DNA from: Escherichia phage HY01
DNA length: 64,000 nucleotides
Sequence record: NC_027349.1
Strand: one strand, 5' to 3'
Shown: positions 1 through 64,000 of the stretch, in pieces
Layout of the letters: every line of letters begins with the position of its first letter
How positions within the stretch are numbered: the stretch's first letter is position 1
Translations under genes and position numbers: made by a program
The notes under the pieces: generated by a model
What the model was told of the DNA's origin: nothing
The model's input: only the letters and a program-made list of their open reading frames with translations
Databases searched by the model: none

Positions 1-569
1 ACTTCCAGGATCCGATTGATATTCGTGGTGCTCGCTGGGCAGGTGAATCCTTTAAAGCTCTGTTGTTCCAGATTGACAAAGAAGCAGTTGAAATTGCTCG
101 TCAGACCGGTCGCGGCGAAGGTAACTTCATTATCGCTTCCCGTAACGTAGTTAACGTTCTGGCTTCAGTTGATACTGGCATTTCTTATGCTGCACAGGGT
201 CTGGCTACCGGCTTTAACACTGATACTACCAAGTCAGTATTTGCTGGTGTTCTGGGTGGTAAATACCGTGTATATATCGACCAGTATGCTAAACAGGATT
301 ATTTCACTGTAGGTTATAAAGGTCCGAACGAAATGGATGCTGGTATTTACTACGCTCCATATGTAGCTCTGACTCCGCTGCGTGGTTCCGATCCGAAGAA
401 CTTCCAACCAGTAATGGGATTCAAAACTCGTTACGGTATCGGTATCAACCCATTTGCAGAATCCGCTGCTCAGGCTCCGGCTTCTCGCATCCAGAGCGGT
501 ATGCCTTCTATTCTGAATAGCCTTGGTAAAAACGCTTACTTCCGCCGTGTATATGTTAAAGGTATCTAA
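1..569 (+). CDS. 23: Major capsid protein gp23, C-terminal part (5' end lies outside the window)
   Basis: Reading frame open from the window start to TAA at 567-569; C-terminal sequence ...GKNAYFRRVYVKGI matches remembered T4 gp23; followed by a hairpin terminator and the gene 24 late promoter. Confidence 0.9.
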   Translation, partial: FQDPIDIRGARWAGESFKALLFQIDKEAVEIARQTGRGEGNFIIASRNVVNVLASVDTGISYAAQGLATGFNTDTTKSVFAGVLGGKYRVYIDQYAKQDYFTVGYKGPNEMDAGIYYAPYVALTPLRGSDPKNFQPVMGFKTRYGIGINPFAESAAQAPASRIQSGMPSILNSLGKNAYFRRVYVKGI

Positions 570-584
570 TCTTTGACGATTTAA

Positions 585-613
585 GGGACCTTCGGGTCCC
601 TTTAGTTGTTTTT
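585..613 (+). terminator. Rho-independent terminator after gene 23 (GGGACC-TTCG-GGTCCC hairpin plus T-run)
   Basis: Perfect 6-bp stem with UUCG tetraloop at 585-600, then T-rich tract. Confidence 0.6.
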
Positions 614-617
614 ATGG

Positions 618-625
618 TATAAATA
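618..625 (+). promoter_or_regulatory. T4-type late promoter (TATAAATA) for gene 24
   Basis: Exact TATAAATA 28 nt upstream of the gene 24 ATG at 653. Confidence 0.55.
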
Positions 626-652
626 AATCATATAAACCAAAAGGAAAGCGCA

Positions 653-1936
653 ATGGCTAAAATCAACGAACTTCTGCGCGAATCAACCACAACGAATAGC
701 AACTCAATCGGTCGCCCAAATCTCGTTGCTTTGACTCGCGCTACCACTAAATTAATATATTCTGACATTGTAGCAACACAAAGAACTAATCAACCTGTTG
801 CTGCTTTTTATGGTATCAAATACCTTAACCCAGATAACGAATTTACGTTTAAAACTGGTGCTACTTACGCTGGCGAAGCTGGATATGTAGACCGAGAACA
901 AATCACAGAATTAACAGAAGAGTCTAAATTAACTCTCAATAAAGGCGATTTATTCAAATATAATAATATCGTTTATAAAGTATTAGAAGATACACCATTT
1001 GCTACCATTGAAGAAAGCGATTTAGAATTAGCTCTTCAGATTGCAATTGTTCTTTTAAAGGTTCGTCTATTTTCTGACGCAGCGTCAACGAGCAAATTTG
1101 AAAGCTCTGATAGCGAAATTGCTGATGCTAGATTCCAGATTAATAAATGGCAAACCGCAGTTAAATCTCGTAAACTTAAAACTGGCATTACGGTTGAATT
1201 AGCACAAGATTTAGAAGCAAATGGATTCGATGCTCCTAATTTCTTGGAAGATTTGCTTGCAACTGAAATGGCAGATGAAATCAATAAAGATATTCTGCAG
1301 TCTTTGATTACAGTATCAAAACGTTATAAAGTTACAGGAATTACTGATACTGGATTCATTGATTTGAGTTATGCATCTGCACCTGAAGCTGGTCGTTCAT
1401 TATACCGAATGGTGTGTGAAATGGTTTCGCATATCCAAAAAGAATCAACTTATACAGCAACGTTCTGTGTTGCTTCAGCTCGTGCTGCTGCGATTCTTGC
1501 TGCATCAGGTTGGTTAAAACATAAACCAGAAGATGACAAATATCTTTCACAAAATGCCTACGGGTTCTTAGCTAATGGTTTACCGCTTTATTGCGATACT
1601 AACAGCCCATTAGATTATGTAATCGTTGGTGTAGTAGAAAATATCGGTGAAAAAGAAATTGTTGGATCAATTTTCTATGCTCCGTATACAGAAGGTCTTG
1701 ACTTAGATGACCCTGAACATGTAGGTGCATTTAAAGTTGTAGTTGATCCAGAAAGTTTGCAGCCATCTATCGGTTTATTGGTTAGATATGCTTTATCTGC
1801 AAATCCTTACACTGTAGCAAAAGATGAAAAAGAAGCAAGAATAATTGATGGTGGAGACATGGATAAAATGGCGGGTCGTTCAGATTTGTCTGTTTTATTA
1901 GGTGTTAAACTGCCAAAAATTATCGTTGATGAATAA
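653..1936 (+). CDS. 24: Capsid vertex protein gp24
   Basis: 427-aa ORF beginning MAKINELLRE...; paralogue of gp23 in the canonical position downstream of 23. Confidence 0.9.
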   Translation: MAKINELLRESTTTNSNSIGRPNLVALTRATTKLIYSDIVATQRTNQPVAAFYGIKYLNPDNEFTFKTGATYAGEAGYVDREQITELTEESKLTLNKGDLFKYNNIVYKVLEDTPFATIEESDLELALQIAIVLLKVRLFSDAASTSKFESSDSEIADARFQINKWQTAVKSRKLKTGITVELAQDLEANGFDAPNFLEDLLATEMADEINKDILQSLITVSKRYKVTGITDTGFIDLSYASAPEAGRSLYRMVCEMVSHIQKESTYTATFCVASARAAAILAASGWLKHKPEDDKYLSQNAYGFLANGLPLYCDTNSPLDYVIVGVVENIGEKEIVGSIFYAPYTEGLDLDDPEHVGAFKVVVDPESLQPSIGLLVRYALSANPYTVAKDEKEARIIDGGDMDKMAGRSDLSVLLGVKLPKIIVDE

Positions 1937-1942
1937 AACAAA

Positions 1943-1967
1943 GGGACCGAAAGGTCCCTTTTTATTT
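1943..1967. terminator. Bidirectional hairpin terminator between gene 24 and rnlB
   Basis: GGGACCGAAAGGTCCC hairpin (1943-1958) flanked by an A-run on one side and a T-run on the other. Confidence 0.55.
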
Positions 1968-2970
1968 AACTTACCAATTCAATCCAAGCCGGACGAAGTA
2001 CATCTTGTACCATTTTAACTAATTCCTTCTTAATCAAAGAAGGATTATCCGCTTGAGTTAGAGTAATACCTTCACGAGAAGTTTCTTCCAAAATATCTTG
2101 AACAGTTAGTCCCATCACCTTTCCAAAATCTTTTGGACCAATTTCGCCAATTTTAGAAATAACGTTATTTACTCGGTTCAGTGTAACGTAGCAAGCTAAA
2201 ATTCCCAGCAATTTATTATCAGCTTCTGACAACTCAACTTTAGCTTTAATAGGTTTATCAGACTTTTTCTTTTCACTAAATTTAGAGTTCTTGCATTTGA
2301 TGGCTACGCGATTGCCATTAGGCATCCAAGAAGGATAACAAGGTTTTAATACATATCCTTCAGCGGTAAATACTTCGCCTTTTGCTTCGGCATTCCAAAC
2401 GCATTTATTTGCATCAACTAATCCAGCATGGTCTACTGTAAAATTATAATCTTGGACAACAGAATCTAAATCGTTTGGCAATTTAATAAGCTCTTCAAAT
2501 TTACCGCGACCTAAAAGTGGAGCCATTTTAAATTTAAATGTATTACAGAATGATTCCATCATATAATCATCGACATAAGTCACATCACCGCTTTCGGTAG
2601 TAACAATAATGTCAAATACATAAAAATCTTTATCGCCATAATCGACATTCTTCTGAATGCCAGGTCCAGCAAATTCACCGAAGACTTGATAAGATACAAC
2701 TGCTGAAGTTTCCATAATATCTTGTACTGCTTTAATGGAATCAGCGTAATTCTTTAGAATAATTTCATACCCAAAGAAATCTTCAGCAGGAAGAATAGGA
2801 CCAGTACGTTTAGCACAAGTTGCTTTATCGCGTTCAATAATCAGTGAGAAATTTGTGCCATGAATCTTTTCACGAGCTACCCATTCGCCACCAGTCAATC
2901 CTAAACTGTAGAGTTTTTCAATGAATTTAGAATTGTAATGATTTTCAAGACTGCTATACTTTTTAAACAT
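1966..2970 (-). CDS. rnlB: RNA ligase 2 (Rnl2)
   Basis: 334 aa; nucleotidyltransferase motif I KIHGTN present; matches remembered T4 Rnl2 length and N-terminus. Confidence 0.9.
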
Positions 2971-2979
2971 AATTAATCC

Positions 2980-3258
2980 TCAAAATGTAATTTCTAACCA
3001 ATCACCATCACGCTGATCACTATTGACTTTAAAGCTAAATCCTTCTTTTCTCAGCCAATCACCAATTTCTTCAGTAATCAATTTATCGCGAGCAGTACAA
3101 TAATAACTAAAATATGTTTTACCTTGTTCAGCTGCTTTATTAGCAAGTTCCGAAAAATCTTTAATAAAACACTCTAGTTTAAACTGTTTACTTTTAAGTG
3201 CTTTTTCGCGTAATTGATTAGCGAAAGATTCATTTTCATAAAGATCATACTGTTCCAT
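2980..3258 (-). CDS. Hypothetical protein (position of T4 24.2)
   Basis: 92-aa ORF with ATG start, coupled to neighbouring ORFs. Confidence 0.6.
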   Translation of the reverse strand: MEQYDLYENESFANQLREKALKSKQFKLECFIKDFSELANKAAEQGKTYFSYYCTARDKLITEEIGDWLRKEGFSFKVNSDQRDGDWLEITF

Positions 3259-3460
3259 TTTTCACCTTTTTATTAATATGTCTTTTTCTATAGACAACTT
3301 TTTCTCGAGTCTCAAATTTATTCTTAGCAGTCATAGCTCGAGCCCATAATACAGCCACTTCTTTCGCCTGCAAGTTCAATTCACGAGCAATTTCAATGAA
3401 TGACTTTCCAGACTCATGAAGAGTAAACACCACAACCTCAGTTCTCATAATCAATCTCAT
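3245..3460 (-). CDS. Hypothetical small protein with helix-turn-helix-like segment (position of T4 24.3)
   Basis: 71-aa ORF; KSFIEIARELNLQAKEV resembles an HTH; alternative in-frame ATG at 3448. Confidence 0.5.
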   Translation of the reverse strand: MRLIMRTEVVVFTLHESGKSFIEIARELNLQAKEVAVLWARAMTAKNKFETREKVVYRKRHINKKVKNGTV

Positions 3461-3519
3461 GTTATCGAGTTGATGCCATTATATACAACGTTTTCTGATT
3501 GTGTTTTGCGTGCTTTCAA

Positions 3520-3543
3520 AATGAAGAAAGGGGCCGAAGCCCC
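3520..3543 (-). terminator. Hairpin terminator downstream of hoc (GGGGC-CGAA-GCCCC)
   Basis: Stem-loop at 3530-3543 followed on the minus strand by a U-rich tract. Confidence 0.5.
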
Positions 3544-3548
3544 TGATA

Positions 3549-4679
3549 TTATGGATAGGTATAGATGATACCAGTTTCTAAAGCAGTTTTATGAATGATG
3601 TATCCATTACGCGATTCTTGAACATCAACTTCTGGATAGTCTTTCATCATCTTCTGAAGAGTGTAACGATGCAAGTAGTACTTACTATCTGGGTCGTCAG
3701 TTTTCCAGTCTTTACCTTCTTCAGTCATTTTTTGGATTTCATCCATAACCCACCAACCGCACCAGATATAAGCTGAAGTACGATGTGGAAGAGGATGAAC
3801 ATAAGGTAATTCACCTTCTGGTTCCGGAGCAACTTTATCAGTTACCTGAACTTGACCTTCTGCTGTGATAGTTTTGCTATCATAATCAGTAGCGGTAACA
3901 GTTGCAGTAACTTCAATAGTTTGACTTCCAACAGATGAGGTATCGACAGTATATACGTTAGTTGACCCTTCTACAGGAGAAGAATCTTTCTTCCACGAGT
4001 AAGTAATTTGTGCTGCCTCAGGTGCGCCAGTAACATTAGCAGTAAATGTAGCCGAAGCATCTTGCTGAACATTAATAGAAGGAGGAGTCAATGTAACCTG
4101 TGGATTCATTGTCTTCTTATTAACAGTCAGTGATACTTCATTAGAAGTAACGCTCAGTGCATCATAATCTGCCGCGGTTACTTGAGCTACACACTTAATT
4201 TTTTTAACTCCGCTTGTAGTAGGAGTGTAATTGAATGTAGCACTAGTTGCTTCGCTCACAGGAGAACCATCTACATGCCACTGATACGTAGCAGATGCGC
4301 CTGATGGTTGAGAAGCTAAGGCAGCAGTAAATTGAACTGGGGTTCCAATTACTCCAGCAGCAGGACTAGCAGGAGTTACAGCTAAGGTAGTTGTCTGTGT
4401 CTTGTTTTGAACTGTGATAGTTGTAGTAGCTTCTGCTGTTTCAGCATCAGTATCTGGAACTGTGTTTGTTGCAACTACTTTAATAGTCTTTTGACCAGCA
4501 GGTCCTTTTAGTACATAACTAAAAGTTGCTTCAGTTCCATCTTGCGGAACATCGTCTACAGTCCAAGCATAGGTAATAGTTCCACCTCCAGTTTCACCAC
4601 TGGGTGTAGCAGTAAACTGCTGAGTCTGATCTATAACTCCAGTAGGGGTTTTAGGAGTTATATCAACTGTAAAAGCCAT
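3549..4679 (-). CDS. hoc: Hoc, highly immunogenic outer capsid decoration protein (Ig-like repeats)
   Basis: 376 aa, T/S/V-rich repetitive Ig-like sequence, C-terminal capsid-binding region; same length as T4 Hoc. Confidence 0.85.
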   Translation of the reverse strand: MAFTVDITPKTPTGVIDQTQQFTATPSGETGGGTITYAWTVDDVPQDGTEATFSYVLKGPAGQKTIKVVATNTVPDTDAETAEATTTITVQNKTQTTTLAVTPASPAAGVIGTPVQFTAALASQPSGASATYQWHVDGSPVSEATSATFNYTPTTSGVKKIKCVAQVTAADYDALSVTSNEVSLTVNKKTMNPQVTLTPPSINVQQDASATFTANVTGAPEAAQITYSWKKDSSPVEGSTNVYTVDTSSVGSQTIEVTATVTATDYDSKTITAEGQVQVTDKVAPEPEGELPYVHPLPHRTSAYIWCGWWVMDEIQKMTEEGKDWKTDDPDSKYYLHRYTLQKMMKDYPEVDVQESRNGYIIHKTALETGIIYTYP

Positions 4680-4688
4680 AAGTTATCC

Positions 4689-5369
4689 TTATTTTAATGT
4701 TACGAAAGAAGAGTTGCGTGTTTCACGAATTAGAACTGATCCGTCACGGTTAATGTAGTAAATTAAGCTAAATAAAGTTTGGTGTGCCGACGCGTGTTCA
4801 AAACTAGTTGGGTGAGATTTCCAATCCGGAGTTTCAGCAATCCACTGGTAAATCCACCAAGGAACAGTGCAGAATCCTGGATTTTTTCCAATCAGCTGAA
4901 GATTCGGACTAAAGTTTTCCGGAAGAGTAAATACAGACGGCTTTTCAGATTCAATAATCTCAGCTACGGCCTGCTCGAATTTTTCTTCAACAAAAGGAGT
5001 ATCTTCAATCAAAACATCGGTATTTTCAGGAATTTTATCCTTTTCTACTACTTCAATTTTAATGTCAGATTTAACCGGAGAATCAATCAGAAGTGCTGCT
5101 TCTGGATTGACTTCTTCATCGTCATATTTTAATCCTTCTGCAGCATCAGCAGCATTAATTAAGTCTTTAATAGATAACCCATCAGTCTCTGGCATAGGTT
5201 CACTAGCGAGCTTCTGGAGGGCTTCTTCAATATCAACAACGATATTATCAAAAGATTTATTCTTTTTGACCTTTATACCAAACTGTTCAGCATATTCAGC
5301 TAATTTAGCTTTAGCTTCTTTATTATCATCAAGAGCCTTCAGCTCTGCAATATAATCTTTATCTATCAT
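4689..5369 (-). CDS. inh: Inh, inhibitor of prohead protease gp21
   Basis: 226-aa ORF in the conserved position between hoc and uvsW. Confidence 0.75.
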   Translation of the reverse strand: MIDKDYIAELKALDDNKEAKAKLAEYAEQFGIKVKKNKSFDNIVVDIEEALQKLASEPMPETDGLSIKDLINAADAAEGLKYDDEEVNPEAALLIDSPVKSDIKIEVVEKDKIPENTDVLIEDTPFVEEKFEQAVAEIIESEKPSVFTLPENFSPNLQLIGKNPGFCTVPWWIYQWIAETPDWKSHPTSFEHASAHQTLFSLIYYINRDGSVLIRETRNSSFVTLK

Positions 5370-5382
5370 AATATTTCCTCAG

Positions 5383-5390
5383 TATAAATA
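5383..5390 (+). promoter_or_regulatory. Late promoter TATAAATA upstream of uvsW
   Basis: Exact TATAAATA 30 nt upstream of the uvsW ATG. Confidence 0.55.
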
Positions 5391-5419
5391 TAGATATATT
5401 TATTACATGGTATTTAGAC

Positions 5420-6931
5420 ATGACTGACATTAAAGTACATTTTTATGATTTTAGTCACGTGAGAATTGATTGTGAAGAAAGTACATTTCATGAACTCCGT
5501 GATTTCTTTAGCTTTGAAGCTGATGGGTATCGTTTTAATCCGAAGTACAAATATGGTCATTGGGATGGGCGAATCCGTCTTTTAGATTATAATCGACTTC
5601 TTCCATTCGGCTTAGTCGGGCAAATTAAAAAGTTCTGTGATAACTTTGGCTATAAAGCCTGGATTGACCCGCAGATTAACGAAAAAGAAGAATTATCAAG
5701 AAAAGATTTTGATGAATGGCTTTCTAAATTAGAAATCTATTCAGGAAATAAAAGAATTGAACCGCACTGGTATCAAAAAGATGCAGTGTTCGAAGGATTA
5801 GTTAATCGTCGTAGAATTCTTAATCTTCCAACATCCGCAGGTAAATCTTTAATTCAAGCTTTGCTTGCACGTTATTATTTGGAAAATTATGAAGGTAAAA
5901 TTCTTATCATTGTTCCAACAACTGCTCTGACAACTCAGATGGCTGATGACTTTGTTGACTATCGTTTATTCAGTCATGCAATGATAAAGAAAATCGGTGG
6001 TGGAGCATCAAAAGATGATAAATATAAAAATGATGCACCAGTAATTGTTGGTACATGGCAAACTGTAGTAAAACAACCAAAAGAATGGTTCTCGCAGTTT
6101 GGAATGATGATGAACGATGAATGCCATCTTGCCACAGGAAAAAGTATTTCATCTATCATATCAGGTTTAAATAACTGCATGTTCAAATTTGGTCTATCGG
6201 GTTCATTACGTGATGGCAAAGCTAATATCATGCAGTATGTTGGAATGTTTGGTGAAATATTTAAGCCAGTAACGACTTCTAAATTAATGGAAGATGGACA
6301 AGTAACTGAGTTAAAAATTAATAGTATTTTTCTTCGCTATCCTGATGAGTTCACTACTAAATTAAAGGGAAAAACTTACCAAGAAGAAATAAAAATTATT
6401 ACTGGGCTCAGTAAAAGAAATAAATGGATCGCTAAATTAGCTATTAAGCTTGCGCAAAAAGATGAAAACGCTTTTGTCATGTTTAAACATGTATCACATG
6501 GTAAAGCTATTTTCGATTTAATTAAAAATGAATACGATAAAGTTTATTACGTATCAGGGGAAGTTGATACCGAAACCCGCAATGTAATGAAAACCTTAGC
6601 TGAAAATGGTAAAGGAATAATTATAGTAGCTAGTTATGGTGTATTTTCTACTGGTATTTCAGTTAAAAATCTGCATCATGTTGTTTTAGCGCACGGTGTT
6701 AAATCTAAAATTATTGTATTGCAAACAATAGGTCGCGTATTACGTAAGCATGGTTCTAAAACAATCGCAACAGTCTGGGACCTCATAGATGATTGCGGTG
6801 TTAAGCCAAAATCTGCTAATACGAAAAAGAAATACGTTCATTTGAACTATCTTTTAAAACACGGCATTGATCGTATTCAGCGCTACGCAGATGAAAAATT
6901 TAATTACGTAATGAAAACAGTTAATTTATAA
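5420..6931 (+). CDS. uvsW: UvsW, SF2 DNA/RNA helicase for recombination and repair
   Basis: 503 aa; Walker A PTSAGKS and DECH box; near-identical to remembered T4 UvsW. Confidence 0.95.
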   Translation: MTDIKVHFYDFSHVRIDCEESTFHELRDFFSFEADGYRFNPKYKYGHWDGRIRLLDYNRLLPFGLVGQIKKFCDNFGYKAWIDPQINEKEELSRKDFDEWLSKLEIYSGNKRIEPHWYQKDAVFEGLVNRRRILNLPTSAGKSLIQALLARYYLENYEGKILIIVPTTALTTQMADDFVDYRLFSHAMIKKIGGGASKDDKYKNDAPVIVGTWQTVVKQPKEWFSQFGMMMNDECHLATGKSISSIISGLNNCMFKFGLSGSLRDGKANIMQYVGMFGEIFKPVTTSKLMEDGQVTELKINSIFLRYPDEFTTKLKGKTYQEEIKIITGLSKRNKWIAKLAIKLAQKDENAFVMFKHVSHGKAIFDLIKNEYDKVYYVSGEVDTETRNVMKTLAENGKGIIIVASYGVFSTGISVKNLHHVVLAHGVKSKIIVLQTIGRVLRKHGSKTIATVWDLIDDCGVKPKSANTKKKYVHLNYLLKHGIDRIQRYADEKFNYVMKTVNL

Positions 6932-6956
6932 GGGCTTCGGCCCTTTGGAGAAAAAG

Positions 6957-7187
6957 ATGTTACTAGAATTTAAACAATTTCTTTATGAAGCTTCTATTGA
7001 TGAATTTATGGGTAAAATTGCATCATGCCAAACATTAGAAGGTCTAGAAGAACTTGAAGCTTATTATAAGAAAAGAGTTAAAGAAACTGAATTAAAAGAT
7101 ACTGATGACATCTCTGTGAGAGATGCTTTGGCAGGAAAAAGAGCTGAATTAGAAGATTCAGACGATGAAGTAGAAGAAAGCTTTTAA
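6957..7187 (+). CDS. uvsW.1: UvsW.1 small acidic protein
   Basis: Track start at 6945 is TTG; in-frame ATG at 6957 with GGAG Shine-Dalgarno gives 76 aa, the T4 UvsW.1 length. Confidence 0.8.
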   Translation: MLLEFKQFLYEASIDEFMGKIASCQTLEGLEELEAYYKKRVKETELKDTDDISVRDALAGKRAELEDSDDEVEESF

Positions 7188-7242
7188 ATTAAAAAAGGCC
7201 CAACCAAAAAGGAAGGGCCAAAACTATAGACTAAAGGTCACA

Positions 7243-7410
7243 CTATAGCAAAAGTTGTGTTTCATTTAATTGTTCTTCCGAACTTTCTGAAACTGGTAGT
7301 TCTTTAATGTAATTATAACAAGGCCCAGGATGTACAGGACCTTTGTCTGTTTCAACAACCAATGCAGAATCGATTGGAGTTTTACAGACAACACAAATCT
7401 TATCTGACAT
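7243..7410 (-). CDS. uvsY.-2: Small Cys-containing protein (position of T4 uvsY.-2), 55 aa
   Basis: Not in the ORF track (<60 aa); hand translation MSDKICVVCKTPIDSALVVETDKGPVHPGPCYNY... with AGGAG Shine-Dalgarno 7 nt upstream. Confidence 0.6.
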   Translation of the reverse strand: MSDKICVVCKTPIDSALVVETDKGPVHPGPCYNYIKELPVSESSEEQLNETQLLL

Positions 7411-7438
7411 GATTGTCTCCTCTAAATTATATATCTAT

Positions 7439-7663
7439 TTATATAACTCTCATATGCATATCAATGCCCATATCTTTAGAATAAAAATATTCATCAAGAT
7501 ATCCGGCAAATTTTCCTTTAATATAAAGGACATCTTCACCGCATGGATGGTCGGCCAGGATACGAATATCCTGACGCTTGAGATTATACTTTTTCATTAA
7601 GAATTGAATTTCCGTTTCGAATTCTTCTTCATAATTAAAAGCATCATCAATGCTATATTTCAT
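7439..7663 (-). CDS. uvsY.-1: Hypothetical protein (position of T4 uvsY.-1)
   Basis: 74-aa ORF, stop overlaps the uvsY start region. Confidence 0.65.
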   Translation of the reverse strand: MKYSIDDAFNYEEEFETEIQFLMKKYNLKRQDIRILADHPCGEDVLYIKGKFAGYLDEYFYSKDMGIDMHMRVI

Positions 7664-8076
7664 TATTTTCCAGCCTCAAATGCTCGCATGTCTTGAATAT
7701 GCTTAATAGCAAATCCACGTGATTTTATAGCATCAAGAGCTCCGCTACAGAAATCCAATAAAATTCCCCAATATTGTAATGAAGTATCAACTTTTAAAAC
7801 ATCCTTATCAGCTGATAGAACTGTCTTCATTTCTGATTTCTCATAACGATCCATACTAAATTCATCACCATCTCCTCGTCCCGAGTAGTAGTCTAATTTA
7901 GCTTTAAGAGCAACTTTTTTCTGTGCGTCAATTCTAAGCATTTCCTTTTTAATACTTGAATGCTTATTAAGCCATTTACTATATAACATCACATTATTAG
8001 CTGCTTCATACTGTAATTTAGTCGAATCTATAAACACATCTTTCTTCAATTCTTCTTGAAGATCTTCTAATTTCAT
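7663..8076 (-). CDS. uvsY: UvsY recombination mediator
   Basis: 137 aa, same as T4 UvsY; N-terminus MKLEDLQEELKKD. Confidence 0.9.
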   Translation of the reverse strand: MKLEDLQEELKKDVFIDSTKLQYEAANNVMLYSKWLNKHSSIKKEMLRIDAQKKVALKAKLDYYSGRGDGDEFSMDRYEKSEMKTVLSADKDVLKVDTSLQYWGILLDFCSGALDAIKSRGFAIKHIQDMRAFEAGK

Positions 8077-8116
8077 ATTGTTCTCTATTCAATTGTTATT
8101 GGATGGACTTAGATTC

Positions 8117-8142
8117 ATTATACCACGTTTATACGTGAAGCA
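8117..8142 (-). promoter_or_regulatory. MotA-dependent middle promoter for uvsY (MotA box TGCTTCA, 13-nt spacer, TATAAT)
   Basis: Minus-strand reading aaTGCTTCA-N13-TATAAT with the box centred about -30 relative to the -10 element. Confidence 0.5.
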
Positions 8143-8541
8143 TTATACTCTATTACTGGAAGCCAGCTGTAGTTTTATCTGCTCAATATCATCAGGGTTA
8201 TCGATGACCGAAAAGCGTATTTCTACTATCAGAGTATAATCATCATAAACTGGTATTACATTAACTGCTAATTTATCAATACGTGGCTCGTAGTTTCTTA
8301 CTGCGCTTTCAATGTTACGCTCAACAGTATCAGCAGTAAGAGGAGTCATATTCTCAAAAAGCTGATCAGATAAATCGCATCCAAATTCTGGGTCAAATGG
8401 CCTTGACCCTTTTCTGGTTGTAATAATTCCTAAAAGACTATTTTTAATTGACCTTAATCCAAGAGACCTGGAAACGTCTTTGTCCCAATCCATTTTCATT
8501 TCTGGGTCAATGTCAGAATAAAGCTTATTAATATTTGCCAT
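8143..8541 (-). CDS. 25: Baseplate wedge protein gp25
   Basis: 132 aa, conserved position and length. Confidence 0.85.
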   Translation of the reverse strand: MANINKLYSDIDPEMKMDWDKDVSRSLGLRSIKNSLLGIITTRKGSRPFDPEFGCDLSDQLFENMTPLTADTVERNIESAVRNYEPRIDKLAVNVIPVYDDYTLIVEIRFSVIDNPDDIEQIKLQLASSNRV

Positions 8542-9167
8542 TACAATAGCTCAAAGAATTCTTTGAGTCCTCTTATTACATGAGCGTGAGTTTTTCCACA
8601 CTCTGGACACTTAATTGGAACAGCCAAATAAACAGTAGGCTTTAAAAGCATATCTTTTATAGCTACAATATCTGACTCTGTGATGATAGAATATAAATCT
8701 TCCAGTTCTTTTTCATTTAAGTCTTCAACTGGAATGCTTTCACCGTTAGCATGAATCGTTTCTATACATGATACTATCATGTGGGCTATATTTTTATCAT
8801 CAAAAATTTTAGGGTAATGGAACTTAATTTTAATGTCACCCAGTGTATACCAGAGGTCTTCTGGTGCATCTATTTGTGTATGTAATAGATTTATATGAGT
8901 TGGTATTTCAGTTCCACAGGTGCACTTCCAGGAGTTTTCGTGATTAACTTCTCCAAGAGAATGTGCCCATAAATGAATCAGCAGTAGTTCTGATTCTTGG
9001 CGGTTTAAATCTTTTGCATTTGTGCAGTCTTTAATTAGCTTTTTAACGATCTCTTCTACTGAACCGTTCTTTTTAGCAGTAATAAGTTCTAGATATTCTT
9101 TAAGAGTAAATGCGCGACAGTTGATTATTTTAGAACCAACTCTCACATCAAATTTGTATTCATACAT
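8541..9167 (-). CDS. 26: Baseplate hub protein gp26
   Basis: 208 aa, conserved position and length. Confidence 0.8.
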
Positions 9168-9188
9168 ATTTAGCTCCTTTATTTATCA

Positions 9189-9200
9189 TATTTATAAATA
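9189..9200. promoter_or_regulatory. Overlapping divergent late promoters (TATTTATAAATA) for genes 26 and 51
   Basis: TATAAATA on the plus strand at 9193-9200 and on the minus strand at 9189-9196 share a palindromic core. Confidence 0.5.
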
Positions 9201-9217
9201 GAATAAAAGGAGCATCT

Positions 9218-9967
9218 ATGGCAAACATTATTCGTTGTAAATTACCAGATGGTGTTCATCGTTTTAAACCATTTACGGTAGAAGATTATCGAGATTTTTT
9301 GTTAGTTCGAAACGATATAGAACATCGGTCACCACAAGAACAAAAAGAAATAATTGCTGATTTAATTGCCGATTATTTTGGAGACTATCCGAAGACTTGG
9401 CAACCATTTATATTTTTACAGGTATTTGTAGGGTCAATAGGCAAAACTAAAGTACCGGTCACATTTGTATGCCCAAAATGTAAAAAAGAAAAGACAGTTC
9501 CATTTGAAATATATCAAAAAGAATTAAAGGAACCTATTTTTGACGTAGCTAATGTTAGAATTAAATTAAATTTTCCTTCTGAGTTTTATGAAAATAAAGC
9601 AAAGATGATTACTGAAAATATTCATTCTGTTCAAGTAGATGAAATATGGTATGATTGGAAGGAAATTAGTGAATCAAGTCAAATAGAACTTGTTGACGCC
9701 ATTGAGATAGAAACATTAGAAAAAATTCTCGATGCAATGAATCCTATTAATTTAACACTGCATATGTCGTGTTGTAATAAGTATGTAAAAAAATACACTG
9801 ATATAGTAGATGTGTTTAAGCTATTAGTTAATCCAGATGAGATATTTACTTTTTATCAAATTAATCACACACTTGTAAAAAGTAATTATAGCTTAAATTC
9901 AATAATGAAAATGATTCCTGCTGAGCGCGGATTCGTATTAAAACTGATTGAGAAGGATAAACAATAA
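9218..9967 (+). CDS. 51: Baseplate hub assembly catalyst gp51
   Basis: 249 aa, conserved position. Confidence 0.8.
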
Positions 9968-11142
9968 TGAGTATGTTGCAACGCCCCGGATATCCAAATC
10001 TCAGCGTTAAATTATTTGAGAGTTATGACGCTTGGAGTAATAATAGATTTGTTGAATTAGCTGCTACTATTACCACATTAACTATGCGGGATTCTCTTTA
10101 TGGTCGAAATGAAGGAATGCTACAGTTTTATGATTCTAAAAATATCCATACAAAAATGGATGGGAACGAAATAATTCAGATTTCTGTAGCTAATGCAAAC
10201 TATATTAATAATGTTAAAACAAGAATTTATGGATGTAAGCATTTTTCTGTATCTGTAGATTCAAAGGGCGATAACATCATTGCTATTGAATTGGGAACTA
10301 TTCATTCCATAGAAAATCTTAAATTTGGCAGACCGTTTTTCTCTGATGTAGGTGAATCTATAAAGGAAATGCTTGGCGTCATTTACCAGGATCGCACATT
10401 ATTAACTCCAGCGATAAATGCTATAAATGCTTATGTTCCTGATATTCCGTGGACTAGTACATTTGAAAACTATTTGTCATATGTCAGAGAAGTTGCTCTA
10501 GCTGTAGGAAGTGACAAATTTGTGTTTGTGTGGCAAGACATCATGGGAGTTAACATGATGGACTATGATATGATGATAAATCAAGAACCATATCCAATGA
10601 TTGTTGGTGAGCCATCTTTAATAGGTCAATTCATCCAAGAATTAAAATATCCATTAGCATATGATTTCGTTTGGTTGACTAAATCGAATCCTCACAAACG
10701 TGACCCAATGAAAAATGCTACTATCTATGCTCATTCATTTTTAGATTCTTCATTGCCAATGATTACTACAGGAAAGGGCGAAAACTCTATTGTAGTGTCA
10801 AGGTCAGGTGCTTATTCTGAAATGACTTATAGGAATGGCTATGAAGAAGCTATTCGTCTTCAAACTATGGCGCAATATGACGGCTATGCTAAATGTTCTA
10901 CTGTCGGTAATTTTAACTTAACCCCTGGCGTTAAAATTATTTTTAATGATAGTAAAAACCAATTTAAAACAGAATTTTACGTTGATGAAGTCATCCATGA
11001 ATTATCAAATAATAATTCAGTAACTCATCTATATATGTTCACTAATGCAACGAAACTGGAAACAATAGACCCAGTTAAGGTTAAAAATGAATTTAAATCT
11101 GATACTACCACTGAAGAAAGTAGTTCTTCCAATAAGCAATAA
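9967..11142 (+). CDS. 27: Baseplate hub protein gp27
   Basis: 391 aa, conserved length and position. Confidence 0.85.
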
Positions 11143-11620
11143 AGAAGTTTCTATTCCTAAAATGGGTCTTAAACATTATAACATTTTAAAAGATGTTAAA
11201 GGACCCGATGAAAATTTAAAACTTTTGATCGATTCTATTTGTCCAAATTTATCACCGGCAGAAGTTGATTTCGTTTCTATTCATTTATTGGAATTTAATG
11301 GAAAGATTAAATCTCGTAAAGAAATAGATGGTTATACTTATGACATTAATGATGTTTATGTATGCCAAAGATTGGAATTTCAATACCAAGGAAATACATT
11401 TTATTTTAGACCTCCTGGAAAATTTGAACAATTTTTAACTGTGAGCGATATGTTATCCAAATGCTTGCTTAAGGTCAATGATGAAGTTAAAGAAATTAAT
11501 TTTCTTGAGATGCCAGCATTCGTTTTAAAATGGGCAAATGATATTTCTACAACTTTAGCAATTCCTGGCCCTAATGGTCCAATAACTGGAATTGGTAATA
11601 TTATTGGATTATTTGAATGA
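11087..11620 (+). CDS. 28: Baseplate hub distal protein gp28
   Basis: 177 aa; start overlaps the 3' end of gene 27 by 56 nt. Confidence 0.8.
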
Positions 11621-13389
11621 AAAAGCCACAAGAAATGCAAACGATGCGTAGAAAAGTTATTTCAGATAATAAACCAACACAGGAAGCGGCTAAATCCGCT
11701 TCTAATACTTTATCTGGACTTAACGATATATCTACGAAATTGGATGATGCTCAAGCTGCTTCTGAATTAATTGCTCAAACTGTCGAAGAAAAATCGAATG
11801 AAATAATTGGAGCAATTGACAATGTAGAAAGCGCAGTGAGTGATACTACTGCTGGTTCTGAGTTAATTGCTGAAACTGTTGAAATTGGCAATAATATTAA
11901 TAAAGAAATCGGCGAATCGCTCGGGAGCAAATTAGATAAATTAACGAGTTTACTAGAGCAAAAAATTCAGACAGCTGGAATTCAACAGACTGGAACTAGT
12001 TTAGCCACGGTTGAAAGCGCTATTCCTGTTAAAGTTGTTGAGGACGATACAGCTGAATCTGTGGGTCCTTTATTACCGGCTCCTGAAGCAGTTAATAATG
12101 ATCCTGATGCTGATTTTTTCCCTACCCCTCAGCCAGTTGAACCCAAACAAGAATCGCCAGAAGAAAAACAGAAAAAAGAAGCATTTAATTTAAAATTATC
12201 TCAAGCTTTAGATAAATTAACAAAGACTGTTGATTTTGGATTTAAAAAATCCATTTCAATTACTGATAAAATATCAAGTATGTTATTTAAGTATACTGTC
12301 AGTGCTGCTATTGAAGCCGCTAAAATGACTGCAATGATATTGGCTGTTGTTGTTGGAATAGATCTGCTGATGGTTCACTTTAAATATTGGTCAGATAAAT
12401 TTTCGCAGGCTTGGGATTTGTTTAGTACAGACTTTACTAAATTCTCTAGCGAAACCGGAACATGGGGTCCTTTATTACAGAGCATCTTTAGTTCTATTGA
12501 TGAAATTAAAAAATTCTGGGAAGAGGGAGATTGGGGCGGTTTGACGGTAGCTATTGTAGAAGGGCTTGGAAAGGTTCTTTATAATTTAGGAGAACTTATT
12601 CAGCTTGGAATGGCTAAATTATCTGCTGCAATTCTTCGAGTCATTCCTGGTATGAAGGATACTGCTGATGAAGTAGAAGGAAGAGCGCTGGAAAATTTCC
12701 AAAATTCTACTGGAGCATCTCTCAATAAAGAAGACCAGGAAAAAGTTGCAAATTATCAAGATAAAAGAATGAACGGAGACCTTGGTCCGATAGCAAAAGG
12801 ATTAGATAAAATTGCTAATTGGAAAACCCGTGCATCTAACTGGATTCGTGGCGTTGATAATAAAGAAGCACTAACTACCGACGAAGAACGTGCAGCAGAA
12901 GAAGAAAAATTAAAGCAACTTTCGCCAGAAGAAAGAAAAAATGCTTTAATGAAGGCTAATGAAGCCCGCGCCGCGATGATTCGTTTTGAAAAATATGCTG
13001 ATTCAGCTGATATGAGTAAAGACTCAACGGTTAAATCAGTTGAAGCTGCCTATGAAGACCTTAAAAAACGGATGGATGACCCGGATTTAAATAATTCACC
13101 GGCAGTTAAAAAAGAACTTGCTGCTAGATTTTCTAAAATTGATGCTACTTATCAAGAGCTCAAGAAAAATCAGCCTAATGCCAAACCTGAAACTTCTGCT
13201 AAATCGCCAGAAGCAAAACAAGTCCAGGTAATAGAAAAGAACAAAGCACAGCAAGCTCCTGTTCAACAAGCATCTCCTTCGATCAATAATACTAATAATG
13301 TTATTAAGAAAAATACTGTCGTTCATAATATGACACCCGTAACGAGCACGACTGCTCCTGGTGTATTTGATGCGACTGGAGTTAATTAA
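11617..13389 (+). CDS. 29: Baseplate hub / tail-length tape-measure protein gp29
   Basis: 590 aa, central hydrophobic segment, conserved position. Confidence 0.85.
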   Translation: MKKPQEMQTMRRKVISDNKPTQEAAKSASNTLSGLNDISTKLDDAQAASELIAQTVEEKSNEIIGAIDNVESAVSDTTAGSELIAETVEIGNNINKEIGESLGSKLDKLTSLLEQKIQTAGIQQTGTSLATVESAIPVKVVEDDTAESVGPLLPAPEAVNNDPDADFFPTPQPVEPKQESPEEKQKKEAFNLKLSQALDKLTKTVDFGFKKSISITDKISSMLFKYTVSAAIEAAKMTAMILAVVVGIDLLMVHFKYWSDKFSQAWDLFSTDFTKFSSETGTWGPLLQSIFSSIDEIKKFWEEGDWGGLTVAIVEGLGKVLYNLGELIQLGMAKLSAAILRVIPGMKDTADEVEGRALENFQNSTGASLNKEDQEKVANYQDKRMNGDLGPIAKGLDKIANWKTRASNWIRGVDNKEALTTDEERAAEEEKLKQLSPEERKNALMKANEARAAMIRFEKYADSADMSKDSTVKSVEAAYEDLKKRMDDPDLNNSPAVKKELAARFSKIDATYQELKKNQPNAKPETSAKSPEAKQVQVIEKNKAQQAPVQQASPSINNTNNVIKKNTVVHNMTPVTSTTAPGVFDATGVN

Positions 13390-13397
13390 GGAATAAT

Positions 13398-14492
13398 ATG
13401 GCAATTGTTAAAGAAATAACTGCTGATTTAATTAAAAAGTCCGGTGAGAAAATTTCAGCCGGACAGAGTACTAAATCAGAAGTAGCAACTAAAACATACA
13501 CTGCCCAGTTTCCAACTGGGCGTGCTAGTGGTAATGACACTACAGGGGACTTCCAGGTAACAGATCTATATAAGAATGGATTATTATTTACTGCATACAA
13601 TATGTCATCTAGGGATTCTGGAAGTCTTAGATCGATGAGATCTAACTACTCTTCTTCATCTTCGAGTATTTTAAGTACAGCTAGAAACACTATTAGTAGT
13701 ACAGTATCAAAACTATCAAATGGATTAATATCAAACAATAATTCAGGAACAATAAGTAAAGCTCCTGTCGCAAACATTCTTTTACCGAGATCTAAATCTG
13801 ACGTTGATACATCATCACATAGATTTAATGATGTTCAAGAAAGTCTTATCAGCAGAGGCGGAGGTACTGCTACTGGTGTGTTAAGTAATATTGCTTCAAC
13901 TGCAGTATTTGGGGCACTGGAAAGTATAACACAAGGTATAATGGCTGATAATAATGAACAGATTTATACGACAGCCAGAAGTATGTATGGTGGTGCTGAG
14001 AATAGAACTAAAGTGTTTACATGGGATTTGACTCCACGTTCAACAGAAGATTTGATGGCTATTATCAATATCTATCAATATTTTAACTATTTTTCTTATG
14101 GTGAAACTGGTAAATCTCAATATGCTGCTGAAATAAAGGGGTATTTAGATGATTGGTATCGTTCTACGTTAATTGAACCTTTATCTCCGGAAGACGCAGC
14201 TAAAAATAAAACACTATTTGAGAAAATGACATCGAGTTTAACTAACGTTCTAGTAGTTTCAAACCCGACAATTTGGATGGTGAAAAACTTTGGTGCAACA
14301 TCTAAGTTTGATGGAAAAACGGAAATATTTGGCCCATGTCAAATACAGAGCATCAGATTTGATAAAACGCCTAATGGTAACTTTAACGGATTAGCTATTG
14401 CTCCAAACCTCCCTAGTACATTTACTCTTGAGATTACTATGAGAGAAATTATCACGTTAAACCGTGCTTCTTTATATGCGGGGACTTTTTAA
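13398..14492 (+). CDS. 48: Baseplate-tail tube junction protein gp48
   Basis: 364 aa, conserved position. Confidence 0.85.
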   Translation: MAIVKEITADLIKKSGEKISAGQSTKSEVATKTYTAQFPTGRASGNDTTGDFQVTDLYKNGLLFTAYNMSSRDSGSLRSMRSNYSSSSSSILSTARNTISSTVSKLSNGLISNNNSGTISKAPVANILLPRSKSDVDTSSHRFNDVQESLISRGGGTATGVLSNIASTAVFGALESITQGIMADNNEQIYTTARSMYGGAENRTKVFTWDLTPRSTEDLMAIINIYQYFNYFSYGETGKSQYAAEIKGYLDDWYRSTLIEPLSPEDAAKNKTLFEKMTSSLTNVLVVSNPTIWMVKNFGATSKFDGKTEIFGPCQIQSIRFDKTPNGNFNGLAIAPNLPSTFTLEITMREIITLNRASLYAGTF

Positions 14493-15457
14493 TGTATTCT
14501 TTAGAGGAATTTAATAATCAAGCAATAAACGCAGATTTCCAGCGTAATAATATGTTTAGCTGCGTTTTTGCGACAACTCCATCAACTAAAAGCTCTTCGT
14601 TGATAAGTTCAATTAGCAACTTTTCTTATAATAACTTGGGCCTAAATTCAGATTGGTTAGGATTGACTCAAGGCGATATTAATCAGGGAATTACCACGCT
14701 AATTACCGCTGGCACACAAAAACTGATAAGAAAATCAGGGGTTAGTAAATATCTTATTGGTGCCATGAGTCAACGTACAGTTCAAAGTTTATTGGGCTCA
14801 TTTACAGTTGGTACATATTTAATTGACTTCTTTAATATGGCATATAATTCATCTGGATTGATGATATACTCTGTAAAAATGCCAGAGAATAGATTATCCT
14901 ATGAAACTGACTGGAACTATAATTCTCCTAATATTCGTATAACTGGGAGAGAATTAGACCCTTTGGTTATTTCATTTAGAATGGATTCAGAAGCTTGTAA
15001 CTATCGTGCGATGCAAGACTGGGTTAACGCTGTTCAAGACCCAGTAACTGGACTGCGTGCTTTGCCACAAGATGTCGAGGCAGATATTCAGGTTAATCTT
15101 CATGCTCGTAATGGATTACCTCATACTGCAGTGATGTTCACCGGATGCATTCCAGTGTCAGTGAGCGCTCCTGAGTTATCATATGATGGAGATAACCAAA
15201 TAACTACATTTGATGTTACTTTTGCGTATAGAGTCATGCAGGCTGGGTCGGTTGATAGACAAGCTGCGCTTGAGTGGCTTGAATCTGCTGCTATAAATGG
15301 CATTCAAAGCGTTCTCGGAAATAGTGGAGGTGTTACTGGATTATCTAATTCGCTTTCACGACTTAGTAGATTAGGGGGAACTGCTGGAAGCATTTCAAAC
15401 ATTAATACTATGACAGGAATTGTCAATTCGCAAAGTAAAATATTAGGAGCAATATAA
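14492..15457 (+). CDS. 54: Baseplate tail-tube initiator gp54
   Basis: 321 aa, conserved position. Confidence 0.85.
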   Translation: MYSLEEFNNQAINADFQRNNMFSCVFATTPSTKSSSLISSISNFSYNNLGLNSDWLGLTQGDINQGITTLITAGTQKLIRKSGVSKYLIGAMSQRTVQSLLGSFTVGTYLIDFFNMAYNSSGLMIYSVKMPENRLSYETDWNYNSPNIRITGRELDPLVISFRMDSEACNYRAMQDWVNAVQDPVTGLRALPQDVEADIQVNLHARNGLPHTAVMFTGCIPVSVSAPELSYDGDNQITTFDVTFAYRVMQAGSVDRQAALEWLESAAINGIQSVLGNSGGVTGLSNSLSRLSRLGGTAGSISNINTMTGIVNSQSKILGAI

Positions 15458-15461
15458 CAAT

Positions 15462-15491
15462 GGGGACCGAAAGGTCCCCATATTTTTATTT
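15462..15491 (+). terminator. Hairpin terminator after gene 54 (GGGGACC-GAAA-GGTCCCC plus T-run)
   Basis: Perfect 7-bp stem with GAAA loop followed by ATATTTTTATTT. Confidence 0.6.
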
Positions 15492-15776
15492 ACGGAATGA
15501 AATAAAAGCAGCAACTGAAGCAACTAAACTGTCTTCAATATAAACTTCAATTTTTACCGGAGCTTCTGACTCAAATTTACCTGTTACTACACCTTGGAAA
15601 ATGCTTTCAGTCTGTTCTGGCTTTGAAAAATTTTCAGAAGGAAAAATTCCGAACTTTTTATCTGTTCCAAAAATTTTGATAAATTCATCATAAACTGCTT
15701 CATTAAAAGCGTTATCAGCAGGAATAACGCCTTCAACTACAAGTTCTTGACCTAAAAAGCGTAAAGAAGATTTCAT
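15486..15776 (-). CDS. Hypothetical early protein (position of T4 alt.-3)
   Basis: 96-aa ORF with GAGG Shine-Dalgarno, directly downstream of an early promoter. Confidence 0.6.
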   Translation of the reverse strand: MKSSLRFLGQELVVEGVIPADNAFNEAVYDEFIKIFGTDKKFGIFPSENFSKPEQTESIFQGVVTGKFESEAPVKIEVYIEDSLVASVAAFISFRK

Positions 15777-15807
15777 TTTGTGTTCCTCATGTTATGTCAG
15801 TAAGATT

Positions 15808-15837
15808 ATTATAACACAACACGAGGGACTTGTAAAC
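15808..15837 (-). promoter_or_regulatory. T4-type early promoter (GTTTAC-N18-TATAAT)
   Basis: Minus-strand GTTTAC at 15837-15832 and TATAAT at 15813-15808; part of a ~55-bp repeat also found upstream of alc. Confidence 0.55.
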
Positions 15838-17894
15838 TACATCTTGAACTTTTTAGACATTCCGTTGATGTTAACCAAAGAAGCCAAGATTTGAGAAACT
15901 TCGTTTTCCTCTTCTTTTGATTCTTCTACAAGGAATTGATTAAACCCAGCCATTGGACGAACTTCACCAGTTTCCATTAGATGATCGCCATCATATACCG
16001 ATTCTTCTAATTGTTCAGAAGGAGGAACGATTGTGCCTTCAATTAGATACTTGTTATAAGCAGTTTCTTTCATCATGTACGTGCTTACTTTATTAATCTT
16101 CAACAAAATTCCACGCGGTAGAATAACTTCAGCTTCTGATGGAAATCCCGATAAATGACCTGGAACGATAACTTTGATTCGCTCAGCCCCTTTAATTACC
16201 ATACCTACGCTAGTTTCAGCATCTTCATTCGCATAAGCAGAATGACTGCCCATATGCATTAAATCTTCAGCATCAACAGAACCTTCTCCTTCACCAGAAA
16301 ATACTGCGCCGGAATCATCTAGAGCCATATAGTTTTTACCATGCTCACCGAAGATATTTGGTTTAAGCGATGTTGATACGAAGTTCTTGAAATAGAACAT
16401 TTTATTTTCAATATTATGGCGTAAAGTTTTAAAAGTAACTTCTTGTCCACGATAAAGCGTAGTTCCTGGAGGAAGAACTGAACCTTTGGCAAAGGCAGAA
16501 TCCAGCGTCTCGATGTGTTTAATAGCTCGTTCCATATATTCTTCACGGGTAGAATCTGGTTTACCCAAGAGGAACGAGTTCATTTCAACATATGAATCTG
16601 CACAATAATCTTCAATTACATCAGACTCAGCCTGAGTCAGTCCTTTTGGAGTTACTTCGGTGCTTGCGTATTCATATGCCTGAGCAGCAGATTCATTAAT
16701 CAATTTATAAATGCCATTCATGACAAATTGAATAATAGCTACCTTTTCGTCTGGCGTGGCTTTAGAACCTTTAACTAAATCATTGATAATTTTCTTAATA
16801 ACATCAAAGCTATTAGAAATATTAATGTCAGCGAGATCGCTCAAAATTTTATCGGTTTTATAATCAAAGAATTCTTTATTCTTTAAATATTCTTGAGAAC
16901 CTTGATGTGTTATATCGCTCTGCAGTCTGATAGACGGATCACGTAAACGTGCATGGGCCAATGCAATATGATTTCGGAAGCTTTCTAGTTCATAATCGTT
17001 AGATTTAAAACGAGAAGCACTTCTCATACCACCGATAGCTCCTTTACCGAAGTTTGAACCAATCTGAATAACGCCAGAGTTCATTGGTCCTTCTGCTTTA
17101 TATACCGGAACTTTAGATTCAAACTCTTGATATTTCTTAGCGGCAAAGCTATCACCCTGAAGCGAAGCATCGACAGTAGAATATTGAGCTTGCGCTGCTA
17201 ATCGACGACTAATTTTAGTTTTCTGAATAACAGCTTGATCCGTGCGCTTATCATTTTCTAAAGCAATAGAAGCGGCAACAGCAACAGCTTTAGGAACAGC
17301 ATTACCTGTTTTAACATCTACATAAACATCACCAACCTTTGATTCAACTTTTGTGAATAACTCAGTTGAAATAGGAGGTACACCTGGAATGTCTTCTAAA
17401 TTAGCATTTTTACGGTAAACCATAATATATGCGTACTTTTTATCGTAATCCCAGATTTCCTTTAAAAGAACATATCGACCTGCTCCTTTAGTACGTACTA
17501 AACGGTCGGCAATAACTTGCATTTGACGAGCTGCACCATTTGTTTTACTCTTTAGTACGCGGAATAAGCATGCGTCAATTTTGTATTGTTTCATTGTCTG
17601 AAGAGCAGTATCAAAAACCGCATTAATGACACCAATTGGATTTCCACCCAAGTTTTTAAGTTTAACTAATGATAGTTTCTCATTAACACCTATCATTACG
17701 ATATGCATCATTTTATCGCCTGGCTTAACGTTTTTATTTGTATCACCGCCAGAGGTGTATGTACAAAATCTAAATCCAGGAAGCACGCTTTCTTCACCGG
17801 CTTGAATAGCAAAAATTTGAGGTATTTTATGCTTAGGATTTAAGTTAACAACCGGCGCCGAAGCGCCGTCAAATAATTCTGTAATAAGTTCCAT
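15837..17894 (-). CDS. Alt-like ADP-ribosyltransferase paralogue
   Basis: 685 aa; N-terminal ~200 aa closely parallel Alt (MELITELFD...); C-terminal domain has R (YRGQ), STS (FVSTSL) and EAEVILPRG motifs; start 3 nt after the alt stop. Confidence 0.75.
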   Translation of the reverse strand: MELITELFDGASAPVVNLNPKHKIPQIFAIQAGEESVLPGFRFCTYTSGGDTNKNVKPGDKMMHIVMIGVNEKLSLVKLKNLGGNPIGVINAVFDTALQTMKQYKIDACLFRVLKSKTNGAARQMQVIADRLVRTKGAGRYVLLKEIWDYDKKYAYIMVYRKNANLEDIPGVPPISTELFTKVESKVGDVYVDVKTGNAVPKAVAVAASIALENDKRTDQAVIQKTKISRRLAAQAQYSTVDASLQGDSFAAKKYQEFESKVPVYKAEGPMNSGVIQIGSNFGKGAIGGMRSASRFKSNDYELESFRNHIALAHARLRDPSIRLQSDITHQGSQEYLKNKEFFDYKTDKILSDLADINISNSFDVIKKIINDLVKGSKATPDEKVAIIQFVMNGIYKLINESAAQAYEYASTEVTPKGLTQAESDVIEDYCADSYVEMNSFLLGKPDSTREEYMERAIKHIETLDSAFAKGSVLPPGTTLYRGQEVTFKTLRHNIENKMFYFKNFVSTSLKPNIFGEHGKNYMALDDSGAVFSGEGEGSVDAEDLMHMGSHSAYANEDAETSVGMVIKGAERIKVIVPGHLSGFPSEAEVILPRGILLKINKVSTYMMKETAYNKYLIEGTIVPPSEQLEESVYDGDHLMETGEVRPMAGFNQFLVEESKEEENEVSQILASLVNINGMSKKFKM

Positions 17895-17897
17895 GAT

Positions 17898-19991
17898 TTA
17901 TCCTTGAACGAACTTGTAAGGCATGTTTGTAATATCTATGCAAGACGCAATAATTCCGAGAGATGATTCTGCTTTCTGTTTAACATTTGATGAAACAAAT
18001 GATGCAAAGTCAACTCTGTCTTCTATTTCAATATCACCTGTCATTGCAACTACTTCGCCGGTTTCCATTAAACGGTCACCGTCATAAATTACTGATTCGG
18101 TGAGTTCTTCCGTAGTCATAACTTCAGCTTGAATGAGTTTTGTATTATTAGATGTTGTTCCGTCATTATTAGAAGCATCAGTTATTTTATTAACTTTGAC
18201 CATCAATCCGCGTGGTAGAATAACTTCAGCTTCTGTTGCTATTCCGAGACTTCCTGGATATACAACATTAACTTTATGAGCTCCATCAATTGCCCATCCT
18301 ATTTGAACTTTAACGTATTCAGGATTTTCTTTATACGCTCTTATTTCGTTTGGATTAATAGTTATTCCTTCTTCATTTTTATCAACTGTCAATTCATTAC
18401 GAGCTTCTGGTTCTAAAAGACCAATACCAGCATGTGTAATTCCAAAACGTCCAAAAATGATAGGAGTTAAAGAAGTAGATACAAAATTTCTGAAATAGAA
18501 TACTTTATTTTTAACTAGTGCTTCGTATATAGGAGCAGTCATACTTTGAGCACGATAAACTGTAATGCCTTCTGGTATACGGTCGCCATTTTCAAAAGCT
18601 GAATCTAAGTTATTTATAGCAGATTCAATTTCTTTTTCACTCATTACATCATATCGTTCTGGATTGTAGCGTCCTAAAAGAAGATTATTGATGTCAGTAT
18701 ATCCTGAACCGCAATACTCTCTAATGCCACGCTTTTGTGATGGAGTATATTTAGAACCATCACGGGCAATAGTAATATCAATCATTGGACCTGCACCAAT
18801 TCCAGAAAAACTATAAATCATTCTTTTGAGGAATTTAGTTTTTGCTGCGTTCCAGGAATTTTTAGTTATTTCTTCCCAGACTTCATCTGGCTGTCCTTTA
18901 CGGGTTTTATTATGTTTATCAAGCCAATTATCTTTATATTCTTCAAAGAGTTGATTAACAGCTGCTGCGTATTTCTCTAAACATTTTATTGAAGTAGTTG
19001 GTTCATTTTTAATCGCATTAAGAATTACATCTTTAATTTTTTCAGAAACTTCATTAACCTCACTTTTTGAAAAGAATTTATAATCATAGTGAAGTTCATC
19101 TGCAGTTCCTTCGGCAATAATTTTTGCTGTCTTAGTTTTAGAAGCTAATGAATTAATTCCAAGTTTCATTTCTTCTGCTTCAGGAATTAAAGGAGCTGTA
19201 GCATGTTTATTAAAATTGGCTGCGGTAGATTCATACTTCTGGAATAATTCGCTTTCAAATCTAGAAGATTCTAATGACTGGCTTTGTGCAATTGCTCTAC
19301 GGGAAATTTTAACTTTAACGATTACAGCTTGGTCAGAACGTTTATCATTTTCTTGTGCAATAGATGCTGCAATTGCCTCATTTTTAGTTACTTGAGCTCC
19401 GGTATCTTTATTGATATAAACATCACCGACCTTCGATTCAACTTTAGTAAAGAGCTCGGTACTAATTTCCGGAACTCCTGGAATGTCTTCTAGTGATACA
19501 TTTTTGCGATGTATAAGAATATATGCATACTTTTTATCATAATCCCAGAGTTCCTTAAGAAGGACGTATCTGCCACCTGAACGACTACGGATAAGTCTAT
19601 CAGCAATAACTTGAATTTGTCGAGCTTGACCAGCAGTTTTAGACTTAAGAATACGAAGCATGCAGGCATCAATTTTATACTGACGCATCGTCTGCATTGC
19701 AACAGTAAAAACTGAATTGATGTAATTAATTGGACTTGGACCGAGACCTTTTAATTTAGCAATTGAACCTTTAGCAGTTAGTGTAAAAGGAACAATGTGC
19801 ATCATTTTATCGCCCATCTTTAAATCGCGATTAGTATCACCTCCAGATGTATAGGTACATAAACGAAAGCCTGGTTGTTCAATTGCGTCATCAACATGAA
19901 CTGAAAAAATTTGTGGTATTTTCTTCTTTGGATTTAAGTTTGTAATCGGAAGAGTAGTATCTTCGTCAAATAATTCTGTAATAAGTTCCAT
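17898..19991 (-). CDS. alt: Alt ADP-ribosyltransferase (capsid-packaged RNA polymerase modifier)
   Basis: N-terminus MELITELFDEDTTLPITNL... matches remembered T4 Alt; ART motifs YRAQ / FVSTSL / EAEVILPRG; second ATG chosen as start. Confidence 0.9.
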   Translation of the reverse strand: MELITELFDEDTTLPITNLNPKKKIPQIFSVHVDDAIEQPGFRLCTYTSGGDTNRDLKMGDKMMHIVPFTLTAKGSIAKLKGLGPSPINYINSVFTVAMQTMRQYKIDACMLRILKSKTAGQARQIQVIADRLIRSRSGGRYVLLKELWDYDKKYAYILIHRKNVSLEDIPGVPEISTELFTKVESKVGDVYINKDTGAQVTKNEAIAASIAQENDKRSDQAVIVKVKISRRAIAQSQSLESSRFESELFQKYESTAANFNKHATAPLIPEAEEMKLGINSLASKTKTAKIIAEGTADELHYDYKFFSKSEVNEVSEKIKDVILNAIKNEPTTSIKCLEKYAAAVNQLFEEYKDNWLDKHNKTRKGQPDEVWEEITKNSWNAAKTKFLKRMIYSFSGIGAGPMIDITIARDGSKYTPSQKRGIREYCGSGYTDINNLLLGRYNPERYDVMSEKEIESAINNLDSAFENGDRIPEGITVYRAQSMTAPIYEALVKNKVFYFRNFVSTSLTPIIFGRFGITHAGIGLLEPEARNELTVDKNEEGITINPNEIRAYKENPEYVKVQIGWAIDGAHKVNVVYPGSLGIATEAEVILPRGLMVKVNKITDASNNDGTTSNNTKLIQAEVMTTEELTESVIYDGDRLMETGEVVAMTGDIEIEDRVDFASFVSSNVKQKAESSLGIIASCIDITNMPYKFVQG

Positions 19992-20014
19992 CATATCCTC
20001 TCTAGTGTTTATTC

Positions 20015-20022
20015 TATTTATA
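20015..20022 (-). promoter_or_regulatory. Late promoter (TATAAATA on minus strand) upstream of alt
   Basis: Plus-strand TATTTATA at 20015-20022, about 24 nt upstream of the alt ATG. Confidence 0.5.
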
Positions 20023-20042
20023 AAATTAAAGGCCCGAAGGCC
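20018..20042 (-). terminator. Hairpin (GGCC-CGAA-GGCC) terminator between the 62-aa ORF and alt
   Basis: Stem-loop at 20031-20042 with a U-rich tract on the minus strand; overlaps the late promoter. Confidence 0.4.
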
Positions 20043-20043
20043 T

Positions 20044-20232
20044 TTAATAATCTAGTGGTAAGAGAGTACGGTATATTTCAAACTTTGGCCCTTTTTCATA
20101 GGCATCAAATGTTTCTGTAAATTTATTATAAGCATACGCATCTACAAATTCGAGAATGACTTGCGATACCGAAGTAGAAACATCTCCACCTTCTTTTTGA
20201 GCTATAACAATTGTTTCTAAGTAAGCTTTCAT
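20044..20232 (-). CDS. Hypothetical small protein (position of T4 alt.1)
   Basis: 62-aa ORF, start overlaps the ligase stop. Confidence 0.55.
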   Translation of the reverse strand: MKAYLETIVIAQKEGGDVSTSVSQVILEFVDAYAYNKFTETFDAYEKGPKFEIYRTLLPLDY

Positions 20233-21689
20233 AGACCAGTTACCTCATGAAAATCACCAAATACATCCTCGAATGTATTAGCTTTAGTTTTATCTTCACG
20301 TAAACGAATCACAATCGGAAGAAATAATTTAACGTAATCAGTGCGGCCATCAGATTTTAACCAACCATTGCATTCGCACTCTAGAATTTTTCCAATATAA
20401 TAATTTTGGTTTTCCATAATGCGAGTACGGTCAAGTTCATGCGATTTTACACCGGCTTTATCTTTTAAACCTGAACCAGCATTTACTTTAATTTTTCCAC
20501 ACTCTGATTCAAGAATAAATCCACCTGCTTTAGTAGGGTCTTTACGGTGAGGATAAATTCCTACAATTTTTAAATCAACATCAATTACTTCTTTAAATTT
20601 ATAAAGATTTTTTGAACGAGCATTTTCCCACAATCCATCGGTATTTTTGAGAATAATACCTTCAAGACCTTGGTCAATATACTTTTTATAAATTACCTTA
20701 GCTTCATCTAGGTTATTTACTACTTGGTTTTCAATTAAAATTACTTTATCATATCCTGATGTCATTTGTTCTAGTTTAGAAAACCGTACATCATATTTTA
20801 AACGAAACGCCGGAAGACCGTATATTTCTACTAACGGGACATAATCCCAGACCTGAAACTTCATACATTGAGCTTCTTTTTCTGAAATAGTTCCCTTTAA
20901 AGATTTATTGGCAATTCCATTAGAAGTAGTACGAGATTCCGCTACTTCGGCAAACTCTTTAGCTTTACTGATTTCAGGAGCATCAAAAAGAAAATCTAGG
21001 CCTTCTGGTTCCTTTTTAACTTGCTCATGGTATACCAATTCGCCATCAATTAACACACCTTCTGGATGAATCTGGCGGGCTTCTGCGGTCATTTTGATTA
21101 ATTCTTCTTTAAGAAGATCTAATCCTAGATATTCATTACCAGCTCGTGATAAAAGACGAACATCATCTAATTCATCACCTCTAACTTCAGCAAAACACCG
21201 GGCTCCATCTGCTTTTAACTGTGCAAAGGCTGGAAATTTGATATTCTTACTAATGCCTTTTTCATCATAAGAACTTGCCAGCATTTGAGGTTGTTCAGGA
21301 ATTAAACCTGGCCAAACTTTATTTGCAATAGATACCGAAGCACCGCATTCGAGGTCTCGCATCATAACTCGACGCAAAACTTCAACATCATCCTTTTTAC
21401 CATCAGTGATATATCCAGTTAATTCCTCAATTGCAGCATTTCCAGTCAATTTCCGAGTAGCTAACGTGAATTCAATGAAGTCAAGCATATCGGTAATAGT
21501 CAGCATTCCAAAACTCTGAGTAGCAATACCAGGTTTAGGCCATTTCTTGATATAATACTGTAACCCACGAGAATAAGTCAGACGATATACTCGTTTAAGC
21601 AATTCGTTATCTTTATTCCTTTCAAGAATTGCTTGCTTCTGCTTAGTTGATCCAATAGATGCTATTTCATTCAGAATTTTAAGAATCAT
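20229..21689 (-). CDS. 30: ATP-dependent DNA ligase gp30
   Basis: 486 aa; adenylation motif KADGAR; N-terminus MILKILNEIASIGSTKQKQAIL matches remembered T4 ligase. Confidence 0.95.
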   Translation of the reverse strand: MILKILNEIASIGSTKQKQAILERNKDNELLKRVYRLTYSRGLQYYIKKWPKPGIATQSFGMLTITDMLDFIEFTLATRKLTGNAAIEELTGYITDGKKDDVEVLRRVMMRDLECGASVSIANKVWPGLIPEQPQMLASSYDEKGISKNIKFPAFAQLKADGARCFAEVRGDELDDVRLLSRAGNEYLGLDLLKEELIKMTAEARQIHPEGVLIDGELVYHEQVKKEPEGLDFLFDAPEISKAKEFAEVAESRTTSNGIANKSLKGTISEKEAQCMKFQVWDYVPLVEIYGLPAFRLKYDVRFSKLEQMTSGYDKVILIENQVVNNLDEAKVIYKKYIDQGLEGIILKNTDGLWENARSKNLYKFKEVIDVDLKIVGIYPHRKDPTKAGGFILESECGKIKVNAGSGLKDKAGVKSHELDRTRIMENQNYYIGKILECECNGWLKSDGRTDYVKLFLPIVIRLREDKTKANTFEDVFGDFHEVTGL

Positions 21690-21955
21690 TGTTCATCCTT
21701 CAGAGTTTGATTTACATTTCTATTATAAATCAATTCATCATTAAGCTCAGGCAAAGACCTGTGATATGTAGTTCTAACTTTATTTCCTTGCATCCAATGC
21801 TTGATATAAATGAAACCTTGCTCTACACATTTTTTAAAAATTCGTTCGTCTTTTTGAGCTCGGAATTCTGGATTGCATCTAAAAAATTGATTTACGTGAC
21901 CGTAATCACGTGTAGTATTACCTTCATTTTCATAAATAGTGTGAACGACAAACAT
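21686..21955 (-). CDS. Hypothetical protein (position of T4 30.1)
   Basis: 89-aa ORF coupled to ligase. Confidence 0.6.
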   Translation of the reverse strand: MFVVHTIYENEGNTTRDYGHVNQFFRCNPEFRAQKDERIFKKCVEQGFIYIKHWMQGNKVRTTYHRSLPELNDELIYNRNVNQTLKDEQ

Positions 21956-22818
21956 TAGAATGCTCCTTGGAAAATATTATCACCACTAGTAAATCTATTA
22001 AAATACCCTGCATCACCAGGCTTAGTATAACTCCACGTATGGAATGGATTCATATGATACGGGTGTGTATAATATGGATTATATGGATGTGTATAATATG
22101 GATTATACGGATTAAATCCAGGAGTTCTCCAGGTAGTGTTCCAAGGAAAAGAATCGGTTTTAACCATCTTCTCAATTACATCTTTTATAGCTTTTTCACT
22201 ATCAAAACTTTCTTTATTTTCCTTCGGTGAAAAAAGCTTATTTTCTACATCATTCCATGTATAAACTCGCTGAGCGGTTTTTGGAATATTATCACGCTCT
22301 CCTCGAGCCATCCAATAAACAGGAACATTTAATATTTCACTCGCGTGGTCGCAGTGGTGAGCGAGATCGTCAATATAACAAATTACGTTATATTTCTCTT
22401 TTGCCTTTTTGAACAACTCTTCTTTTGAAGAATCATGACCACACATCATTACTTCTGAGAAGGCACCAGGAAAAAGAGCATTCAAATTAAATTGACGATT
22501 TAATAGAGCATCAATAGAATCACCCAATGCTGTAACAGCTACAAAATTATAATCTTCTTTTAATTTGTTAATTACACACAGGGCATCTTTATATGGAGAC
22601 AAGTAACGAATAAAATCTGATCGATTGTATTTTTCAATTAACTTGACACCAAGTTCTTCATCACAATTAAAGAGTTTACCTGGAGAAATAAATTTCTCAT
22701 CTTGGATCATTTTTAAAATATGTTCTAACGGAAGATTATATTTCTGAGCAAAATAAGGAAGACCTGATTGCCAGCTTAAACATACTCCATCAATATCAGT
22801 TAAAATAGTAGGCTTCAT
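21955..22818 (-). CDS. HAD-superfamily phosphatase-like protein with C-terminal NPYYTHPY tandem repeat (position of T4 30.2)
   Basis: 287 aa; HAD motif I DIDGV near the N-terminus, DD motif later; 24-bp tandem duplication near the 3' end. Confidence 0.65.
   Translation of the reverse strand: MKPTILTDIDGVCLSWQSGLPYFAQKYNLPLEHILKMIQDEKFISPGKLFNCDEELGVKLIEKYNRSDFIRYLSPYKDALCVINKLKEDYNFVAVTALGDSIDALLNRQFNLNALFPGAFSEVMMCGHDSSKEELFKKAKEKYNVICYIDDLAHHCDHASEILNVPVYWMARGERDNIPKTAQRVYTWNDVENKLFSPKENKESFDSEKAIKDVIEKMVKTDSFPWNTTWRTPGFNPYNPYYTHPYNPYYTHPYHMNPFHTWSYTKPGDAGYFNRFTSGDNIFQGAF
22065..22112. repeat. Tandem 24-bp direct repeat (2 copies) inside the HAD-like gene
   Basis: gtgtataatatggattata(t/c)ggat repeated back-to-back; encodes the NPYYTHPY duplication on the minus strand. 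Confidence 0.7.
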
Positions 22819-23273
22819 AGAGAGTCTCTTAATAGGTTTAACACATCAATAAATTCAGCTTCAGTTAGTATTGTATCATCTTTTGTTAGACCACTAGCCA
22901 TGCTGTGCTTCAAAACTTTTCCTTTCGAGGCTTGTAATGCATCGCGAAAGCCCCTGTTTTGGAACGCTGCTTCAAAATATGCATTTGTGTATAGCTCTTT
23001 CCACGCCGGGGAGTATCTTGAAAACGGAACTCCAAGCCAGAACAATGTGCCACGGTCCTGAGCTCTTGCATAAGCTCGTCCAGCTTTTTGTGCGTCCAAC
23101 CCGGACATCCCAAATATACGTCTTTGCTGTTCAACATTTTTCACCTTACATCCTTGGAGGAATCCTTCGAGACCTCCAAATTGGATACCATCCATAACGA
23201 AAGGCCATTGGGCAAAATTGCTTAATGCACATGATGGCCATCTAAAATTGCTTCTAATCTCTAACTCAGACAT
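22815..23273 (-). CDS. NADAR-like (YbiA-type) domain protein (position of T4 30.3)
   Basis: Track start at 23279 is TTG; ATG at 23273 gives 152 aa; LSNFAQWPFVMDGIQF resembles the NADAR/DUF1768 N-terminal signature, from memory. Confidence 0.55.
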   Translation of the reverse strand: MSELEIRSNFRWPSCALSNFAQWPFVMDGIQFGGLEGFLQGCKVKNVEQQRRIFGMSGLDAQKAGRAYARAQDRGTLFWLGVPFSRYSPAWKELYTNAYFEAAFQNRGFRDALQASKGKVLKHSMASGLTKDDTILTEAEFIDVLNLLRDSL

Positions 23274-23472
23274 TTTCAATACTTATAATTTCAACATCAG
23301 CCCAATGACCATAGCAAGGAAGACGAAATTCAACTGGCCAGTTAGGGTCCTTTTCTAATATAATAGACTTAACTTGTGGTTCTTCATGTTCATCGGTATA
23401 CGGACCTTTATACGTTACTTTATATGTGACCTTAATGTACTGAATTCCAAAAATCTTATTAATTATATTCAT
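23266..23472 (-). CDS. Hypothetical small protein
   Basis: 68-aa ORF, ATG start, coupled. Confidence 0.5.
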   Translation of the reverse strand: MNIINKIFGIQYIKVTYKVTYKGPYTDEHEEPQVKSIILEKDPNWPVEFRLPCYGHWADVEIISIENV

Positions 23473-23666
23473 ACTAATTCCTTTAATCCATAGATAGGAG
23501 ATAATTCATCACCCATACGAAGGTCTTCATTTCCATCTACCCAGGAAACAATATAAGCTTCTTTTATTTGAACGTCTCTCCATTTAAATGCAGGCAAAAC
23601 CTTAGAAATTAATCCAGGTATACCGACTCCCTTTAATTCAACAGTTTGACCTAAAAAGAATTTCAT
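23469..23666 (-). CDS. Hypothetical small protein
   Basis: 65-aa ORF, ATG start, coupled. Confidence 0.5.
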   Translation of the reverse strand: MKFFLGQTVELKGVGIPGLISKVLPAFKWRDVQIKEAYIVSWVDGNEDLRMGDELSPIYGLKELV

Positions 23667-23953
23667 TAGAACCTCATCTGAAAACCATGCGATTTAACAT
23701 TACCACCACCAATGTCAGAAATATTAATTTCACGCGCAATTGAAGGGTCAATGTCAATTTCACGGTTGAGTTTAGTGATAGCTAGAGTATCACGCCCATT
23801 TACAGTACGGAACTCTAAAGGGCAGACTACATTGACGTAGTTTTTAATCGATTCACTGGTAGGCTGCAAATGAACAGGAAGGTCTTTAGGCGCCTTTGAG
23901 AAAACCACTTCACAGAAATTTTTGCGGGTATCAAAATAAGTAGTCATAAACAT
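23666..23953 (-). CDS. Hypothetical protein
   Basis: Track start is TTG; ATG at 23953 with GAGGA Shine-Dalgarno 7 nt upstream gives 95 aa. Confidence 0.55.
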   Translation of the reverse strand: MFMTTYFDTRKNFCEVVFSKAPKDLPVHLQPTSESIKNYVNVVCPLEFRTVNGRDTLAITKLNREIDIDPSIAREINISDIGGGNVKSHGFQMRF

Positions 23954-23993
23954 AGTATTTTCCTCAGTAAGGGGCCGAAGCCCCTGTTTTATT

Positions 23994-24359
23994 TTAAATA
24001 TCAAATTCGTTAAGAACTACATCAAAGATTGCTTCAAGATGCTCAGGTTTAGCTCTGTTACTCAAAATATGACGAATCCAAGTTTTAACCAGAAGCTTAC
24101 GATTGACGCCATTCCAGCAAGGATGAGTACCTAAATCACGTTGACGGAAATCATCATCCAGAGCGATTTTGAAGTTGGAGCCTTCCATTGTGATTGAAAC
24201 CGTGATGCCATTTTCAAATCGCATATAAACGTAGTTAGGAGTCATATACTGTTCAATTTCGCATACTGATCCATTTTGATGTTTCCAAAGGCAAATAGTA
24301 TCAATAGAACCTGCAATACCATTAGAAACATATTTACGTTCAAAGTTGATGTAGTTCAT
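23994..24359 (-). CDS. Hypothetical protein
   Basis: Track start is TTG; ATG at 24359 with GGAGA Shine-Dalgarno gives 121 aa. Confidence 0.55.
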   Translation of the reverse strand: MNYINFERKYVSNGIAGSIDTICLWKHQNGSVCEIEQYMTPNYVYMRFENGITVSITMEGSNFKIALDDDFRQRDLGTHPCWNGVNRKLLVKTWIRHILSNRAKPEHLEAIFDVVLNEFDI

Positions 24360-24426
24360 TTTATTCTCCAAGATGTTTAATTGCGGTACAGGTATATAAT
24401 ATCATATCCTGTACCAAAGTAAACAA

Positions 24427-24759
24427 TTATTTTACTACTTTCCAATGCTTCATGTCAAGTTTGCCAACTTTTTTCATCTTCTCAATTAAGCGTTCAGCAC
24501 GTTGGCGAGCTGTAACATAATACCATTCACCTAATTCATTTTGTTCAATTTTTCCAACGATTACTGTATTCAATTCATAAATCCAACCAGTAAAGAAATT
24601 ATGAACTTGAATTGTAAAGGTGAAATCTGTTCCCATACCTTCTGTTGTTTCTACTTCAATAATATCACCTTCAACTGCCATTAAGAACCACATAGTTTCA
24701 TCATATTTACCATTGAAGCATTTAGTTTTAACTGTAGCGTTCAGATTAATCGTTTTCAT
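24427..24759 (-). CDS. Hypothetical protein
   Basis: 110-aa ORF with AGGAGAA Shine-Dalgarno, immediately downstream of an early promoter. Confidence 0.6.
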   Translation of the reverse strand: MKTINLNATVKTKCFNGKYDETMWFLMAVEGDIIEVETTEGMGTDFTFTIQVHNFFTGWIYELNTVIVGKIEQNELGEWYYVTARQRAERLIEKMKKVGKLDMKHWKVVK

Positions 24760-24786
24760 TTTATTCTCCTTTGTTTGTGTAAGATA

Positions 24787-24816
24787 ATACTATCACAAAG
24801 GAACTATACTGTAAAC
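24787..24816 (-). promoter_or_regulatory. T4-type early promoter (GTTTAC-N18-TAGTAT)
   Basis: Minus-strand GTTTAC at 24816-24811 with a -10-like hexamer 18 nt downstream. Confidence 0.45.
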
Positions 24817-24837
24817 AACTTTGTGCAATCTTTGGAA

Positions 24838-24865
24838 AATAAAAAAGGACTCCCGAAGGAGTCCT
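24838..24865 (-). terminator. Hairpin terminator (GGACTCC-CGAA-GGAGTCC)
   Basis: Perfect stem with tetraloop and a U-run on the minus strand, directly after the 24870 ORF stop. Confidence 0.55.
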
Positions 24866-24869
24866 CAAC

Positions 24870-25088
24870 TTATGCTTTCTGCTTACCAAAACGAGAAGCA
24901 TCATCTCGAAGAACCGCACGTGCTCGGCGCATGATCTTCTCAACAGTTTGATTGATACGAGAGTTCGACCCACGCTTGTAACCAGCGCGTTTAGAATCAC
25001 CAACTTTCTTTTCAACTGCTTTCTTTGCTTTAGCTTGTTTTGCCATTATAAATTCTCTTTTAAATGAAAATGCAGGACTTATTGGCAT
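24870..25088 (-). CDS. Small highly basic protein (Lys/Arg-rich; possible nucleic-acid binder)
   Basis: 72-aa ORF with ATG at 25088; alternative ATG at 25046 would give 58 aa; start not resolved. Confidence 0.5.
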   Translation of the reverse strand: MPISPAFSFKREFIMAKQAKAKKAVEKKVGDSKRAGYKRGSNSRINQTVEKIMRRARAVLRDDASRFGKQKA

Positions 25089-25165
25089 TGCCTGCGCAAG
25101 CCCTCAAGGGGAACATAGGTTTTGTATATTTACCGACAGGATAACCATAAACCTCGTCAACATAA

Positions 25166-25414
25166 TTACTTCAGTGTTACCACAAAGTGACGAACTGCTT
25201 TTCGTGCAGCAGAAGCCAGAGGCTTAGCATACTTAAGTTCATCTTTTTCCTGAAGCTCAGCGGCTAATGCAGTTTGAGCAGGATTCAGATGTTTGAAATA
25301 ACGCAGGATTTCAAGAGCTTCGGCTTCAACATCAATAGATGCGCCATAGTTTTCGTGACCATTATTCCATGCGTTTCGTTGCAGTTCAAGAGCGTGTTGT
25401 AATTGTTTAATCAT
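25166..25414 (-). CDS. rIII: rIII lysis-inhibition accessory protein
   Basis: 82 aa, position between the 30.x cluster and gene 31, length as T4 rIII. Confidence 0.75.
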   Translation of the reverse strand: MIKQLQHALELQRNAWNNGHENYGASIDVEAEALEILRYFKHLNPAQTALAAELQEKDELKYAKPLASAARKAVRHFVVTLK

Positions 25415-25561
25415 TTAAAAATTCTCGTTAGAGATTAAAACTCGGTAGTCACGTTCTTCTGAATTTCATCTTCTTTCGACAGATCTCTCAGTTGTAGACT
25501 ACCACATAGAATTGTTCGGTTAACTTATTATTCCGACACCCAATTCATATTATTATTTATA

Positions 25562-25900
25562 TCACTTATAAAGACATGGAATAGCTTTATAGTGACAGGT
25601 AACGAATTTTTGTTTAATTTCTTTTGGCTGCTTAAGACCCAGAGCTACAAAAGGATGCGGAACGTTTCGAATTTGACCAACTGGCAGAGAAGTCAAATCA
25701 CCAACTTCGCAGAAACCTTCAGGAACATCAGGACCAACAGAGTGAATTACACACAGTTCAGGAACTTCACCTTGAACACGTTTACCGATAATAAGTCCTG
25801 ATTCTGTAACTTCTTCATCACCGGCTTGTGCAGGTTCAGAAACTAAAATAACATATTCACCGACAGCACGAATTGGTAGTAGCTGTTGTACTTCAGACAT
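25562..25900 (-). CDS. 31: gp31 head-assembly co-chaperonin (GroES analogue)
   Basis: 112 aa; [41 protein letters not shown]... matches remembered T4 gp31. Confidence 0.95.
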
Positions 25901-25930
25901 CGTTTTTCCTTTTTGTTAACAGATGAATTA

Positions 25931-25955
25931 ATAATAACAAATAATTCTTAAAGCA
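25931..25955 (-). promoter_or_regulatory. MotA-dependent middle promoter for gene 31 (aaaTGCTTTA-N12-TATTAT)
   Basis: MotA-box consensus and a -10 hexamer at the expected spacing upstream of the gene 31 Shine-Dalgarno. Confidence 0.5.
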
Positions 25956-25956
25956 T

Positions 25957-26265
25957 TTATTTACCAATAAATTGAAGCAAATGCTCAACTTTCATACCAT
26001 TAACAGAAATCAATTTGTCAATAGAAAAACCTCGCCATACACCAAGCTCAACATCAAATACTGGAATCATATCAGTAGATTCTTTCCGAGTAGATTCAGT
26101 CAATTTACCGGTTTGCATGGTTGGCATAAAGTCTGCATCACGAGTACCTTTCATAATACGAATAGTACCATCAGACTTTTCAAAAACCACGTTTGAAATA
26201 CCCATGGACAATTTAGTTTTCAAAATTTCACGAATTGCTACTTTCTGTTCAGTCGTCAGTTTCAT
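25957..26265 (-). CDS. Hypothetical protein (position of T4 31.1)
   Basis: 102-aa ORF. Confidence 0.6.
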   Translation of the reverse strand: MKLTTEQKVAIREILKTKLSMGISNVVFEKSDGTIRIMKGTRDADFMPTMQTGKLTESTRKESTDMIPVFDVELGVWRGFSIDKLISVNGMKVEHLLQFIGK

Positions 26266-26502
26266 TTATTTACCTATCACAGTTTTAATATGAGTTGTTC
26301 CACGTTCTTTAAGAGTGGAAAGCAATTTTTGGCATTTTTCTAAATCAGATTTCCAACTATACGGTCTATCAATACAAACCCAGTTTGACTTATAATACTG
26401 CTTCCATTTAGAGAAAAAATACTTCTTATACTCTACAGCAAATGAAATGTTCTCGTTGGAATAAGAACTAATTGCTGTGAGTTGTACCAAACGAAATTTC
26501 AT
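26266..26502 (-). CDS. Hypothetical protein (position of T4 31.2)
   Basis: 78-aa ORF. Confidence 0.55.
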   Translation of the reverse strand: MKFRLVQLTAISSYSNENISFAVEYKKYFFSKWKQYYKSNWVCIDRPYSWKSDLEKCQKLLSTLKERGTTHIKTVIGK

Positions 26503-27083
26503 TATTCACCACAGAATTCGTTGATATTTTCCCAATTTAACTTATTCAAGTTTTTCTTAGGAACATTAAACACTTCAATACCCGCATTTCGCAGAATATC
26601 ATCCCATCCAGGTTTATTTTTATCGTATGTTTCGCAATAAACCAGCTTTTTAATTCCAGATTGAGCTATCGCTTTTGCACAATCCTGGCAAGGAGAAAGT
26701 GTTACATACATAGTAGCACCTTCAATTGAAGAACCGTTTCGTGCAGCAAACAAAATTGCATTTAGTTCAGCATGAATTTCATTTTTAGACGACCATTCAG
26801 AGTGAGCGCTACGGTGTTCTTTCGCCAAGACAAAACGATCAGTTGAACCAAACGATACACATTCGGATTTATGACCTTGAATGATAGTATGTTTAGGTTT
26901 ATTCAACAACCAACCTTGCTCAGCAGCATAATCACAACAGTTCACACCACCTGCCGGAGAACCGTTATATCCAGTAGAAATAATACGTCCATTCTTTTCA
27001 ATTACTGCTCCTACCTTCCAGGAGCAACATTTGGATTCTTGTGATACTAAATATGCAATTTGAAGTACTGTACTCGCTTTCAT
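26502..27083 (-). CDS. cd: dCMP deaminase
   Basis: 193 aa; zinc-binding deaminase motifs HAE and PCQDC; matches T4 Cd length. Confidence 0.9.
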   Translation of the reverse strand: MKASTVLQIAYLVSQESKCCSWKVGAVIEKNGRIISTGYNGSPAGGVNCCDYAAEQGWLLNKPKHTIIQGHKSECVSFGSTDRFVLAKEHRSAHSEWSSKNEIHAELNAILFAARNGSSIEGATMYVTLSPCQDCAKAIAQSGIKKLVYCETYDKNKPGWDDILRNAGIEVFNVPKKNLNKLNWENINEFCGE

Positions 27084-27418
27084 TTCATAATCACCAGATA
27101 AGCAGATTTAGCAGTTTCAACACGATAAATTTCGTGACGAAGTTTAGTTATACTTTTAATAACAGAACTAATTATATTCTGCCCGTCTTTAAAGCGGTTT
27201 TTCTTATCAATAAAAATTGCACCAGCCATCTTTTTGTGAAGCTCAACCGGATACTTCGTCACAATAATAGCATCATACACAGAAGGATGAATACTGTTCA
27301 CCAGAGTATCATTCATTAAAGTTATTCTAATGAACTGTGCTGTGTCAGAGTCAAGCGCTCTATGATCGCCAGTATCATTTTCAAGACAATTATCAATTAT
27401 ATCAGTTAAATTCATCAT
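27080..27418 (-). CDS. Hypothetical protein (cd.1 position)
   Basis: 112-aa ORF. Confidence 0.55.
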   Translation of the reverse strand: MMNLTDIIDNCLENDTGDHRALDSDTAQFIRITLMNDTLVNSIHPSVYDAIIVTKYPVELHKKMAGAIFIDKKNRFKDGQNIISSVIKSITKLRHEIYRVETAKSAYLVIMK

Positions 27419-27651
27419 AGTACGCCATACACCCTTTGTGCTTCAACTAATCCATCAAAATCCAGTTTAAGATGTGTTATTTGGTCACCATCACCTGGAT
27501 TCACAATTACTAATACTGAACGAGGAGTTTCGGTAATAACACGAACCGATGTTTCAGGAAATCGTTCAGAAACCTTATTTACCAATTCTTGAGCAAATAG
27601 TTTAACTTTTTCTTGGAATTCTTTAACAGTAATTGGTTTTTCACTTAGCAT
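27415..27651 (-). CDS. Hypothetical protein (cd.2 position)
   Basis: 78-aa ORF. Confidence 0.55.
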   Translation of the reverse strand: MLSEKPITVKEFQEKVKLFAQELVNKVSERFPETSVRVITETPRSVLVIVNPGDGDQITHLKLDFDGLVEAQRVYGVL

Positions 27652-28172
27652 GTTGATCCCAGCTCCTTACTTTCAACGTTTTTAACTAATTTGACAGAAA
27701 CTAATTCAGCATCTTGAGTAATCATTACCGGACCTTCTTCATACTCTTCAAGATATTCTAGAGCTTTCTTTTTAGCTTCTTCCTTCGTATCAGTTTGAGC
27801 ATAGATATAGAACATACAACCAGTAATACCTACTACTTTCCACTTAATTTCTTTATCAGTTTTAATTTCAAATTTACTGACAGAACCATCTTTTTGAACT
27901 TCTTCGAAAAAAGAATATTCTAGCATATAAGCAATTGAAAATAACGGACTAACTTTATAGGATTCACCCATTACATCAACAGCTTTATACCAGCAATCAT
28001 CAATTTCGCGTTTAATGCTAATAACATTTTTCGCAGGATCTATTTTTACTTTAAATGAATTTTCCCCAATAAACTGGGCAATTCGTTTATTAGCCCCGCA
28101 AGTTTCATTAAAAATATCTTTATATCCAGCTTTAAAGCGATAAACCTTATCTTCTTCAAACCATTCGCTCAT
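27645..28172 (-). CDS. Hypothetical protein (cd.3 position)
   Basis: 175-aa ORF with Shine-Dalgarno, downstream of an early promoter. Confidence 0.6.
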   Translation of the reverse strand: MSEWFEEDKVYRFKAGYKDIFNETCGANKRIAQFIGENSFKVKIDPAKNVISIKREIDDCWYKAVDVMGESYKVSPLFSIAYMLEYSFFEEVQKDGSVSKFEIKTDKEIKWKVVGITGCMFYIYAQTDTKEEAKKKALEYLEEYEEGPVMITQDAELVSVKLVKNVESKELGSTC

Positions 28173-28202
28173 TTCAATTTCCTCATTTGTTTTGGTAGAG
28201 CT

Positions 28203-28232
28203 ATAATATCACAACTCTACCGTAAAGTAAAC
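28203..28232 (-). promoter_or_regulatory. T4-type early promoter (GTTTAC-N18-TATTAT)
   Basis: Minus-strand GTTTAC at 28232-28227 and TATTAT at 28208-28203. Confidence 0.45.
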
Positions 28233-28234
28233 TA

Positions 28235-28510
28235 TTAAATTGCTTTGAATTCTGATGTCTGTGATTCAAAACGAATATCGCCTTTGATGACTAGCTCAGC
28301 ATCAAGACCGAATACGACAATGATATGCGCGGAACCTGGATACAGCGTAATAGCAATAGAATCCACCTGGTCTGGAAGCAAAGTGTTCAATACATGAGTC
28401 ACTTGAGCATGAATTCGAAGCTCAGCTGCATTATCAAGCTTTTCAAACATGTTATTAGCGATAATTTGACTAAACACTACTTCTACGATTTTAGAATAAG
28501 TCGGAAACAT
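28235..28510 (-). CDS. Hypothetical protein
   Basis: 91-aa ORF. Confidence 0.5.
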   Translation of the reverse strand: MFPTYSKIVEVVFSQIIANNMFEKLDNAAELRIHAQVTHVLNTLLPDQVDSIAITLYPGSAHIIVVFGLDAELVIKGDIRFESQTSEFKAI

Positions 28511-28512
28511 AT

Positions 28513-28713
28513 TTACCTCACATAATTTTCTTCAAGCCAATCAATAACATCCAACGCATTATCAAAAGTTGAACCATCTACTTTGTCTTCTGTTTCATAA
28601 TCAAGAACATCTAAACCCACTCTTCCATCAACAATAGGCCATAAACAAAATAGATATTTCTTTTCTTTTTCAATTTTATCACAAAGTCGATAAATCTTTT
28701 CTATGTTATTCAT
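28513..28713 (-). CDS. Hypothetical protein
   Basis: 66-aa ORF. Confidence 0.5.
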   Translation of the reverse strand: MNNIEKIYRLCDKIEKEKKYLFCLWPIVDGRVGLDVLDYETEDKVDGSTFDNALDVIDWLEENYVR

Positions 28714-28902
28714 AAGTTTTCCATGGTAAAGGCAGTTTAGTTTTCTTTACTGTTAGTTCAACATCAGGATTCTTTTCTCTTAATTTAAGACATTCCTCCC
28801 AAGCCCTAATTTCACTAGTGAATACACAAAATTGCCCATTACTAGTACCAACTAAACCGCTATTTACAATAACAATAGCCCAAGTTTCATGATGCAAAGC
28901 CA

Positions 28903-28903
<1 letters not shown>
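28706..28903 (-). CDS. Hypothetical protein
   Basis: 65-aa ORF coupled to pseT. Confidence 0.5.
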
Positions 28904-30124
<1,221 letters not shown>

Positions 30125-30128
<4 letters not shown>

Positions 30129-30355
30129 TTATTTTTCTCAACCAATGATTGAATATAATCATGCAGGTCTTTAGATGCTTTACCCCACTTATTTTGATAT
30201 TCATTTTTAAGATTAGCCCGAGATTGAGCTAATAAAACATCATTAGTTGGAGGTAAAGATTCTAATCTTTGAATCTGACGTCCATAAATCATTGCAGCCA
30301 TCTCAGATTCATAAATCAATCCTTTGAGATGTTCAAATTGATGCCATGAAATCAT
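30125..30355 (-). CDS. Hypothetical protein
   Basis: 76-aa ORF. Confidence 0.5.
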
Positions 30356-30651
30356 TTACATTTATCCTCTTTTAGCTCTTGACGATAATAACATATCATA
30401 GTTTTTTGGTCATGTACATATCGTTTTACATCATTAAGCCAAATACGAAATTCCTGGGAATCTTCAAATGGCATACCGACCCAAGCTTTACCATCAATAA
30501 CTTTAACTTGCCAAGAAAGTTTAGCTTCATCGTATGACTTTATTTGTACTGGCCAATTAGGATGAACTGTTTCTTTCTTTACTTCTAGAGGCTTTGTCGA
30601 ACAACCAACTAGAAGACCAATAGATAATATTACTGCTGATAGTTTAATCAT
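30352..30651 (-). CDS. pseT.2: Outer-membrane lipoprotein, o-spanin (Rz1 equivalent)
   Basis: 99 aa; signal peptide with lipobox LVGC; start overlaps the stop of the upstream TM/coiled-coil ORF, a typical spanin pair. Confidence 0.65.
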   Translation of the reverse strand: MIKLSAVILSIGLLVGCSTKPLEVKKETVHPNWPVQIKSYDEAKLSWQVKVIDGKAWVGMPFEDSQEFRIWLNDVKRYVHDQKTMICYYRQELKEDKCK

Positions 30652-31001
30652 TTAGAAAGGTCCTGGATGTCTTCTGCGAACTTGTTGAAGGAGTTGTTGA
30701 TTTGTTTTTCAACCAATCCTGGCTTATGAGCCACCACATCCGCCTTCTTTGCATCTTTGCGCAGTTTTTCATTTTCACGCTCAATAGCAGCAATTGCCTC
30801 ACGATTTTTATTATTCATCGCATCAATATAATTATACTGAATTCGCAAATTATTTAATGCTAAAGCGTTTTCATTGGCCGTTTTTGTAATTTCTACAACA
30901 GACGTTTCTAATCTTTCAATTTTATTTTTTAAAATTAAAGAAGTTCCGCCCAATGCAATTACAATTAATAACAAGCCTGTTGTCGTATTACTTAATTGCA
31001 T
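30648..31001 (-). CDS. pseT.3: Inner-membrane spanin component, i-spanin (Rz equivalent)
   Basis: 117 aa; N-terminal TM helix (LLLIVIALGGTSLIL) then coiled-coil-like sequence; adjacent to the lipoprotein ORF. Confidence 0.6.
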   Translation of the reverse strand: MQLSNTTTGLLLIVIALGGTSLILKNKIERLETSVVEITKTANENALALNNLRIQYNYIDAMNNKNREAIAAIERENEKLRKDAKKADVVAHKPGLVEKQINNSFNKFAEDIQDLSK

Positions 31002-31495
31002 AAAGTTTTAATAACCTCTATAATATCGTCTTGAGAAAGACCGTTAATTAAAATATGATGTTCAGCCGGAGATTTAGAAATTTTAAAGCATGCCTCAACA
31101 TCTTCTGCCATATCCGATGCGCTACGATTTGGATTACTAATTCCAAGACGATGTTTTCCCGTTAAAGGATTAACGATGATATAGCATTTACAGTTATTAA
31201 TATGAACATTAGGTTGAGTCTGATTAATGAATACATCACAATCATATTTCGCAAGCTGATTTTCTAAAAAGACTTTCATCTCCTCAACTGCATCAGGAAG
31301 CATATCACGGGCTTGCTCAAGACGACGATTTCGATATTCTTTAATGGTCGTTTTCCGCTTGACTTGCTTAGCTAAATCTTTCTTAAGATCGGTGATATAT
31401 CCAACTCGACGATTTCCTTTAAATACAGAAATCCCATCTGTAGTATCACCGTATGCTTCAACGACCATCTCAGTAGTAATAAGCTGCAAATCCAT
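30992..31495 (-). CDS. alc: Alc, terminates transcription on cytosine-containing DNA
   Basis: 167 aa, same as T4 Alc; directly downstream of an early promoter. Confidence 0.8.
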   Translation of the reverse strand: MDLQLITTEMVVEAYGDTTDGISVFKGNRRVGYITDLKKDLAKQVKRKTTIKEYRNRRLEQARDMLPDAVEEMKVFLENQLAKYDCDVFINQTQPNVHINNCKCYIIVNPLTGKHRLGISNPNRSASDMAEDVEACFKISKSPAEHHILINGLSQDDIIEVIKTLCN

Positions 31496-31526
31496 TATAA
31501 AGTCCTCATGTTATGTCAGTAAGACT

Positions 31527-31556
31527 ACTATAACACAACACGAGGGACTTGTAAAC
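31527..31556 (-). promoter_or_regulatory. T4-type early promoter for alc (GTTTAC-N18-TATAGT)
   Basis: Part of a ~55-bp near-identical copy of the promoter/leader at 15783-15837. Confidence 0.55.
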
Positions 31557-31559
31557 AGC

Positions 31560-33147
<1,588 letters not shown>

Positions 33148-33150
33148 AAT

Positions 33151-33169
33151 AAAATGGGCCTTGCGGCCC
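33151..33169 (-). terminator. Hairpin (GGGCC-TTGC-GGCCC) after nrdB
   Basis: Perfect 5-bp GC stem with a U-rich tract on the minus strand. Confidence 0.4.
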
Positions 33170-33174
33170 ACTCC

Positions 33175-34353
33175 TTAAAAATATTTTTTAAAACTCATCA
33201 TAACTTTATCATCAACATCATTATCAATCTGTGCTACAAGATAAGATGACAGTTCTACTTCTTGTGGCGCGGATTGAACATTATCAGAATTAAGGTATTC
33301 ACGAATCCAAGGATACGGGTGTTTAACCGGAGCATCGGTAATTGGGCATGGAAGACCACACTGTTTCATACGAGATACAGTTAAGTAATCAATAAAGCTC
33401 CACATGCTATTTGTATTTAATCCAGGAACATCGCCATCTTTAAATAAATGAACTGCCCAGTCTTTTTCTTGACGGTTAACTTCCATGAAAATATCAACTG
33501 CTTCTTGTTCACACTCTTGAGCAATTTTAACCCATTCATCACCGTCAGTGCCAAGTTGAAGTTGACGAATAATATATTGAGTGCCTTTAAGATGAAGTTG
33601 TTCATCACGTGCAATGAACTTCATAATCTTGGCATTACCTTCCATGATTTCCATGTTCTTATGGAAGTTAAAGGTACATGCGAAAGATACATAAAAACGA
33701 ATAGCTTCCAATGCATTGATTACATGGAGGCAAAGATAAAGAGATTTCATTAGTGCTCGTTTAGCTTCGGCTTCTTGTTTAATAGCTCGATTTAAACGAA
33801 AATCAGCATCAGGAGATTCTTTAGCTAGTTCTACAAATTCTTTAGCATTTTCCCATTCACGGGTCTTCTTAAGAACATCATCGTAATAGCGACCAATGGA
33901 CTCAGCGCGTTTCATAATATCTTCATCTAATACAATCTCATCAAATACCTTTGACGGATCAGTATAAAGATTTCGCATGATATGGGTATATGAACGGCTG
34001 TGAATAGTTTCACTAAAAGTCCATGTAGCAACCCACGTATCAAGGCTTGGGTCTGAAATTAACGACATAAGTACAGCAGACGGTGCACGACCCTGAATGC
34101 TATCCAAAAGTGATTGATACTTCAGGTTATTAGTAAAAATATCTTGCTGATACTGAGGAAGCTTGTTAAATTGTGCAGCATCCATCATTAAGTTTACTTC
34201 TTCAGGACGCCAGAAAAATGACAACTGCTTTTCGGTTAAATCTTCAAAAACTTTATGACGTTGAATATCATAACGCGCAATACCAAGACCTGATCCGAAG
34301 AACATAGGTTCTTTTAAAACATCAACTGGATTTGTATTAAAAACTGTGCTCAT
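33175..34353 (-). CDS. nrdB: Ribonucleotide reductase small subunit NrdB (uninterrupted, no intron)
   Basis: 392-aa continuous ORF MSTVFNTNPVDVL... with ATG start; no intervening sequence. Confidence 0.9.
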   Translation of the reverse strand: MSTVFNTNPVDVLKEPMFFGSGLGIARYDIQRHKVFEDLTEKQLSFFWRPEEVNLMMDAAQFNKLPQYQQDIFTNNLKYQSLLDSIQGRAPSAVLMSLISDPSLDTWVATWTFSETIHSRSYTHIMRNLYTDPSKVFDEIVLDEDIMKRAESIGRYYDDVLKKTREWENAKEFVELAKESPDADFRLNRAIKQEAEAKRALMKSLYLCLHVINALEAIRFYVSFACTFNFHKNMEIMEGNAKIMKFIARDEQLHLKGTQYIIRQLQLGTDGDEWVKIAQECEQEAVDIFMEVNRQEKDWAVHLFKDGDVPGLNTNSMWSFIDYLTVSRMKQCGLPCPITDAPVKHPYPWIREYLNSDNVQSAPQEVELSSYLVAQIDNDVDDKVMMSFKKYF

Positions 34354-34404
34354 AAATTTTCCGCTTAGTTAATAGATAGTGACTCGTCCGTGAGTCAAAT
34401 TATA

Positions 34405-35394
34405 TCATAATTTACAGGATGAACAATCTTCAGCTTTTGGAGTTTCTATTTCATAATCATCAGTACCAGAACCGTCGCGGGTATTATGATAATAGAAATT
34501 TTTTCCGCCAAAATACCAAAAGTACAAAAGGTCATCAATCATTACAGACATTGGAACCTTTCCTTTTGGAAAAATCTGCGGGTCATAATATGTATTCGCT
34601 GAAGCTGATTGACATACCCATTTCAGCATAATAGCTACCTGCGTAAGATAAGGTTTATTACCTTTCTTAGCTAATTTCCATGTATAATCATAGAGGTCTA
34701 TGTTATGTTCAATATTGGGCACGACTTGATTAAAGGAACCCTCTTTTGATTCTTTAACCGAGACTGGTCCACGTGGAGGCTCGATGCCGTTTGTACTGTT
34801 AGAAACTTGGGAAGATGACTCACATGGCATAAGTGCTGATAATGTGCTATTACGGATGCCAAAGAGCTTAAGGTCTTCCCGCAGCTCCGACCAGTCACAA
34901 ACGTATTTTGGAGCTGCGATTTGGTCAATCTTTTTATTGTACCAGTCGATAGGTAATTCGCCTCGAGACCAACGAGTGTCTGAATAATATTCGCAAGGTC
35001 CTTTTTCTTTGGCGAGCTTAATGGATGCTTTAATGAGCCCATACTGTAATCTCTCAAATAGTTCATGTGTTAAATCGTTAGCATCTTCATAAGAAGCAAA
35101 GTTACTTGCCAGCCAAGCTGCATAGTTAGTAACACCTACGCCAAGGTTTCGACGCTTTTTAGCTTTTTCTGCTTCAGGAACTGGATATCCTTGGTAATCC
35201 AAAAGATTATCAAGAGCGCGAACTTGAACTTCTGCCAATTCATTAATTTTATCTTGGTCTTGCCAATCGAAGTTATCTAGCACAAATGCAGAGAGAGTGC
35301 AGAGGCCCACTTCACCTTTGTTTTCAATAACTTGTATTGTTGTATACTCATCATCTTCGTAAAATTCATCTACAAATTCATAATCAATATTCAT
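34405..35394 (-). CDS. nrdA: Ribonucleotide reductase large subunit, C-terminal fragment (NrdA-b)
   Basis: 329-aa ORF with its own ATG; after a ~25-aa non-conserved lead, aligns to class Ia NrdA from GEVGLCTLSAF to the C-terminal CSSCKL. Confidence 0.85.
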   Translation of the reverse strand: MNIDYEFVDEFYEDDEYTTIQVIENKGEVGLCTLSAFVLDNFDWQDQDKINELAEVQVRALDNLLDYQGYPVPEAEKAKKRRNLGVGVTNYAAWLASNFASYEDANDLTHELFERLQYGLIKASIKLAKEKGPCEYYSDTRWSRGELPIDWYNKKIDQIAAPKYVCDWSELREDLKLFGIRNSTLSALMPCESSSQVSNSTNGIEPPRGPVSVKESKEGSFNQVVPNIEHNIDLYDYTWKLAKKGNKPYLTQVAIMLKWVCQSASANTYYDPQIFPKGKVPMSVMIDDLLYFWYFGGKNFYYHNTRDGSGTDDYEIETPKAEDCSSCKL

Positions 35395-36094
35395 TTAATT
35401 CTTCTACCTTTTTTCGAGATATTCCTAGAGCTTTAGATGCTCGATGTATTGATTGATATTCTATACCGTTTATTTTTACAGCAATTAAGTTATGGGGTTT
35501 TAATCCCTTTGGATGAGGTTTACTGACGTATTCTTGATTATCGTTTTCAGAGATATTATCAAGCTTTCGACACTTAAAGCCTTTATGTTGAGACCTTTTG
35601 CCTTTGCATACGGCCGACATTGCCGAAGCATTGAGTGAATGTAGTTCGCAAAATTCTCTTAGGCCTTTATGGATTTCTTCATGACCGTCCGGGAAAGTAA
35701 ATACCCAAGTTGTTTGAAGTTTTTCTCTATGCTCGTCAGTTACCGGAATACCTTTGTTCCAAGCTGGTTTGCCTTTATTATTTTCAGATACAGAAATAGC
35801 CAATTTTCTTCTAAGCCACCCATGGCGTTTATTGGTGTTCTTTCGTTCAATATTATCTTCAGAATAAACACACATCATATTAGCGGCAAATACCAATTTA
35901 TGATTATCTGGATATATCTTTACTAATAATTGATGAGCTATGTAATGCTCTTCGGGTGTCAAATCTACCAGGTTTTCCTTTGTATCAGAACCACCAATAC
36001 ACAGAGGTATAATATGGTGTGATTCGGTATAGCAATCTAATTTTCTGTTCTTAGCTTTAGAAATAAGGTTATTGTAAATTTTAGAATAATCCAT
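35384..36094 (-). CDS. HNH homing endonuclease (MobE-like) inserted within nrdA
   Basis: 236 aa; HNH motif ESHHIIPLCIGGSDTKENLVDLTPEEHYIAH; GAGGA Shine-Dalgarno; stop overlaps the NrdA-b start by 11 nt. Confidence 0.85.
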   Translation of the reverse strand: MDYSKIYNNLISKAKNRKLDCYTESHHIIPLCIGGSDTKENLVDLTPEEHYIAHQLLVKIYPDNHKLVFAANMMCVYSEDNIERKNTNKRHGWLRRKLAISVSENNKGKPAWNKGIPVTDEHREKLQTTWVFTFPDGHEEIHKGLREFCELHSLNASAMSAVCKGKRSQHKGFKCRKLDNISENDNQEYVSKPHPKGLKPHNLIAVKINGIEYQSIHRASKALGISRKKVEELNEY

Positions 36095-36139
36095 AACTTT
36101 TCCTCTTGTTATGGATTATTTATTAACGGTCTGTGTACT

Positions 36140-37573
36140 TTATTTGCTTTGAATTATACCGCCAGGATTAGCTTCATAAAACTTAGCTACATCCGACTTC
36201 TTAATTTTGATTAAACGGGTTTGTTGGCTATTCACATCATTTGTTGGAATAGCAATTTCACAGCACAAATTACTCTGACGAATAGGTGCTTTTTCACGAA
36301 TAAACGGAGTATAGTTATTCGTATTATCAATGAACTGCACATAAATCCTTGCTGTTCCTGATCGTTCAGTCATGAGTAGTTCAAACAGTTCACGTGCTTT
36401 AATACGCTTTTTACGAATATTAGGGTCTTTTTCTGCGGCTTCGTATAATTCACGGAAACGGTCTTGGTCTTTAAAATAAGAATAATAAAGCTCGCCACCC
36501 ATTTCATGCGGACTGAACAAAGTAATGTAGTCGTTCTTTCCAAAACGTTCCATCATCAAATCATTCAGCTGGACGCCATAATCCATATGACGGATACGGT
36601 TTTCTTCTACGCCTTTGTTATTTTTCAAAACGAGAAGATTTTCAACTTCCAAATGCCAAATAGGATAATAAGCAGTAGCAGCGCCGCCACGAATTCCGCC
36701 CTGTGAACACGATTTAACAGCAGTCTGAAAATGTTTCCAAAAAGGAATAACACCAGTATGACGCACTTCACCTGTGCCAATCTTAGAACCTTCGGCACGA
36801 ATCATACCAACGTTAATACCAATTCCAGCGCGTTTGGAGATATATTCAACAATTGAAGCAGAAGCCTTATTGATAGACTTCAGCGAATCACCTGCCTCAA
36901 TAACAACACATGAACTAAACTGCCGAGTTGGAGTACGACAACCAGCCATAATAGGAGTTGGCAATGAAATCTGTCGAGTAGATACTGCTTCATAAAAACG
37001 AATAACATGTTTTAATCTATCAACAGGTTCATCTTGATGCAATGCCATTCCAATAGTCATAAATGCAAACTGTGGAGTTTCATAAATTTGACCGGTGGTT
37101 TTATCTTTAACTAGATATTTTTCTTTTAATTGCATCGCCCCGGAATAAGTAAATTCCATATCCCGCTCGTGCTTAATTTTTGATTCTAAAAATGTAATTT
37201 CTTCTGCTGAATATTTTGACAACAGTTCAGGGTCGTATTTACCTTCATTTACACAGTAAGAAATATGGTCAATAAATGAACGTGGTTCATACTGACCGTA
37301 AACATGCTTACGAAGAGCGAACATTAAACAGCGCGCAGCTACGTATTGATAATCAGGCTCTTCAACTGAAATAGAATTCGCAGCAGCCTTAATTACAATA
37401 GTTTGAATGTCATCAGTGGTCATTCCATCACGGAGATATGATTTAATATTTTCATATAATTCATAAGGATCTACAGATGTTCCTTCAGCTGCCCAAGATA
37501 AAACTTTAATAATTTTTTGCGGGTCAAAGCTTTGAGAAACACCACTACTTTTGATAACATTAATTAATTGCAT
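36140..37573 (-). CDS. nrdA: Ribonucleotide reductase large subunit, N-terminal fragment (NrdA-a)
   Basis: 477-aa ORF; aligns to NrdA through the active-site loop SNLCCEIAIPTNDVNS, then ~28 aa of unrelated tail before the stop. Confidence 0.85.
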   Translation of the reverse strand: MQLINVIKSSGVSQSFDPQKIIKVLSWAAEGTSVDPYELYENIKSYLRDGMTTDDIQTIVIKAAANSISVEEPDYQYVAARCLMFALRKHVYGQYEPRSFIDHISYCVNEGKYDPELLSKYSAEEITFLESKIKHERDMEFTYSGAMQLKEKYLVKDKTTGQIYETPQFAFMTIGMALHQDEPVDRLKHVIRFYEAVSTRQISLPTPIMAGCRTPTRQFSSCVVIEAGDSLKSINKASASIVEYISKRAGIGINVGMIRAEGSKIGTGEVRHTGVIPFWKHFQTAVKSCSQGGIRGGAATAYYPIWHLEVENLLVLKNNKGVEENRIRHMDYGVQLNDLMMERFGKNDYITLFSPHEMGGELYYSYFKDQDRFRELYEAAEKDPNIRKKRIKARELFELLMTERSGTARIYVQFIDNTNNYTPFIREKAPIRQSNLCCEIAIPTNDVNSQQTRLIKIKKSDVAKFYEANPGGIIQSK

Positions 37574-37890
37574 AAGTCCTCAACTTGAAAATCGTCTTTA
37601 AACAATCGGTTAACTATATGAGCTATTATATCACCATGACACGGCTTTGGTTTACATGTGCATCCTAGCCTCATTCCACGTAAAGGTTCTAAATGTGCTT
37701 TAGTTATTTCTCCGGATTTAATTCGACGTATAAAATCTTTTTTGAATAATTCAATGGCAGCCTCCCGGCTGCCAGCATCTTTACCGACGTAATTTCCCCA
37801 AAATGTACCACGGTGAATATTAACATCAAAGTCGGATTTATATTTATTCACTACTTGGCATAGACGGCCCGCGCGGTGATAATTCGTCAT
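37564..37890 (-). CDS. Hypothetical protein (nrdA.1 position)
   Basis: 108-aa ORF. Confidence 0.6.
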
Positions 37891-38107
37891 ATTGTTTTTC
37901 CGTTAAAACAGTAATATCATAATAACAATCTGAAGAAGTTTTAACCGTAGAAATTTTATTATCAAAATACTCACGAGTCATTTTATGAGTATAATATTTT
38001 TTGCCATAAATTATAATAGGCTGATTTGGTCCTGGAACTTCTAACTCGCTTGGGTTAGGAAGTGTAAAAAGAACTACACCAGAAGTATCTTTAAATCGTA
38101 AAATCAT
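37844..38107 (-). CDS. Hypothetical protein (nrdA.2 position)
   Basis: 87-aa ORF. Confidence 0.55.
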
Positions 38108-38130
38108 ATATCCTCACAATTAATAATTAA

Positions 38131-38991
38131 TTACACCGCCATTTTTCCTTTAATAGGAGGGTGAGATACATAGTTGTTAAGAACAAAATTATGCGGCTTT
38201 GCGAATTGACTCAACCAAAATACCTGTGATTCTGTGTCCCATTCATCAAATTCATCTGGAAATTTTAATTGTAATTCGCATAAATCCATAGGTTCACGAC
38301 GTAAAATTTCTTTACATTGTTCTACGTGATTCATATAGATATGAGTATTACCACCAGAAAATATCAAATCTCCTGGAATAAGATTACACATCTTAGCTAC
38401 AATATGAACTAATGCAGCATATGATGCAATGTTGAATGGCAAGCCCAAGAACACGTCAACACTTCTTTGATACCACTGCAAATCCAAATAGCCATTACGC
38501 ACATTAAACTGATAGAACATATGACAAGGCGGTAATGCCATATATTTAAGTTCAGCTGGATTCCATGCAGAAACAATTTGACGCCTATCATTCGGCAGTT
38601 TTTTAATACGATCAATAACTTCTATAATTTGGTCTACACCGCCAAAATCACGCCATTGTTTTCCATAAATTGGACCAAGTTCACCACTATGATATCCTAA
38701 ATCTTTTGCTTGATTTTCGTAATTTTCATCCCAGACTGTTTTGCCTTGAATTAATGAATCATGTTGAATTAATCGTAAATCATTGACATTTGTGCTTCCC
38801 GATAAAAACCATATTAGCTCAGCAATGCAAGCTTTCCAGGCGAGCTTCTTAGTTGTTACTGCAGGAAAACCTTTAGTTAAATCCCAGCGTAATTTAGTAC
38901 CGAACAAAGCAATTGTTCCTGTGCCCGTTCGGTCATCGGTTTCATAGCCATTTTCAAAAATGTCTTTAATTAAATCTTGGTATTGTTTCAT
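38131..38991 (-). CDS. td: Thymidylate synthase (uninterrupted, no intron)
   Basis: 286-aa continuous ORF with catalytic PCH motif (ALPPCHMFYQF); no intron. Confidence 0.95.
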   Translation of the reverse strand: MKQYQDLIKDIFENGYETDDRTGTGTIALFGTKLRWDLTKGFPAVTTKKLAWKACIAELIWFLSGSTNVNDLRLIQHDSLIQGKTVWDENYENQAKDLGYHSGELGPIYGKQWRDFGGVDQIIEVIDRIKKLPNDRRQIVSAWNPAELKYMALPPCHMFYQFNVRNGYLDLQWYQRSVDVFLGLPFNIASYAALVHIVAKMCNLIPGDLIFSGGNTHIYMNHVEQCKEILRREPMDLCELQLKFPDEFDEWDTESQVFWLSQFAKPHNFVLNNYVSHPPIKGKMAV

Positions 38992-39036
38992 TTAGTACCT
39001 TATATAAATTATAATACATTTTATGAAGCTAAATAA

Positions 39037-39384
39037 TCAATACGGTTTAGCATCAAATTTTCTTTCAATTTCAGGCGTGAAATATAATTCTTTACCACGC
39101 TTGGAAAAGCGACCAATAATATGATAATTATTCTCATCAAACGTGATATTGCCAATATCCATAGCTTTCAACCAAATATCGATATTTCTATCCAGTTTTA
39201 TATCAAAATTCCAATACGGAGAACTATTACCGAAAATACTGCAAGCGGATTCAGTGAAACAACTGCTATAAATCTTGTCTTTAGGAACTACTAATTGATA
39301 GACGCCTTTAATAAACTGAGGACCCTGCCATTTTGGCTGTTTCGCGCCTTTTTCTAATAGAATAGGGTAATAATTAAAGTTCAT
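39037..39384 (-). CDS. Hypothetical protein inserted between frd and td
   Basis: 115-aa ORF with ATG start and no recognisable motif; occupies a junction that is a 4-nt ATGA overlap in T4 as I recall it. Confidence 0.55.
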   Translation of the reverse strand: MNFNYYPILLEKGAKQPKWQGPQFIKGVYQLVVPKDKIYSSCFTESACSIFGNSSPYWNFDIKLDRNIDIWLKAMDIGNITFDENNYHIIGRFSKRGKELYFTPEIERKFDAKPY

Positions 39385-39404
39385 ATTTTCTGCCGCGCGT
39401 TATT

Positions 39405-39992
<588 letters not shown>

Positions 39993-40247
39993 TCAAAACC
40001 CCCTTTCAATAAACCATTCAGTGGCTTTATTAGCATCAAAGAATAATTCTTCATATGTCTTTTCTTTGTTTTCAAAAACTGTCACACAAACACGTTGACA
40101 GTCTCCGCAGTATTCTTCTGACATGCTCAAAGCGTCAGAAAACATTTCATTAAATTCATTTAAATCAGGATTATGTAATGCATTAAAAATTGCATAATCG
40201 AATTCATCATTCATAAATTCAAATACAAAAATCATATTACCTCCCAC
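39993..40247 (-). CDS. Hypothetical protein (frd.1 position)
   Basis: 84-aa ORF. Confidence 0.55.
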   Translation of the reverse strand: MGGNMIFVFEFMNDEFDYAIFNALHNPDLNEFNEMFSDALSMSEEYCGDCQRVCVTVFENKEKTYEELFFDANKATEWFIERGF

Positions 40248-40591
40248 TGAAAAGGGTCAGAAGCATATCCGCTAGCTTTAATCATTTTAACTAAAGTTAC
40301 CATGCCTTTGTTAACTGCTTGCGCAATTTCATTAAAAACTTCATCACTATCATCGTAAAGGTCATTAAAAAGTTCTAACACGTTCTTCTGAACTTTTAAT
40401 TTACGGCCGACAATTTCGCCTACAGTAAATTCGTTTCCGCCAAATCCAGCGTAAAATGTAATTACACCCATTAACTGGCTTTCGCGAGAATCTATGTCAT
40501 GTGATAAATTAATAAAAGCCGTCCCAGGCGCGGTTTTAAGTCGACAACGAATTCTTACTTGGATAATTCCAGTTATATGAATGTCAGACAT
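40232..40591 (-). CDS. Hypothetical protein (frd.2 position)
   Basis: 119-aa ORF. Confidence 0.55.
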   Translation of the reverse strand: MSDIHITGIIQVRIRCRLKTAPGTAFINLSHDIDSRESQLMGVITFYAGFGGNEFTVGEIVGRKLKVQKNVLELFNDLYDDSDEVFNEIAQAVNKGMVTLVKMIKASGYASDPFQWEVI

Positions 40592-40601
40592 AATATTTTC
40601 C

Positions 40602-40844
40602 TCAAACAGACTTTTTCACAATTTTCCAATCAGCTTTAAACTGTTCAACGTCAGAATGATAAATCCAAAATCCTGCGCTTTCTCCATCCTCATAAAGAGG
40701 GCATCCATCGCATTCATCTTCCCATCCCATATCACGTAAAAGATGTTCAGCTTTTTCAACAAGTTCAGAATCTTTACCAATGATATTAAAATACCATTTA
40801 CCTCTAACTTCTGAATCTTTAATGCTCTGGCGTTGTAATCTCAT
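40602..40844 (-). CDS. Hypothetical protein (frd.3 position)
   Basis: 80-aa ORF with Shine-Dalgarno, downstream of an early promoter. Confidence 0.55.
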   Translation of the reverse strand: MRLQRQSIKDSEVRGKWYFNIIGKDSELVEKAEHLLRDMGWEDECDGCPLYEDGESAGFWIYHSDVEQFKADWKIVKKSV

Positions 40845-40869
40845 TTTATTCTCCTTAGTTGATAGGGTA

Positions 40870-40899
40870 ATAGTATCACACTACTACCCTGTTGTAAAC
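40870..40899 (-). promoter_or_regulatory. T4-type early promoter (GTTTAC-N18-TACTAT)
   Basis: Member of the conserved GATAGGGTAA...GTAAAC cassette family. Confidence 0.45.
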
Positions 40900-41300
40900 T
40901 ACTTTTTGAAAGTTTTTCGCAAAAGTTCAATGATTTCATCTACATTGTTTTCGTCTACAATGCAGTGAATTTTTGTTACGCCAGAAATCTTGTCTTCGAC
41001 TTCATCTTCTTCAGAAGTCGGTTCTTTATACTCGCGGAAACAATAAAACTCTTCTTCACTAAGTTCAAAATAATCATCACCCATGCCATCATCATTATAG
41101 ATTTCGCCATTAGCACAAATGATTTCAGTTACATAATCAAAGCCATCTAAATTTGATATTGATTTAACTTCAAACCAACCACCATTTTCTTGAATGATGC
41201 CGACCATATTAGCATTTGATGAACTAATATCAATGAAAGATTTAATACGATGTGGATTTAACTCATATTTTTTGCCGATTTCCATTTTGATTTTCCTCAT
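40899..41300 (-). CDS. Hypothetical acidic protein
   Basis: 133-aa ORF with GAGGA Shine-Dalgarno; Asp/Glu-rich C-terminal half. Confidence 0.55.
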   Translation of the reverse strand: MRKIKMEIGKKYELNPHRIKSFIDISSSNANMVGIIQENGGWFEVKSISNLDGFDYVTEIICANGEIYNDDGMGDDYFELSEEEFYCFREYKEPTSEEDEVEDKISGVTKIHCIVDENNVDEIIELLRKTFKK

Positions 41301-41330
41301 TTTGATAGGGGCTTGATAGCCCCTTAATAA

Positions 41331-41558
41331 TTATTGTTCAATCAGTCCCATGTAAAATTCTACATCTTCAGAATCCATACCATCACAATATTCATTAGCC
41401 ATAAAGCGGGTGAGGTCTTCAAGAGGGCCTTCAATAACGATTTGAATACTCCAAAACTTAGAATCTTGCACGCTTGTGATACTAAGTTCAGGATAATGAT
41501 TACGAATAATTTCTTCAATATATTCAAAATCAACGATGTCAATATCAACTTTAGCCAT
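41331..41558 (-). CDS. Hypothetical acidic small protein
   Basis: Start moved to ATG at 41558 (AGAGGAAAA Shine-Dalgarno), 75 aa; strongly acidic. Confidence 0.5.
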
Positions 41559-41601
41559 ATTGTTTTCCTCTTTAATCATCAGCAGTATTGCCGATAGTTG
41601 T

Positions 41602-41631
41602 ATAGTACCATAGTCCTTGTGGTATGTAAAC
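41602..41631 (-). promoter_or_regulatory. T4-type early promoter (GTTTAC-N18-TACTAT)
   Basis: Cassette nearly identical to those at 58292-58321 and 61936-61965. Confidence 0.5.
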
Positions 41632-41650
41632 TGTTTTGTGAAAAAATTTT

Positions 41651-41680
41651 AAAATAAAAAAGGGGACCTCTAGGGTCCCC
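41651..41680 (-). terminator. Rho-independent terminator after gene 32 (GGGGACC-CTAGA-GGTCCCC)
   Basis: 7-bp GC-rich stem followed on the minus strand by TTTTTTATTTT. Confidence 0.6.
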
Positions 41681-41702
41681 AATTAATTAGTAATATAATC
41701 TA

Positions 41703-42611
41703 TTAAAGGTCATTCAAAAGGTCATCCAGGTCCGTGTCATCAGCACTAGATGAACTGCCAGAGCTTGAGCTCATAAAATCATCTTCAGTTTTTGTTTTGA
41801 AGTCATCAACATTAAATGCATCCAAATCATCAGCAACTTTATCGGCTTTCTTAGCGGCAGTTGCTGCGGCACCACCCATAGCAGCAGTTCCCATAACTTG
41901 ACTGAACTTAGTGCTCAGTTCTTCAAACGATTTGAATTTATCTTTAGAAGTCATTTCAGAAAGGTCAACCATTTGTTCGAACAGTTCTTTCTGGAAAGAT
42001 TCATCATCAATGTTTGGAATCGCAGATTGATTCAGGAATTTAGATTCGTCGTAGTTACTAAAACCAGAAACTTGTTTAACTTTCAGTACAAAGTTAGCAC
42101 CTTCCCACGGACAAGTTACATCAACCGGAGTTTCACCCATTTCAACATCAACTGCAATCATTGCATTGATTTTATCCCAGATTTTCTTACCGAAACGGTA
42201 TTTAAATACTTTACCTTCATTTTCTGGAGCAGCTGGGTCTTTTACTACAAGAATGTTAGCCCAGTAAGAAGTTTTACGTTTAACAAGACCGTACTCTTTA
42301 TTGTCAGTATTATACAAATCATTTTTACTGATGTACTGACATACTGGGCAAGAATCGTAATCACCGTAGGTAGATGAGCATGTTTCGATATACCATTTAC
42401 CATTTTTCTTGAAACCGTGATTTACAAGAAGTGCGAATGGTGCTTGTTCATCATTTTTAGACGGAAGAAAACGAATTACTGCTTGACCGTTACCCGCATT
42501 ATCGAGTTTCAGTTTCCACTCGCCTTTATCTTCAGAAGAAAAACCACCTTTATTTCCAGCCAGTTTAGCCATTTGTGCAGCGAGTTCAGCAGTAGATTTA
42601 CGTTTAAACAT
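41703..42611 (-). CDS. 32: Single-stranded DNA-binding protein gp32
   Basis: 302 aa; zinc-site region [14 protein letters not shown]; acidic C-terminal tail; matches remembered T4 gp32. Confidence 0.95.
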
Positions 42612-42661
42612 TTTTATTTCCTTTTTAATTTAATTAACAGTTGGTGCTATGACACTTTACC

Positions 42662-43294
42662 TCATAGCTGGCATAATTCACAATACTCTGGGTCTTCGAG
42701 AGGTATCCAACCTGAGTTGAAATACTTTACCATCGATTTAGCAGTTGTATCAGTTATATTTATATTACCTTTAACTCTTCGCCATCCAGGAGTTTTACCG
42801 TACAGATTAGAGGATAATAATAACACATAATTCTCGTAAGCAATATGAGATAATTTCCAAGACTCTATATTAGCTCGTGATGTTTTCCAAGGTCTAAAAT
42901 CGTCACGGTTCATATAATTAGCCAATCTCATATGCTCTCTAACTTCCGGGTCTTTGGCTGGATGAGTTTCACCACTCACACCAAATCCGCCGCCAGCATA
43001 TACCAGATTAAAATAGTCTGGATTATCTCTGGCATTTACTTCAAGTTGGTATTTTCGCTCTGCTTCAATAACATCCAAATCATCATCAATTTGAATTATT
43101 TTAACGCTCGGTTTTTGAAGCATTACCGCATTTAAAAATCTTTTTTGTTTACACGAACTCCAGTATTCCTTTCCGGAAGAGTCATATATTATTCCATTCT
43201 CAAATGAGCAATTTAATTTACTGCCGATATAGTAGTACGGCGGAGTCTTATTTTTGACACGGTCTTCAAATGTAAACCAATATACTATATTCAT
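42662..43294 (-). CDS. GIY-YIG homing endonuclease (SegG-like) between genes 32 and 59
   Basis: 210 aa; N-terminal IVY...YYYIGS GIY-YIG-type motif; occupies the T4 segG position. Confidence 0.65.
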   Translation of the reverse strand: MNIVYWFTFEDRVKNKTPPYYYIGSKLNCSFENGIIYDSSGKEYWSSCKQKRFLNAVMLQKPSVKIIQIDDDLDVIEAERKYQLEVNARDNPDYFNLVYAGGGFGVSGETHPAKDPEVREHMRLANYMNRDDFRPWKTSRANIESWKLSHIAYENYVLLLSSNLYGKTPGWRRVKGNINITDTTAKSMVKYFNSGWIPLEDPEYCELCQL

Positions 43295-43295
43295 A

Positions 43296-43949
43296 TTAAT
43301 ACTTACAGGATTTCACAGTTTCAATGAAAACACTTTTAGCTTTCTGTGAATCAATATTTAAAATTTTTCTATAAGCTTTTAACTTTATAGAATAATTATT
43401 CCAGACTAAATTATCAGTCTGTTCATCATGTTTATCAATTATATTTAAAAACGAATCAAGCAAGATAAACGTCTCAAACGAAATTATATTCGATTGAAGT
43501 AGTTTAAAAATATAACTTGATTGAACTTTTGGATTATACTCAAAGATTTCTTTAAAAGCAGAAACTTCAACTTTTTTACTAAAATAATAAATGTTGCGAA
43601 TATCTTCTTCAAACTTAAATTTAATTTGCTTTAAGCGTCCGATATATTCACGATAAAACACAAGTGCATCAGCGTCAGAGATGTCACCAATCCAAGCATC
43701 TTGGTTAGCAACAAGATTGCTTATAAAGATTAAAGCAAGTTCCTTTAATTTATATTTTTCTGATAACTTCTGGAAAAAATACTTATCCCTTCGCTTTTGA
43801 TAAGCGGCATCAGACACCCGCATGCACCAATTATACTTAATTACATCATACTTTCCATTCATATGTTGTTTTATCATTAAGTATAATTTATAAACTGATT
43901 TACCATCAATGTATCTTTCACCACCAGCAGGCATGCGGAGTTTAATCAT
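43296..43949 (-). CDS. 59: gp59 helicase loader
   Basis: 217 aa as in T4; conserved position. Confidence 0.85.
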   Translation of the reverse strand: MIKLRMPAGGERYIDGKSVYKLYLMIKQHMNGKYDVIKYNWCMRVSDAAYQKRRDKYFFQKLSEKYKLKELALIFISNLVANQDAWIGDISDADALVFYREYIGRLKQIKFKFEEDIRNIYYFSKKVEVSAFKEIFEYNPKVQSSYIFKLLQSNIISFETFILLDSFLNIIDKHDEQTDNLVWNNYSIKLKAYRKILNIDSQKAKSVFIETVKSCKY

Positions 43950-44284
43950 AGTAGAAAATCTAATGTATTAGTTTTTTCACAACGAACAACAGAAGGACGT
44001 AAAAGATTTTCGTCAATAGCTTCTGACTGAATTTTTTCAATTATACCCGAAGGAATAAATTTAGCAAATTGAGTTTCAGGAATAGAATTTTCTTCTAAGA
44101 ATGCTGTTGTAGCTTCAAGATAACTCATTCCAAACTCTTCTACCATTTTTTCAATGATAAATCCATTTTCTTGACGATCAAGAAGCTTTGCAATTTCATC
44201 CTTTTCTTTCTTAATTGAAAGTTCTTTTTCTGAAAGACCGGTCTCATCGACCGGACGAATATCATTTAGAGAAAACTGTGTCAT
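43946..44284 (-). CDS. 33: gp33 late-transcription co-activator
   Basis: Track start is TTG; ATG at 44284 gives 112 aa starting MTQFSLNDIRPVDETGL, as T4 gp33. Confidence 0.85.
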   Translation of the reverse strand: MTQFSLNDIRPVDETGLSEKELSIKKEKDEIAKLLDRQENGFIIEKMVEEFGMSYLEATTAFLEENSIPETQFAKFIPSGIIEKIQSEAIDENLLRPSVVRCEKTNTLDFLL

Positions 44285-44531
44285 AAAGTTCAACTACCTC
44301 TTCGGTTTCAGCTTCAAACACATCACGGTTATCTTTATGATACAAAGCTAACAGACGATTAAACATCTTTCCATCAACACCAAGTTCATCTTTGGCGCGA
44401 ATTCGAATATCTTTAATCAATTCATTATAACCAGAAATTTTCAGTTTATGATCAGATGCTTCTTTGATAAATTTAGCTAAGTCTTCGCCATGGATAGCTT
44501 CATCAAATTCAACCATTTCTTTTTTAGCCAT
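44262..44531 (-). CDS. dsbA: DsbA double-stranded DNA-binding protein
   Basis: 89 aa in the conserved position between rnh and 33. Confidence 0.75.
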   Translation of the reverse strand: MAKKEMVEFDEAIHGEDLAKFIKEASDHKLKISGYNELIKDIRIRAKDELGVDGKMFNRLLALYHKDNRDVFEAETEEVVELYDTVFSK

Positions 44532-44539
44532 TATTCACC

Positions 44540-45457
44540 TCAAAATTCATTAATGCTATTAGTTAATTTAGAAAGACCCGCTTTTACAAAATATGAATAA
44601 ATTTTGCCACGCGGTGGTAATTTATATGAATTATAGTAATTCACAATGTTTGAAGCAATATTATCAGGAATATAATCAAAATCAATTAGAACTAAATTTT
44701 CTTTATATCGATTATATTCAGATTCAGTGAGAAGCACCTTAGCTTGCTCACGGTCATTAGCAATAGCTTCAACAATAGATGTTTTCATTGAAGGAGTTCG
44801 TTCACCTTCAACTCTGGTAAACCAAAAGTCAGATCGTACTTTAACTGAAGCGACGTTATCCTTTTTATCACCTTTAAGAATTTTAGTCATACAGTCAATT
44901 TCAGCAGAACCGCTTTTAATTTTAACCCATTTCTTGTGCATCGGTGACCATTGCTTAACATTTGGGTATTTGTGAAGTTGAGTAAAGTCACCATCCGACG
45001 AAATGATTAAAATCTTATGTCCTTCTAAAGAGAACTTTTTAACAAGAACAGCAATGTGGTCATCTGCTTCATACTTATCAATATCCATAACAATGTATGG
45101 CATATAAGCTTTCAATTCATCTATAACTTTATGGCTGGATTCAAAATAACCTTCCCAGTCCCAAGTAGATTCTTCTCGTGCTTTTCCACGGTTTTTCTTA
45201 TAGTAATAAGCGAAATCACGGCGCCAATATCCTGATTTTGCGTTATCGATACACAGTACAATTTTAGTGTATCCAAGAGTTTTTGCTTTTTTGACATTAA
45301 ACTTAATTGAGTTCAATATCAAATGACGAACCATTGATAAATTAATTTTTTCTTTATCTGGAAAGTTTACTAGAGCAGTCGAAAGTGCAATTTGACTAAA
45401 GTCAATTAAGCAAATTCCTTCTTTGTAATCTTCATCCAGCATCATTTCTAAATCCAT
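44540..45457 (-). CDS. rnh: RNase H (5'-3' exonuclease, FEN family)
   Basis: Track start is TTG; ATG at 45457 gives 305 aa starting MDLEMMLDEDYKEGICLIDF, as T4 RNase H. Confidence 0.9.
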   Translation of the reverse strand: MDLEMMLDEDYKEGICLIDFSQIALSTALVNFPDKEKINLSMVRHLILNSIKFNVKKAKTLGYTKIVLCIDNAKSGYWRRDFAYYYKKNRGKAREESTWDWEGYFESSHKVIDELKAYMPYIVMDIDKYEADDHIAVLVKKFSLEGHKILIISSDGDFTQLHKYPNVKQWSPMHKKWVKIKSGSAEIDCMTKILKGDKKDNVASVKVRSDFWFTRVEGERTPSMKTSIVEAIANDREQAKVLLTESEYNRYKENLVLIDFDYIPDNIASNIVNYYNSYKLPPRGKIYSYFVKAGLSKLTNSINEF

Positions 45458-45519
45458 ATGAACCTCGTTCAATTAGTGAGATTTCTATTATATACTATCC
45501 AAATCTTAAAGTAAACAAG

Positions 45520-45527
45520 TATAAATA
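45520..45527 (+). promoter_or_regulatory. Late promoter TATAAATA for gene 34
   Basis: Exact TATAAATA 35 nt upstream of the gene 34 ATG. Confidence 0.55.
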
Positions 45528-45561
45528 CTTATTATTGAAAACACAATAGGAGCCCGGGAGA

Positions 45562-48500
45562 ATGGCCGAGATTAAAAGAAAGTTCAGAGCAGAAGATGGT
45601 CTGGACGCAGGTGGCGATAAAATAATCAACGTAGCTTTAGCTGATCGTGCCGTAGGAACTGACGGTGTTAACGTTGATTACCTAATTCAAGAAAACACAG
45701 TTCAACAATATGATCCAACTCGTGGATATTTAAAAGATTTTGTAATCATTTATGATAACCGCTTTTGGGCTGCTATAAATGATATTCCAAAACCAGCAGG
45801 AGCTTTTAATAGTGTACGCTGGAGAGCATTACGTACTGATGCTAATTGGACAACTGTTTCATCAGGACCTTATCAATTAAAGTCAGGCGAATCAATTTCA
45901 GTTGATACTGCAGCTGGTAATGACATTACATTTACTTTGCCATCTTCTCCAATTGATGGAGATACTATCGTTCTTCAAGATATTGGTGGAAAACCTGGTG
46001 TTAACCAAGTTTTAATTGTAGCTCCAGTGCAAAGTATTGTAAACTTCAGAGGCGAACAAGTACGTTCAGTACTAATGACTCATCCAAAATCGCAGATAGT
46101 TTTAATTTTTAGTAATCGTCTGTGGCAAATGTATGTTGCTGATTATAGCAGAGAAGCTGTGGTTGTGACGCCGGCAAGTCTTTATCAAGCGCAATCTAAC
46201 GATTTTATCGTGCGCAGATTTACTTCAGCCGCGGCGATTAATATTAAACTTCCGAGATTTGCTAATCACGGCGATATTATTAATTTCGTCGATTTGGACA
46301 AATTAAATCCACTTTATCATACAATTGTTACTACATACGATGAAACGACTTCAGTACAAGAAGTTGGAACTCATTCCATTGAAGGCCGTACATCGATTGA
46401 TGGTTTCTTAATGTATGATGATAATGAAAAATTGTGGAGATTGTTTGACGGGGATAGTAAAGCACGTTTACGTATTATAACAACTAATTCAAATATTCGT
46501 CCAAATGAAGAAGTTATGGTATTTGGAGCGAATAACGGAACAACTCAAACAATTGAACTTCAGCTTCCAACCGATATTTCCACTGGTGATACTGTTAAAA
46601 TTTCCATGAATTATATGAGAAAAGGACAAACAGTTAAAATCAAAGCTGCCGGTGAAGATAAAATTGCTTCTTCAGTTCAATTGCTGCAATTCCCAAAACG
46701 TTCAGAATATCCACCTGAAGCTGAATGGGTGACTGCACAGGAATTAGTTTTTAACGGTGAAACTAATTATGTTCCAGTTTTACAACTTGCTTATATCGAA
46801 GATTCTGACGGAAAATACTGGGTTGTACAGCAAAACGTTCCAACAGTTGAAAGAGTCGATTCTTTAAATAATTCTACTAGAGCAAGATTAGGCGTAATTG
46901 CTTTAGCTACACAAGCTCAAGCTAACGTCGATTTAGAAAATTCTCCACAAAAAGAATTAGCAATTACCCCAGAAACATTAGCTAACCGTACTGCTACAGA
47001 AACTCGTAGAGGTATCGCAAGAATAGCAACTACCGCCCAAGTGAATCAGGATACTACATTCTCTTTTGCTGACGATATTATCATCACTCCTAAAAAGCTG
47101 AATGAAAGAACTGCTACAGAAACTCGTAGAGGTGTTGCTGAAATTGCTACGCAACAAGAAACTAATACAGGTACTGATGATACTACGATCATCACTCCTA
47201 AAAAGCTTCAAGCTCGTCAGGGTTCTGAATCATTATCTGGTATTGTAACCTTTGTATCTACCGCAGGAGCTACTCCAGCTTCTAGTCGTGAATTAAATGG
47301 TACAAATGTTTACAATAAAAACACTAATAATTTAGTTGTTTCGCCTAAAGCTCTGGATCAGTATAAAGCTACTCCAACACAACAAGGCGCAGTAATTTTA
47401 GCAGTTGAAAGTGAAGTAATTGCTGGACAGAGCCAAGAAGGATGGGCAAATGCGGTTGTAACACCAGAAACGTTACATAAAAAGACATCAACTGATGGAA
47501 GAATTGGTTTAATTGAAATTGCTACGCAAAGTGAAGTTAATACAGGAACTGATTATACTCGCGCAGTCACTCCTAAAACTTTAAATGACCGTAAAGCAAC
47601 TGAAAGTTTAAGTGGTATAGCTGAAATTGCTACGCAAGTTGAATTCGACGCAGGCGTCGACGATACTCGTATCTCTACACCATTAAAAATTAAAACCAGA
47701 TTTAATAGTACTGATCGTACTTCTGTTGTTGCTCTATCTGGATTAGTTGAATCAGGAACTCTCTGGGACCATTATACCCTTAATATTCTTGAAGCAAATG
47801 AGACTCAGCGTGGTACACTTCGTGTAGCTACACAAGTTGAAGCTGCTGCAGGAACATTAGATAATGTTTTAATAACTCCTAAAAAGCTTTTAGGTACTAA
47901 ATCTACTGAAGCACAGGAAGGTGTTATTAAAGTTGCAACTCAGTCTGAAACTGTAGTTGGAACGTCAGCAAATACTGCTGTATCTCCAAAAAATTTAAAA
48001 TGGATTGTACAGAGTGAACCTACTTGGGCAGCTACTACTCTGGTAAGAGGTTTTGTTAAAACTTCATCTGGTTCAATTACATTCGTTGGTAATGATACAG
48101 TTGGTTCAACACAGTCATTAGAATTATACGAGAAAAATAGCTATGCAGTATCACCATATGAATTAAACCGTGTATTAGCAAATTATTTGCCGTTAAAAGC
48201 AAAAGCCGTAGATAGTAATTTACTGGATGGTCTAGATTCATCTCAGTTCATTCGTAGGGATATTGCACAAACGGTTAATGGTTCACTAACCTTAACCCAA
48301 CAAACGAATCTGAGTGCCCCTCTTGTATCATCTAGTACTGCTACGTTTGGTGGATCAGTTTCAGCAAATAGTACACTAACCATTTCTAATACTGATGGAA
48401 CAGCAACTCGTCTGATTTTTGAGAAAGGACCTCAAACTGGAACGAACCCGGCTCAAACGATGACAGTCAGCGTGTGGGGGAATCAATTTAGTGGGGAATC

Positions 48501-49434
48501 AAACACAACACGTTCTACCGTATTTGAAGTTAGTGATGAAACATCTTATCACTTTTATTCTCAACGCGATAAAGATGGTAATATAGCATTTAGCATTAAT
48601 GGTACTGTAATGCCAATAAATGTGAATGCTTTAGGTTCTTTGAACGCGAACGGCGTTGCAACATTCGGTAGTTCAGTTACTGCTAATGGCGAATTTATCA
48701 GTAAATCGTCGAATGCTTTTAGAGCAATAAACGGTGATTATGGATTCTTTATTCGTAATGATGCTGCTAACACCTATTTTATGCTTACTGCATCTGGCGA
48801 TCAGACTGGTGGATTTAATGGATTACGTCCATTATCAATTAATAATCAATCTGGTCAAGTAACGATTGGTGAAAGCTTAATCATTGCCAAAGGTGCTACT
48901 ATAACTTCAGGTGGTTTAACTGTCAACTCGAGAATTCGTTCTCAGGGTACTAAAACCTCTGATTTATATACTCGTGCGCCGACATCTGATACTGTAGGAT
49001 TCTGGTCAATCGATATTAATGATTCAGCCACTTATAACCAGTTCCCGGGTTATTTTAAGATGGTTGAAAAAACTAATGAAGTGACTGGACTTCCATACTT
49101 AGAACGTGGCGAAGAAGTTAAATCTCCTGGTACATTGACTCAGTTTGGTAACACACTCGATTCGCTTTACCAAGATTGGATTACTTATCCAACGACCCCA
49201 GAAGCACGCACCACTCGCTGGACACGCACATGGCAGAAAACCAAAAACTCTTGGTCAAGTTTTGTTCAGGTATTTGATGGGGGTAACCCTCCTCAACCGT
49301 CTGATATCGGTGCTTTACCATCTGATAATGCTATAATGGGGAATCTTACTATTCGCGATTTCTTACGAATTGGTAATGTTCGCATTATTCCTGACCCAGT
49401 GAATAAAACGGTTAAATTTGAATGGGTTGAATAA
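45562..49434 (+). CDS. 34: Long tail fibre proximal subunit gp34
   Basis: 1290 aa; N-terminus MAEIKRKFRAEDGLDAGGDKIINVALAD matches remembered T4 gp34. Confidence 0.95.
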   Translation: MAEIKRKFRAEDGLDAGGDKIINVALADRAVGTDGVNVDYLIQENTVQQYDPTRGYLKDFVIIYDNRFWAAINDIPKPAGAFNSVRWRALRTDANWTTVSSGPYQLKSGESISVDTAAGNDITFTLPSSPIDGDTIVLQDIGGKPGVNQVLIVAPVQSIVNFRGEQVRSVLMTHPKSQIVLIFSNRLWQMYVADYSREAVVVTPASLYQAQSNDFIVRRFTSAAAINIKLPRFANHGDIINFVDLDKLNPLYHTIVTTYDETTSVQEVGTHSIEGRTSIDGFLMYDDNEKLWRLFDGDSKARLRIITTNSNIRPNEEVMVFGANNGTTQTIELQLPTDISTGDTVKISMNYMRKGQTVKIKAAGEDKIASSVQLLQFPKRSEYPPEAEWVTAQELVFNGETNYVPVLQLAYIEDSDGKYWVVQQNVPTVERVDSLNNSTRARLGVIALATQAQANVDLENSPQKELAITPETLANRTATETRRGIARIATTAQVNQDTTFSFADDIIITPKKLNERTATETRRGVAEIATQQETNTGTDDTTIITPKKLQARQGSESLSGIVTFVSTAGATPASSRELNGTNVYNKNTNNLVVSPKALDQYKATPTQQGAVILAVESEVIAGQSQEGWANAVVTPETLHKKTSTDGRIGLIEIATQSEVNTGTDYTRAVTPKTLNDRKATESLSGIAEIATQVEFDAGVDDTRISTPLKIKTRFNSTDRTSVVALSGLVESGTLWDHYTLNILEANETQRGTLRVATQVEAAAGTLDNVLITPKKLLGTKSTEAQEGVIKVATQSETVVGTSANTAVSPKNLKWIVQSEPTWAATTLVRGFVKTSSGSITFVGNDTVGSTQSLELYEKNSYAVSPYELNRVLANYLPLKAKAVDSNLLDGLDSSQFIRRDIAQTVNGSLTLTQQTNLSAPLVSSSTATFGGSVSANSTLTISNTDGTATRLIFEKGPQTGTNPAQTMTVSVWGNQFSGESNTTRSTVFEVSDETSYHFYSQRDKDGNIAFSINGTVMPINVNALGSLNANGVATFGSSVTANGEFISKSSNAFRAINGDYGFFIRNDAANTYFMLTASGDQTGGFNGLRPLSINNQSGQVTIGESLIIAKGATITSGGLTVNSRIRSQGTKTSDLYTRAPTSDTVGFWSIDINDSATYNQFPGYFKMVEKTNEVTGLPYLERGEEVKSPGTLTQFGNTLDSLYQDWITYPTTPEARTTRWTRTWQKTKNSWSSFVQVFDGGNPPQPSDIGALPSDNAIMGNLTIRDFLRIGNVRIIPDPVNKTVKFEWVE
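46950..48005 (+). repeat. Array of degenerate ~40-aa tail-fibre repeats within gene 34 (approximate bounds)
   Basis: Recurring (I/V)(T/S)PK(K/T)L...(A/S)TE(T/S)xxGxxx(I/V)AT units, about 8 copies in the translation. Confidence 0.6.
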
Positions 49435-49442
49435 GAGGTATT

Positions 49443-50558
49443 ATGGAAAAATTTATGGCAGAGTTTGGACAAGGATATGTCCAAACGCCATTTTTATCGG
49501 AAAGTAATTCAGTAAGATATAAAATAAGCATAGCGGGTTCTTGCCCGCTTTCTACAGCAGGACCATATGTCAAATTTCAGGATAATCCTATCGGAAGTCA
49601 AACATTTAACGCAGGTCTTCATTTAAGAGTTTTTGACCCTTCTACGGGAACATTAGTTGATAGTAAGTCATATGCTTTTTCGACATCAAATGATACTACG
49701 TCAGCTGCTTTTGTTAGCTTCATGAACTCTTTGACGAATAATAGACTTGTTGCTATATTAACTAGCGGAAAGGTTAATTTTCCTCCTGAAGTAGTATCTT
49801 GGCTAAGAGCCGTGGGAACGTCTGCTTTTCCATCTGATTCTATATTGTCAAGATTTGACGTATCATATGCTGCTTTTTACACTTCTTCTAAAAGAGCTAT
49901 TGCATTAGAACATGTTAAATTAAGTAATAGAAAAAGCACAGATGATTATCAAACTATTTTAGATGTTGTATTTGACAGTTTAGAAGACGTTGGAGCTACA
50001 GGATTTCCTAAAAGAACATATGAAAGCGTCGAGCAATTTATGTCAGCGGTCGGTGGAACTAATAACGAAATTGCACGTTTACCAACTTCATCCGCGATAA
50101 GTAAATTATCTGATTATAATTTAATTCCTGGCGATGTTCTTTATCTTAAAGCACAGCTATATGCTGATGCCGATTTACTTGCGCTTGGAACTACAAATAT
50201 ATCTATCCGTTTTTATGATGAATCGAATGGATATATTTCTTCAACACATGCTGAGTTTACTGGACAAGCTGGGTCATGGGAATTAAAGGAAGACTATGTA
50301 GTTATTCCAGAAACCGCAGCGGGATTTACAATATATGCACAAAGAACTGCTCAAGCTGGTCAAGGCGGCATGAGAAATTTAAGCTTTTCTGAAGTATCAA
50401 GAAATGGCGGAATTTCAAAACCTGCCGAATTTGGCGTCAATGGTATTCGAGTTAATTATGTCTGTGAATCTGCTTCACCTCCGGATATAATGGTACTTCC
50501 TACGCAAGCATCGTCTAAAACTGGTAAAGTGTTTGGACAAGAATTTAGAGAAGTTTAA
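49443..50558 (+). CDS. 35: Long tail fibre hinge protein gp35
   Basis: 371-aa ORF between 34 and 36. Confidence 0.85.
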   Translation: MEKFMAEFGQGYVQTPFLSESNSVRYKISIAGSCPLSTAGPYVKFQDNPIGSQTFNAGLHLRVFDPSTGTLVDSKSYAFSTSNDTTSAAFVSFMNSLTNNRLVAILTSGKVNFPPEVVSWLRAVGTSAFPSDSILSRFDVSYAAFYTSSKRAIALEHVKLSNRKSTDDYQTILDVVFDSLEDVGATGFPKRTYESVEQFMSAVGGTNNEIARLPTSSAISKLSDYNLIPGDVLYLKAQLYADADLLALGTTNISIRFYDESNGYISSTHAEFTGQAGSWELKEDYVVIPETAAGFTIYAQRTAQAGQGGMRNLSFSEVSRNGGISKPAEFGVNGIRVNYVCESASPPDIMVLPTQASSKTGKVFGQEFREV

Positions 50559-50563
50559 ATTGA

Positions 50564-50590
50564 GGGAGCCTTCGGGTTCCCTTTTTCTTT
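50564..50590 (+). terminator. Hairpin terminator after gene 35 (GGGAGCC-TTCG-GGTTCCC plus T-run)
   Basis: Stem with one mismatch and UUCG loop followed by TTTTTCTTT; overlaps the late promoter of gene 36. Confidence 0.5.
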
Positions 50591-50597
50591 ATAAATA
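50590..50597 (+). promoter_or_regulatory. Late promoter TATAAATA for gene 36
   Basis: Exact TATAAATA 24 nt upstream of the gene 36 ATG. Confidence 0.55.
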
Positions 50598-50620
50598 CTA
50601 TTAAAATAAAGGGGCATACA

Positions 50621-51277
50621 ATGGCTGATTTAAAAGTAGGTTCAACAACTGGAGGCTCTGTCATTTGGCATCAAGGAAATTTTCCATTGAATCCAGCCGG
50701 TGACGATGTACTCTACAAATCATTTAAAATATATTCAGAATATAATAAACCACAGGCAGCTGATAACGATTTCGTTTCTAAAGCTAATGGTGGTACGTAT
50801 TTAAATAAAGTAATTTTTAATAAAGGAATGACTGTTCCTGGTGCAGGGTCAGGTGACAATGGTATTTTTGCTGGTCCTGGTGATAATGCCACGTATGATA
50901 CTACAAATATGGATATTGTTTCGTGGTATGGTATTGGTTTTAAATCATCACAAGGAACAGCAGGTAGAACTGTAGTAATTAACACACGAAATGGAGATAT
51001 TAGCTCAAAGGGTGTAATTGAAGCATCACAAATACGCGCAACTTCATTATCACCAGTAAATAATTATGACCTTACACGGAAAGATTATGTTGATGGAGCA
51101 ATAAATATCGTTACAGCAAACGCAAACTCTAGAGTATTACGCTCTGGAGACACTATGACAGGAAATTTAACTGCGCCAAACCTTTTTTCACAGAATCCTG
51201 CATCTCAACCCTCGCATGTTCCACGATTTGATCAAATTGTTATTAAGGATTCTGTTCAAGATTTCGGCTATTATTAA
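50621..51277 (+). CDS. 36: Long tail fibre distal connector gp36
   Basis: 218-aa ORF in the conserved position. Confidence 0.85.
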   Translation: MADLKVGSTTGGSVIWHQGNFPLNPAGDDVLYKSFKIYSEYNKPQAADNDFVSKANGGTYLNKVIFNKGMTVPGAGSGDNGIFAGPGDNATYDTTNMDIVSWYGIGFKSSQGTAGRTVVINTRNGDISSKGVIEASQIRATSLSPVNNYDLTRKDYVDGAINIVTANANSRVLRSGDTMTGNLTAPNLFSQNPASQPSHVPRFDQIVIKDSVQDFGYY

Positions 51278-51285
51278 GAGGACTT

Positions 51286-54835
<3,550 letters not shown>

Positions 54836-54865
54836 TTTGAATAAATATCCTTAAAAGGAGGGTCT

Positions 54866-55522
54866 ATGGCAGCACCTAGAATATCATTTTCGCCCTCTGA
54901 TATTCTGTTGGGTGTTCTAGATCGCTTGTTCAAAGATAACGCTACCGGGAAGGTTCTTGCTTCCCGGGTAGCTGTCGTAATTCTTTTGTTTATAATGGCG
55001 ATTGTTTGGTATAGGGGAGATAGTTTCTTTGAGTACTATAAGCAATCAAAGTATGAAACATACCGTGAAATTATTGAAAAGGAAAGAAATGCACGCTTTG
55101 AATCTGTCGCCCTGGAACAACTCCAGATAGTTCATATATCATCTGAGGCAGACTTTAGTGCGGTGTATTCTTTCCGCCCTAAAAACTTAAACTATTTTGT
55201 TGATATTATAGCATACGAAGGAAAATTACCTTCAACAATAAGTGAAAAATCACTTGGAGGATATCCTGTTGATAAAACTATGGATGAATATGCAGTTCAT
55301 TTAAATGGACGTCATTATTATTCCAACTCAAAATTTGCTTTTTTACCAACTAAAAAGCCTACTCCCGAAATAAATTACATGTACAGTTGTCCATATTTCA
55401 ATTTGGATAATATCTATGCTGGAACAATAACCATGTACTGGTATAGAAATGATCATATAAGTAATGACCGCCTTGAATCAATATGTGCTCAGGCGGCCAG
55501 AATATTAGGAAGGGCTAAATAA
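54866..55522 (+). CDS. t: Holin T
   Basis: 218 aa; N-terminal TM segment VAVVILLFIMAIVW and large periplasmic domain; matches T4 T length. Confidence 0.9.
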   Translation: MAAPRISFSPSDILLGVLDRLFKDNATGKVLASRVAVVILLFIMAIVWYRGDSFFEYYKQSKYETYREIIEKERNARFESVALEQLQIVHISSEADFSAVYSFRPKNLNYFVDIIAYEGKLPSTISEKSLGGYPVDKTMDEYAVHLNGRHYYSNSKFAFLPTKKPTPEINYMYSCPYFNLDNIYAGTITMYWYRNDHISNDRLESICAQAARILGRAK

Positions 55523-55795
55523 TTATTTGTTTGTATACATCTCTAGATATCGATATACACCCTCAAAACCCTCGTTGAATTCGTCGATGAGGGTTTTCTT
55601 ATCTTCTTGAGTTAATTCAGAAACAATTTTACGGAATGAATTCTGATTTAACTTTCTACCTTCATGCGTTACTCCAATCTCATTCAGAAATGCAATAAAA
55701 TTAGCACGATTCTCAACAATATCTTCTCTGGAAAATTTAATCAAAATAGACGCAACAGTAATAATTTCACGAACTGTATCAATATTTTTATTCAT
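55523..55795 (-). CDS. asiA: AsiA anti-sigma-70 factor
   Basis: 90 aa; MNKNIDTVREIITVASILIKFSREDIVENRANFIAFLNEIG matches remembered T4 AsiA. Confidence 0.95.
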   Translation of the reverse strand: MNKNIDTVREIITVASILIKFSREDIVENRANFIAFLNEIGVTHEGRKLNQNSFRKIVSELTQEDKKTLIDEFNEGFEGVYRYLEMYTNK

Positions 55796-55807
55796 TAACT
55801 ATACCAC

Positions 55808-55960
55808 TCAATTAGTTGACTTTACTATAATATCATCAGACGCTTGATTTGTAAACTGGTCTGTGGTATTTTCTTCAAAAATTTTTTCTACGAATTCCTT
55901 GAACGACTTACGTTCCTGAGCTATATTATGCTCGATTACTTTTTCAAGATTATGACTCAT
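55808..55960 (-). CDS. Hypothetical 50-aa protein between arn and asiA
   Basis: Not in the track; hand-translated MSHNLEKVIEHNIAQERKSFKEFVEKIFEENTTDQFTNQASDDIIVKSTN; ATG overlaps the arn stop (ATGA); contains the asiA early promoter. Confidence 0.4.
   Translation of the reverse strand: MSHNLEKVIEHNIAQERKSFKEFVEKIFEENTTDQFTNQASDDIIVKSTN
55827..55856 (-). promoter_or_regulatory. T4-type early promoter for asiA (GTTTAC-N18-TATTAT)
   Basis: Minus-strand GTTTAC at 55856-55851 and TATTAT at 55832-55827. Confidence 0.45.
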
Positions 55961-56235
55961 TCGAAATAATCTTCAATTTCATAATCAAGAACATAAATCA
56001 TTATAGTTTTTAATACATCATCAATACTTTTTCCTGGAGCTGGAATTACGTAAAAATATCCCGCCTTTGAGGTATCTTTATAAGTTCCAACCAAGAAATC
56101 ATTATTTTCAAGATGCAGTTCTTCAACCAATTCATTAACAATTGAGTGGTATAAATTTGGTAGAAACTTATATAGCTTTTCTAAAATATCAATTTTGATT
56201 GTATATTGAACCACAGATTGAGAATCAATAATCAT
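55957..56235 (-). CDS. arn: Arn, anti-restriction (McrBC inhibitor) acidic protein
   Basis: 92 aa, acidic; position next to asiA; length as T4 Arn. Confidence 0.75.
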   Translation of the reverse strand: MIIDSQSVVQYTIKIDILEKLYKFLPNLYHSIVNELVEELHLENNDFLVGTYKDTSKAGYFYVIPAPGKSIDDVLKTIMIYVLDYEIEDYFE

Positions 56236-56318
56236 AGACCTTCCCCTTATGTTTCTGTTTGCGATTAGATTCTTTGAACGCTTTCCTTTTATCCTTATGG
56301 ACAGAAGCTCTATTAAAA

Positions 56319-56537
56319 TTATGTTTTGCGACTAAATTGTTCATAATGCTGAATTACCTCTCTTAAACATTTGCATGTGAATGAAAACTTTTTAGCTACA
56401 CCACATTCAAATATATGTTCTCTTAAATCACGTGTATCAGTATATCCCATCTCAACAATAAAATGCCGTATTAGATTTTTATCTTTATCATTGAGAGAAT
56501 TAAAATAATCGGATTTTGAATTAATTTCCCTGGCCAA
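56319..56537 (-). CDS. Hypothetical protein with Cys cluster
   Basis: 72-aa ORF; ECGVAKKFSFTCKC. Confidence 0.5.
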   Translation of the reverse strand: MAREINSKSDYFNSLNDKDKNLIRHFIVEMGYTDTRDLREHIFECGVAKKFSFTCKCLREVIQHYEQFSRKT

Positions 56538-56817
56538 ATTGAATCACCTTCAGTTGACGTTTTAGTTCTTTTATCATTTCTTCGTTCATCGCAATATAAA
56601 GATCACGTAAAGCAGGTTTTAGCATTCCATTTACTGGAGAACTAAATGGACATACATAATCTTTTCCTACAAGCTTTTTAGTTAATTCCATGTCACAAAA
56701 CTGAAATGCTGGTTCATTGGCATAAATTCCCCAATTAGTTGACATCATTTTATTGGCATATTCCAATGCCTGGATTTGATTCATAATTCCATCAATTTGA
56801 AACTTTTTAATATTCAT
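56521..56817 (-). CDS. Hypothetical protein
   Basis: 98-aa ORF. Confidence 0.5.
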   Translation of the reverse strand: MNIKKFQIDGIMNQIQALEYANKMMSTNWGIYANEPAFQFCDMELTKKLVGKDYVCPFSSPVNGMLKPALRDLYIAMNEEMIKELKRQLKVIQFGQGN

Positions 56818-57278
56818 TAGTAAAGGTCCTCAGAGTAAAGTTCTTTTTCACTACCACCGCGTTCAATACGTACTTGTCCAGCGTAAGTTGCAATAATCAT
56901 TGCTTCTTCACGTGTCCAATAATTACTATATTGGTCAATAAACCCTTGATCATCATCACAAACTTGCTGAGTAACTAATTGAGGTTTAACTACATCTAAA
57001 ACTTCGGCCATGTCTTTAGAATAATGACGAGCACCCGGAATAATAAGAGTTCGTCCATCTTTTAATCTAAAACGGTTGGCTGCGCAAACAATCCGTCGTT
57101 GATACTTTTGGTTTTCATCCCAGTATGCGGTCTGCCAACAGATTTCAGGAACTTCTTTCAGAATATCTTCTTCTGTACATTTATAACCATGTGCTTTAAA
57201 TTTTTGAACAAGACTTTCTGGAGTCTCACGAGATAAAGGAACATTCAGCATTTTTAAACGATTAATAAATGGATTCAT
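56817..57278 (-). CDS. Hypothetical protein
   Basis: 153-aa ORF. Confidence 0.55.
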
Positions 57279-57604
57279 TTAAACCATCCTTTAATACGTT
57301 GCCACAAAGTTTTCTGTTGAGCTTTGTTAACACCAATTGAGCGAATAACTGGTTGAGATTCCTGGAATTCTTTATAATCAGCAAGGTAAATTTCGTAAGC
57401 TGAATCCGTAAAGGAACTTATAGCTGCCATGAAATTATTGCGAATACCTACTGGAGCATCTTTACTTTCGCGAATAATCATGTATTTACCGGTCTTAATC
57501 TTTACGATAGTTCCAAGATAAGCTCCATGATACCAGATGTCCCATCCCTCTTGAGTAGGTTCTGCGCAACGACGAAGTTCATTAACAATTTCTAACTTGT
57601 TCAT
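57275..57604 (-). CDS. Hypothetical protein
   Basis: 109-aa ORF. Confidence 0.55.
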
Positions 57605-57614
57605 TATTTATTCC

Positions 57615-58250
57615 TCACAGTTCAGATGCTACAGTAATTACAGCTTCAATGTTTTCTGCTGAACGTTTAATGTCAAGATACACATTACCGTTTTTAGCGA
57701 TTTTACATGACATTCCGATATCAGTAAATTTCTGAATATGATGTTCCATCATTTTGTATCCAAAAATTCGCATATTTCCATTGTTGTTAATTTCAAAATT
57801 ACGAATTCCGTGAGTGCGTTTTTCTAAAATAGCAAGATAGTTACTACGATAAGTTTCAACCTTTTTAAGAACAAATCCATTTTCATCTAAAAGTTTTAAC
57901 ATGAAGTCTTTATCTTCTTCCATATCAGAAGTAATCTCACGAGCTTTACGAGTTGCTCGTTTTTTCAGCAGTTCAGGAGCGTTTTCCTGTGCATATAAAG
58001 TTGCTGCGTTTGAAATAATATCTTGCGCTTCGCCTGTGATGATTAATCCATCACCTGATTTCTCTACCAGGCCTTTTTTAATCAATACCCCAATATTACT
58101 ATTAACTACTGCGTTACCTAAATCTGGATGCACCTCACGAACTTCTGCGGCTGTAATGAAATCTTTCTTAGCAATAGTAATTAAAATCGCAGCAGTTTTT
58201 TCATTCAGAACATCGTTAGAAGCTTTGATGATGTAAGTTACTTTAGACAT
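57615..58250 (-). CDS. motA: MotA middle-promoter transcription activator
   Basis: 211 aa; MSKVTYIIKASNDVLNEKTAAILITIAKKDFITAAEVREVHPDL matches remembered T4 MotA. Confidence 0.95.
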   Translation of the reverse strand: MSKVTYIIKASNDVLNEKTAAILITIAKKDFITAAEVREVHPDLGNAVVNSNIGVLIKKGLVEKSGDGLIITGEAQDIISNAATLYAQENAPELLKKRATRKAREITSDMEEDKDFMLKLLDENGFVLKKVETYRSNYLAILEKRTHGIRNFEINNNGNMRIFGYKMMEHHIQKFTDIGMSCKIAKNGNVYLDIKRSAENIEAVITVASEL

Positions 58251-58291
58251 TTTCTAATCTCCGTAATTCTATATCAGTAGTTGATAGTTGT

Positions 58292-58321
58292 ATAGTACCA
58301 CAGTATGCTTTGGTTGTAAAC
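58292..58321 (-). promoter_or_regulatory. T4-type early promoter for motA (GTTTAC-N18-TACTAT)
   Basis: Cassette immediately downstream of a terminator, upstream of motA. Confidence 0.5.
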
Positions 58322-58342
58322 CGTTTTGTGAAAAAATTTTTG

Positions 58343-58372
58343 AAATAAAAAAGGGAGAGCCTCAGCTCTCCC
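58343..58372 (-). terminator. Rho-independent terminator (GGGAGAGC-CTCA-GCTCTCCC plus U-run)
   Basis: Perfect 8-bp stem; minus-strand T-run follows. Confidence 0.6.
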
Positions 58373-58377
58373 TAAAA

Positions 58378-58527
58378 TTACTGCATGACTGTGATAACTG
58401 TCATGATAACACGTTGAATTCCGAACGCAAGAAGACCTCCTGCTACGGCAGGAACAACACCTAAACCCGCCAGTAAAATGCTACCAGATACTAATGCAGC
58501 GCTTGTAATACCTATGAATGGACTCAT
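58378..58527 (-). CDS. Small hydrophobic membrane peptide (49 aa)
   Basis: Not in the track; hand-translated MSPFIGITSAALVSGSILLAGLGVVPAVAGGLLAFGIQRVIMTVITVMQ; ATG overlaps the gene 52 stop (ATGA). Confidence 0.45.
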   Translation of the reverse strand: MSPFIGITSAALVSGSILLAGLGVVPAVAGGLLAFGIQRVIMTVITVMQ

Positions 58528-59852
58528 TTGATTTCCTCTAAATCTTTGGTGTATTCTGTAACTACATCAGTAGTTTTCCAATATTCGTTTTCTTCTTTTT
58601 TAGCTTTAGCTTCTTCAGCAAGTTTCTTTGCTTCGTCGGAAGTCATATGAAAAATGTTCATTCCAACTAGTTTATCAACATAAGAAGAATACATATCAAT
58701 TTTAGAAAGTTCTTCGGTCAGTTCTTTACGAGTTTTACCTTGTACAACAATTTCACCTGAAATTACTTTCTTAATGAAATGTGCCTTGGCAAAGGCTAAA
58801 CGAAATGCTGATTCAGTTTCTTTGATTTTGTTATCAATTCGTTTTTGGACATAAGTTTTACGAACATCAACGAAGTCTTTGATTAAATCAACTACGTTAT
58901 CGTAAACTTGTAGTTTTCCTTTCTCATTAATAACGGTAATATTCTGGGAACGACGCTCAATCAACCCGAAGTCTTTCATAATTTTTGCATGGCGTTCTTC
59001 TTCGTTATCGCTTAAGGAATATTCTTTACGGAATTTAACTTTGAAGCCAAAACCATGCTCACCACAAGCATCATCCCATGTAATGAAGCCTTTATCTTCA
59101 AGTGGGTCTAAGATTTTACTCACATAAGTTTCACGATCATACTTATACGGAATCTCAGTGATATGCATTTGAGTTCGTGAAGTAAACTTATATGTTCCAC
59201 GAATTTCATATTGCCCATCAATTTCAACGACTTCACCACGAAATTCTGGGAATTCTACCTTCGGTTTAGTTACTTTCTTTCCTTGAAGAGCTTGCAGTAC
59301 AGCTTTCTTAACAGAAGAAACACTATGAGGAAGAATGTAAGTTGCATAACCAGTTGCAATACCGGAAACGCCATTAAGAAGAACAGTAGGAATAATAGGC
59401 AAATAGAAAGCAGGCGGAATGTGTTCTTTATCTTGATGTACCGGAGCATATTCAGTATCTTTATATACGTTATAGAAATTTTTACTTACACGAGCAAAAA
59501 TATAACGACTTGCTGCTGCTTTTTGAACGGTACGAGAACCAAAGTTTCCTTGACCATCTAACAGAGGAAAGTTATTATTCCAAGTGTTAGCCATCAAAGC
59601 ACCTGCGTCTTGCGCAGATTTTTCACCATGATGATATCCAAGGTCCGCTACACCACCTGCAATAGAAGCGAGTTTATGAAATTTATCTTTATTTCCTCGT
59701 GCCAAATCAAGAGCTCGAGCAATAACAAATCGTTGAACTGGCTTAAATCCGTCAATCATATTTGGGATAGCACGATTTTCAACCGTGTACATAGCATAAG
59801 CCAGTGCTTCATTATCAATGATACTTTTTAAATCGCGATTATTCAGTTGCAT
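58524..59852 (-). CDS. 52: DNA topoisomerase II medium subunit gp52
   Basis: 442 aa; MQLNNRDLKSIIDNEALAYAMYTVENRAIPNMIDGFKPVQRF matches remembered T4 gp52. Confidence 0.95.
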   Translation of the reverse strand: MQLNNRDLKSIIDNEALAYAMYTVENRAIPNMIDGFKPVQRFVIARALDLARGNKDKFHKLASIAGGVADLGYHHGEKSAQDAGALMANTWNNNFPLLDGQGNFGSRTVQKAAASRYIFARVSKNFYNVYKDTEYAPVHQDKEHIPPAFYLPIIPTVLLNGVSGIATGYATYILPHSVSSVKKAVLQALQGKKVTKPKVEFPEFRGEVVEIDGQYEIRGTYKFTSRTQMHITEIPYKYDRETYVSKILDPLEDKGFITWDDACGEHGFGFKVKFRKEYSLSDNEEERHAKIMKDFGLIERRSQNITVINEKGKLQVYDNVVDLIKDFVDVRKTYVQKRIDNKIKETESAFRLAFAKAHFIKKVISGEIVVQGKTRKELTEELSKIDMYSSYVDKLVGMNIFHMTSDEAKKLAEEAKAKKEENEYWKTTDVVTEYTKDLEEIK

Positions 59853-59856
59853 AAAT

Positions 59857-59997
59857 TTACCATACTAGTGAATGTAGTGCCATAATAACATCAGAAATGA
59901 AAAGCACGACTTGAATTAATCCGAACATTACTCCATAATATAGTGCTACCAATAAAGTAGCAAGGGCTAATGAATAGCCCAAGATTTTCTTAATCAT
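59857..59997 (-). CDS. Small hydrophobic membrane peptide (46 aa; 52.1 or ac region)
   Basis: Not in the track; hand-translated MIKKILGYSLALATLLVALYYGVMFGLIQVVLFISDVIMALHSLVW. Confidence 0.45.
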   Translation of the reverse strand: MIKKILGYSLALATLLVALYYGVMFGLIQVVLFISDVIMALHSLVW

Positions 59998-60148
59998 TAG
60001 TAGATAACAACACAAATGTTAAATATGCACACATACCCTGGGCTAAAGCTTGTGAAAACACGCTGCTAGCATCGATACAGATAGTTAAAACACATGCTAC
60101 TATCCAACAAATAAATGAAATAACTCCTAATAATTTTGCAATATTCAT
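59990..60148 (-). CDS. Small hydrophobic membrane peptide (52 aa; candidate ac)
   Basis: Not in the track; hand-translated MNIAKLLGVISFICWIVACVLTICIDASSVFSQALAQGMCAYLTFVLLSTND with GAGGA Shine-Dalgarno. Confidence 0.45.
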   Translation of the reverse strand: MNIAKLLGVISFICWIVACVLTICIDASSVFSQALAQGMCAYLTFVLLSTND

Positions 60149-60155
60149 ATTTTCC

Positions 60156-60236
60156 TCACTGGCGTCCGAAGACGCCTTTAGTTTTAAGATTGTTACGATA
60201 GAACTGCATCACATGTTCGTTATGGAAATTACTCAT
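60156..60236 (-). CDS. stp: Stp peptide (26 aa), activator of the host PrrC anticodon nuclease
   Basis: Not in the track; hand-translated [26 protein letters not shown], identical to the T4 Stp sequence as I recall it; ATG overlaps the ndd stop. Confidence 0.8.
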
Positions 60237-60691
60237 TAATATGCCTGCAAAACAAATTTAAAGTTATCAGCTAACATACGGTTCATTTCTTCAAGTGTTT
60301 GATACTCAGAATGATGATTACGAGTAAACGCTAAAGCTAACTGACCTTTTCCAAATCCTGTCGTCAGAGGTTTCATCTTAGAAGCAGGAAGATAAAATAC
60401 TGTGTATGGAACATTGTTATTTGCAATAGTACGCGCAAGCTGAGACCGACGCTGACGAATATGACTTAGAACTGCACTGAATCCTTGCTTAGAACGCTGA
60501 TTACCTACATAAAACCGCGCAGATACACACGGACTATCAAATGGACCACCAAATTTGCTCACTAAAAAGTAAAATCCAGGGTTAGACAAAATGTCTTTAT
60601 GTGGAGTTCCAAAAACCCATTCACCACCCTTGATTGTACCAATAACAGTTGCGCCTGCATTATTCAAATCAGTAACAGTCATATATTTCAT
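60236..60691 (-). CDS. ndd: Ndd nucleoid disruption protein
   Basis: 151 aa as in T4 Ndd; conserved position upstream of stp. Confidence 0.85.
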
Positions 60692-61082
60692 GTTAATTTC
60701 CTCTAATTATTTTCTACTCCAAGGCCGCATGAATACATACGGCCGATAAATTAATCGTCGCAGTCGACACTTAATTCCCAGAATTCTTCTACAGTATAAG
60801 TTTCAGTATCATTTTCAATACAGAAACGTTCATTACTGTTATTTGCTAAAGTAGCATTAACTGTCATTTTCTCGCTGGTGCTCTTAAGAGGCGAAATACG
60901 AATTAACTGATCACCACTATCTAAGCAGAAAATTTCACCAACTTTTACATCTTTAAAAACTTTTCATAATTCACCTCAAGGAGTATAAAATCCAAATGCA
61001 GTTGTTGACCATCCCATCCAATATGGGAAATTTGCACCAATGTAAAACATAAGAATATAAAACCAACCGCTCAACAAATTCA

Positions 61083-61280
61083 TCATTTTACACCATTCCA
61101 AATTATTTCAACTACGGATTTTAAACCATTTTGATGAATATCCATTCCGACTACCGCCATCAAATAGATTCCAACTACAACTGAACCTAAGGCAAAAATC
61201 AGCATGAAAATGAATAAAGCCGGAAAAATATTATCGAAAAACCATTCAATAAATGTAAAAGCACTGCGTTTACGCTTCAT
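61083..61280 (-). CDS. Small membrane protein (65 aa)
   Basis: Track start is TTG; ATG at 61280 with GAGGAAAA Shine-Dalgarno; one predicted TM helix. Confidence 0.5.
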   Translation of the reverse strand: MKRKRSAFTFIEWFFDNIFPALFIFMLIFALGSVVVGIYLMAVVGMDIHQNGLKSVVEIIWNGVK

Positions 61281-61287
61281 ATTTTCC

Positions 61288-61401
61288 TCACATAAATCCA
61301 AAGTAAGCGTTTAATACATCAATCATTAAAACGATTGGGAATATACTCAAAACTATTAGTATTATAACTACATTCCATATAGCTTTAATAATCTTTTTCA
61401 T
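61288..61401 (-). CDS. Small membrane peptide (37 aa)
   Basis: Upstream part of the track ORF overlaps a promoter; ATG at 61401 with GGAGG Shine-Dalgarno gives MKKIIKAIWNVVIILIVLSIFPIVLMIDVLNAYFGFM. Confidence 0.5.
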   Translation of the reverse strand: MKKIIKAIWNVVIILIVLSIFPIVLMIDVLNAYFGFM

Positions 61402-61429
61402 TTTCTGTTCCTCCGTAGTTGATAGGGTA

Positions 61430-61459
61430 ATAATACCACGGAAGAACAGTCTTGTAAAC
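61430..61459 (-). promoter_or_regulatory. T4-type early promoter (GTTTAC-N18-TATTAT)
   Basis: Cassette family member; followed by GGAGG and the ATG at 61401. Confidence 0.45.
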
Positions 61460-61466
61460 AACTTTT

Positions 61467-61565
61467 TTAAAAATATTCGTAATAAATGTGAATACCAACT
61501 ACTACCGCTGAAACCTGTGCAACCCACCACGCACAAGCAATAAGTACAGAATTCAAAATTTTCAT
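61467..61565 (-). CDS. Hydrophobic micro-protein (32 aa)
   Basis: Not in the track; hand-translated MKILNSVLIACAWWVAQVSAVVVGIHIYYEYF with GAGG Shine-Dalgarno; ATG overlaps the preceding ORF stop. Confidence 0.35.
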   Translation of the reverse strand: MKILNSVLIACAWWVAQVSAVVVGIHIYYEYF

Positions 61566-61648
61566 AATAACCTCATTACAAAAGTAAATGTTAAACAAAT
61601 TAATGGAATACTAATTAACCAAACGAAACACCACCATAGTGAACTCAT
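61562..61648 (-). CDS. Hydrophobic micro-protein (28 aa)
   Basis: Not in the track; hand-translated MSSLWWCFVWLISIPLICLTFTFVMRLL; ATG overlaps the stop of the 87-aa ORF (ATGA). Confidence 0.3.
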   Translation of the reverse strand: MSSLWWCFVWLISIPLICLTFTFVMRLL

Positions 61649-61908
61649 AACTCAATCTCAGCGATTTTCATTTCATTACTATTAATAGCCGCTTTAAGAC
61701 TATCTGAAAGAATTACATCCCAGTGGTCATTCATATGACCATTAATTAAGCGTGTAATTTCTTCGGGAGTTGAAAAATAAGGCGTATCAGACTCCCAATG
61801 CGATAATCCTAAGCGAGTATAAATCATACCTTCATCATCGCTAGAATATTCAACTGACACAAACTCATCAGTTATTTTATGTTTAGCGTAATAAAATTTA
61901 AATTTCAT
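61645..61908 (-). CDS. Hypothetical protein (87 aa)
   Basis: ORF with GGAGG Shine-Dalgarno directly downstream of an early promoter. Confidence 0.55.
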   Translation of the reverse strand: MKFKFYYAKHKITDEFVSVEYSSDDEGMIYTRLGLSHWESDTPYFSTPEEITRLINGHMNDHWDVILSDSLKAAINSNEMKIAEIEL

Positions 61909-61935
61909 TTTCCGCTCCTCCGTAGCTGATAGAGT

Positions 61936-61965
61936 ATAGTACCACGGTCCTTGTGGTATGTAAAC
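61936..61965 (-). promoter_or_regulatory. T4-type early promoter (GTTTAC-N18-TACTAT)
   Basis: Cassette nearly identical to 41602-41631 and 58292-58321. Confidence 0.5.
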
Positions 61966-61981
61966 TGTTTTGTGAAAATTT

Positions 61982-62539
61982 TTAAATGGAAAGATACCAT
62001 CCGTTGTAGTTGCTTTTTCTTACAACCTTACGAAGGTCTTCTCTATCACCGATGAACTTCGGAGTGTACTGGATGACACCTGGATGAATTTCTTTAGTGT
62101 TGAATATAATTATACAGTCAGCGACTTGATGATTCAGAATGGGCCCTAGATTTATTCCAGAACCGTATGGATACTCTCCGCTGCATCCGGTTGTTACCGA
62201 AATCCAACGTGAGTCAGTTTGATGTGTTTTGACTTCTACACGAAGCCCGCAGTATTTTGGATGTGCCAATACATCCCATGCGTATGTATACGGGTCATTA
62301 ACATCCTCTTGGCCTTTGTTAACATATCCGCTTAGCCAATCTGCTACAAAAAACTCTGCGTACACCGCGATACGGCATCTTTCGATAACTTCTGCTTTAT
62401 CCTGATTTGGATTTTGTTTTAAAGAGTATCTTGCTGTATCAGCAATTTTGACCTTCATTTCACTAGTCAAGTCACTGTTCGATAGGGTAAATGTCGGAAT
62501 CTGAAATAGTCTCTGTAAACCCGGATTCGTTTTCTGCAT
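61982..62539 (-). CDS. denB: Endonuclease IV
   Basis: 185 aa as in T4 EndoIV; conserved position next to rIIB. Confidence 0.8.
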   Translation of the reverse strand: MQKTNPGLQRLFQIPTFTLSNSDLTSEMKVKIADTARYSLKQNPNQDKAEVIERCRIAVYAEFFVADWLSGYVNKGQEDVNDPYTYAWDVLAHPKYCGLRVEVKTHQTDSRWISVTTGCSGEYPYGSGINLGPILNHQVADCIIIFNTKEIHPGVIQYTPKFIGDREDLRKVVRKSNYNGWYLSI

Positions 62540-62801
62540 TTAGACTTTCCTTTTTACCGCTGAGATAAGCGTTATATACTTTAAGAGTGCCGTAATAAAT
62601 TCGGTCATTTTCATCTAAAGACTCACGGTCAAGTTCATCGAGTTCCTTTTTATCCATGACTATAATATCATTGCAGTAAAGAAACCCAAGTTTTTCGTGA
62701 CCAAACTCAAATTTATTGCAGTACACAATATTAGCGTGATGATTTCCGTGTAGATTAATCTCTTTTATGTCGGAATCACTGATATTCATATAATAAATCA
62801 T
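62472..62801 (-). CDS. Hypothetical protein (denB.1 position)
   Basis: Track start is TTG and runs through a terminator-like hairpin; ATG at 62801 gives 109 aa; 3' end overlaps the denB start by 68 nt; alternative ATG at 62789. Confidence 0.45.
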   Translation of the reverse strand: MIYYMNISDSDIKEINLHGNHHANIVYCNKFEFGHEKLGFLYCNDIIVMDKKELDELDRESLDENDRIYYGTLKVYNAYLSGKKESLNAENESGFTETISDSDIYPIEQ

Positions 62802-62838
62802 AATTTCTCTTAAAACAAAAGGGCCGAAGCCCCTCATT

Positions 62839-63033
62839 TTATTTGAATTGTGCAATTCTTTTTTCTAAACAATCTGCGTAAGATTTCATTGAGATGAACT
62901 GTGAAAGCAGTAATTCTTGTTCAACTTCATTAATCGTTAGAAACTTTGTGCTTTCTAAAAATTTGCTCAGTGCATTAATTTTGAGCATTAATTGATCGTA
63001 TTCTTCTTTTACTCGTGCTTGATAACCTAACAT
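62839..63033 (-). CDS. Hypothetical small protein
   Basis: 64-aa ORF between rIIB and a GGGCCGAAGCCCC hairpin. Confidence 0.5.
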   Translation of the reverse strand: MLGYQARVKEEYDQLMLKINALSKFLESTKFLTINEVEQELLLSQFISMKSYADCLEKRIAQFK

Positions 63034-63061
63034 AATTTTCCTTAGTTAAGGGCCGAAGCCC

Positions 63062-64000
63062 TTATTTAAATTGTTCAGTAACGTCTTCAACTACTTCGTA
63101 TTGACAGGTACGCATTTTAGCATCGTTGTAATCAATCGGAATTGATACTACATCGCGAGGATGTACTTTAACTTTTACAACTCGGCTGGTTGAACTGCCA
63201 AAGTGACGAATATAAGATTTAGAACACACATGCAGACCACGAGAACAAGTTTGTGTATCATCGTCATTCACACGAGTACGTGGCATTTTAACTACTTTAC
63301 CAGGACTGTTATCAAAGGTGTTTGAGTGACAGTCAAAGTAGTTGTCACGAACTACTTTCCAAGCATAGAAGTAACCATCTTCTGTAATTTCAATATCGTT
63401 TGCTACCAAGAAATCAAAGAGTCGAGATACCGCTTTCTGGCTTGGGTTTTCCAGCAGATTTTCCAAGAACGGAAAATAAAACTCAAAGTTTTCACCTTTT
63501 TCCATCGAATCGAGAATACGATCAACTAAACCAGATCGTAATTCGATATTTTGATAGAACAAGCTTCCGCCTTCAATTCGAACATCGCCGGAAATATATT
63601 TTTCAACAGCGCGACGAACATTAATTTTTTGTGCCGCTTCTTCCAACTTATCTGCTACAAGCAGATTAAGAATTTCCTGGAAGTTTGAATGAGTATTAGG
63701 AGTTGCGTTATAAGTTACACCGTCAACAGTAATTGAAATGAATTTTTTAGATGCATTCCAAATAATGTCAGATTTAGCAACTGGAGCAATAACTGCATCG
63801 CTATTAACTTTAACTGTAATATCACCGCTAATAGTAACTTTAGAGCGTTTAGCTTCTTCAGCATTTTTCAAAACACGACGAATTGTGTCAACCGATACAC
63901 CTTGCCAATCAGCCAATTCCTGTTGGGTGTAATTACCGCTTGAATACAATTTAACAATTTCAGCTTGTTCGTTTTTGGTCAGGCATTTAATATTGTACAT
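63062..64000 (-). CDS. rIIB: rIIB membrane-associated rapid-lysis protein
   Basis: 312 aa, MYNIKCLTKNEQAEIVKLYSSGNYTQQELADWQGVSVDTIRRVLK matches remembered T4 rIIB; ATG is the last three bases of the window. Confidence 0.9.
   Translation of the reverse strand: MYNIKCLTKNEQAEIVKLYSSGNYTQQELADWQGVSVDTIRRVLKNAEEAKRSKVTISGDITVKVNSDAVIAPVAKSDIIWNASKKFISITVDGVTYNATPNTHSNFQEILNLLVADKLEEAAQKINVRRAVEKYISGDVRIEGGSLFYQNIELRSGLVDRILDSMEKGENFEFYFPFLENLLENPSQKAVSRLFDFLVANDIEITEDGYFYAWKVVRDNYFDCHSNTFDNSPGKVVKMPRTRVNDDDTQTCSRGLHVCSKSYIRHFGSSTSRVVKVKVHPRDVVSIPIDYNDAKMRTCQYEVVEDVTEQFK

Follow-up and report, generated by a model that had tools for sequence, protein, structure and literature searches.

A homed 910-nt MobE cassette as the probable origin of a split, tail-docked nrdA in Escherichia phage PEC04

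The 64,000-nt stretch of DNA analysed here (the window) is 100% identical to GenBank KR233165, and its phage appears as Escherichia phage PEC04 in all comparisons. On the minus strand, where all of the features described below lie, the locus reads nrdA-a, a mobE-family HNH gene, nrdA-b and nrdB. The original prediction that homology to NrdA is carried on two ORFs with an HNH ORF between them holds at every coordinate. The first ORF, nrdA-a (36140-37573, 477 aa), encodes the 449 N-terminal residues of the class Ia ribonucleotide reductase (RNR) alpha subunit followed by a 28-residue tail (tail-a) and a stop codon; mobE, a free-standing HNH homing-endonuclease gene (35384-36094), encodes 236 aa; and nrdA-b (34405-35394, 329 aa) consists of a second tail (tail-b) followed by the 303 C-terminal residues of RNR alpha. 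The gene for the RNR small subunit, nrdB (33175-34353, 392 aa), is intron-less according to both its ORF and the GenBank annotation. As had also been predicted, mobE has its own Shine-Dalgarno sequence, AAGAGGA, upstream of the ATG, and its stop codon overlaps the start of nrdA-b by 11 nt (35384-35394). The ribosome-binding site of nrdA-b is weak, with AAGG 13 nt upstream and GAAGAA 6 nt upstream, and a folding analysis of the locus found no RNA fold that might assist it. The gap between nrdA-b and nrdB is 51 bp (34354-34404), and the claim that an intergenic mobE could not fit there is correct; since the insert-less relative PP01 has an identical spacer, this is a property of the lineage.

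PP01 and T4, which lack the insert, each encode a single NrdA of 754 aa. PEC04-like carriers and PP01 are 98% identical as phages, and such pairs of carriers and insert-less relatives bring the split gene within reach of genetics in E. coli. Against the uninterrupted allele, the window has a net insertion of 904 nt at the site where PP01 reads NDVNS-PDA-EIGLCTLSAF. The Pfam ATP-cone, the all-alpha domain and positions 1-221 of the profile for the ten-stranded barrel fall on nrdA-a, and barrel positions 219-523 on nrdA-b. When the fragments are aligned to structures of E. coli R1, residues 5-450 of NrdA-a correspond to R1 6-455 and residues 23-323 of NrdA-b to R1 453-751, and the break therefore maps to R1 ~454, in the loop that lies between the beta-strands bearing C439 and C462 (E. 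coli numbering). NrdA-a carries C222, N435, C437 and E439, the equivalents of R1 C225, N437, C439 and E441, and NrdA-b carries C32 (R1 C462), the equivalents of the Y730/Y731 pair and the C-terminal CxxC, so that the catalytic residues of a class Ia NrdA (C225, N437, C439, E441, C462, Y730, Y731 and the Cys pair) are complete across the two ORFs. It had been proposed that the break parts the Asn/Cys/Glu catalytic loop from the redox cysteine, and the loop is indeed parted from C462; the proposal was incomplete, however, in that the C225/C462 redox pair is itself divided. An interruption of this kind could arise artificially, from a frameshift or a chimeric insertion within an otherwise contiguous nrdA. 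We rejected a sequencing or assembly artefact, whose likelihood is vanishingly small, because the split architecture recurs in 31 records (at least 80% coverage) from different laboratories and countries; it is also found in 33 records recovered by a MobE search and in eight independent metagenome assemblies.

The mobE product combines an N-terminal HNH nuclease domain with C-terminal NUMOD / I-HmuI-like DNA-binding modules (Pfam PF22083 at 32.2 bits, above cutoff; HNH model at E 0.0035, below cutoff). It is a full-length homologue of the MobE of Aeromonas phage Aeh1 (48% identity over 229 aa, E 3e-61), and in a collection of 50,697 phage records each of the two proteins is the other's best full-length relative. 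T4 MobE shares the HNH domain (46% identity over 127 aa, E 5e-32) and the nrd neighbourhood with PEC04, but its gene is intergenic between nrdA and nrdB, is annotated at 141 aa, splits no gene and encodes an unrelated C-terminal DNA-binding half. Within the PEC04 gene, a central block of ~250 nt (35523-35773, about residues 108-190) occurs in two variants that are ~28% divergent, and a difference histogram of PEC04 against FL33, JM17 and F2 places these variants inside cassettes that are otherwise at least 99% identical.

The likeness to the genes-in-pieces nrdA of Aeh1, which the original prediction had pointed out, extends from the homologous MobE to the tails and the geometry of the locus. 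[quoted passage not shown] 2007 PNAS 104:6176; PMC3045599); the spacer between nrdA-a and mobE is 45 nt in PEC04 and 46 nt in Aeh1, and mobE overlaps nrdA-b by 11 and 14 nt, respectively. Like PEC04, Aeh1 has a basic C-terminal tail, an acidic N-terminal tail and a mobE-blocking hairpin that contains a late-promoter-like motif. The phages nevertheless belong to different clades, PEC04 being a Tevenvirinae coliphage and Aeh1 a Cinqassovirus; their NrdA sequences are only 51-58% identical, and the nrd operon occupies the T4-like td-nrdA-nrdB position in PEC04 but lies near nrdD in Aeh1. In Aeh1, the NrdA polypeptides are independently translated and the active enzyme is a tail-dependent (alpha-a/alpha-b)2-beta2 complex of separate polypeptides, formed with no RNA or protein splicing; deletion of the tails lowers activity about 2000-fold and blocks assembly of the holoenzyme (PMC3045599). 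By analogy, the PEC04 proteins probably form an active (alpha-a/alpha-b)2-beta2 assembly as well, a reading that gains indirect support from the protein-level selection on the tails described below.

The tails occupy the two ends of a 910-nt cassette (35317-36226) made up of the tail-a codons, the 45-nt spacer, mobE and the tail-b codons. Tail-a (36143-36226), at the 5' end, comprises 28 codons, QQTRLIKIKKSDVAKFYEANPGGIIQSK, with a net charge of +4; the 5' boundary, AGY/CAA, is sharp in seven phages. Tail-b (35317-35394), at the 3' end, comprises the first 26 codons of nrdA-b, MNIDYEFVDEFYEDDEYTTIQVIENK, with a net charge of -8, and its initial 11 nt are shared with the 3' end of mobE. The tail residues had been described as unrelated (~28 and ~25 residues), a description that does not survive comparison: each is homologous to its counterpart in Aeh1 and is conserved across ten lineages. 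The observed similarity to the Aeh1 tail was reached by 3 of 20000 shuffles for tail-a and by 0 of 20000 for tail-b, and the pI values nearly coincide (10.0 in PEC04 and 9.9 in Aeh1 for tail-a; 4.05 in both for tail-b). Tail-a has the core L[IVF]K[IV][KR]Kx[DE][IV]xxF in all ten lineages, with many synonymous codon changes, and the ED[DE]EYTT of tail-b is invariant while its codons vary. Across the same lineages the net charge ranges from +4 to +7 for tail-a and from -7 to -13 for tail-b, and mean identity is 68% for the tail-a core, higher than in MobE (54%) and in the NrdA body (64-65%). Codon pairs in the two tail cores that differ synonymously number 182 and 203, compared with 175 and 199 that differ non-synonymously; six different codons encode Leu at a single tail position, and four Ser and four Thr codons are also seen. 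Because the amino acids are conserved while the codons drift, the tails must be translated, and these patterns argue that selection on them acts at the protein level.

This conservation bears directly on the possibility that the insert is a group I intron with an HNH ORF, in which case splicing would rejoin nrdA into a single continuous message and the apparent tails would be chance translations of intron RNA. Phage nrd and td genes often contain such introns together with a homing-endonuclease gene, and T4 has them in td and nrdB. The frames of the two nrdA ORFs are offset by +1, and the net insert of 904 nt is 1 mod 3, so that its removal would yield an in-frame product of 754 aa, and the ~200 nt of insert outside the mobE ORF would be marginally enough for a catalytic core. 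The group I intron model RF00028 gave no match at E <= 10 in the window, in a test whose T4 control recovered the nrdB intron at 35.7 bits (sub-gathering) and missed the ORF-containing td intron; with this same test, insensitive in the T4 control, nine homologous cassettes gave no match at E <= 1. The cassette flanks, however, keep their amino acids while their codons drift, unlike a structured RNA; the in-frame stop after tail-a and the ATG of nrdA-b are kept in all ten lineages, as is the charge polarity of the tails; and for Aeh1 mass spectrometry detected the tails on the mature proteins, which are separate polypeptides (PMC3045599). We therefore regard an intron as very unlikely.

A second way of rejoining the halves would be protein trans-splicing, with the tails acting as split-intein halves that ligate NrdA-a to NrdA-b. 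There are precedents in nrdA: two uncultured-phage genes, L030 and L033, are fractured by split inteins and a homing-endonuclease gene 13 codons upstream of the PEC04 site, giving likewise two ORFs around an endonuclease gene near the active site (Dassa et al. 2009, PMC2677866). There, intein halves of the form CVTGDT... and ...ILVHN/C are inserted at an NLC/C site and trans-splicing is presumed, whereas in PEC04 no intein catalytic residue is present in the tails, whose total length of 54 residues is too small for intein halves, compared with ~100 (N part) and ~33 (C part) in L030 and L033. Tail-a begins with Q, not Cys or Ser, and the end of tail-b (...IENK/G) does not have His-Asn followed by Cys, Ser or Thr. 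Neither NrdA half matches a Hint or intein Pfam family, the tails show no significant similarity to the intein halves of L030 and L033, and the Aeh1 tails persist in the mature separate proteins (PMC3045599). Trans-splicing at this locus is thus exceedingly improbable. A degenerate-intein origin was nonetheless raised as a possibility by Crona et al. (PMC3045599), and it is conceivable, if doubtful, that the MobE cassette descends from an nrdA fractured by intein halves around a homing-endonuclease gene, and that the tails are what is left of a split intein that lost its splicing chemistry and kept its docking strands. If so, inteins and tail-mediated genes in pieces would be stages of one evolutionary pathway, with permanent non-covalent assembly taking the place of covalent ligation.

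We also considered whether the insertion simply inactivated nrdA, leaving recent, undecayed pseudogene fragments in a phage that uses the host RNR. With 99.7-100% identity across genera, the coliphage cassette is very young, and the intact flanks in those phages could reflect too little time for decay. T4 nrdA is non-essential in standard laboratory hosts, and because of this dispensability intact nrdA ORFs alone are no proof of function. Yet the halves are intact in 7 of 7 coliphages examined, in Aeh1 and, as far as the contigs extend, in the eight lineages from metagenomes; all catalytic residues are retained; and the tails, which would be without function in a dead gene, have cores at least as conserved as the enzyme body. 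The split enzyme of Aeh1, moreover, has wild-type specific activity (PMC3045599). Taken with these observations, inactivation seems to us unlikely, and a functional enzyme assembled from two polypeptides is the reading that we carry forward.

The spacer between nrdA-a and mobE (36095-36139, 45 nt) contains a GTACAC motif, a late-promoter-like motif and the Shine-Dalgarno sequence AAGAGGA, and it is identical in 6 of 7 coliphage cassettes, that of BYEP01 differing by a 3-nt TAA duplication. The late-promoter-like motif, AATAAATA (36117-36124), matches the T4 consensus TATAAATA at 7 of 8 positions. The spacer and the start of mobE are predicted to fold into an RNA hairpin (36085-36120) with a 13-bp stem, in which the 5' arm (36108-36120) pairs with the mobE AUG and first codons in the 3' arm (36085-36097), leaving the Shine-Dalgarno sequence in the loop. 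The predicted free energy is -13.4 kcal/mol (z = -5.6), and none of 200 shuffled sequences folds equally well. Six other lineages retain the stem and show double compensatory changes at -2, +3 and +5 counted from the A of the AUG; since the hairpin is invariant within the coliphage cassettes, this covariation is a comparison of seven lineages. An ATAAATA motif is found at the equivalent position in the eight metagenomic cassettes and sits in the 5' arm of the hairpin in all lineages. Folding of the Aeh1 sequence gave an analogous hairpin that sequesters the ribosome-binding site, consistent with the hairpin and late-promoter scheme described for mobE in that phage (PMC2988022), although it is the Shine-Dalgarno sequence that is hidden in Aeh1 and the AUG in PEC04.

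The cassette occurs at the identical nrdA site in 27 cultured Tequatrovirus and Mosigvirus phages and in eight metagenomic lineages. The MobE relatives in the latter (51-67% identity) are flanked on both sides by nrdA fragments with conserved tails, a fragment being cut by the contig end in two cases (L094 downstream, L099 upstream). One of these lineages, L096, has an intein in addition to the cassette, which bears on the possible intein ancestry discussed above. The cassettes of PEC04 (a Tequatrovirus) and ZQ3 (a Mosigvirus) are 99.7-100% identical while the flanking nrdA is 77-78% identical, and each of the two mobE variants is present in both host backgrounds. Downstream of the cassette, the first 60 nt of nrdA (35257-35316, GEVGLCTLSAF...) are hypervariable and mosaic among carriers; 11 of 39 positions differ from insert-less alleles, and the differences are nearly all synonymous (8-10, compared with 0-1 non-synonymous). 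We read this mosaic flank as a set of apparent co-conversion tracts, and it may possibly also represent an altered target site. Near-identical cassettes in hosts whose nrdA genes are 77% identical, together with variable downstream tracts, indicate that the cassette homed recently and has been moving between genera of the T-even coliphages. In other words, to judge from these comparisons, the cassette is a currently mobile family and not a one-off break. Its association with nrdA is old, because the MobE proteins of the cassette lineages are only 43-73% identical to one another, and this age also speaks against the reading of the halves as recent pseudogene fragments.

The interpretation that we favour, with a probability of roughly 0.85, is that the split, tail-docked nrdA of PEC04 was created by a homed 910-nt MobE cassette and functions without splicing of RNA or protein. 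In this scheme, the cassette would home into the nrdA loop between the C439 and C462 strands, NrdA-a and NrdA-b would be translated separately from the early/middle nrd transcript, and the two would dock non-covalently through the basic end of the former and the acidic start of the latter. On long transcripts the hairpin would bury the mobE start codon and keep the gene silent. Transcripts begun late in infection from the putative promoter in the 5' arm would be unable to form the hairpin, so that MobE would be produced at that stage; it may then cut the insert-less nrdA of co-infecting phages, whose repair would copy the whole cassette together with a variable stretch of downstream nrdA.

The split arrangement itself is already published for Aeh1, where it has hitherto been seen as an isolated accident (a 'transposition-like event') and where the tails had no database matches in 2010. 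Further cases are mentioned in a 2022 preprint, which refers to 'MobE_split' insertions and to "several others" with conserved tails (bioRxiv 10.1101/2022.08.31.505936), a set to which PEC04 most likely belongs. The preprint offers a remark and a supplementary endonuclease alignment, and its main text does not analyse boundaries, cross-genus identity, co-conversion, tail selection or the regulatory hairpin. The coliphage cassette is distinguished from the Aeh1 case by its near-identity across genera. A related solution is the 'hop' cassette of T4 mobA and gene 60 (Bonocora et al. 2011 PNAS 108:16351), an HNH Mob gene with insertion-neutralising flanks that likewise leaves its host gene, which encodes an essential enzyme, as two ORFs with cassette-derived terminal extensions; there the enzyme is a topoisomerase and a 50-nt ribosomal bypass is added, none being evident in PEC04. 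At the present locus and in its relatives, the endonuclease gene travels with its translational control and with the two assembly tails as a single portable unit, always found at the same nrdA codon. The finding favours the view that a selfish endonuclease gene has, in addition to introns and inteins, a third way of residing in an essential gene without destroying it, namely by bringing docking peptides in its cassette. For annotation, we suggest that two 'NrdA' CDSs around a 'homing endonuclease' in a Tequatrovirus or Mosigvirus genome be taken as one probably functional split gene and not as a pseudogene; no indication of an intron was found at such loci here. The conserved tails (L[IV]K[IV][KR]KxD[VI]xxF and ED[DE]EYTT) may also be worth attention as small, naturally occurring heterodimerisation tags.

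As the original prediction had it, the large subunit of ribonucleotide reductase is carried in the window on two reading frames with an HNH endonuclease gene between them, and the six-frame ORF list places all three as predicted: nrdA-a at 36140-37573 (477 aa), the HNH ORF, mobE, at 35384-36094 (236 aa) and nrdA-b at 34405-35394 (329 aa), each on the minus strand and followed by nrdB (33175-34353, minus strand). The 11-nt overlap of the HNH ORF with nrdA-b and the 51-bp spacer between nrdA-b and nrdB were likewise found. Pfam assigns to NrdA-a the ATP-cone, the all-alpha domain and RNR barrel-profile positions 1-221, and to NrdA-b positions 219-523 of that profile. When the fragments are aligned to the sequences of the E. 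coli NrdA (R1) crystal structures, a check proposed with the original prediction, residues 5-450 of NrdA-a correspond to R1 6-455 and residues 23-323 of NrdA-b to R1 453-751, and the break therefore lies at about R1 residue 454. NrdA-a holds N435, C437 and E439 (R1 N437, C439 and E441) and C222 (C225), and NrdA-b holds C32 (R1 C462), the YY pair and the C-terminal CxxC. The window matches Escherichia phage PEC04 (KR233165, Tequatrovirus hy01) at 100% identity, and the insert is absent from several hundred close relatives. An assembly error or frameshift, which could have undone the prediction, is excluded, since 31 phage records share the whole arrangement. Both td (38131-38991) and nrdB of the window are single unbroken ORFs; in T4 each contains a group I intron.

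The insert is a 910-nt cassette (35317-36226) made up of a segment encoding a C-terminal tail of NrdA-a (tail-a), a spacer, mobE and a segment encoding an N-terminal tail of NrdA-b (tail-b, which includes MNIDYEFVDEFYEDDEYTT). Phage PP01, whose insert-less allele encodes one 754-aa NrdA and whose flanks are ~97% identical to the window, aligns with a net insertion of 904 nt in the window. Across the junction PP01 and T4 read ...NDVNS-PDA-EIGLCTLSAF..., the insert-less gene of either being ...AATAGT↓CCTGATGCTGAAATTGGATTGTGT..., and the window reads ...NDVNS-QQTRLIKIKKSDVAKFYEANPGGIIQSK-stop ... MNIDYEFVDEFYEDDEYTTIQVIENK-GEVGLCTLSAF.... The 5' boundary is sharp: in seven carriers, host-specific polymorphisms continue to within 15 nt of AGY↓CAA (window 36226). 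On the 3' side, the ~40-60 nt of nrdA next to the cassette depart from the insert-less alleles at 11 of 39 positions, nearly all of the differences being synonymous, and this flank is a mosaic among carriers: ACC CTT AGC is common to FL33, BYEP01 and F2, and a T4-like ACT CTC TCT is found in Manna. We read these stretches as co-conversion tracts of differing length.

The cassette is far more uniform than the genes that harbor it. Between PEC04, a Tequatrovirus, and ZQ3, a Mosigvirus, the nrdA coding flanks are 77-78% identical and the cassettes 99.7-100% identical. Two mobE variants exist, ~28% divergent solely in a central block of ~250 nt (35523-35773, minus strand) and at least 99% identical elsewhere; the block spans residues ~108-190, overlapping with the I-HmuI NUMOD-like region. 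A module in the DNA-binding part of the endonuclease seems to have been exchanged, and in F2, whose mobE is a hybrid, the swapped stretch is shorter. Each variant is present in both host backgrounds and the near-identical cassettes sit in nrdA genes whose flanks are 77-78% identical; the trees of cassette and host gene are therefore in conflict. Such a conflict, together with the one-sided mosaic tracts, is the trace that would be expected of repeated homing through double-strand-break repair. We also considered an additional nucleotide-level constraint on tail-a and the spacer, suggested by their 100% identity between cassettes whose mobE genes differ by 11%, and rejected it because the mobE divergence is limited to the swapped central block and the remainder of the cassette is equally invariant. 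F2, classed as Tequatrovirus efftwo, has nrdA coding flanks ~95-98% identical to those of ZQ3 and ~77-80% to those of PEC04, and its nrd region is therefore of the Mosigvirus type despite the genus assignment. The matches of IME537 and 236Ecol005PP come in two pieces, and extra genes annotated in the region encode a second homing endonuclease and a DNA adenine methylase.

The comparison with the published split nrdA of Aeromonas phage Aeh1, also part of the original prediction, is borne out by full-length MobE homology, locus geometry and homologous tails. The HNH protein is 48% identical to Aeh1 MobE over its whole length (E 3e-61), as against 46% to T4 MobE in the nuclease domain only, and in a collection of 50,697 phage records the coliphage MobE proteins and Aeh1 MobE are mutual best full-length relatives. 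The coliphage carriers comprise 33 records, which by our own tally represent 27 distinct phages of E. coli, Shigella, Yersinia and Salmonella. In layout the PEC04 and Aeh1 loci are nearly superimposable, with NrdA-a of 477 and 473 aa, spacers of 45 and 46 nt, MobE of 236 and 237 aa, mobE/nrdA-b overlaps of 11 and 14 nt, and NrdA-b of 329 and 323 aa, respectively. The PEC04 locus shows every defining feature that sequence can address, and we assign it to the Aeh1 'genes-in-pieces' kind of ribonucleotide reductase.

Searching 5.8 billion proteins with PEC04 MobE returned full-length relatives that form a graded series at 51-67% identity. In all eight whose genomic context was inspected (L092-L099), tail-bearing nrdA fragments flank mobE on both sides within a T4-like td-nrdA-nrdB neighborhood; wherever the contig is long enough, the fragment upstream of mobE measures ~474-485 aa and its downstream partner ~324-329 aa, one fragment being truncated at a contig end in L094 (downstream) and in L099 (upstream). 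An IMG/VR scan with a MobE alignment recovered Aeh1 and no coliphage-type cassette, and most of its matches have the HNH domain alone in common and belong to a gene downstream of an intact nrdA.

The residues flanking the break had been described as unrelated, but they are not random: they are homologous to the Aeh1 tails, with the same charge polarity. Within tail-a, LIKIKKSDVAKF aligns with Aeh1 LFKVKKSEVDKF at a score equaled in 3 of 20000 composition-preserving shuffles, and EFYEDDEYTT of tail-b aligns with Aeh1 EVYEDEEYTT at a score reached in none of 20000. The C-terminal tails of PEC04 and Aeh1 have pI values of 10.0 and 9.9, and both N-terminal tails 4.05. Deletion of the Aeh1 tails, which had no database match as of 2010, lowers activity ~2000-fold and prevents assembly of (alpha-a/alpha-b)2 and of the holoenzyme (PMC3045599). 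For tail-b, a 70-aa query against proteins retrieved a single fragment, and it was full MobE that proved the productive query. Across ten lineages (PEC04, Aeh1 and the eight metagenomic ones), the tail-a core L[IVF]K[IV][KR]Kx[DE][IV]xxF has a mean identity of 68%, compared with 54% for MobE and 64-65% for the adjacent NrdA body; the tail-b motif ED[DE]EYTT is invariant; and tail-a carries a net charge of +4 to +7 and tail-b one of -7 to -13 in 10 of 10. Conserved residues are encoded variously (six codons at one Leu, four at one Ser, four at one Thr), and codon pairs in the two tail cores that differ synonymously number 182 and 203, against 175 and 199 non-synonymous. Judged from the codons, such a pattern marks selection acting on the translated peptide and not on an RNA structure.

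These data bear on three other accounts of the locus. That the split gene is a pseudogene is improbable: as far as the contigs allow, the two halves and every catalytic residue are intact in all lineages examined, and the tails, which could serve no purpose in a dead gene, are under purifying selection. If the tails were intein halves, the protein could be restored by trans-splicing; however, together they amount to just 54 residues, tail-a begins with Q, there is no His-Asn followed by Cys, Ser or Thr, no Hint model in Pfam matches, and the tails show no significant similarity to the genuine split-intein halves of related contigs. An origin of the tails as intein remnants is likewise improbable: comparisons of the tails alone with intein halves were not significant, and an apparent BLAST extension of NrdA-a into the N-intein of one IMG/VR contig (L030) proved to be an alignment out of register, in which genuine NrdA residues were set against those of the intein. 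The third account, removal of the insert from the mRNA as a group I intron, has decisive arguments against it: the flanks are conserved at the protein level, stop and start codons are retained in every lineage, and mass-spectrometry data exist for Aeh1. We place no weight here on the Rfam searches. The group I model RF00028 had no match in the window at E <= 10 or in nine related cassettes at E <= 1, and no Rfam family reached its gathering threshold anywhere in the 64 kb, but a T4 control (134000-146000) shows that this weak test misses ORF-containing introns: at a permissive E-value setting, the td intron with I-TevI (around 9695-10432 of that segment) went undetected, and the nrdB intron scored only 35.7 bits, against a gathering score of 50. 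This control is a caution for any Rfam-model intron screen of phage genes.

The spacer contains a hairpin (36085-36120; 13-bp perfect stem, -13.4 kcal/mol, z = -5.6) in which upstream sequence base-pairs with the mobE AUG and the first four codons, leaving the Shine-Dalgarno in the loop. Its 5' arm is overlapped by AATAAATA (36117-36124), which agrees with the T4 late-promoter consensus TATAAATA at 7 of 8 positions. Late RNA initiated a few bases downstream of this motif would be unable to form the stem, and we infer late-promoter use in PEC04. Six other lineages keep the hairpin, with double compensatory changes at -2, +3 and +5 relative to the AUG (e.g. GTCCAT/ATGGAC versus GTTCAT/ATGAAC), and have an ATAAATA motif at the same place. 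In Aeh1, L094 and L095 a longer hairpin buries the Shine-Dalgarno, whereas that of PEC04 pairs the AUG; the Aeh1 scheme blocks translation on early and middle polycistronic RNA and allows it on late transcripts (PMC2988022). BYEP01 has a 3-nt TAA duplication directly upstream of the late-promoter-like motif and a 48-nt spacer. Just past the nrdA-a stop is GTACAC (36133-36138), and GTACA(C/T) or GTGCAT lies within a few bases of that stop in nine lineages (PEC04 and L092-L099), the rest of the spacer varying in sequence and in length (38-81 nt); Aeh1, unlike these nine, has GTGTAC inside the hairpin loop. Candidate roles for the motif are those of a processing site, an operator or a portion of the endonuclease target.

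The split-nrdA finding is real and was correctly interpreted, but it is not categorically new, and both the existence of such cases and the idea of tails as a general neutralizing strategy are already on record. The split goes unmentioned in the genome papers of the carriers vB_EcoM_112, fPS-2/fPS-90 and UFV-AREG1, and we found no open-access paper pairing nrdA-a/nrdA-b with coliphages. New here are the exact cassette boundaries, the near-identity of cassettes from different genera, the pattern of co-conversion in the 3' flank, the quantitative case for selection on the tails as peptides and the covariation support for a regulatory hairpin. For specialists, the locus offers a tractable E. coli system for a phenomenon itself already published.

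Several of the contigs contain further elements. In L096, a complete intein (607-2451; PT-HINT / Intein_splicing matches; ...ILVHN↓CLEIAIPT) occupies the catalytic NLC↓C site, with the MobE cassette 13 codons downstream, so that two selfish elements share one active-site loop. In the IMG/VR contigs L030 (76-2501), L033 (16-2457) and L034-L036, L039 and L041, nrdA is 'fractured' at NLC↓C by a split intein (N-half CVTGDT..., C-half ...ILVHN↓CE). A free-standing HNH gene in L030 and a GIY-YIG gene in L033 lie between the halves, and contigs of this type have another MobE-like HNH gene downstream of nrdA. Finally, the thymidylate-synthase products called upstream of nrdA in L094 (1-920) and L095 (1-645) are 410-412 aa, compared with 286 aa in the window, which suggests an insertion or fusion in the td of these lineages.

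Follow-up and report, generated by a model that had tools for sequence, protein, structure and literature searches.

The stretch between gene 32 and the dihydrofolate reductase gene frd of Escherichia phage HY01 (NC_027349.1) carries two short open reading frames with strongly acidic products. The question raised by this locus is whether their products are DNA mimics comparable to Arn and Ocr, directed against restriction or defence nucleases of the host, or proteins of another kind. An earlier note on this DNA had put them forward as candidate DNA-mimic or anti-defence factors. The analysis covered the window, i.e., the whole 64,000-nucleotide stretch of the phage genome in which both frames lie, where the gene for Arn was also located (55957-56235, Pfam PF22134), as the note had said. 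Both frames and the acidic peptides quoted from them were present, on the minus strand.

Positions 40500-42000 of the window were 100% identical to Escherichia phage PEC04 (KR233165, Tequatrovirus) and approximately 95% identical to T4 and T6. The 75-aa protein matched Pfam PF05798 Phage_FRD3 over 75/75 profile positions (E 1.9e-38, 131.3 bits, cut-off 28.1) and the 128-aa protein matched PF03197 FRD2 (E 2.1e-38, 131.4 bits, cut-off 29). The earlier note could not match either to a named T4 gene; they were nevertheless each 97% identical to one, namely Frd.3 (NP_049853; 73/75 residues) and Frd.2 (NP_049852; 124/128 residues), and the gene order 32, frd.3, frd.2, frd.1, frd is common to the window and T4. 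As judged from sequence, the two acidic frames are thus orthologues of the long-catalogued T4 early genes frd.3 and frd.2. Both are real genes, given their Pfam matches, their occurrence in hundreds of phage records (735 for Frd.3 and 886 for Frd.2 by tblastn, all from T4-like phages of enterobacteria) and their confident AlphaFold2 models. A search of the window for paralogues of either family found none.

The minus strand carries every gene of the stretch around frd.3 and frd.2; transcription therefore reaches the two genes after gene 32 and its terminator (41680-41662), which places them downstream of gene 32 and not, as had been stated, upstream. The order of transcription is gene 32, terminator, promoter, frd.3, hairpin, frd.2, promoter-like site with hairpin, frd.1, two small ORFs and frd. 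The features are as follows:

41703-42611, minus strand: gene 32, 5' of frd.3 and frd.2 in transcription
41662..41680, minus strand: intrinsic terminator of gene 32, GGGGACC-CTAGA-GGTCCCC followed by a T run (terminator scan)
41602..41631, minus strand: predicted T4-type (sigma-70) early promoter, GTTTACA, 17 nt, TGgTACTAT, with an A/T-rich upstream stretch (promoter scan)
41331..41558, minus strand: frd.3 CDS, 75 aa, pI 4.05, net charge -14; predicted beta-alpha-beta-beta-alpha-alpha single domain
41307..41324, minus strand: frd.3-frd.2 intercistronic hairpin, AGGGGCU-AUCA-AGCCCCU; RNA fold -14.7 kcal/mol, z -2.4
40899..41285, minus strand: frd.2 CDS, 128 aa, pI 4.31, net charge -17; GoF paralogue
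41022..41285, minus strand: predicted N-terminal SH3/LSm-like beta-barrel of Frd.2, residues 1-88, net charge -12 in the window allele; hypervariable cassette
40986..41021, minus strand: predicted disordered acidic linker of Frd.2, residues 89-100, PTSEEDEVEDKI, net charge -5; pLDDT <50 at 91-100
40902..40985, minus strand: near-invariant C-terminal module of Frd.2, residues 101-128, SGVTKIHCIVDENNVDEIIELLRKTFKK, net charge 0; predicted helix 115-126
40864..40898, minus strand: second promoter-like site, TTTACA, 17 nt, TACTAT with TG, hexamers as in the frd.3 promoter (promoter scan)
40602..40844, minus strand: frd.1 (DUF5417), 80 aa; Pfam PF17438 E 1.2e-33, annotated as frd.1 in T4
39989-39405, minus strand: frd, dihydrofolate reductase, with two small ORFs between it and frd.1

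The gene 32 terminator (RNA fold -14.4 kcal/mol) is identical in sequence in T4 and G50 and is annotated as a terminator in the record of phage G50; it sets the frd.3 transcription unit apart from gene 32. The early promoter that the earlier note placed directly 5' of the frames was recovered by the scan. Its -35 and extended -10 elements (GTTTAC and TATGnTACTAT) were invariant in PEC04, T4, G50, Salmonella phage S16 (Gelderlandvirus) and Providencia phage PSTRCR_127 (Gualtarvirus), while the spacer between them diverged among the same five phages, a pattern that clearly favours a functional early promoter. Both frd.3 and frd.2 are transcribed from this conserved promoter after the gene 32 terminator. 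The frd.3 mRNA of T4 is among the most abundant NAD-capped T4 RNAs (preprint, bioRxiv 10.1101/2024.04.04.588121). The second promoter-like site overlaps a 12-bp hairpin just 5' of frd.1 (RNA fold -16.1 kcal/mol, z -2.7). An Rfam scan of positions 39000-43500 returned a single sub-threshold, spurious match (Yar_1).

Good Shine-Dalgarno sites had been claimed for both genes, and GAGG was indeed found 8-9 nt 5' of each ATG, provided that frd.2 starts at ATG 41285. The earlier note had given this gene as 40899-41300 (133 aa); the gene stands, with its start moved to ATG 41285 (128 aa, MEIGKKY...). This is the start annotated in T4 and PEC04, and homologues all begin with M-E/K/Y-I/V/T-G/D-K/R. The start at 41300 was rejected: it has no Shine-Dalgarno site, the extension itself holds that of ATG 41285, and divergent homologues start at the shorter form. 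A longer frd.3 (start 41579, 82 aa) was rejected on the same three grounds.

The two genes do not travel together. In Mosigvirus JK42, frd.3 adjoins tRNA genes; Mosigvirus SF has the order 32, frd.2, frd.1, frd, with no frd.3 among them; a Providencia phage (Gualtarvirus) has 32, a frd.3-like gene and frd, without frd.2; and Salmonella phage S16 carries two tandem copies of frd.2. The two are unrelated accessory genes that assort independently, located in an inter-gene region that varies, and because of this independent assortment, functional coupling between them was rejected.

For Frd.2, the AlphaFold2 model (pLDDT 85.8) placed five strands within residues 6-85, forming a confident barrel over residues 1-88. 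A bent, five-stranded antiparallel N-terminal barrel, a flexible linker and a C-terminal domain are the marks of the GoF / MotB.1 / Frd.2 family with an 'LSm-like fold' proposed by Kim et al. 2025 (PMC12152347), and the Frd.2 model has all three. Profile phrog_622 ('goF mRNA metabolism modulator') matched Frd.2 (E 2.4e-45) and GoF (E 4.6e-38, full length) and, weakly, MotB.1 (E 1.3e-3). Pairwise BLASTP and hhalign comparisons of Frd.2 with the single GoF and MotB.1 sequences were not significant (for GoF, BLASTP E 18 and hhalign probability 1.4%). Taken together, profile and model identify Frd.2 as a two-module member of this family and a paralogue of T4 GoF. The label 'putative PinA peptidase inhibitor' on the homologue in phage Nami was rejected, since PinA matched phrog_2167 and not phrog_622 and the Frd.2 profile gave an hhalign probability of 0.9% against it.

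The two modules of Frd.2 differ in their history. Compared with Tequatrovirus REP1, DNA identity was 83-100% up to the frd.2 start codon, 30-60% over 41280-40981 and 97-100% from 40980 on; phage G50 showed a similar drop across frd.2. Among Frd.2 alleles, P0065-P0068 shared 32-33% of barrel residues and 89-100% of the C-terminal module with the window protein (33% and 100%, respectively, for P0065), while P0042 and P0043 shared 90% of the barrel and 64% of the C-terminus. The sharp DNA breakpoints and these mixed identities show that the modules reassort: phages that are nearly identical elsewhere exchange the barrel plus linker as one cassette, and the linker forms the junction. This mosaicism has not been described before as far as we found, and constitutes a modest new lead. 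A cassette-swapped barrel joined to an invariant C-terminal module argues for a specificity-plus-anchor design, and hypervariability of the barrel is what an arms race would be expected to yield, or what would be expected in a module whose target or sensor in the host varies. Alternatively, recombination in a hyperplastic region could have produced the exchange neutrally, with no part for selection.

Frd.3 presented a different picture. Its AlphaFold2 model (pLDDT 94) was a compact, ferredoxin-like single domain, and its profile found six matches among 1.84 billion protein representatives, none of them longer or multidomain. All 13 divergent family members examined matched PF05798. Invariant residues were D10, Y13, E16, E56, Y57, G60 and E64, and E12, C58 and M61 were near-invariant, which gives a conserved acidic/aromatic motif (D10, E12, Y13, E16 and E56-Y57-C58-x-G60-M61-x-x-E64). 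Some of these residues are found where helix 1 begins and the others in the turn made up of helix 2, a loop and helix 3; the topology of the predicted fold suggests that all of them cluster at one pole of the domain. The beta2-beta3 hairpin (approximately 41431-41460) is the variable part. An acidic/aromatic site as discrete as this points to a specific partner of basic character, and is also compatible with the protein imitating a short piece of nucleic acid, in the manner of UGI and p56. The motif is a second modest new lead.

Sequence and profile searches of the PDB with Frd.2 and Frd.3 gave nothing significant, and no enzyme family was matched in Pfam, NCBIfam or the PDB. For a link to defence, PADLOC returned no match and NCBIfam nothing meaningful, and no likeness in sequence or fold to Arn, other known DNA mimics, or defence or anti-defence proteins was found. 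All matches of a BFVD search were small, uncharacterised proteins, the majority of them encoded by T4-like and Erwinia jumbo phages. The literature, searched by accession, locus tag and Pfam number of the proteins, yielded only unrelated papers and no interaction data. A T4 frd.2 amber mutant plated equally on suppressing and non-suppressing hosts (PMC12152347). In a CRISPRi-ART screen of T4, frd.2 was the only fitness gene of unknown function (score 0.83, p 0.027, vs. 3.29 for gene 32), although among the frd.2 guide rows listed none was individually fit; frd.3 (-0.49) and frd.1 (-0.46) were scored 'Not fit' (PMC11879866). The fitness call for frd.2 conflicts with the amber result, and the knock-down effect is marginal. 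The frd.2 mRNA served as an invariant control in a study of motB (PMC6070864).

The best joint explanation, to which we give a probability of about 0.5, is that frd.3 and frd.2 are T4 orthologues and independent accessory genes, with Frd.2 acting as an adaptor and Frd.3 as a stoichiometric binder or inhibitor. Both proteins are small and match no enzyme family, which speaks for a non-enzymatic role; most likely, they would bind host proteins stoichiometrically. In Frd.2, the constant C-terminal part would anchor the protein to a conserved partner, leaving the variable barrel to bind a host protein that itself varies, or to evade it; GoF, whose sole reported phenotype concerns mRNA stability (PMC12152347), suggests by analogy that the target may lie in mRNA decay or termination. 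As for Frd.3, the predicted clustering of its conserved residues at one pole suggests, as the likeliest role, stoichiometric binding or inhibition of a host protein that is basic and probably binds nucleic acid. Both mechanisms are proposed from the architecture of the proteins and by analogy with other small T4 early proteins.

DNA mimicry directed against host restriction or defence nucleases, by one or both proteins, appears unlikely, and what likelihood it has is mostly carried by Frd.3. The strong acidity claimed in the earlier note was borne out (-14 over 75 aa and -17 over 128 aa). Among approximately 96 crude ORFs of the window, Frd.3 had the highest acidity per residue (-0.19 net charge per residue) and Frd.2 was in the top five (-0.13); both exceeded Arn (net -9 over 92 aa, -0.10 per residue), Frd.3 by a factor of approximately two. 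The early expression of both genes, their dispensability on laboratory hosts, the hypervariability of the Frd.2 barrel and the precedent of CarS, an acidic SH3-like protein (PMC2926617), also fit mimicry.

A DNA mimic would be expected to keep a high negative charge throughout its family, and on this point the two proteins part. Every Frd.3 homologue carried a net charge of -6 to -14, including those only 26-29% identical. Among Frd.2 homologues, the whole-protein charge ranged from -4 to -23 and that of the barrel from +1 to -17 by allele, and the barrel of GoF and the whole of MotB.1 were only -2 each. Strong acidity is therefore a trait of the window allele and not of the Frd.2 family, which weakens the case for Frd.2 as a mimic and leaves Frd.3, with its family-wide acidity, as the better candidate. 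The acidic run quoted from Frd.2 in the earlier note is real, but its PTSEEDEVEDK part is the predicted disordered linker, which is shortened or non-acidic in many homologues (5-18 aa long, net charge +1 to -6) and is dispensable.

Against mimicry by Frd.3 stands the layout of its conserved residues, which make up a single discrete motif and no extended array of charge. It is also unrelated in sequence to Arn (hhalign probability 0.4%), and neither protein matched any known mimic in sequence or fold; to our knowledge, DNA mimics have no common fold, so that a likeness in fold to a known mimic would be supportive rather than defining. The main text of the preprint describing EVADES, a resource of 268 anti-defence proteins, makes no mention of frd. 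Overall, the evidence leans against DNA mimicry for Frd.2 and leaves it open for Frd.3.

About as unlikely is the hypothesis of Kim et al. 2025 that Frd.2 is an RNA-binding, LSm-like chaperone acting directly on phage or host mRNAs. Its five-stranded barrel may resemble LSm/Hfq, the protein belongs to the GoF family and matches the PHROG annotated as goF mRNA metabolism modulator, and the gain-of-function mutant GoF(D25Y), the sole form of GoF with a known effect, stabilises a reporter mRNA with the gene 41 5' untranslated region (PMC12152347). However, neither wild-type GoF nor MotB.1 was active in the same assay (PMC12152347), and the net charge of Frd.2 (-17 for the whole protein, -12 for the barrel) is unfavourable for RNA binding. 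Moreover, the nearest structural neighbours were FeoA, DtxR SH3 and Tudor-like protein-binding domains, and Hfq was absent from the top 60. Tudor-like domains that interact with RNA polymerase occur in CarD, Mfd and UvrD/PcrA, and the Frd.2 barrel might likewise bind host RNA polymerase and modulate transcription, which we regard as quite improbable. A role for Frd.2 and Frd.3 as accessory subunits in replication or dNTP synthesis, which their position between gene 32 and frd/td in T4, PEC04, G50, REP1 and S16 might suggest, is highly improbable, as this position is not conserved (see JK42 and the Gualtarvirus locus above), small ORFs are gained and lost in this inter-gene stretch from phage to phage, and neither gene is essential.

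The proposed adaptor and inhibitor roles are favoured for Frd.2 and Frd.3, respectively. Both genes and both families were already catalogued, and nothing here is new as a discovery; two points could nonetheless guide experiments, namely the barrel cassette and invariant C-terminus of Frd.2, whose specificity-plus-anchor design makes allele-swap and host-range work worthwhile, and the family-wide acidity of Frd.3. About a third of T4 genes are still without an assigned function, and the conservation of frd.2 and frd.3 extends to hundreds of T-even phages. A bolder proposal, which we hold to be unlikely, is that Frd.3 represents a new nucleic-acid-mimic or defence-inhibitor fold whose acidic/aromatic pole blocks a basic DNA- or RNA-binding host protein and, separately, that the Frd.2/GoF family is a modular counter-defence adaptor. 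If so, the SH3-like barrel of Frd.2 would be swapped to match or evade variable host immunity proteins, and the C-terminal helix would deliver a constant activity.

Among known systems, the closest are the T4 proteins themselves. T4 Frd.3, listed as an 'uncharacterized 8.8 kDa protein in frd-Gp32 intergenic region', has the same position and promoter as its window counterpart and differs from it by two substitutions; T4 Frd.2 differs by four, with the same position, start codon and length, and is simply a sister-phage copy of the gene. T4 Arn is, like Frd.3, a small, acidic early protein encoded in the same window, but it is less acidic per residue, and its mimicry has been established experimentally. 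GoF (comC-alpha) of T4 shares with Frd.2 the N-terminal barrel, acidic linker and C-terminal strand-helix, with an alignable C-terminal element, and is likewise early and non-essential (PMC12152347), whereas its barrel is near neutral (net -2, vs. -12 for Frd.2 of the window). With FeoA and DtxR-type SH3-like domains the likeness is one of fold only, at 7-12% sequence identity and with no metal-transport context. The CarS antirepressor of Myxococcus xanthus is, like Frd.2, small, acidic and built on a five-stranded SH3-like barrel, and its acidic-lined pocket binds the DNA-recognition helix of a repressor, making it a DNA mimic (PMC2926617); it exemplifies how an acidic barrel like that of Frd.2 could mimic nucleic acid.

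Near-identical Tequatroviruses swap the barrel and linker of Frd.2 as one cassette. When the window was compared with Tequatrovirus REP1 (L013) and phage G50 (L012), DNA identity was 30–60% within the stretch encoding the SH3/LSm-like barrel and the acidic linker (40981–41280), vs. 83–100% upstream to the frd.2 start and 97–100% immediately downstream. The cassette breakpoints were the frd.2 start codon and the edge of the C-terminal module, and reassortment between barrel alleles and C-terminal alleles was seen. A local variable patch was also present in Frd.3, at the beta2-beta3 hairpin (41431–41460, residues about 33–43), where DNA identity to REP1 was 63%, compared to 93–100% in the neighbouring 30-nt bins. 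The REP1 peptide at this position is HDDPNYCNFSIV and differs from the 11-residue peptide of the window; the same segment had the lowest pLDDT in the Frd.3 model.

The arrangement of the two genes varied among related phages. In Mosigviruses (JK42, L005, 2501–2728; SF, L011), frd.3 has moved beside tRNA-Met and tRNA-Arg genes while frd.2 remains immediately downstream of gene 32, and therefore frd.2 and frd.3 are no fixed pair. Salmonella phage S16 (L004) carries a tandem pair of frd.2 paralogues (2737–3513), whose products share 38% and 66% identity with Frd.2 of the window, and its gene 32-frd.3 interval holds two extra small ORFs. Within the window, each of two intercistronic gaps contains a stable hairpin, followed in both by CUAUCAA:

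40864–40898, minus strand, hairpin before frd.1 (−16.1 kcal/mol)
41307–41324, minus strand, hairpin between frd.3 and frd.2 (−14.7 kcal/mol)

A second promoter-like site (TTTACA, 17 nt, TACTAT), with the same hexamers as the frd.3 promoter, overlaps the hairpin before frd.1.

Published data on T4 frd.2 are in conflict. CRISPRi-ART scored the gene 'Fit' at 0.83 (p 0.027); no single guide row among those retrieved was significant (PMC11879866 supplement). A T4 frd.2 amber mutant, on the other hand, plated with an efficiency of about 1 (PMC12152347).

The Frd.2 homologue of phage vB_EcoM_Nami (L002, MZ502380, 2217–2603) is annotated as 'putative PinA peptidase inhibitor'. This identity was rejected, PinA being placed in another PHROG and the hhalign probability against PinA being 0.9%; judging from these comparisons, the label looks like a misannotation.

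Among the proteins of the window, UvsW.1 (6957–7187, plus strand, PF11637, 76 aa; net −12) ranks third for acidity per residue; extreme acidity is thus frequent among small T4 proteins and, alone, is weak evidence. Other ORFs lie around the locus:

minus strand, 80-aa ORF between frd.1 and frd (pI 4.05, net −13, phrog_3183)
minus strand, ORF for a 119-aa DUF7247 protein between frd.1 and frd
42662–43294, minus strand, 210-aa ORF between gene 59 and gene 32

The two small ORFs of the frd.1-frd interval (39993–40235 and 40232–40591, both minus strand) are extra in PEC04, neither being found in T4. The 80-aa ORF, not flagged in the earlier note, had no Pfam match and equals Frd.3 in acidity. At 42662–43294, the PEC04 annotation gives just a shorter 462-nt 'putative homing endonuclease'; the 210-aa ORF sits where T4 carries segG, which encodes a homing endonuclease of the GIY-YIG type.

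Follow-up and report, generated by a model that had tools for sequence, protein, structure and literature searches.

Conserved micro-ORFs between denB and ndd of Escherichia phage HY01 match the T4 genes ndd.2 to ndd.6

The micro-ORFs between denB and ndd in Escherichia phage HY01 are, judged by sequence, the T4 genes ndd.6, ndd.5, ndd.4, a 65-aa gene, and ndd.2, and as such they are already annotated rather than new. The explanation that probably holds for the whole set is that of T4-type early genes, ndd.6 to ndd.2, that are selected and modular, each peptide presumably being a lone, dispensable modifier of the host envelope. The outcome is a set of cleaned gene models (a 37-aa ndd.4 and a 65-aa DUF7248 gene) together with a short, defined target list; no new kind of system emerges.

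The window analysed is a 64,000-nucleotide stretch of record NC_027349.1, and its sequence identifies the source phage as T4-like, of the genus Tequatrovirus. Coordinates refer to this window, and all features described below lie on its minus strand.

Identity of the genes

As in T4, ndd.2 to ndd.6 are flanked by denB and ndd, follow the T4 order, and lie on the early (counter-clockwise) strand. The upstream flank is denB (61982–62539), which codes for endonuclease IV (185 aa, 99% identical to T4 DenB). The downstream flank is ndd (60236–60691), which codes for the nucleoid disruption protein (95% identical to T4 Ndd). In tblastn comparisons the Ndd.2 to Ndd.6 peptides are 96–100% identical to their T4 counterparts over their full length. 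The likeness to the T4 genes (T4p270–T4p275 in NC_000866; T4T, HM137666) covers order, strand, position between denB and ndd, and the early promoter.

The T4 record NC_000866 already labels the products of ndd.2 to ndd.6 as predicted membrane proteins. Every gene of the cluster can be assigned to an existing PHROG family, and the 65-aa gene also to Pfam DUF7248. The HY01 peptides match DUF7248 (PF23906) and PHROGs 8851, 5011, 3098, 2401 and 4135 at full length and well above threshold. However, DUF7248, PF26889 and the PHROG families have no assigned function, so membership adds no mechanism. PHROG labels such as “outer membrane protein” and “periplasmic protein” repeat inherited predictions.

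A sequence-only reading of the same DNA had found the two smallest micro-ORFs by hand translation. The micro-ORFs are not new features but T4 ndd.2, ndd.3/ndd.2a, ndd.4, ndd.5 and ndd.6, and are catalogued in PHROGs and Pfam; of the records examined, some but not all annotate ndd.6. The five minus-strand ORFs that this reading listed, while counting “four”, do lie where it placed them, all with ATG starts, and the chain has one more member, ndd.2, which it missed.

The chain begins with a gene for an 87-aa soluble acidic protein of the RB51ncORF272c / RB69ORF270c type (61645–61908; phrog_2390). It is annotated in RB51 and occurs as three divergent alleles within Tequatrovirus (16 genomes). The T4 reference lacks it and, upstream of ndd.6, holds only an 8-codon remnant, which keeps its Shine-Dalgarno sequence and ends in ATGA on ndd.6. 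The chain had been described as one of hydrophobic peptides, but this protein is soluble and not hydrophobic. Of its five AF2 models, a single one is confident (pLDDT 88.8). The protein had no sequence match in the PDB, and Foldseek found no PDB structure similar to the model at E < 0.1.

The next two genes are the smallest. The product of ndd.6 (61562–61648; phrog_8851) is 28 aa long (MSSLWWCFVWLISIPLICLTFTFVMRLL), has the conserved pattern WC..W...IP.IC, and is 96% identical to T4 Ndd.6. That of ndd.5 (61467–61565; phrog_5011) is 32 aa long and 100% identical to T4 Ndd.5.

The gene ndd.4 (61288–61401; phrog_3098) codes for 37 aa with a basic N-terminus, a transmembrane helix, and an invariant Asp at the far end of the helix, and is 97% identical to T4 Ndd.4. 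A database profile search found its homologues confined to T4-like phages of Enterobacterales. PF26889 is precomputed on 30 of 41 such database homologues; a local Pfam copy matched neither HY01 ndd.4 nor its relatives.

The 65-aa DUF7248 gene (61083–61280; phrog_2401) is ndd.3 of T4T. Its protein has a basic N-terminus, a transmembrane helix, and a C-terminal GLKSVVE.IWNG, and it matches PF23906 with 68.4 bits (cut-off 27) over model positions 4–57 of 58. A 1-nt deletion in the T4 reference, NC_000866, breaks this gene into ndd.3 and ndd.2a, whereas HY01 has it intact. In resequenced T4 genomes the 198-nt ORF is intact as well; read from these genomes, ndd.3 plus ndd.2a is one 65-aa DUF7248 gene. 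Against 1.84 billion representative proteins, the 65-aa protein found three short relatives only. The remaining matches in that set are long, probably repetitive hydrophobic proteins.

The last micro-ORF, ndd.2 (60976–61086; phrog_4135), codes for an uncharged, aromatic- and Gly-rich peptide of 36 aa (G.N.PYW.GW) that is 97% identical to T4 Ndd.2. It is followed by ndd.1 (60751–60967), which is frameshifted in the HY01 record, unlike in T4: one extra T, in a T5 run at 60955–60959, leads to a stop after codon 4. An intact 71-aa ndd.1 is present in all 15 compared Tequatrovirus genomes. The residual ORF (60751–60867) matches only positions 30–66 of phrog_2183.

Other small membrane proteins are encoded nearby. 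The hydrophobic ORF described earlier at 59857–60148 really consists of two overlapping genes: 52.1 (59857–59997), for a 46-aa membrane protein with DUF7396, and ac (59990–60148), for the 52-aa membrane acridine resistance protein (96% identical to T4 Ac; predicted insertion energy dG19 -3.2). Adjoining gene 52 is motA.1 (58378–58527; phrog_3487), whose 49-aa hydrophobic product is 100% identical to T4 MotA.1. Ac, 52.1 and MotA.1 resemble the ndd.x peptides in having 46–52 aa and one hydrophobic helix, and in being early, dispensable, conserved, and located in the same transcription region. They differ in showing no sequence similarity to the ndd.x peptides and in belonging to separate PHROG families. 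Mutations in ac are known by their phenotype, sensitivity or resistance to acridines.

Promoters, leaders and overlaps

A promoter scan found two early-promoter cassettes, each with a TG upstream of the -10 element. The first (61936–61964) reads TTTACA-17-TACTAT. The second (61430–61458), a sigma-70-type promoter within a 65-nt gap, reads TTTACA-17-TATTAT and is followed by a conserved leader with a Shine-Dalgarno sequence (CTATCAACTACGGAGGAACAGAAA; 61402–61429) before ndd.4. This leader is an 88% identical repeat of the leader of the 87-aa gene (repeat family D2) and, apart from single-base differences, is unchanged in 16 genomes. Three copies of the promoter-plus-leader cassette lie within 7 kb (57–64 kb), and the promoter cassettes are conserved in 16 Tequatrovirus genomes.

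The 87-aa gene and ndd.6, and likewise ndd.6 and ndd.5, meet in ATGA overlaps; the overlap of the ndd.6 start with the upstream stop is found in 16 of 16 genomes and that of the ndd.6 stop with the ndd.5 start in 15 of 16. The 65-aa gene starts 7 nt past the ndd.4 stop, which is spanned by a GAGGA Shine-Dalgarno sequence. The ndd.2 start overlaps the stop of the 65-aa gene, as ATGA in HY01 and as ATGA or TAATG among the genomes. The stop/start overlaps and the internal promoter that the sequence-only reading had noted are in place and conserved.

From this arrangement, two sigma-70-type cassettes would drive two operons: the 87-aa gene, ndd.6 and ndd.5 from the first, and ndd.4, the 65-aa gene, ndd.2, ndd.1 and ndd from the second. 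Each ORF would be translated either from its own Shine-Dalgarno sequence or through a stop/start overlap that lets a terminating ribosome re-initiate. In RNA-seq data, ndd.2 to ndd.6 fall into the early class, an assignment that comes from T4 and not from HY01 (PMC9697503, Table S2). Rfam and tRNA scans of 59.8–63.1 kb found no RNA genes; one sub-threshold potC match is noise.

Both promoters match the consensus of promoter-early stem-loop (PeSL) cassettes in T4-type phages (PST/T4), TTTACW-N17-TAYWAT (PMC4122927), and are followed by a Shine-Dalgarno sequence and a start codon. The likeness to PeSL cassettes (Arbiol 2010; Comeau 2014, PMC4122927) lies in the promoter, Shine-Dalgarno and start arrangement, in repetition, and in a gene content that varies exactly at the cassettes. 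At cassette 1, for instance, some phages have the 87-aa gene while others lack it or carry something else in its place (T4, T2), and a PeSL-mediated exchange of ndd.4/.5 at the same locus has been reported (Comeau et al. 2014, Fig. 6A legend, PMC4122927). The HY01 promoters differ in having no convincing upstream stem-loop: a terminator scan found no minus-strand hairpin at 61459–61480 or 61965–61985, where the DNA is AT-rich only. PeSLs account for the movement of genes, not for their role.

Conservation and coding evidence

One reading of such short frames is that their products do nothing, being chance frames, or spacer or leader ORFs that carry ribosomes toward ndd. Single open frames of 28–37 codons are not rare in AT-rich DNA, and an 8-codon remnant suffices upstream of ndd.6 in T4. 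In addition, Ndd.2 to Ndd.6 escaped mass spectrometry in a study of the T4 proteome, which put this down to small size or low level (PMC9697503). A ribosome-profiling study of T4 was not found in the literature.

Nevertheless, this reading is extremely improbable in view of the conservation of the peptides. Loss of the frames in related phages was looked for, and the frames are conserved across genera, as the earlier assignment of these ORFs as real coding genes required. The ndd.2 to ndd.6 peptides are near-invariant in 16 Tequatrovirus genomes despite the three alleles of the adjacent 87-aa gene. Four of the families recur in other T4-like genera, at loci where Ndd is only 46–64% identical. 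Across genera, amino-acid sequences and particular motifs persist despite saturation at synonymous sites, a signal confined to the annotated frame.

As a rough measure, with synonymous sites near saturation (pS about 0.7) and codon alignments guided by the frame-0 proteins, micro-ORF pN/pS is 0.32–0.63 in frame, where there are no stops, and about 0.8–2.8 in shifted frames, where there are many. The ratio for ndd itself is similar to those of the micro-ORFs (0.45). For ndd.6, pN/pS is 0.32 in frame against 1.1–2.8 out of frame, and for ndd.4 dN/dS is about 0.25. In all 12 members of the ndd.4 family D28 is unchanged, and in the 65-aa protein the C-terminal I/GLK/G residues are invariant. On this comparative evidence, the micro-ORFs are shown to be genuine genes selected on protein sequence. 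Word-indexed homologue searches returned close relatives only.

Gene content of the denB-ndd slot

Presence and absence were counted in 39 loci. The ndd.4 family is found in 34 of the 39, ndd.6 in 23, the 65-aa gene in 21, and ndd.2 in 17; ndd.5 occurs in 8, all Tequatrovirus-like with Ndd at least 92% identical. In one locus (L031), ndd.4 is the sole ORF between denB and ndd, which also argues against frames without function. The core of the slot is ndd.4. The slot itself has a fixed position, within a region where gene gain and loss are known. Since different T4-like phages carry different subsets of ndd.x, the genes behave as separate modules.

Alternatively, the peptides could be subunits of one hetero-oligomeric membrane complex, with a stoichiometry set by translational coupling. 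The tight stop/start overlaps fit such a complex, and ndd.4 accompanies the 65-aa gene in 20 of 21 loci; ndd.4 is so common, however, that this co-occurrence carries no information. A single complex was rejected on co-occurrence and is most improbable: ndd.4 occurs alone in L031 and L038 and ndd.6 alone in L022 and L023, ndd.5 is limited to Tequatrovirus, and every other gene combination occurs across the 39 loci.

Modularity also bears on counter-defence. By analogy with rIIA/rIIB acting against RexAB, each peptide might neutralise a membrane-embedded abortive-infection or defence effector of the host. The accessory region holds many genes of host interaction (rIIB, denB, ndd, stp, ac), phages that differ in host have gained and lost the genes as modules, and the slot is a hotspot of PeSL shuffling. 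Against this, the T4 anti-defence screens found in the literature are silent on the ndd.x genes, and the one PADLOC match is weak, so that a counter-defence role is unlikely. That match, of ndd.4 to KwaA (Kiwa), has E = 0.012 over the transmembrane segment; because it appears in only 1 of 12 family members, it was set aside as a compositional match of transmembrane sequence, due to chance.

A broader form of the idea is unlikely as well. Here the denB-ndd slot would hold swappable single-helix “membrane decoys”, each binding and disabling a different host protein of the inner membrane or facing the periplasm. Targets might be abortive-infection effectors embedded in the membrane or sensors of envelope stress, and with a change of host PeSL cassettes would shuffle the genes from one phage to another. 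Present in nearly all loci and invariant in its Asp at the periplasmic edge, ndd.4 would then act on a conserved enterobacterial membrane protein.

Membrane prediction

Among the 291 ATG ORFs of 25–90 aa in six frames of the window, 4% contain a 19-residue segment with a predicted insertion energy below 0, and 5 of these 12 ORFs are genes of the denB-ndd cluster. The hydrophobic segments of the cluster exceed the window background by far. The description of the peptides as resembling single transmembrane segments is borne out for three clear single-pass proteins, ndd.6 (dG19 = -1.0), ndd.4 (-1.5) and the 65-aa protein (-2.9). It is marginal for ndd.5 (dG19 +1.2, Kyte-Doolittle 2.2), which is probably membrane-embedded but fails the stricter hydrophobicity scale. 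It does not extend to the soluble 87-aa protein, and ndd.2 is unclear, since a dG19 of +4.2 gives no clear transmembrane segment.

The predicted ndd.6 peptide is little beyond one kinked transmembrane helix, and AF2 models the 65-aa protein as a single long kinked helix (pLDDT 81). From hydrophobicity and charge, ndd.4 and the 65-aa protein are predicted to cross the inner membrane once, N-terminus inside and C-terminus outside. The residues most conserved in them would then sit at the periplasmic end of the helix or past it.

Such small hydrophobic products recall Type I toxins, and shut-off peptides of this sort could depolarise or permeabilise the inner membrane. In size (28–37 aa) and composition the peptides resemble Hok, TisB or Ibs-type toxins, and Ac, a small protein encoded nearby, has an effect on the uptake of acridines (T4 annotation). 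The likeness to Type I toxins (Hok/Gef, TisB, Ibs, Ldr) is one of size and hydrophobicity; the ndd.x genes differ in having no antisense-RNA architecture and in conserving polar motifs outside the helix. Pfam, NCBIfam and PADLOC gave no match to Hok/Gef or another toxin family at E <= 0.1. Presumably, early depolarisation would harm T4 itself, and the adjoining rII would exist to prevent it. Polar and periplasmic motifs are conserved, which speaks for specific contacts and against a generic pore; toxin-like action is very unlikely.

A periplasmic placement of the conserved residues would also suit superinfection exclusion, which the sequence-only reading had proposed beside host takeover, or other protection facing the periplasm. 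In this model the outward tails of inner-membrane peptides block DNA entry by later phages or envelope damage, as Imm and Sp do. The early expression in T4, the dispensability of the genes in single infection, and the strongest conservation (the ndd.4 Asp and GLKSVVE.IWNG of the 65-aa protein) on the predicted periplasmic side all agree with it. On the other hand, exclusion in T4 is already explained genetically by imm and sp. Pfam, NCBIfam and PHROG annotations show no relation to a characterised exclusion protein, and no experiment ties the denB-ndd region to exclusion, which makes this role distinctly unlikely.

Possible roles

The preferred reading is that of separate envelope modifiers. 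Each peptide would act alone, in the first minutes of infection, on a host component of the inner membrane or envelope. The likely mode would be helix-helix or periplasmic-tail contact, as in other small membrane proteins.

Examples of such proteins are AcrZ, MgrB and MgtS of E. coli, which have fewer than 70 aa and a single transmembrane helix, and act by binding a larger membrane protein. Gp11 of the staphylococcal phage PhiNM1 is described as an early product of the same kind, with fewer than 70 aa and a single helix, that binds a larger membrane protein (PMC11237401). All four are functional analogies to ndd.x only, without homology.

A function for ndd.2 to ndd.6 is assigned neither in database matches nor in the literature found, and NCBIfam matched none of the peptides. 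In the main texts of the CRISPRi-ART paper, the HIDEN-SEQ preprint and one anti-defence screen, ndd and denB do not appear. Roughly one T4 protein in three carries the annotation “uncharacterised” (PMC9697503). The most difficult to study are membrane peptides of the smallest size, since they escape mass spectrometry and are often passed over in automatic annotation.

Dispensability is indicated by the sa-delta-9 deletion, from 52.1 to denB, which is viable with about 50% yield (PMC6071114). The same deletion raises a last alternative, namely that one or more ndd.x genes cause the phage-induced stimulation of phosphatidylglycerol synthesis. The deletion abolishes this stimulation, and the region has several predicted membrane proteins among its products (Kutter et al. 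2018, PMC6071114). This is nonetheless highly unlikely: sa-delta-9 removes about 14 genes, and stimulation is likewise missing when dCTPase, endonuclease IV and Alc alone are lost by mutation (PMC6071114), which points away from the micro-ORFs.

Gene order and identity

The window comes from a Tequatrovirus (T4-like phage), and 497 phage records match the 1.3 kb around the cluster, with a top identity of 97.4%. Gene identities were assigned from the annotated records of T4 and RB51 and by tblastn. The gene order, all on the minus strand, begins with rIIB, denB.1 and denB (61982-62539). Next come an 87-aa gene (61645-61908), ndd.6 (28 aa, 61562-61648), ndd.5 (32 aa, 61467-61565), ndd.4 (37 aa, 61288-61401), a 65-aa gene (61083-61280), ndd.2 (36 aa, 60976-61086), ndd.1 (60751-60967) and ndd (60236-60691), followed by stp, ac, 52.1, gene 52, motA.1 and motA.

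The sequence-only reading had counted four coupled micro-ORFs here but listed five; all five exist, with the sequence given and an ATG start. Its members are real, but the chain runs on into ndd.2, whose ATG overlaps the stop of the 65-aa gene (ATGA). Likewise, the supposed tiny hydrophobic ORF at 59857-60148 turns out to be two genes, 52.1 and ac. The observation is confirmed, while its interpretation is only partly supported.

The micro-ORFs are the T4 ORFs ndd.2 to ndd.6, an already known gene set annotated long ago, and the T4 record describes them as predicted membrane proteins (NC_000866). Existing PHROG families take in all the cluster genes. The 65-aa protein matches Pfam DUF7248 (68.4 bits; cut-off 27), and PF26889 is assigned to database homologues of ndd.4. 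The cluster does not amount to a new kind of system.

Annotation of these genes is uneven. ndd.6 is annotated in some, not all, of the records examined. Several GenBank records (database matches H1, H27, H72 and P0002) label homologues of ndd.2 or ndd.4 “naphthalene 1,2-dioxygenase”, which on peptides of 36-38 aa is obviously a propagated mis-annotation.

Between denB.1 and denB (62540-62855, minus strand), the window carries an additional gene of some 105 aa (phrog_2237, function unknown). It is present in loci L003 and L004 and missing from T4, L005, L006 and L027. Its 3' end overlaps the denB start by about 68 nt, and its region contains a terminator-like hairpin (62835-62818).

Gene models

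ndd.3 and ndd.2a of the T4 reference (166548-166628 and 166432-166554) are two fragments of one DUF7248 gene, because the reference lacks one base directly after the ATGAA of the 65-aa gene and this gap is confined to the old Sanger-era records X75802, AF158101 and NC_000866. The base is present in nine resequenced T4 genomes, and the 198-nt ORF is annotated in T4T and MT984581.

The length of ndd.4 is 37 aa, counted from a conserved start that has GGAGG 8 nt ahead of it; the 42-aa start of T4 is due to a T4-specific C-to-T change.

In the window, ndd.1 has one extra T in the run 60955-60959, giving ATG AAA AGT TTT TAA. None of 15 Tequatrovirus genomes compared has it. Only the last 38 codons are still open; they match positions 30-66 of phrog_2183. 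The frameshift may be genuine, making ndd.1 a pseudogene, or it may be a sequencing error in the homopolymer.

Evidence for real genes

Open frames of 28-37 codons are unremarkable in AT-rich DNA, so the case for genes rests on relatives. Across 16 Tequatrovirus genomes, at most four positions vary in each of the ndd.2, ndd.4, ndd.5, ndd.6 and 65-aa peptides. Unlike these neighbours, the 87-aa gene has three divergent alleles in the same genomes.

More distant relatives were represented by 36 loci fetched around Ndd homologues from IMG/VR (Ndd identity 46-95%), and families were counted over 39 loci. Four families recur in the slot between denB and ndd. The ndd.4 family is found in 34 of the 39 loci, ndd.6 in 23, the 65-aa family in 21 and ndd.2 in 17; ndd.5 occurs in eight, all Tequatrovirus-like.

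Selection was estimated as pN/pS (Nei-Gojobori), with synonymous sites near saturation and alignments guided by the frame-0 proteins. The ratios are 0.50 for ndd.4, 0.32 for ndd.6, 0.60 for the 65-aa gene and 0.63 for ndd.2, compared with 0.45 for the bona fide gene ndd. In the same alignments read one or two bases out of frame, the ratio is about 0.8-2.8 and stop codons are abundant. Specific residues are also kept: ndd.4 has an invariant M1 and D28, the 65-aa protein an invariant I48, G52, L53, K54 and G63, and ndd.6 shows the recurring pattern WC..W...IP.IC.

The frames are kept in relatives; their loss there would have counted against the sequence-only reading. Because this conservation is frame-specific, it is very unlikely that ndd.2 to ndd.6 are purely regulatory or spurious. 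They are established as five small protein-coding genes, each under its own selection.

Individual records show sporadic lesions. The 87-aa gene is fused to ndd.6 in a Logan contig (P0052, 115 aa), a 2-nt insertion at about 2120 in L004 alters the ndd.6 C-terminus and destroys its ATGA overlap, and in the record of the T2 escape mutant PV648364 codon 45 of the 65-aa gene is a nonsense codon.

Promoter matches and possible coupling

A promoter scan gives two minus-strand sigma-70-type matches, TTTACA-17-TACTAT (61964-61936) and TTTACA-17-TATTAT (61458-61430), each with TG upstream of the -10. Such matches are no commoner in the region than in shuffled sequence, so it is position and conservation that speak for these two promoters. 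Each is part of a promoter-plus-leader cassette, GTTTACA...GTGGTAyTAT...CTATCAACTAC.GAGG, whose three copies (58274-58339, 61396-61477 and 61903-61983) sit ahead of motA, ndd.4 and the 87-aa gene. The cassette is kept in 16 of 16 Tequatrovirus genomes.

Both promoters fit TTTACW-N17-TAYWAT, the consensus of the promoter-early stem-loop (PeSL) cassettes of phages PST and T4 (Comeau, Arbiol and Krisch, PMC4122927), where an ndd.4/.5 exchange at this locus is an example (Figure 6A). No stem-loop was found at either cassette.

Directly behind the promoter at 61964-61936 (cassette 1), the content of the slot varies. The slot holds the 87-aa gene in its three alleles, is empty in T4, and contains an unrelated 68-83-aa gene in T2 (L046) and some other genera (seen in L022 and L021). 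T4 retains the Shine-Dalgarno (SD) sequence of the 87-aa gene and eight codons (MKIAEIEL), the first and last codons of the gene being fused (L001 reverse complement, 1866-1911), and this remnant still ends in an ATGA shared with the start of ndd.6. The loss looks like recombination between AAAATGAAA motifs at both gene ends.

The ATGA overlap of the 87-aa gene with ndd.6 is conserved in 16 of 16 genomes and that of ndd.6 with ndd.5 in 15 of 16; the 65-aa/ndd.2 junction is TAATG in four and ATGA in most. Strong SDs of their own precede ndd.4, the 65-aa gene and ndd.1, and ndd.6 has only a weak one. That T4 keeps an SD and an overlapping remnant without the 87-aa gene would fit a need for coupling at ndd.6.

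A 31-aa ATG ORF (61905-62000, minus strand) begins at the end of denB, crosses cassette 1 and stops at the start of the 87-aa gene, which it overlaps by ATGA. Some database entries include it and so give the 87-aa protein a length of 115-120 aa. Since the promoter lies inside this ORF, it is probably no gene.

Membrane character

Hydrophobicity was scored in 19-residue windows on the Kyte-Doolittle scale and a Hessa-type insertion scale. Clear transmembrane helices are predicted for the 65-aa protein (-2.9 kcal/mol), ndd.4 (-1.5) and ndd.6 (-1.0). ndd.5 is marginal (+1.2 kcal/mol, Kyte-Doolittle 2.2), and ndd.2 (+4.2 kcal/mol), which is uncharged, aromatic and glycine-rich, gives no clear call. 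The window has 291 ATG ORFs of 25-90 aa, counted in all six frames, and only 12 have an energy below zero; ac, 52.1, ndd.4, ndd.6 and the 65-aa gene make up five of these. By prediction, at least three of the five peptides are single-pass membrane proteins. The view that most of the ORFs encode hydrophobic peptides is supported; the product of the 87-aa gene is an acidic, soluble protein.

ndd.4 and the 65-aa protein carry N-terminal charge (KK..K or KRKR), and from this distribution an N-in/C-out orientation is predicted; for ndd.6 the orientation is ambiguous. The most conserved residues of both proteins lie at or beyond the predicted periplasmic helix end. An AF2 model of the 65-aa protein is a single long kinked helix (pLDDT 81).

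Shigella phage Sf25 gp120 (P0041, 62 aa) is a natural in-frame chimera, joining the Ndd.4 N-terminus and transmembrane start to the C-terminal half of the DUF7248 protein. This is compatible with a shared membrane orientation.

Expression and possible roles

In T4 dual-omics data, the RNAs of ndd.2, ndd.2a, ndd.3, ndd.4, ndd.5 and ndd.6 are early and their protein class is “NA”; Ndd.4 (P39249, 5 kDa) is cited as a protein missed probably for its size (PMC9697503). Kutter et al. list the ndd.1 to ndd.6 products as unknown, and phage with the sa-delta-9 deletion (52.1 to denB) remain viable at about half the normal yield (PMC6071114). No mention of ndd.2-ndd.6 was found in accessible genome-wide T4 screens. 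On these T4 data, the genes are transcribed early and are dispensable in the laboratory.

We infer that each peptide binds, early in infection, some component of the host's inner membrane or envelope. Lipid or envelope remodelling is one possible purpose, held with low confidence. According to Kutter et al., sa-delta-9 abolishes the phage-induced stimulation of phosphatidylglycerol synthesis, but a mutant lacking just dCTPase, endonuclease IV and Alc also fails to stimulate (PMC6071114), so this phenotype cannot be assigned cleanly to the micro-ORFs. Exclusion and counter-defence are each held with similarly low confidence.

A single complex of all peptides was considered and rejected, because their distribution over loci is mix-and-match, which argues for independent modules. 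ndd.4 occurs alone in L031 and L038 and ndd.6 alone in L022 and L023, ndd.5 is limited to one genus, and the gene order differs in L025.
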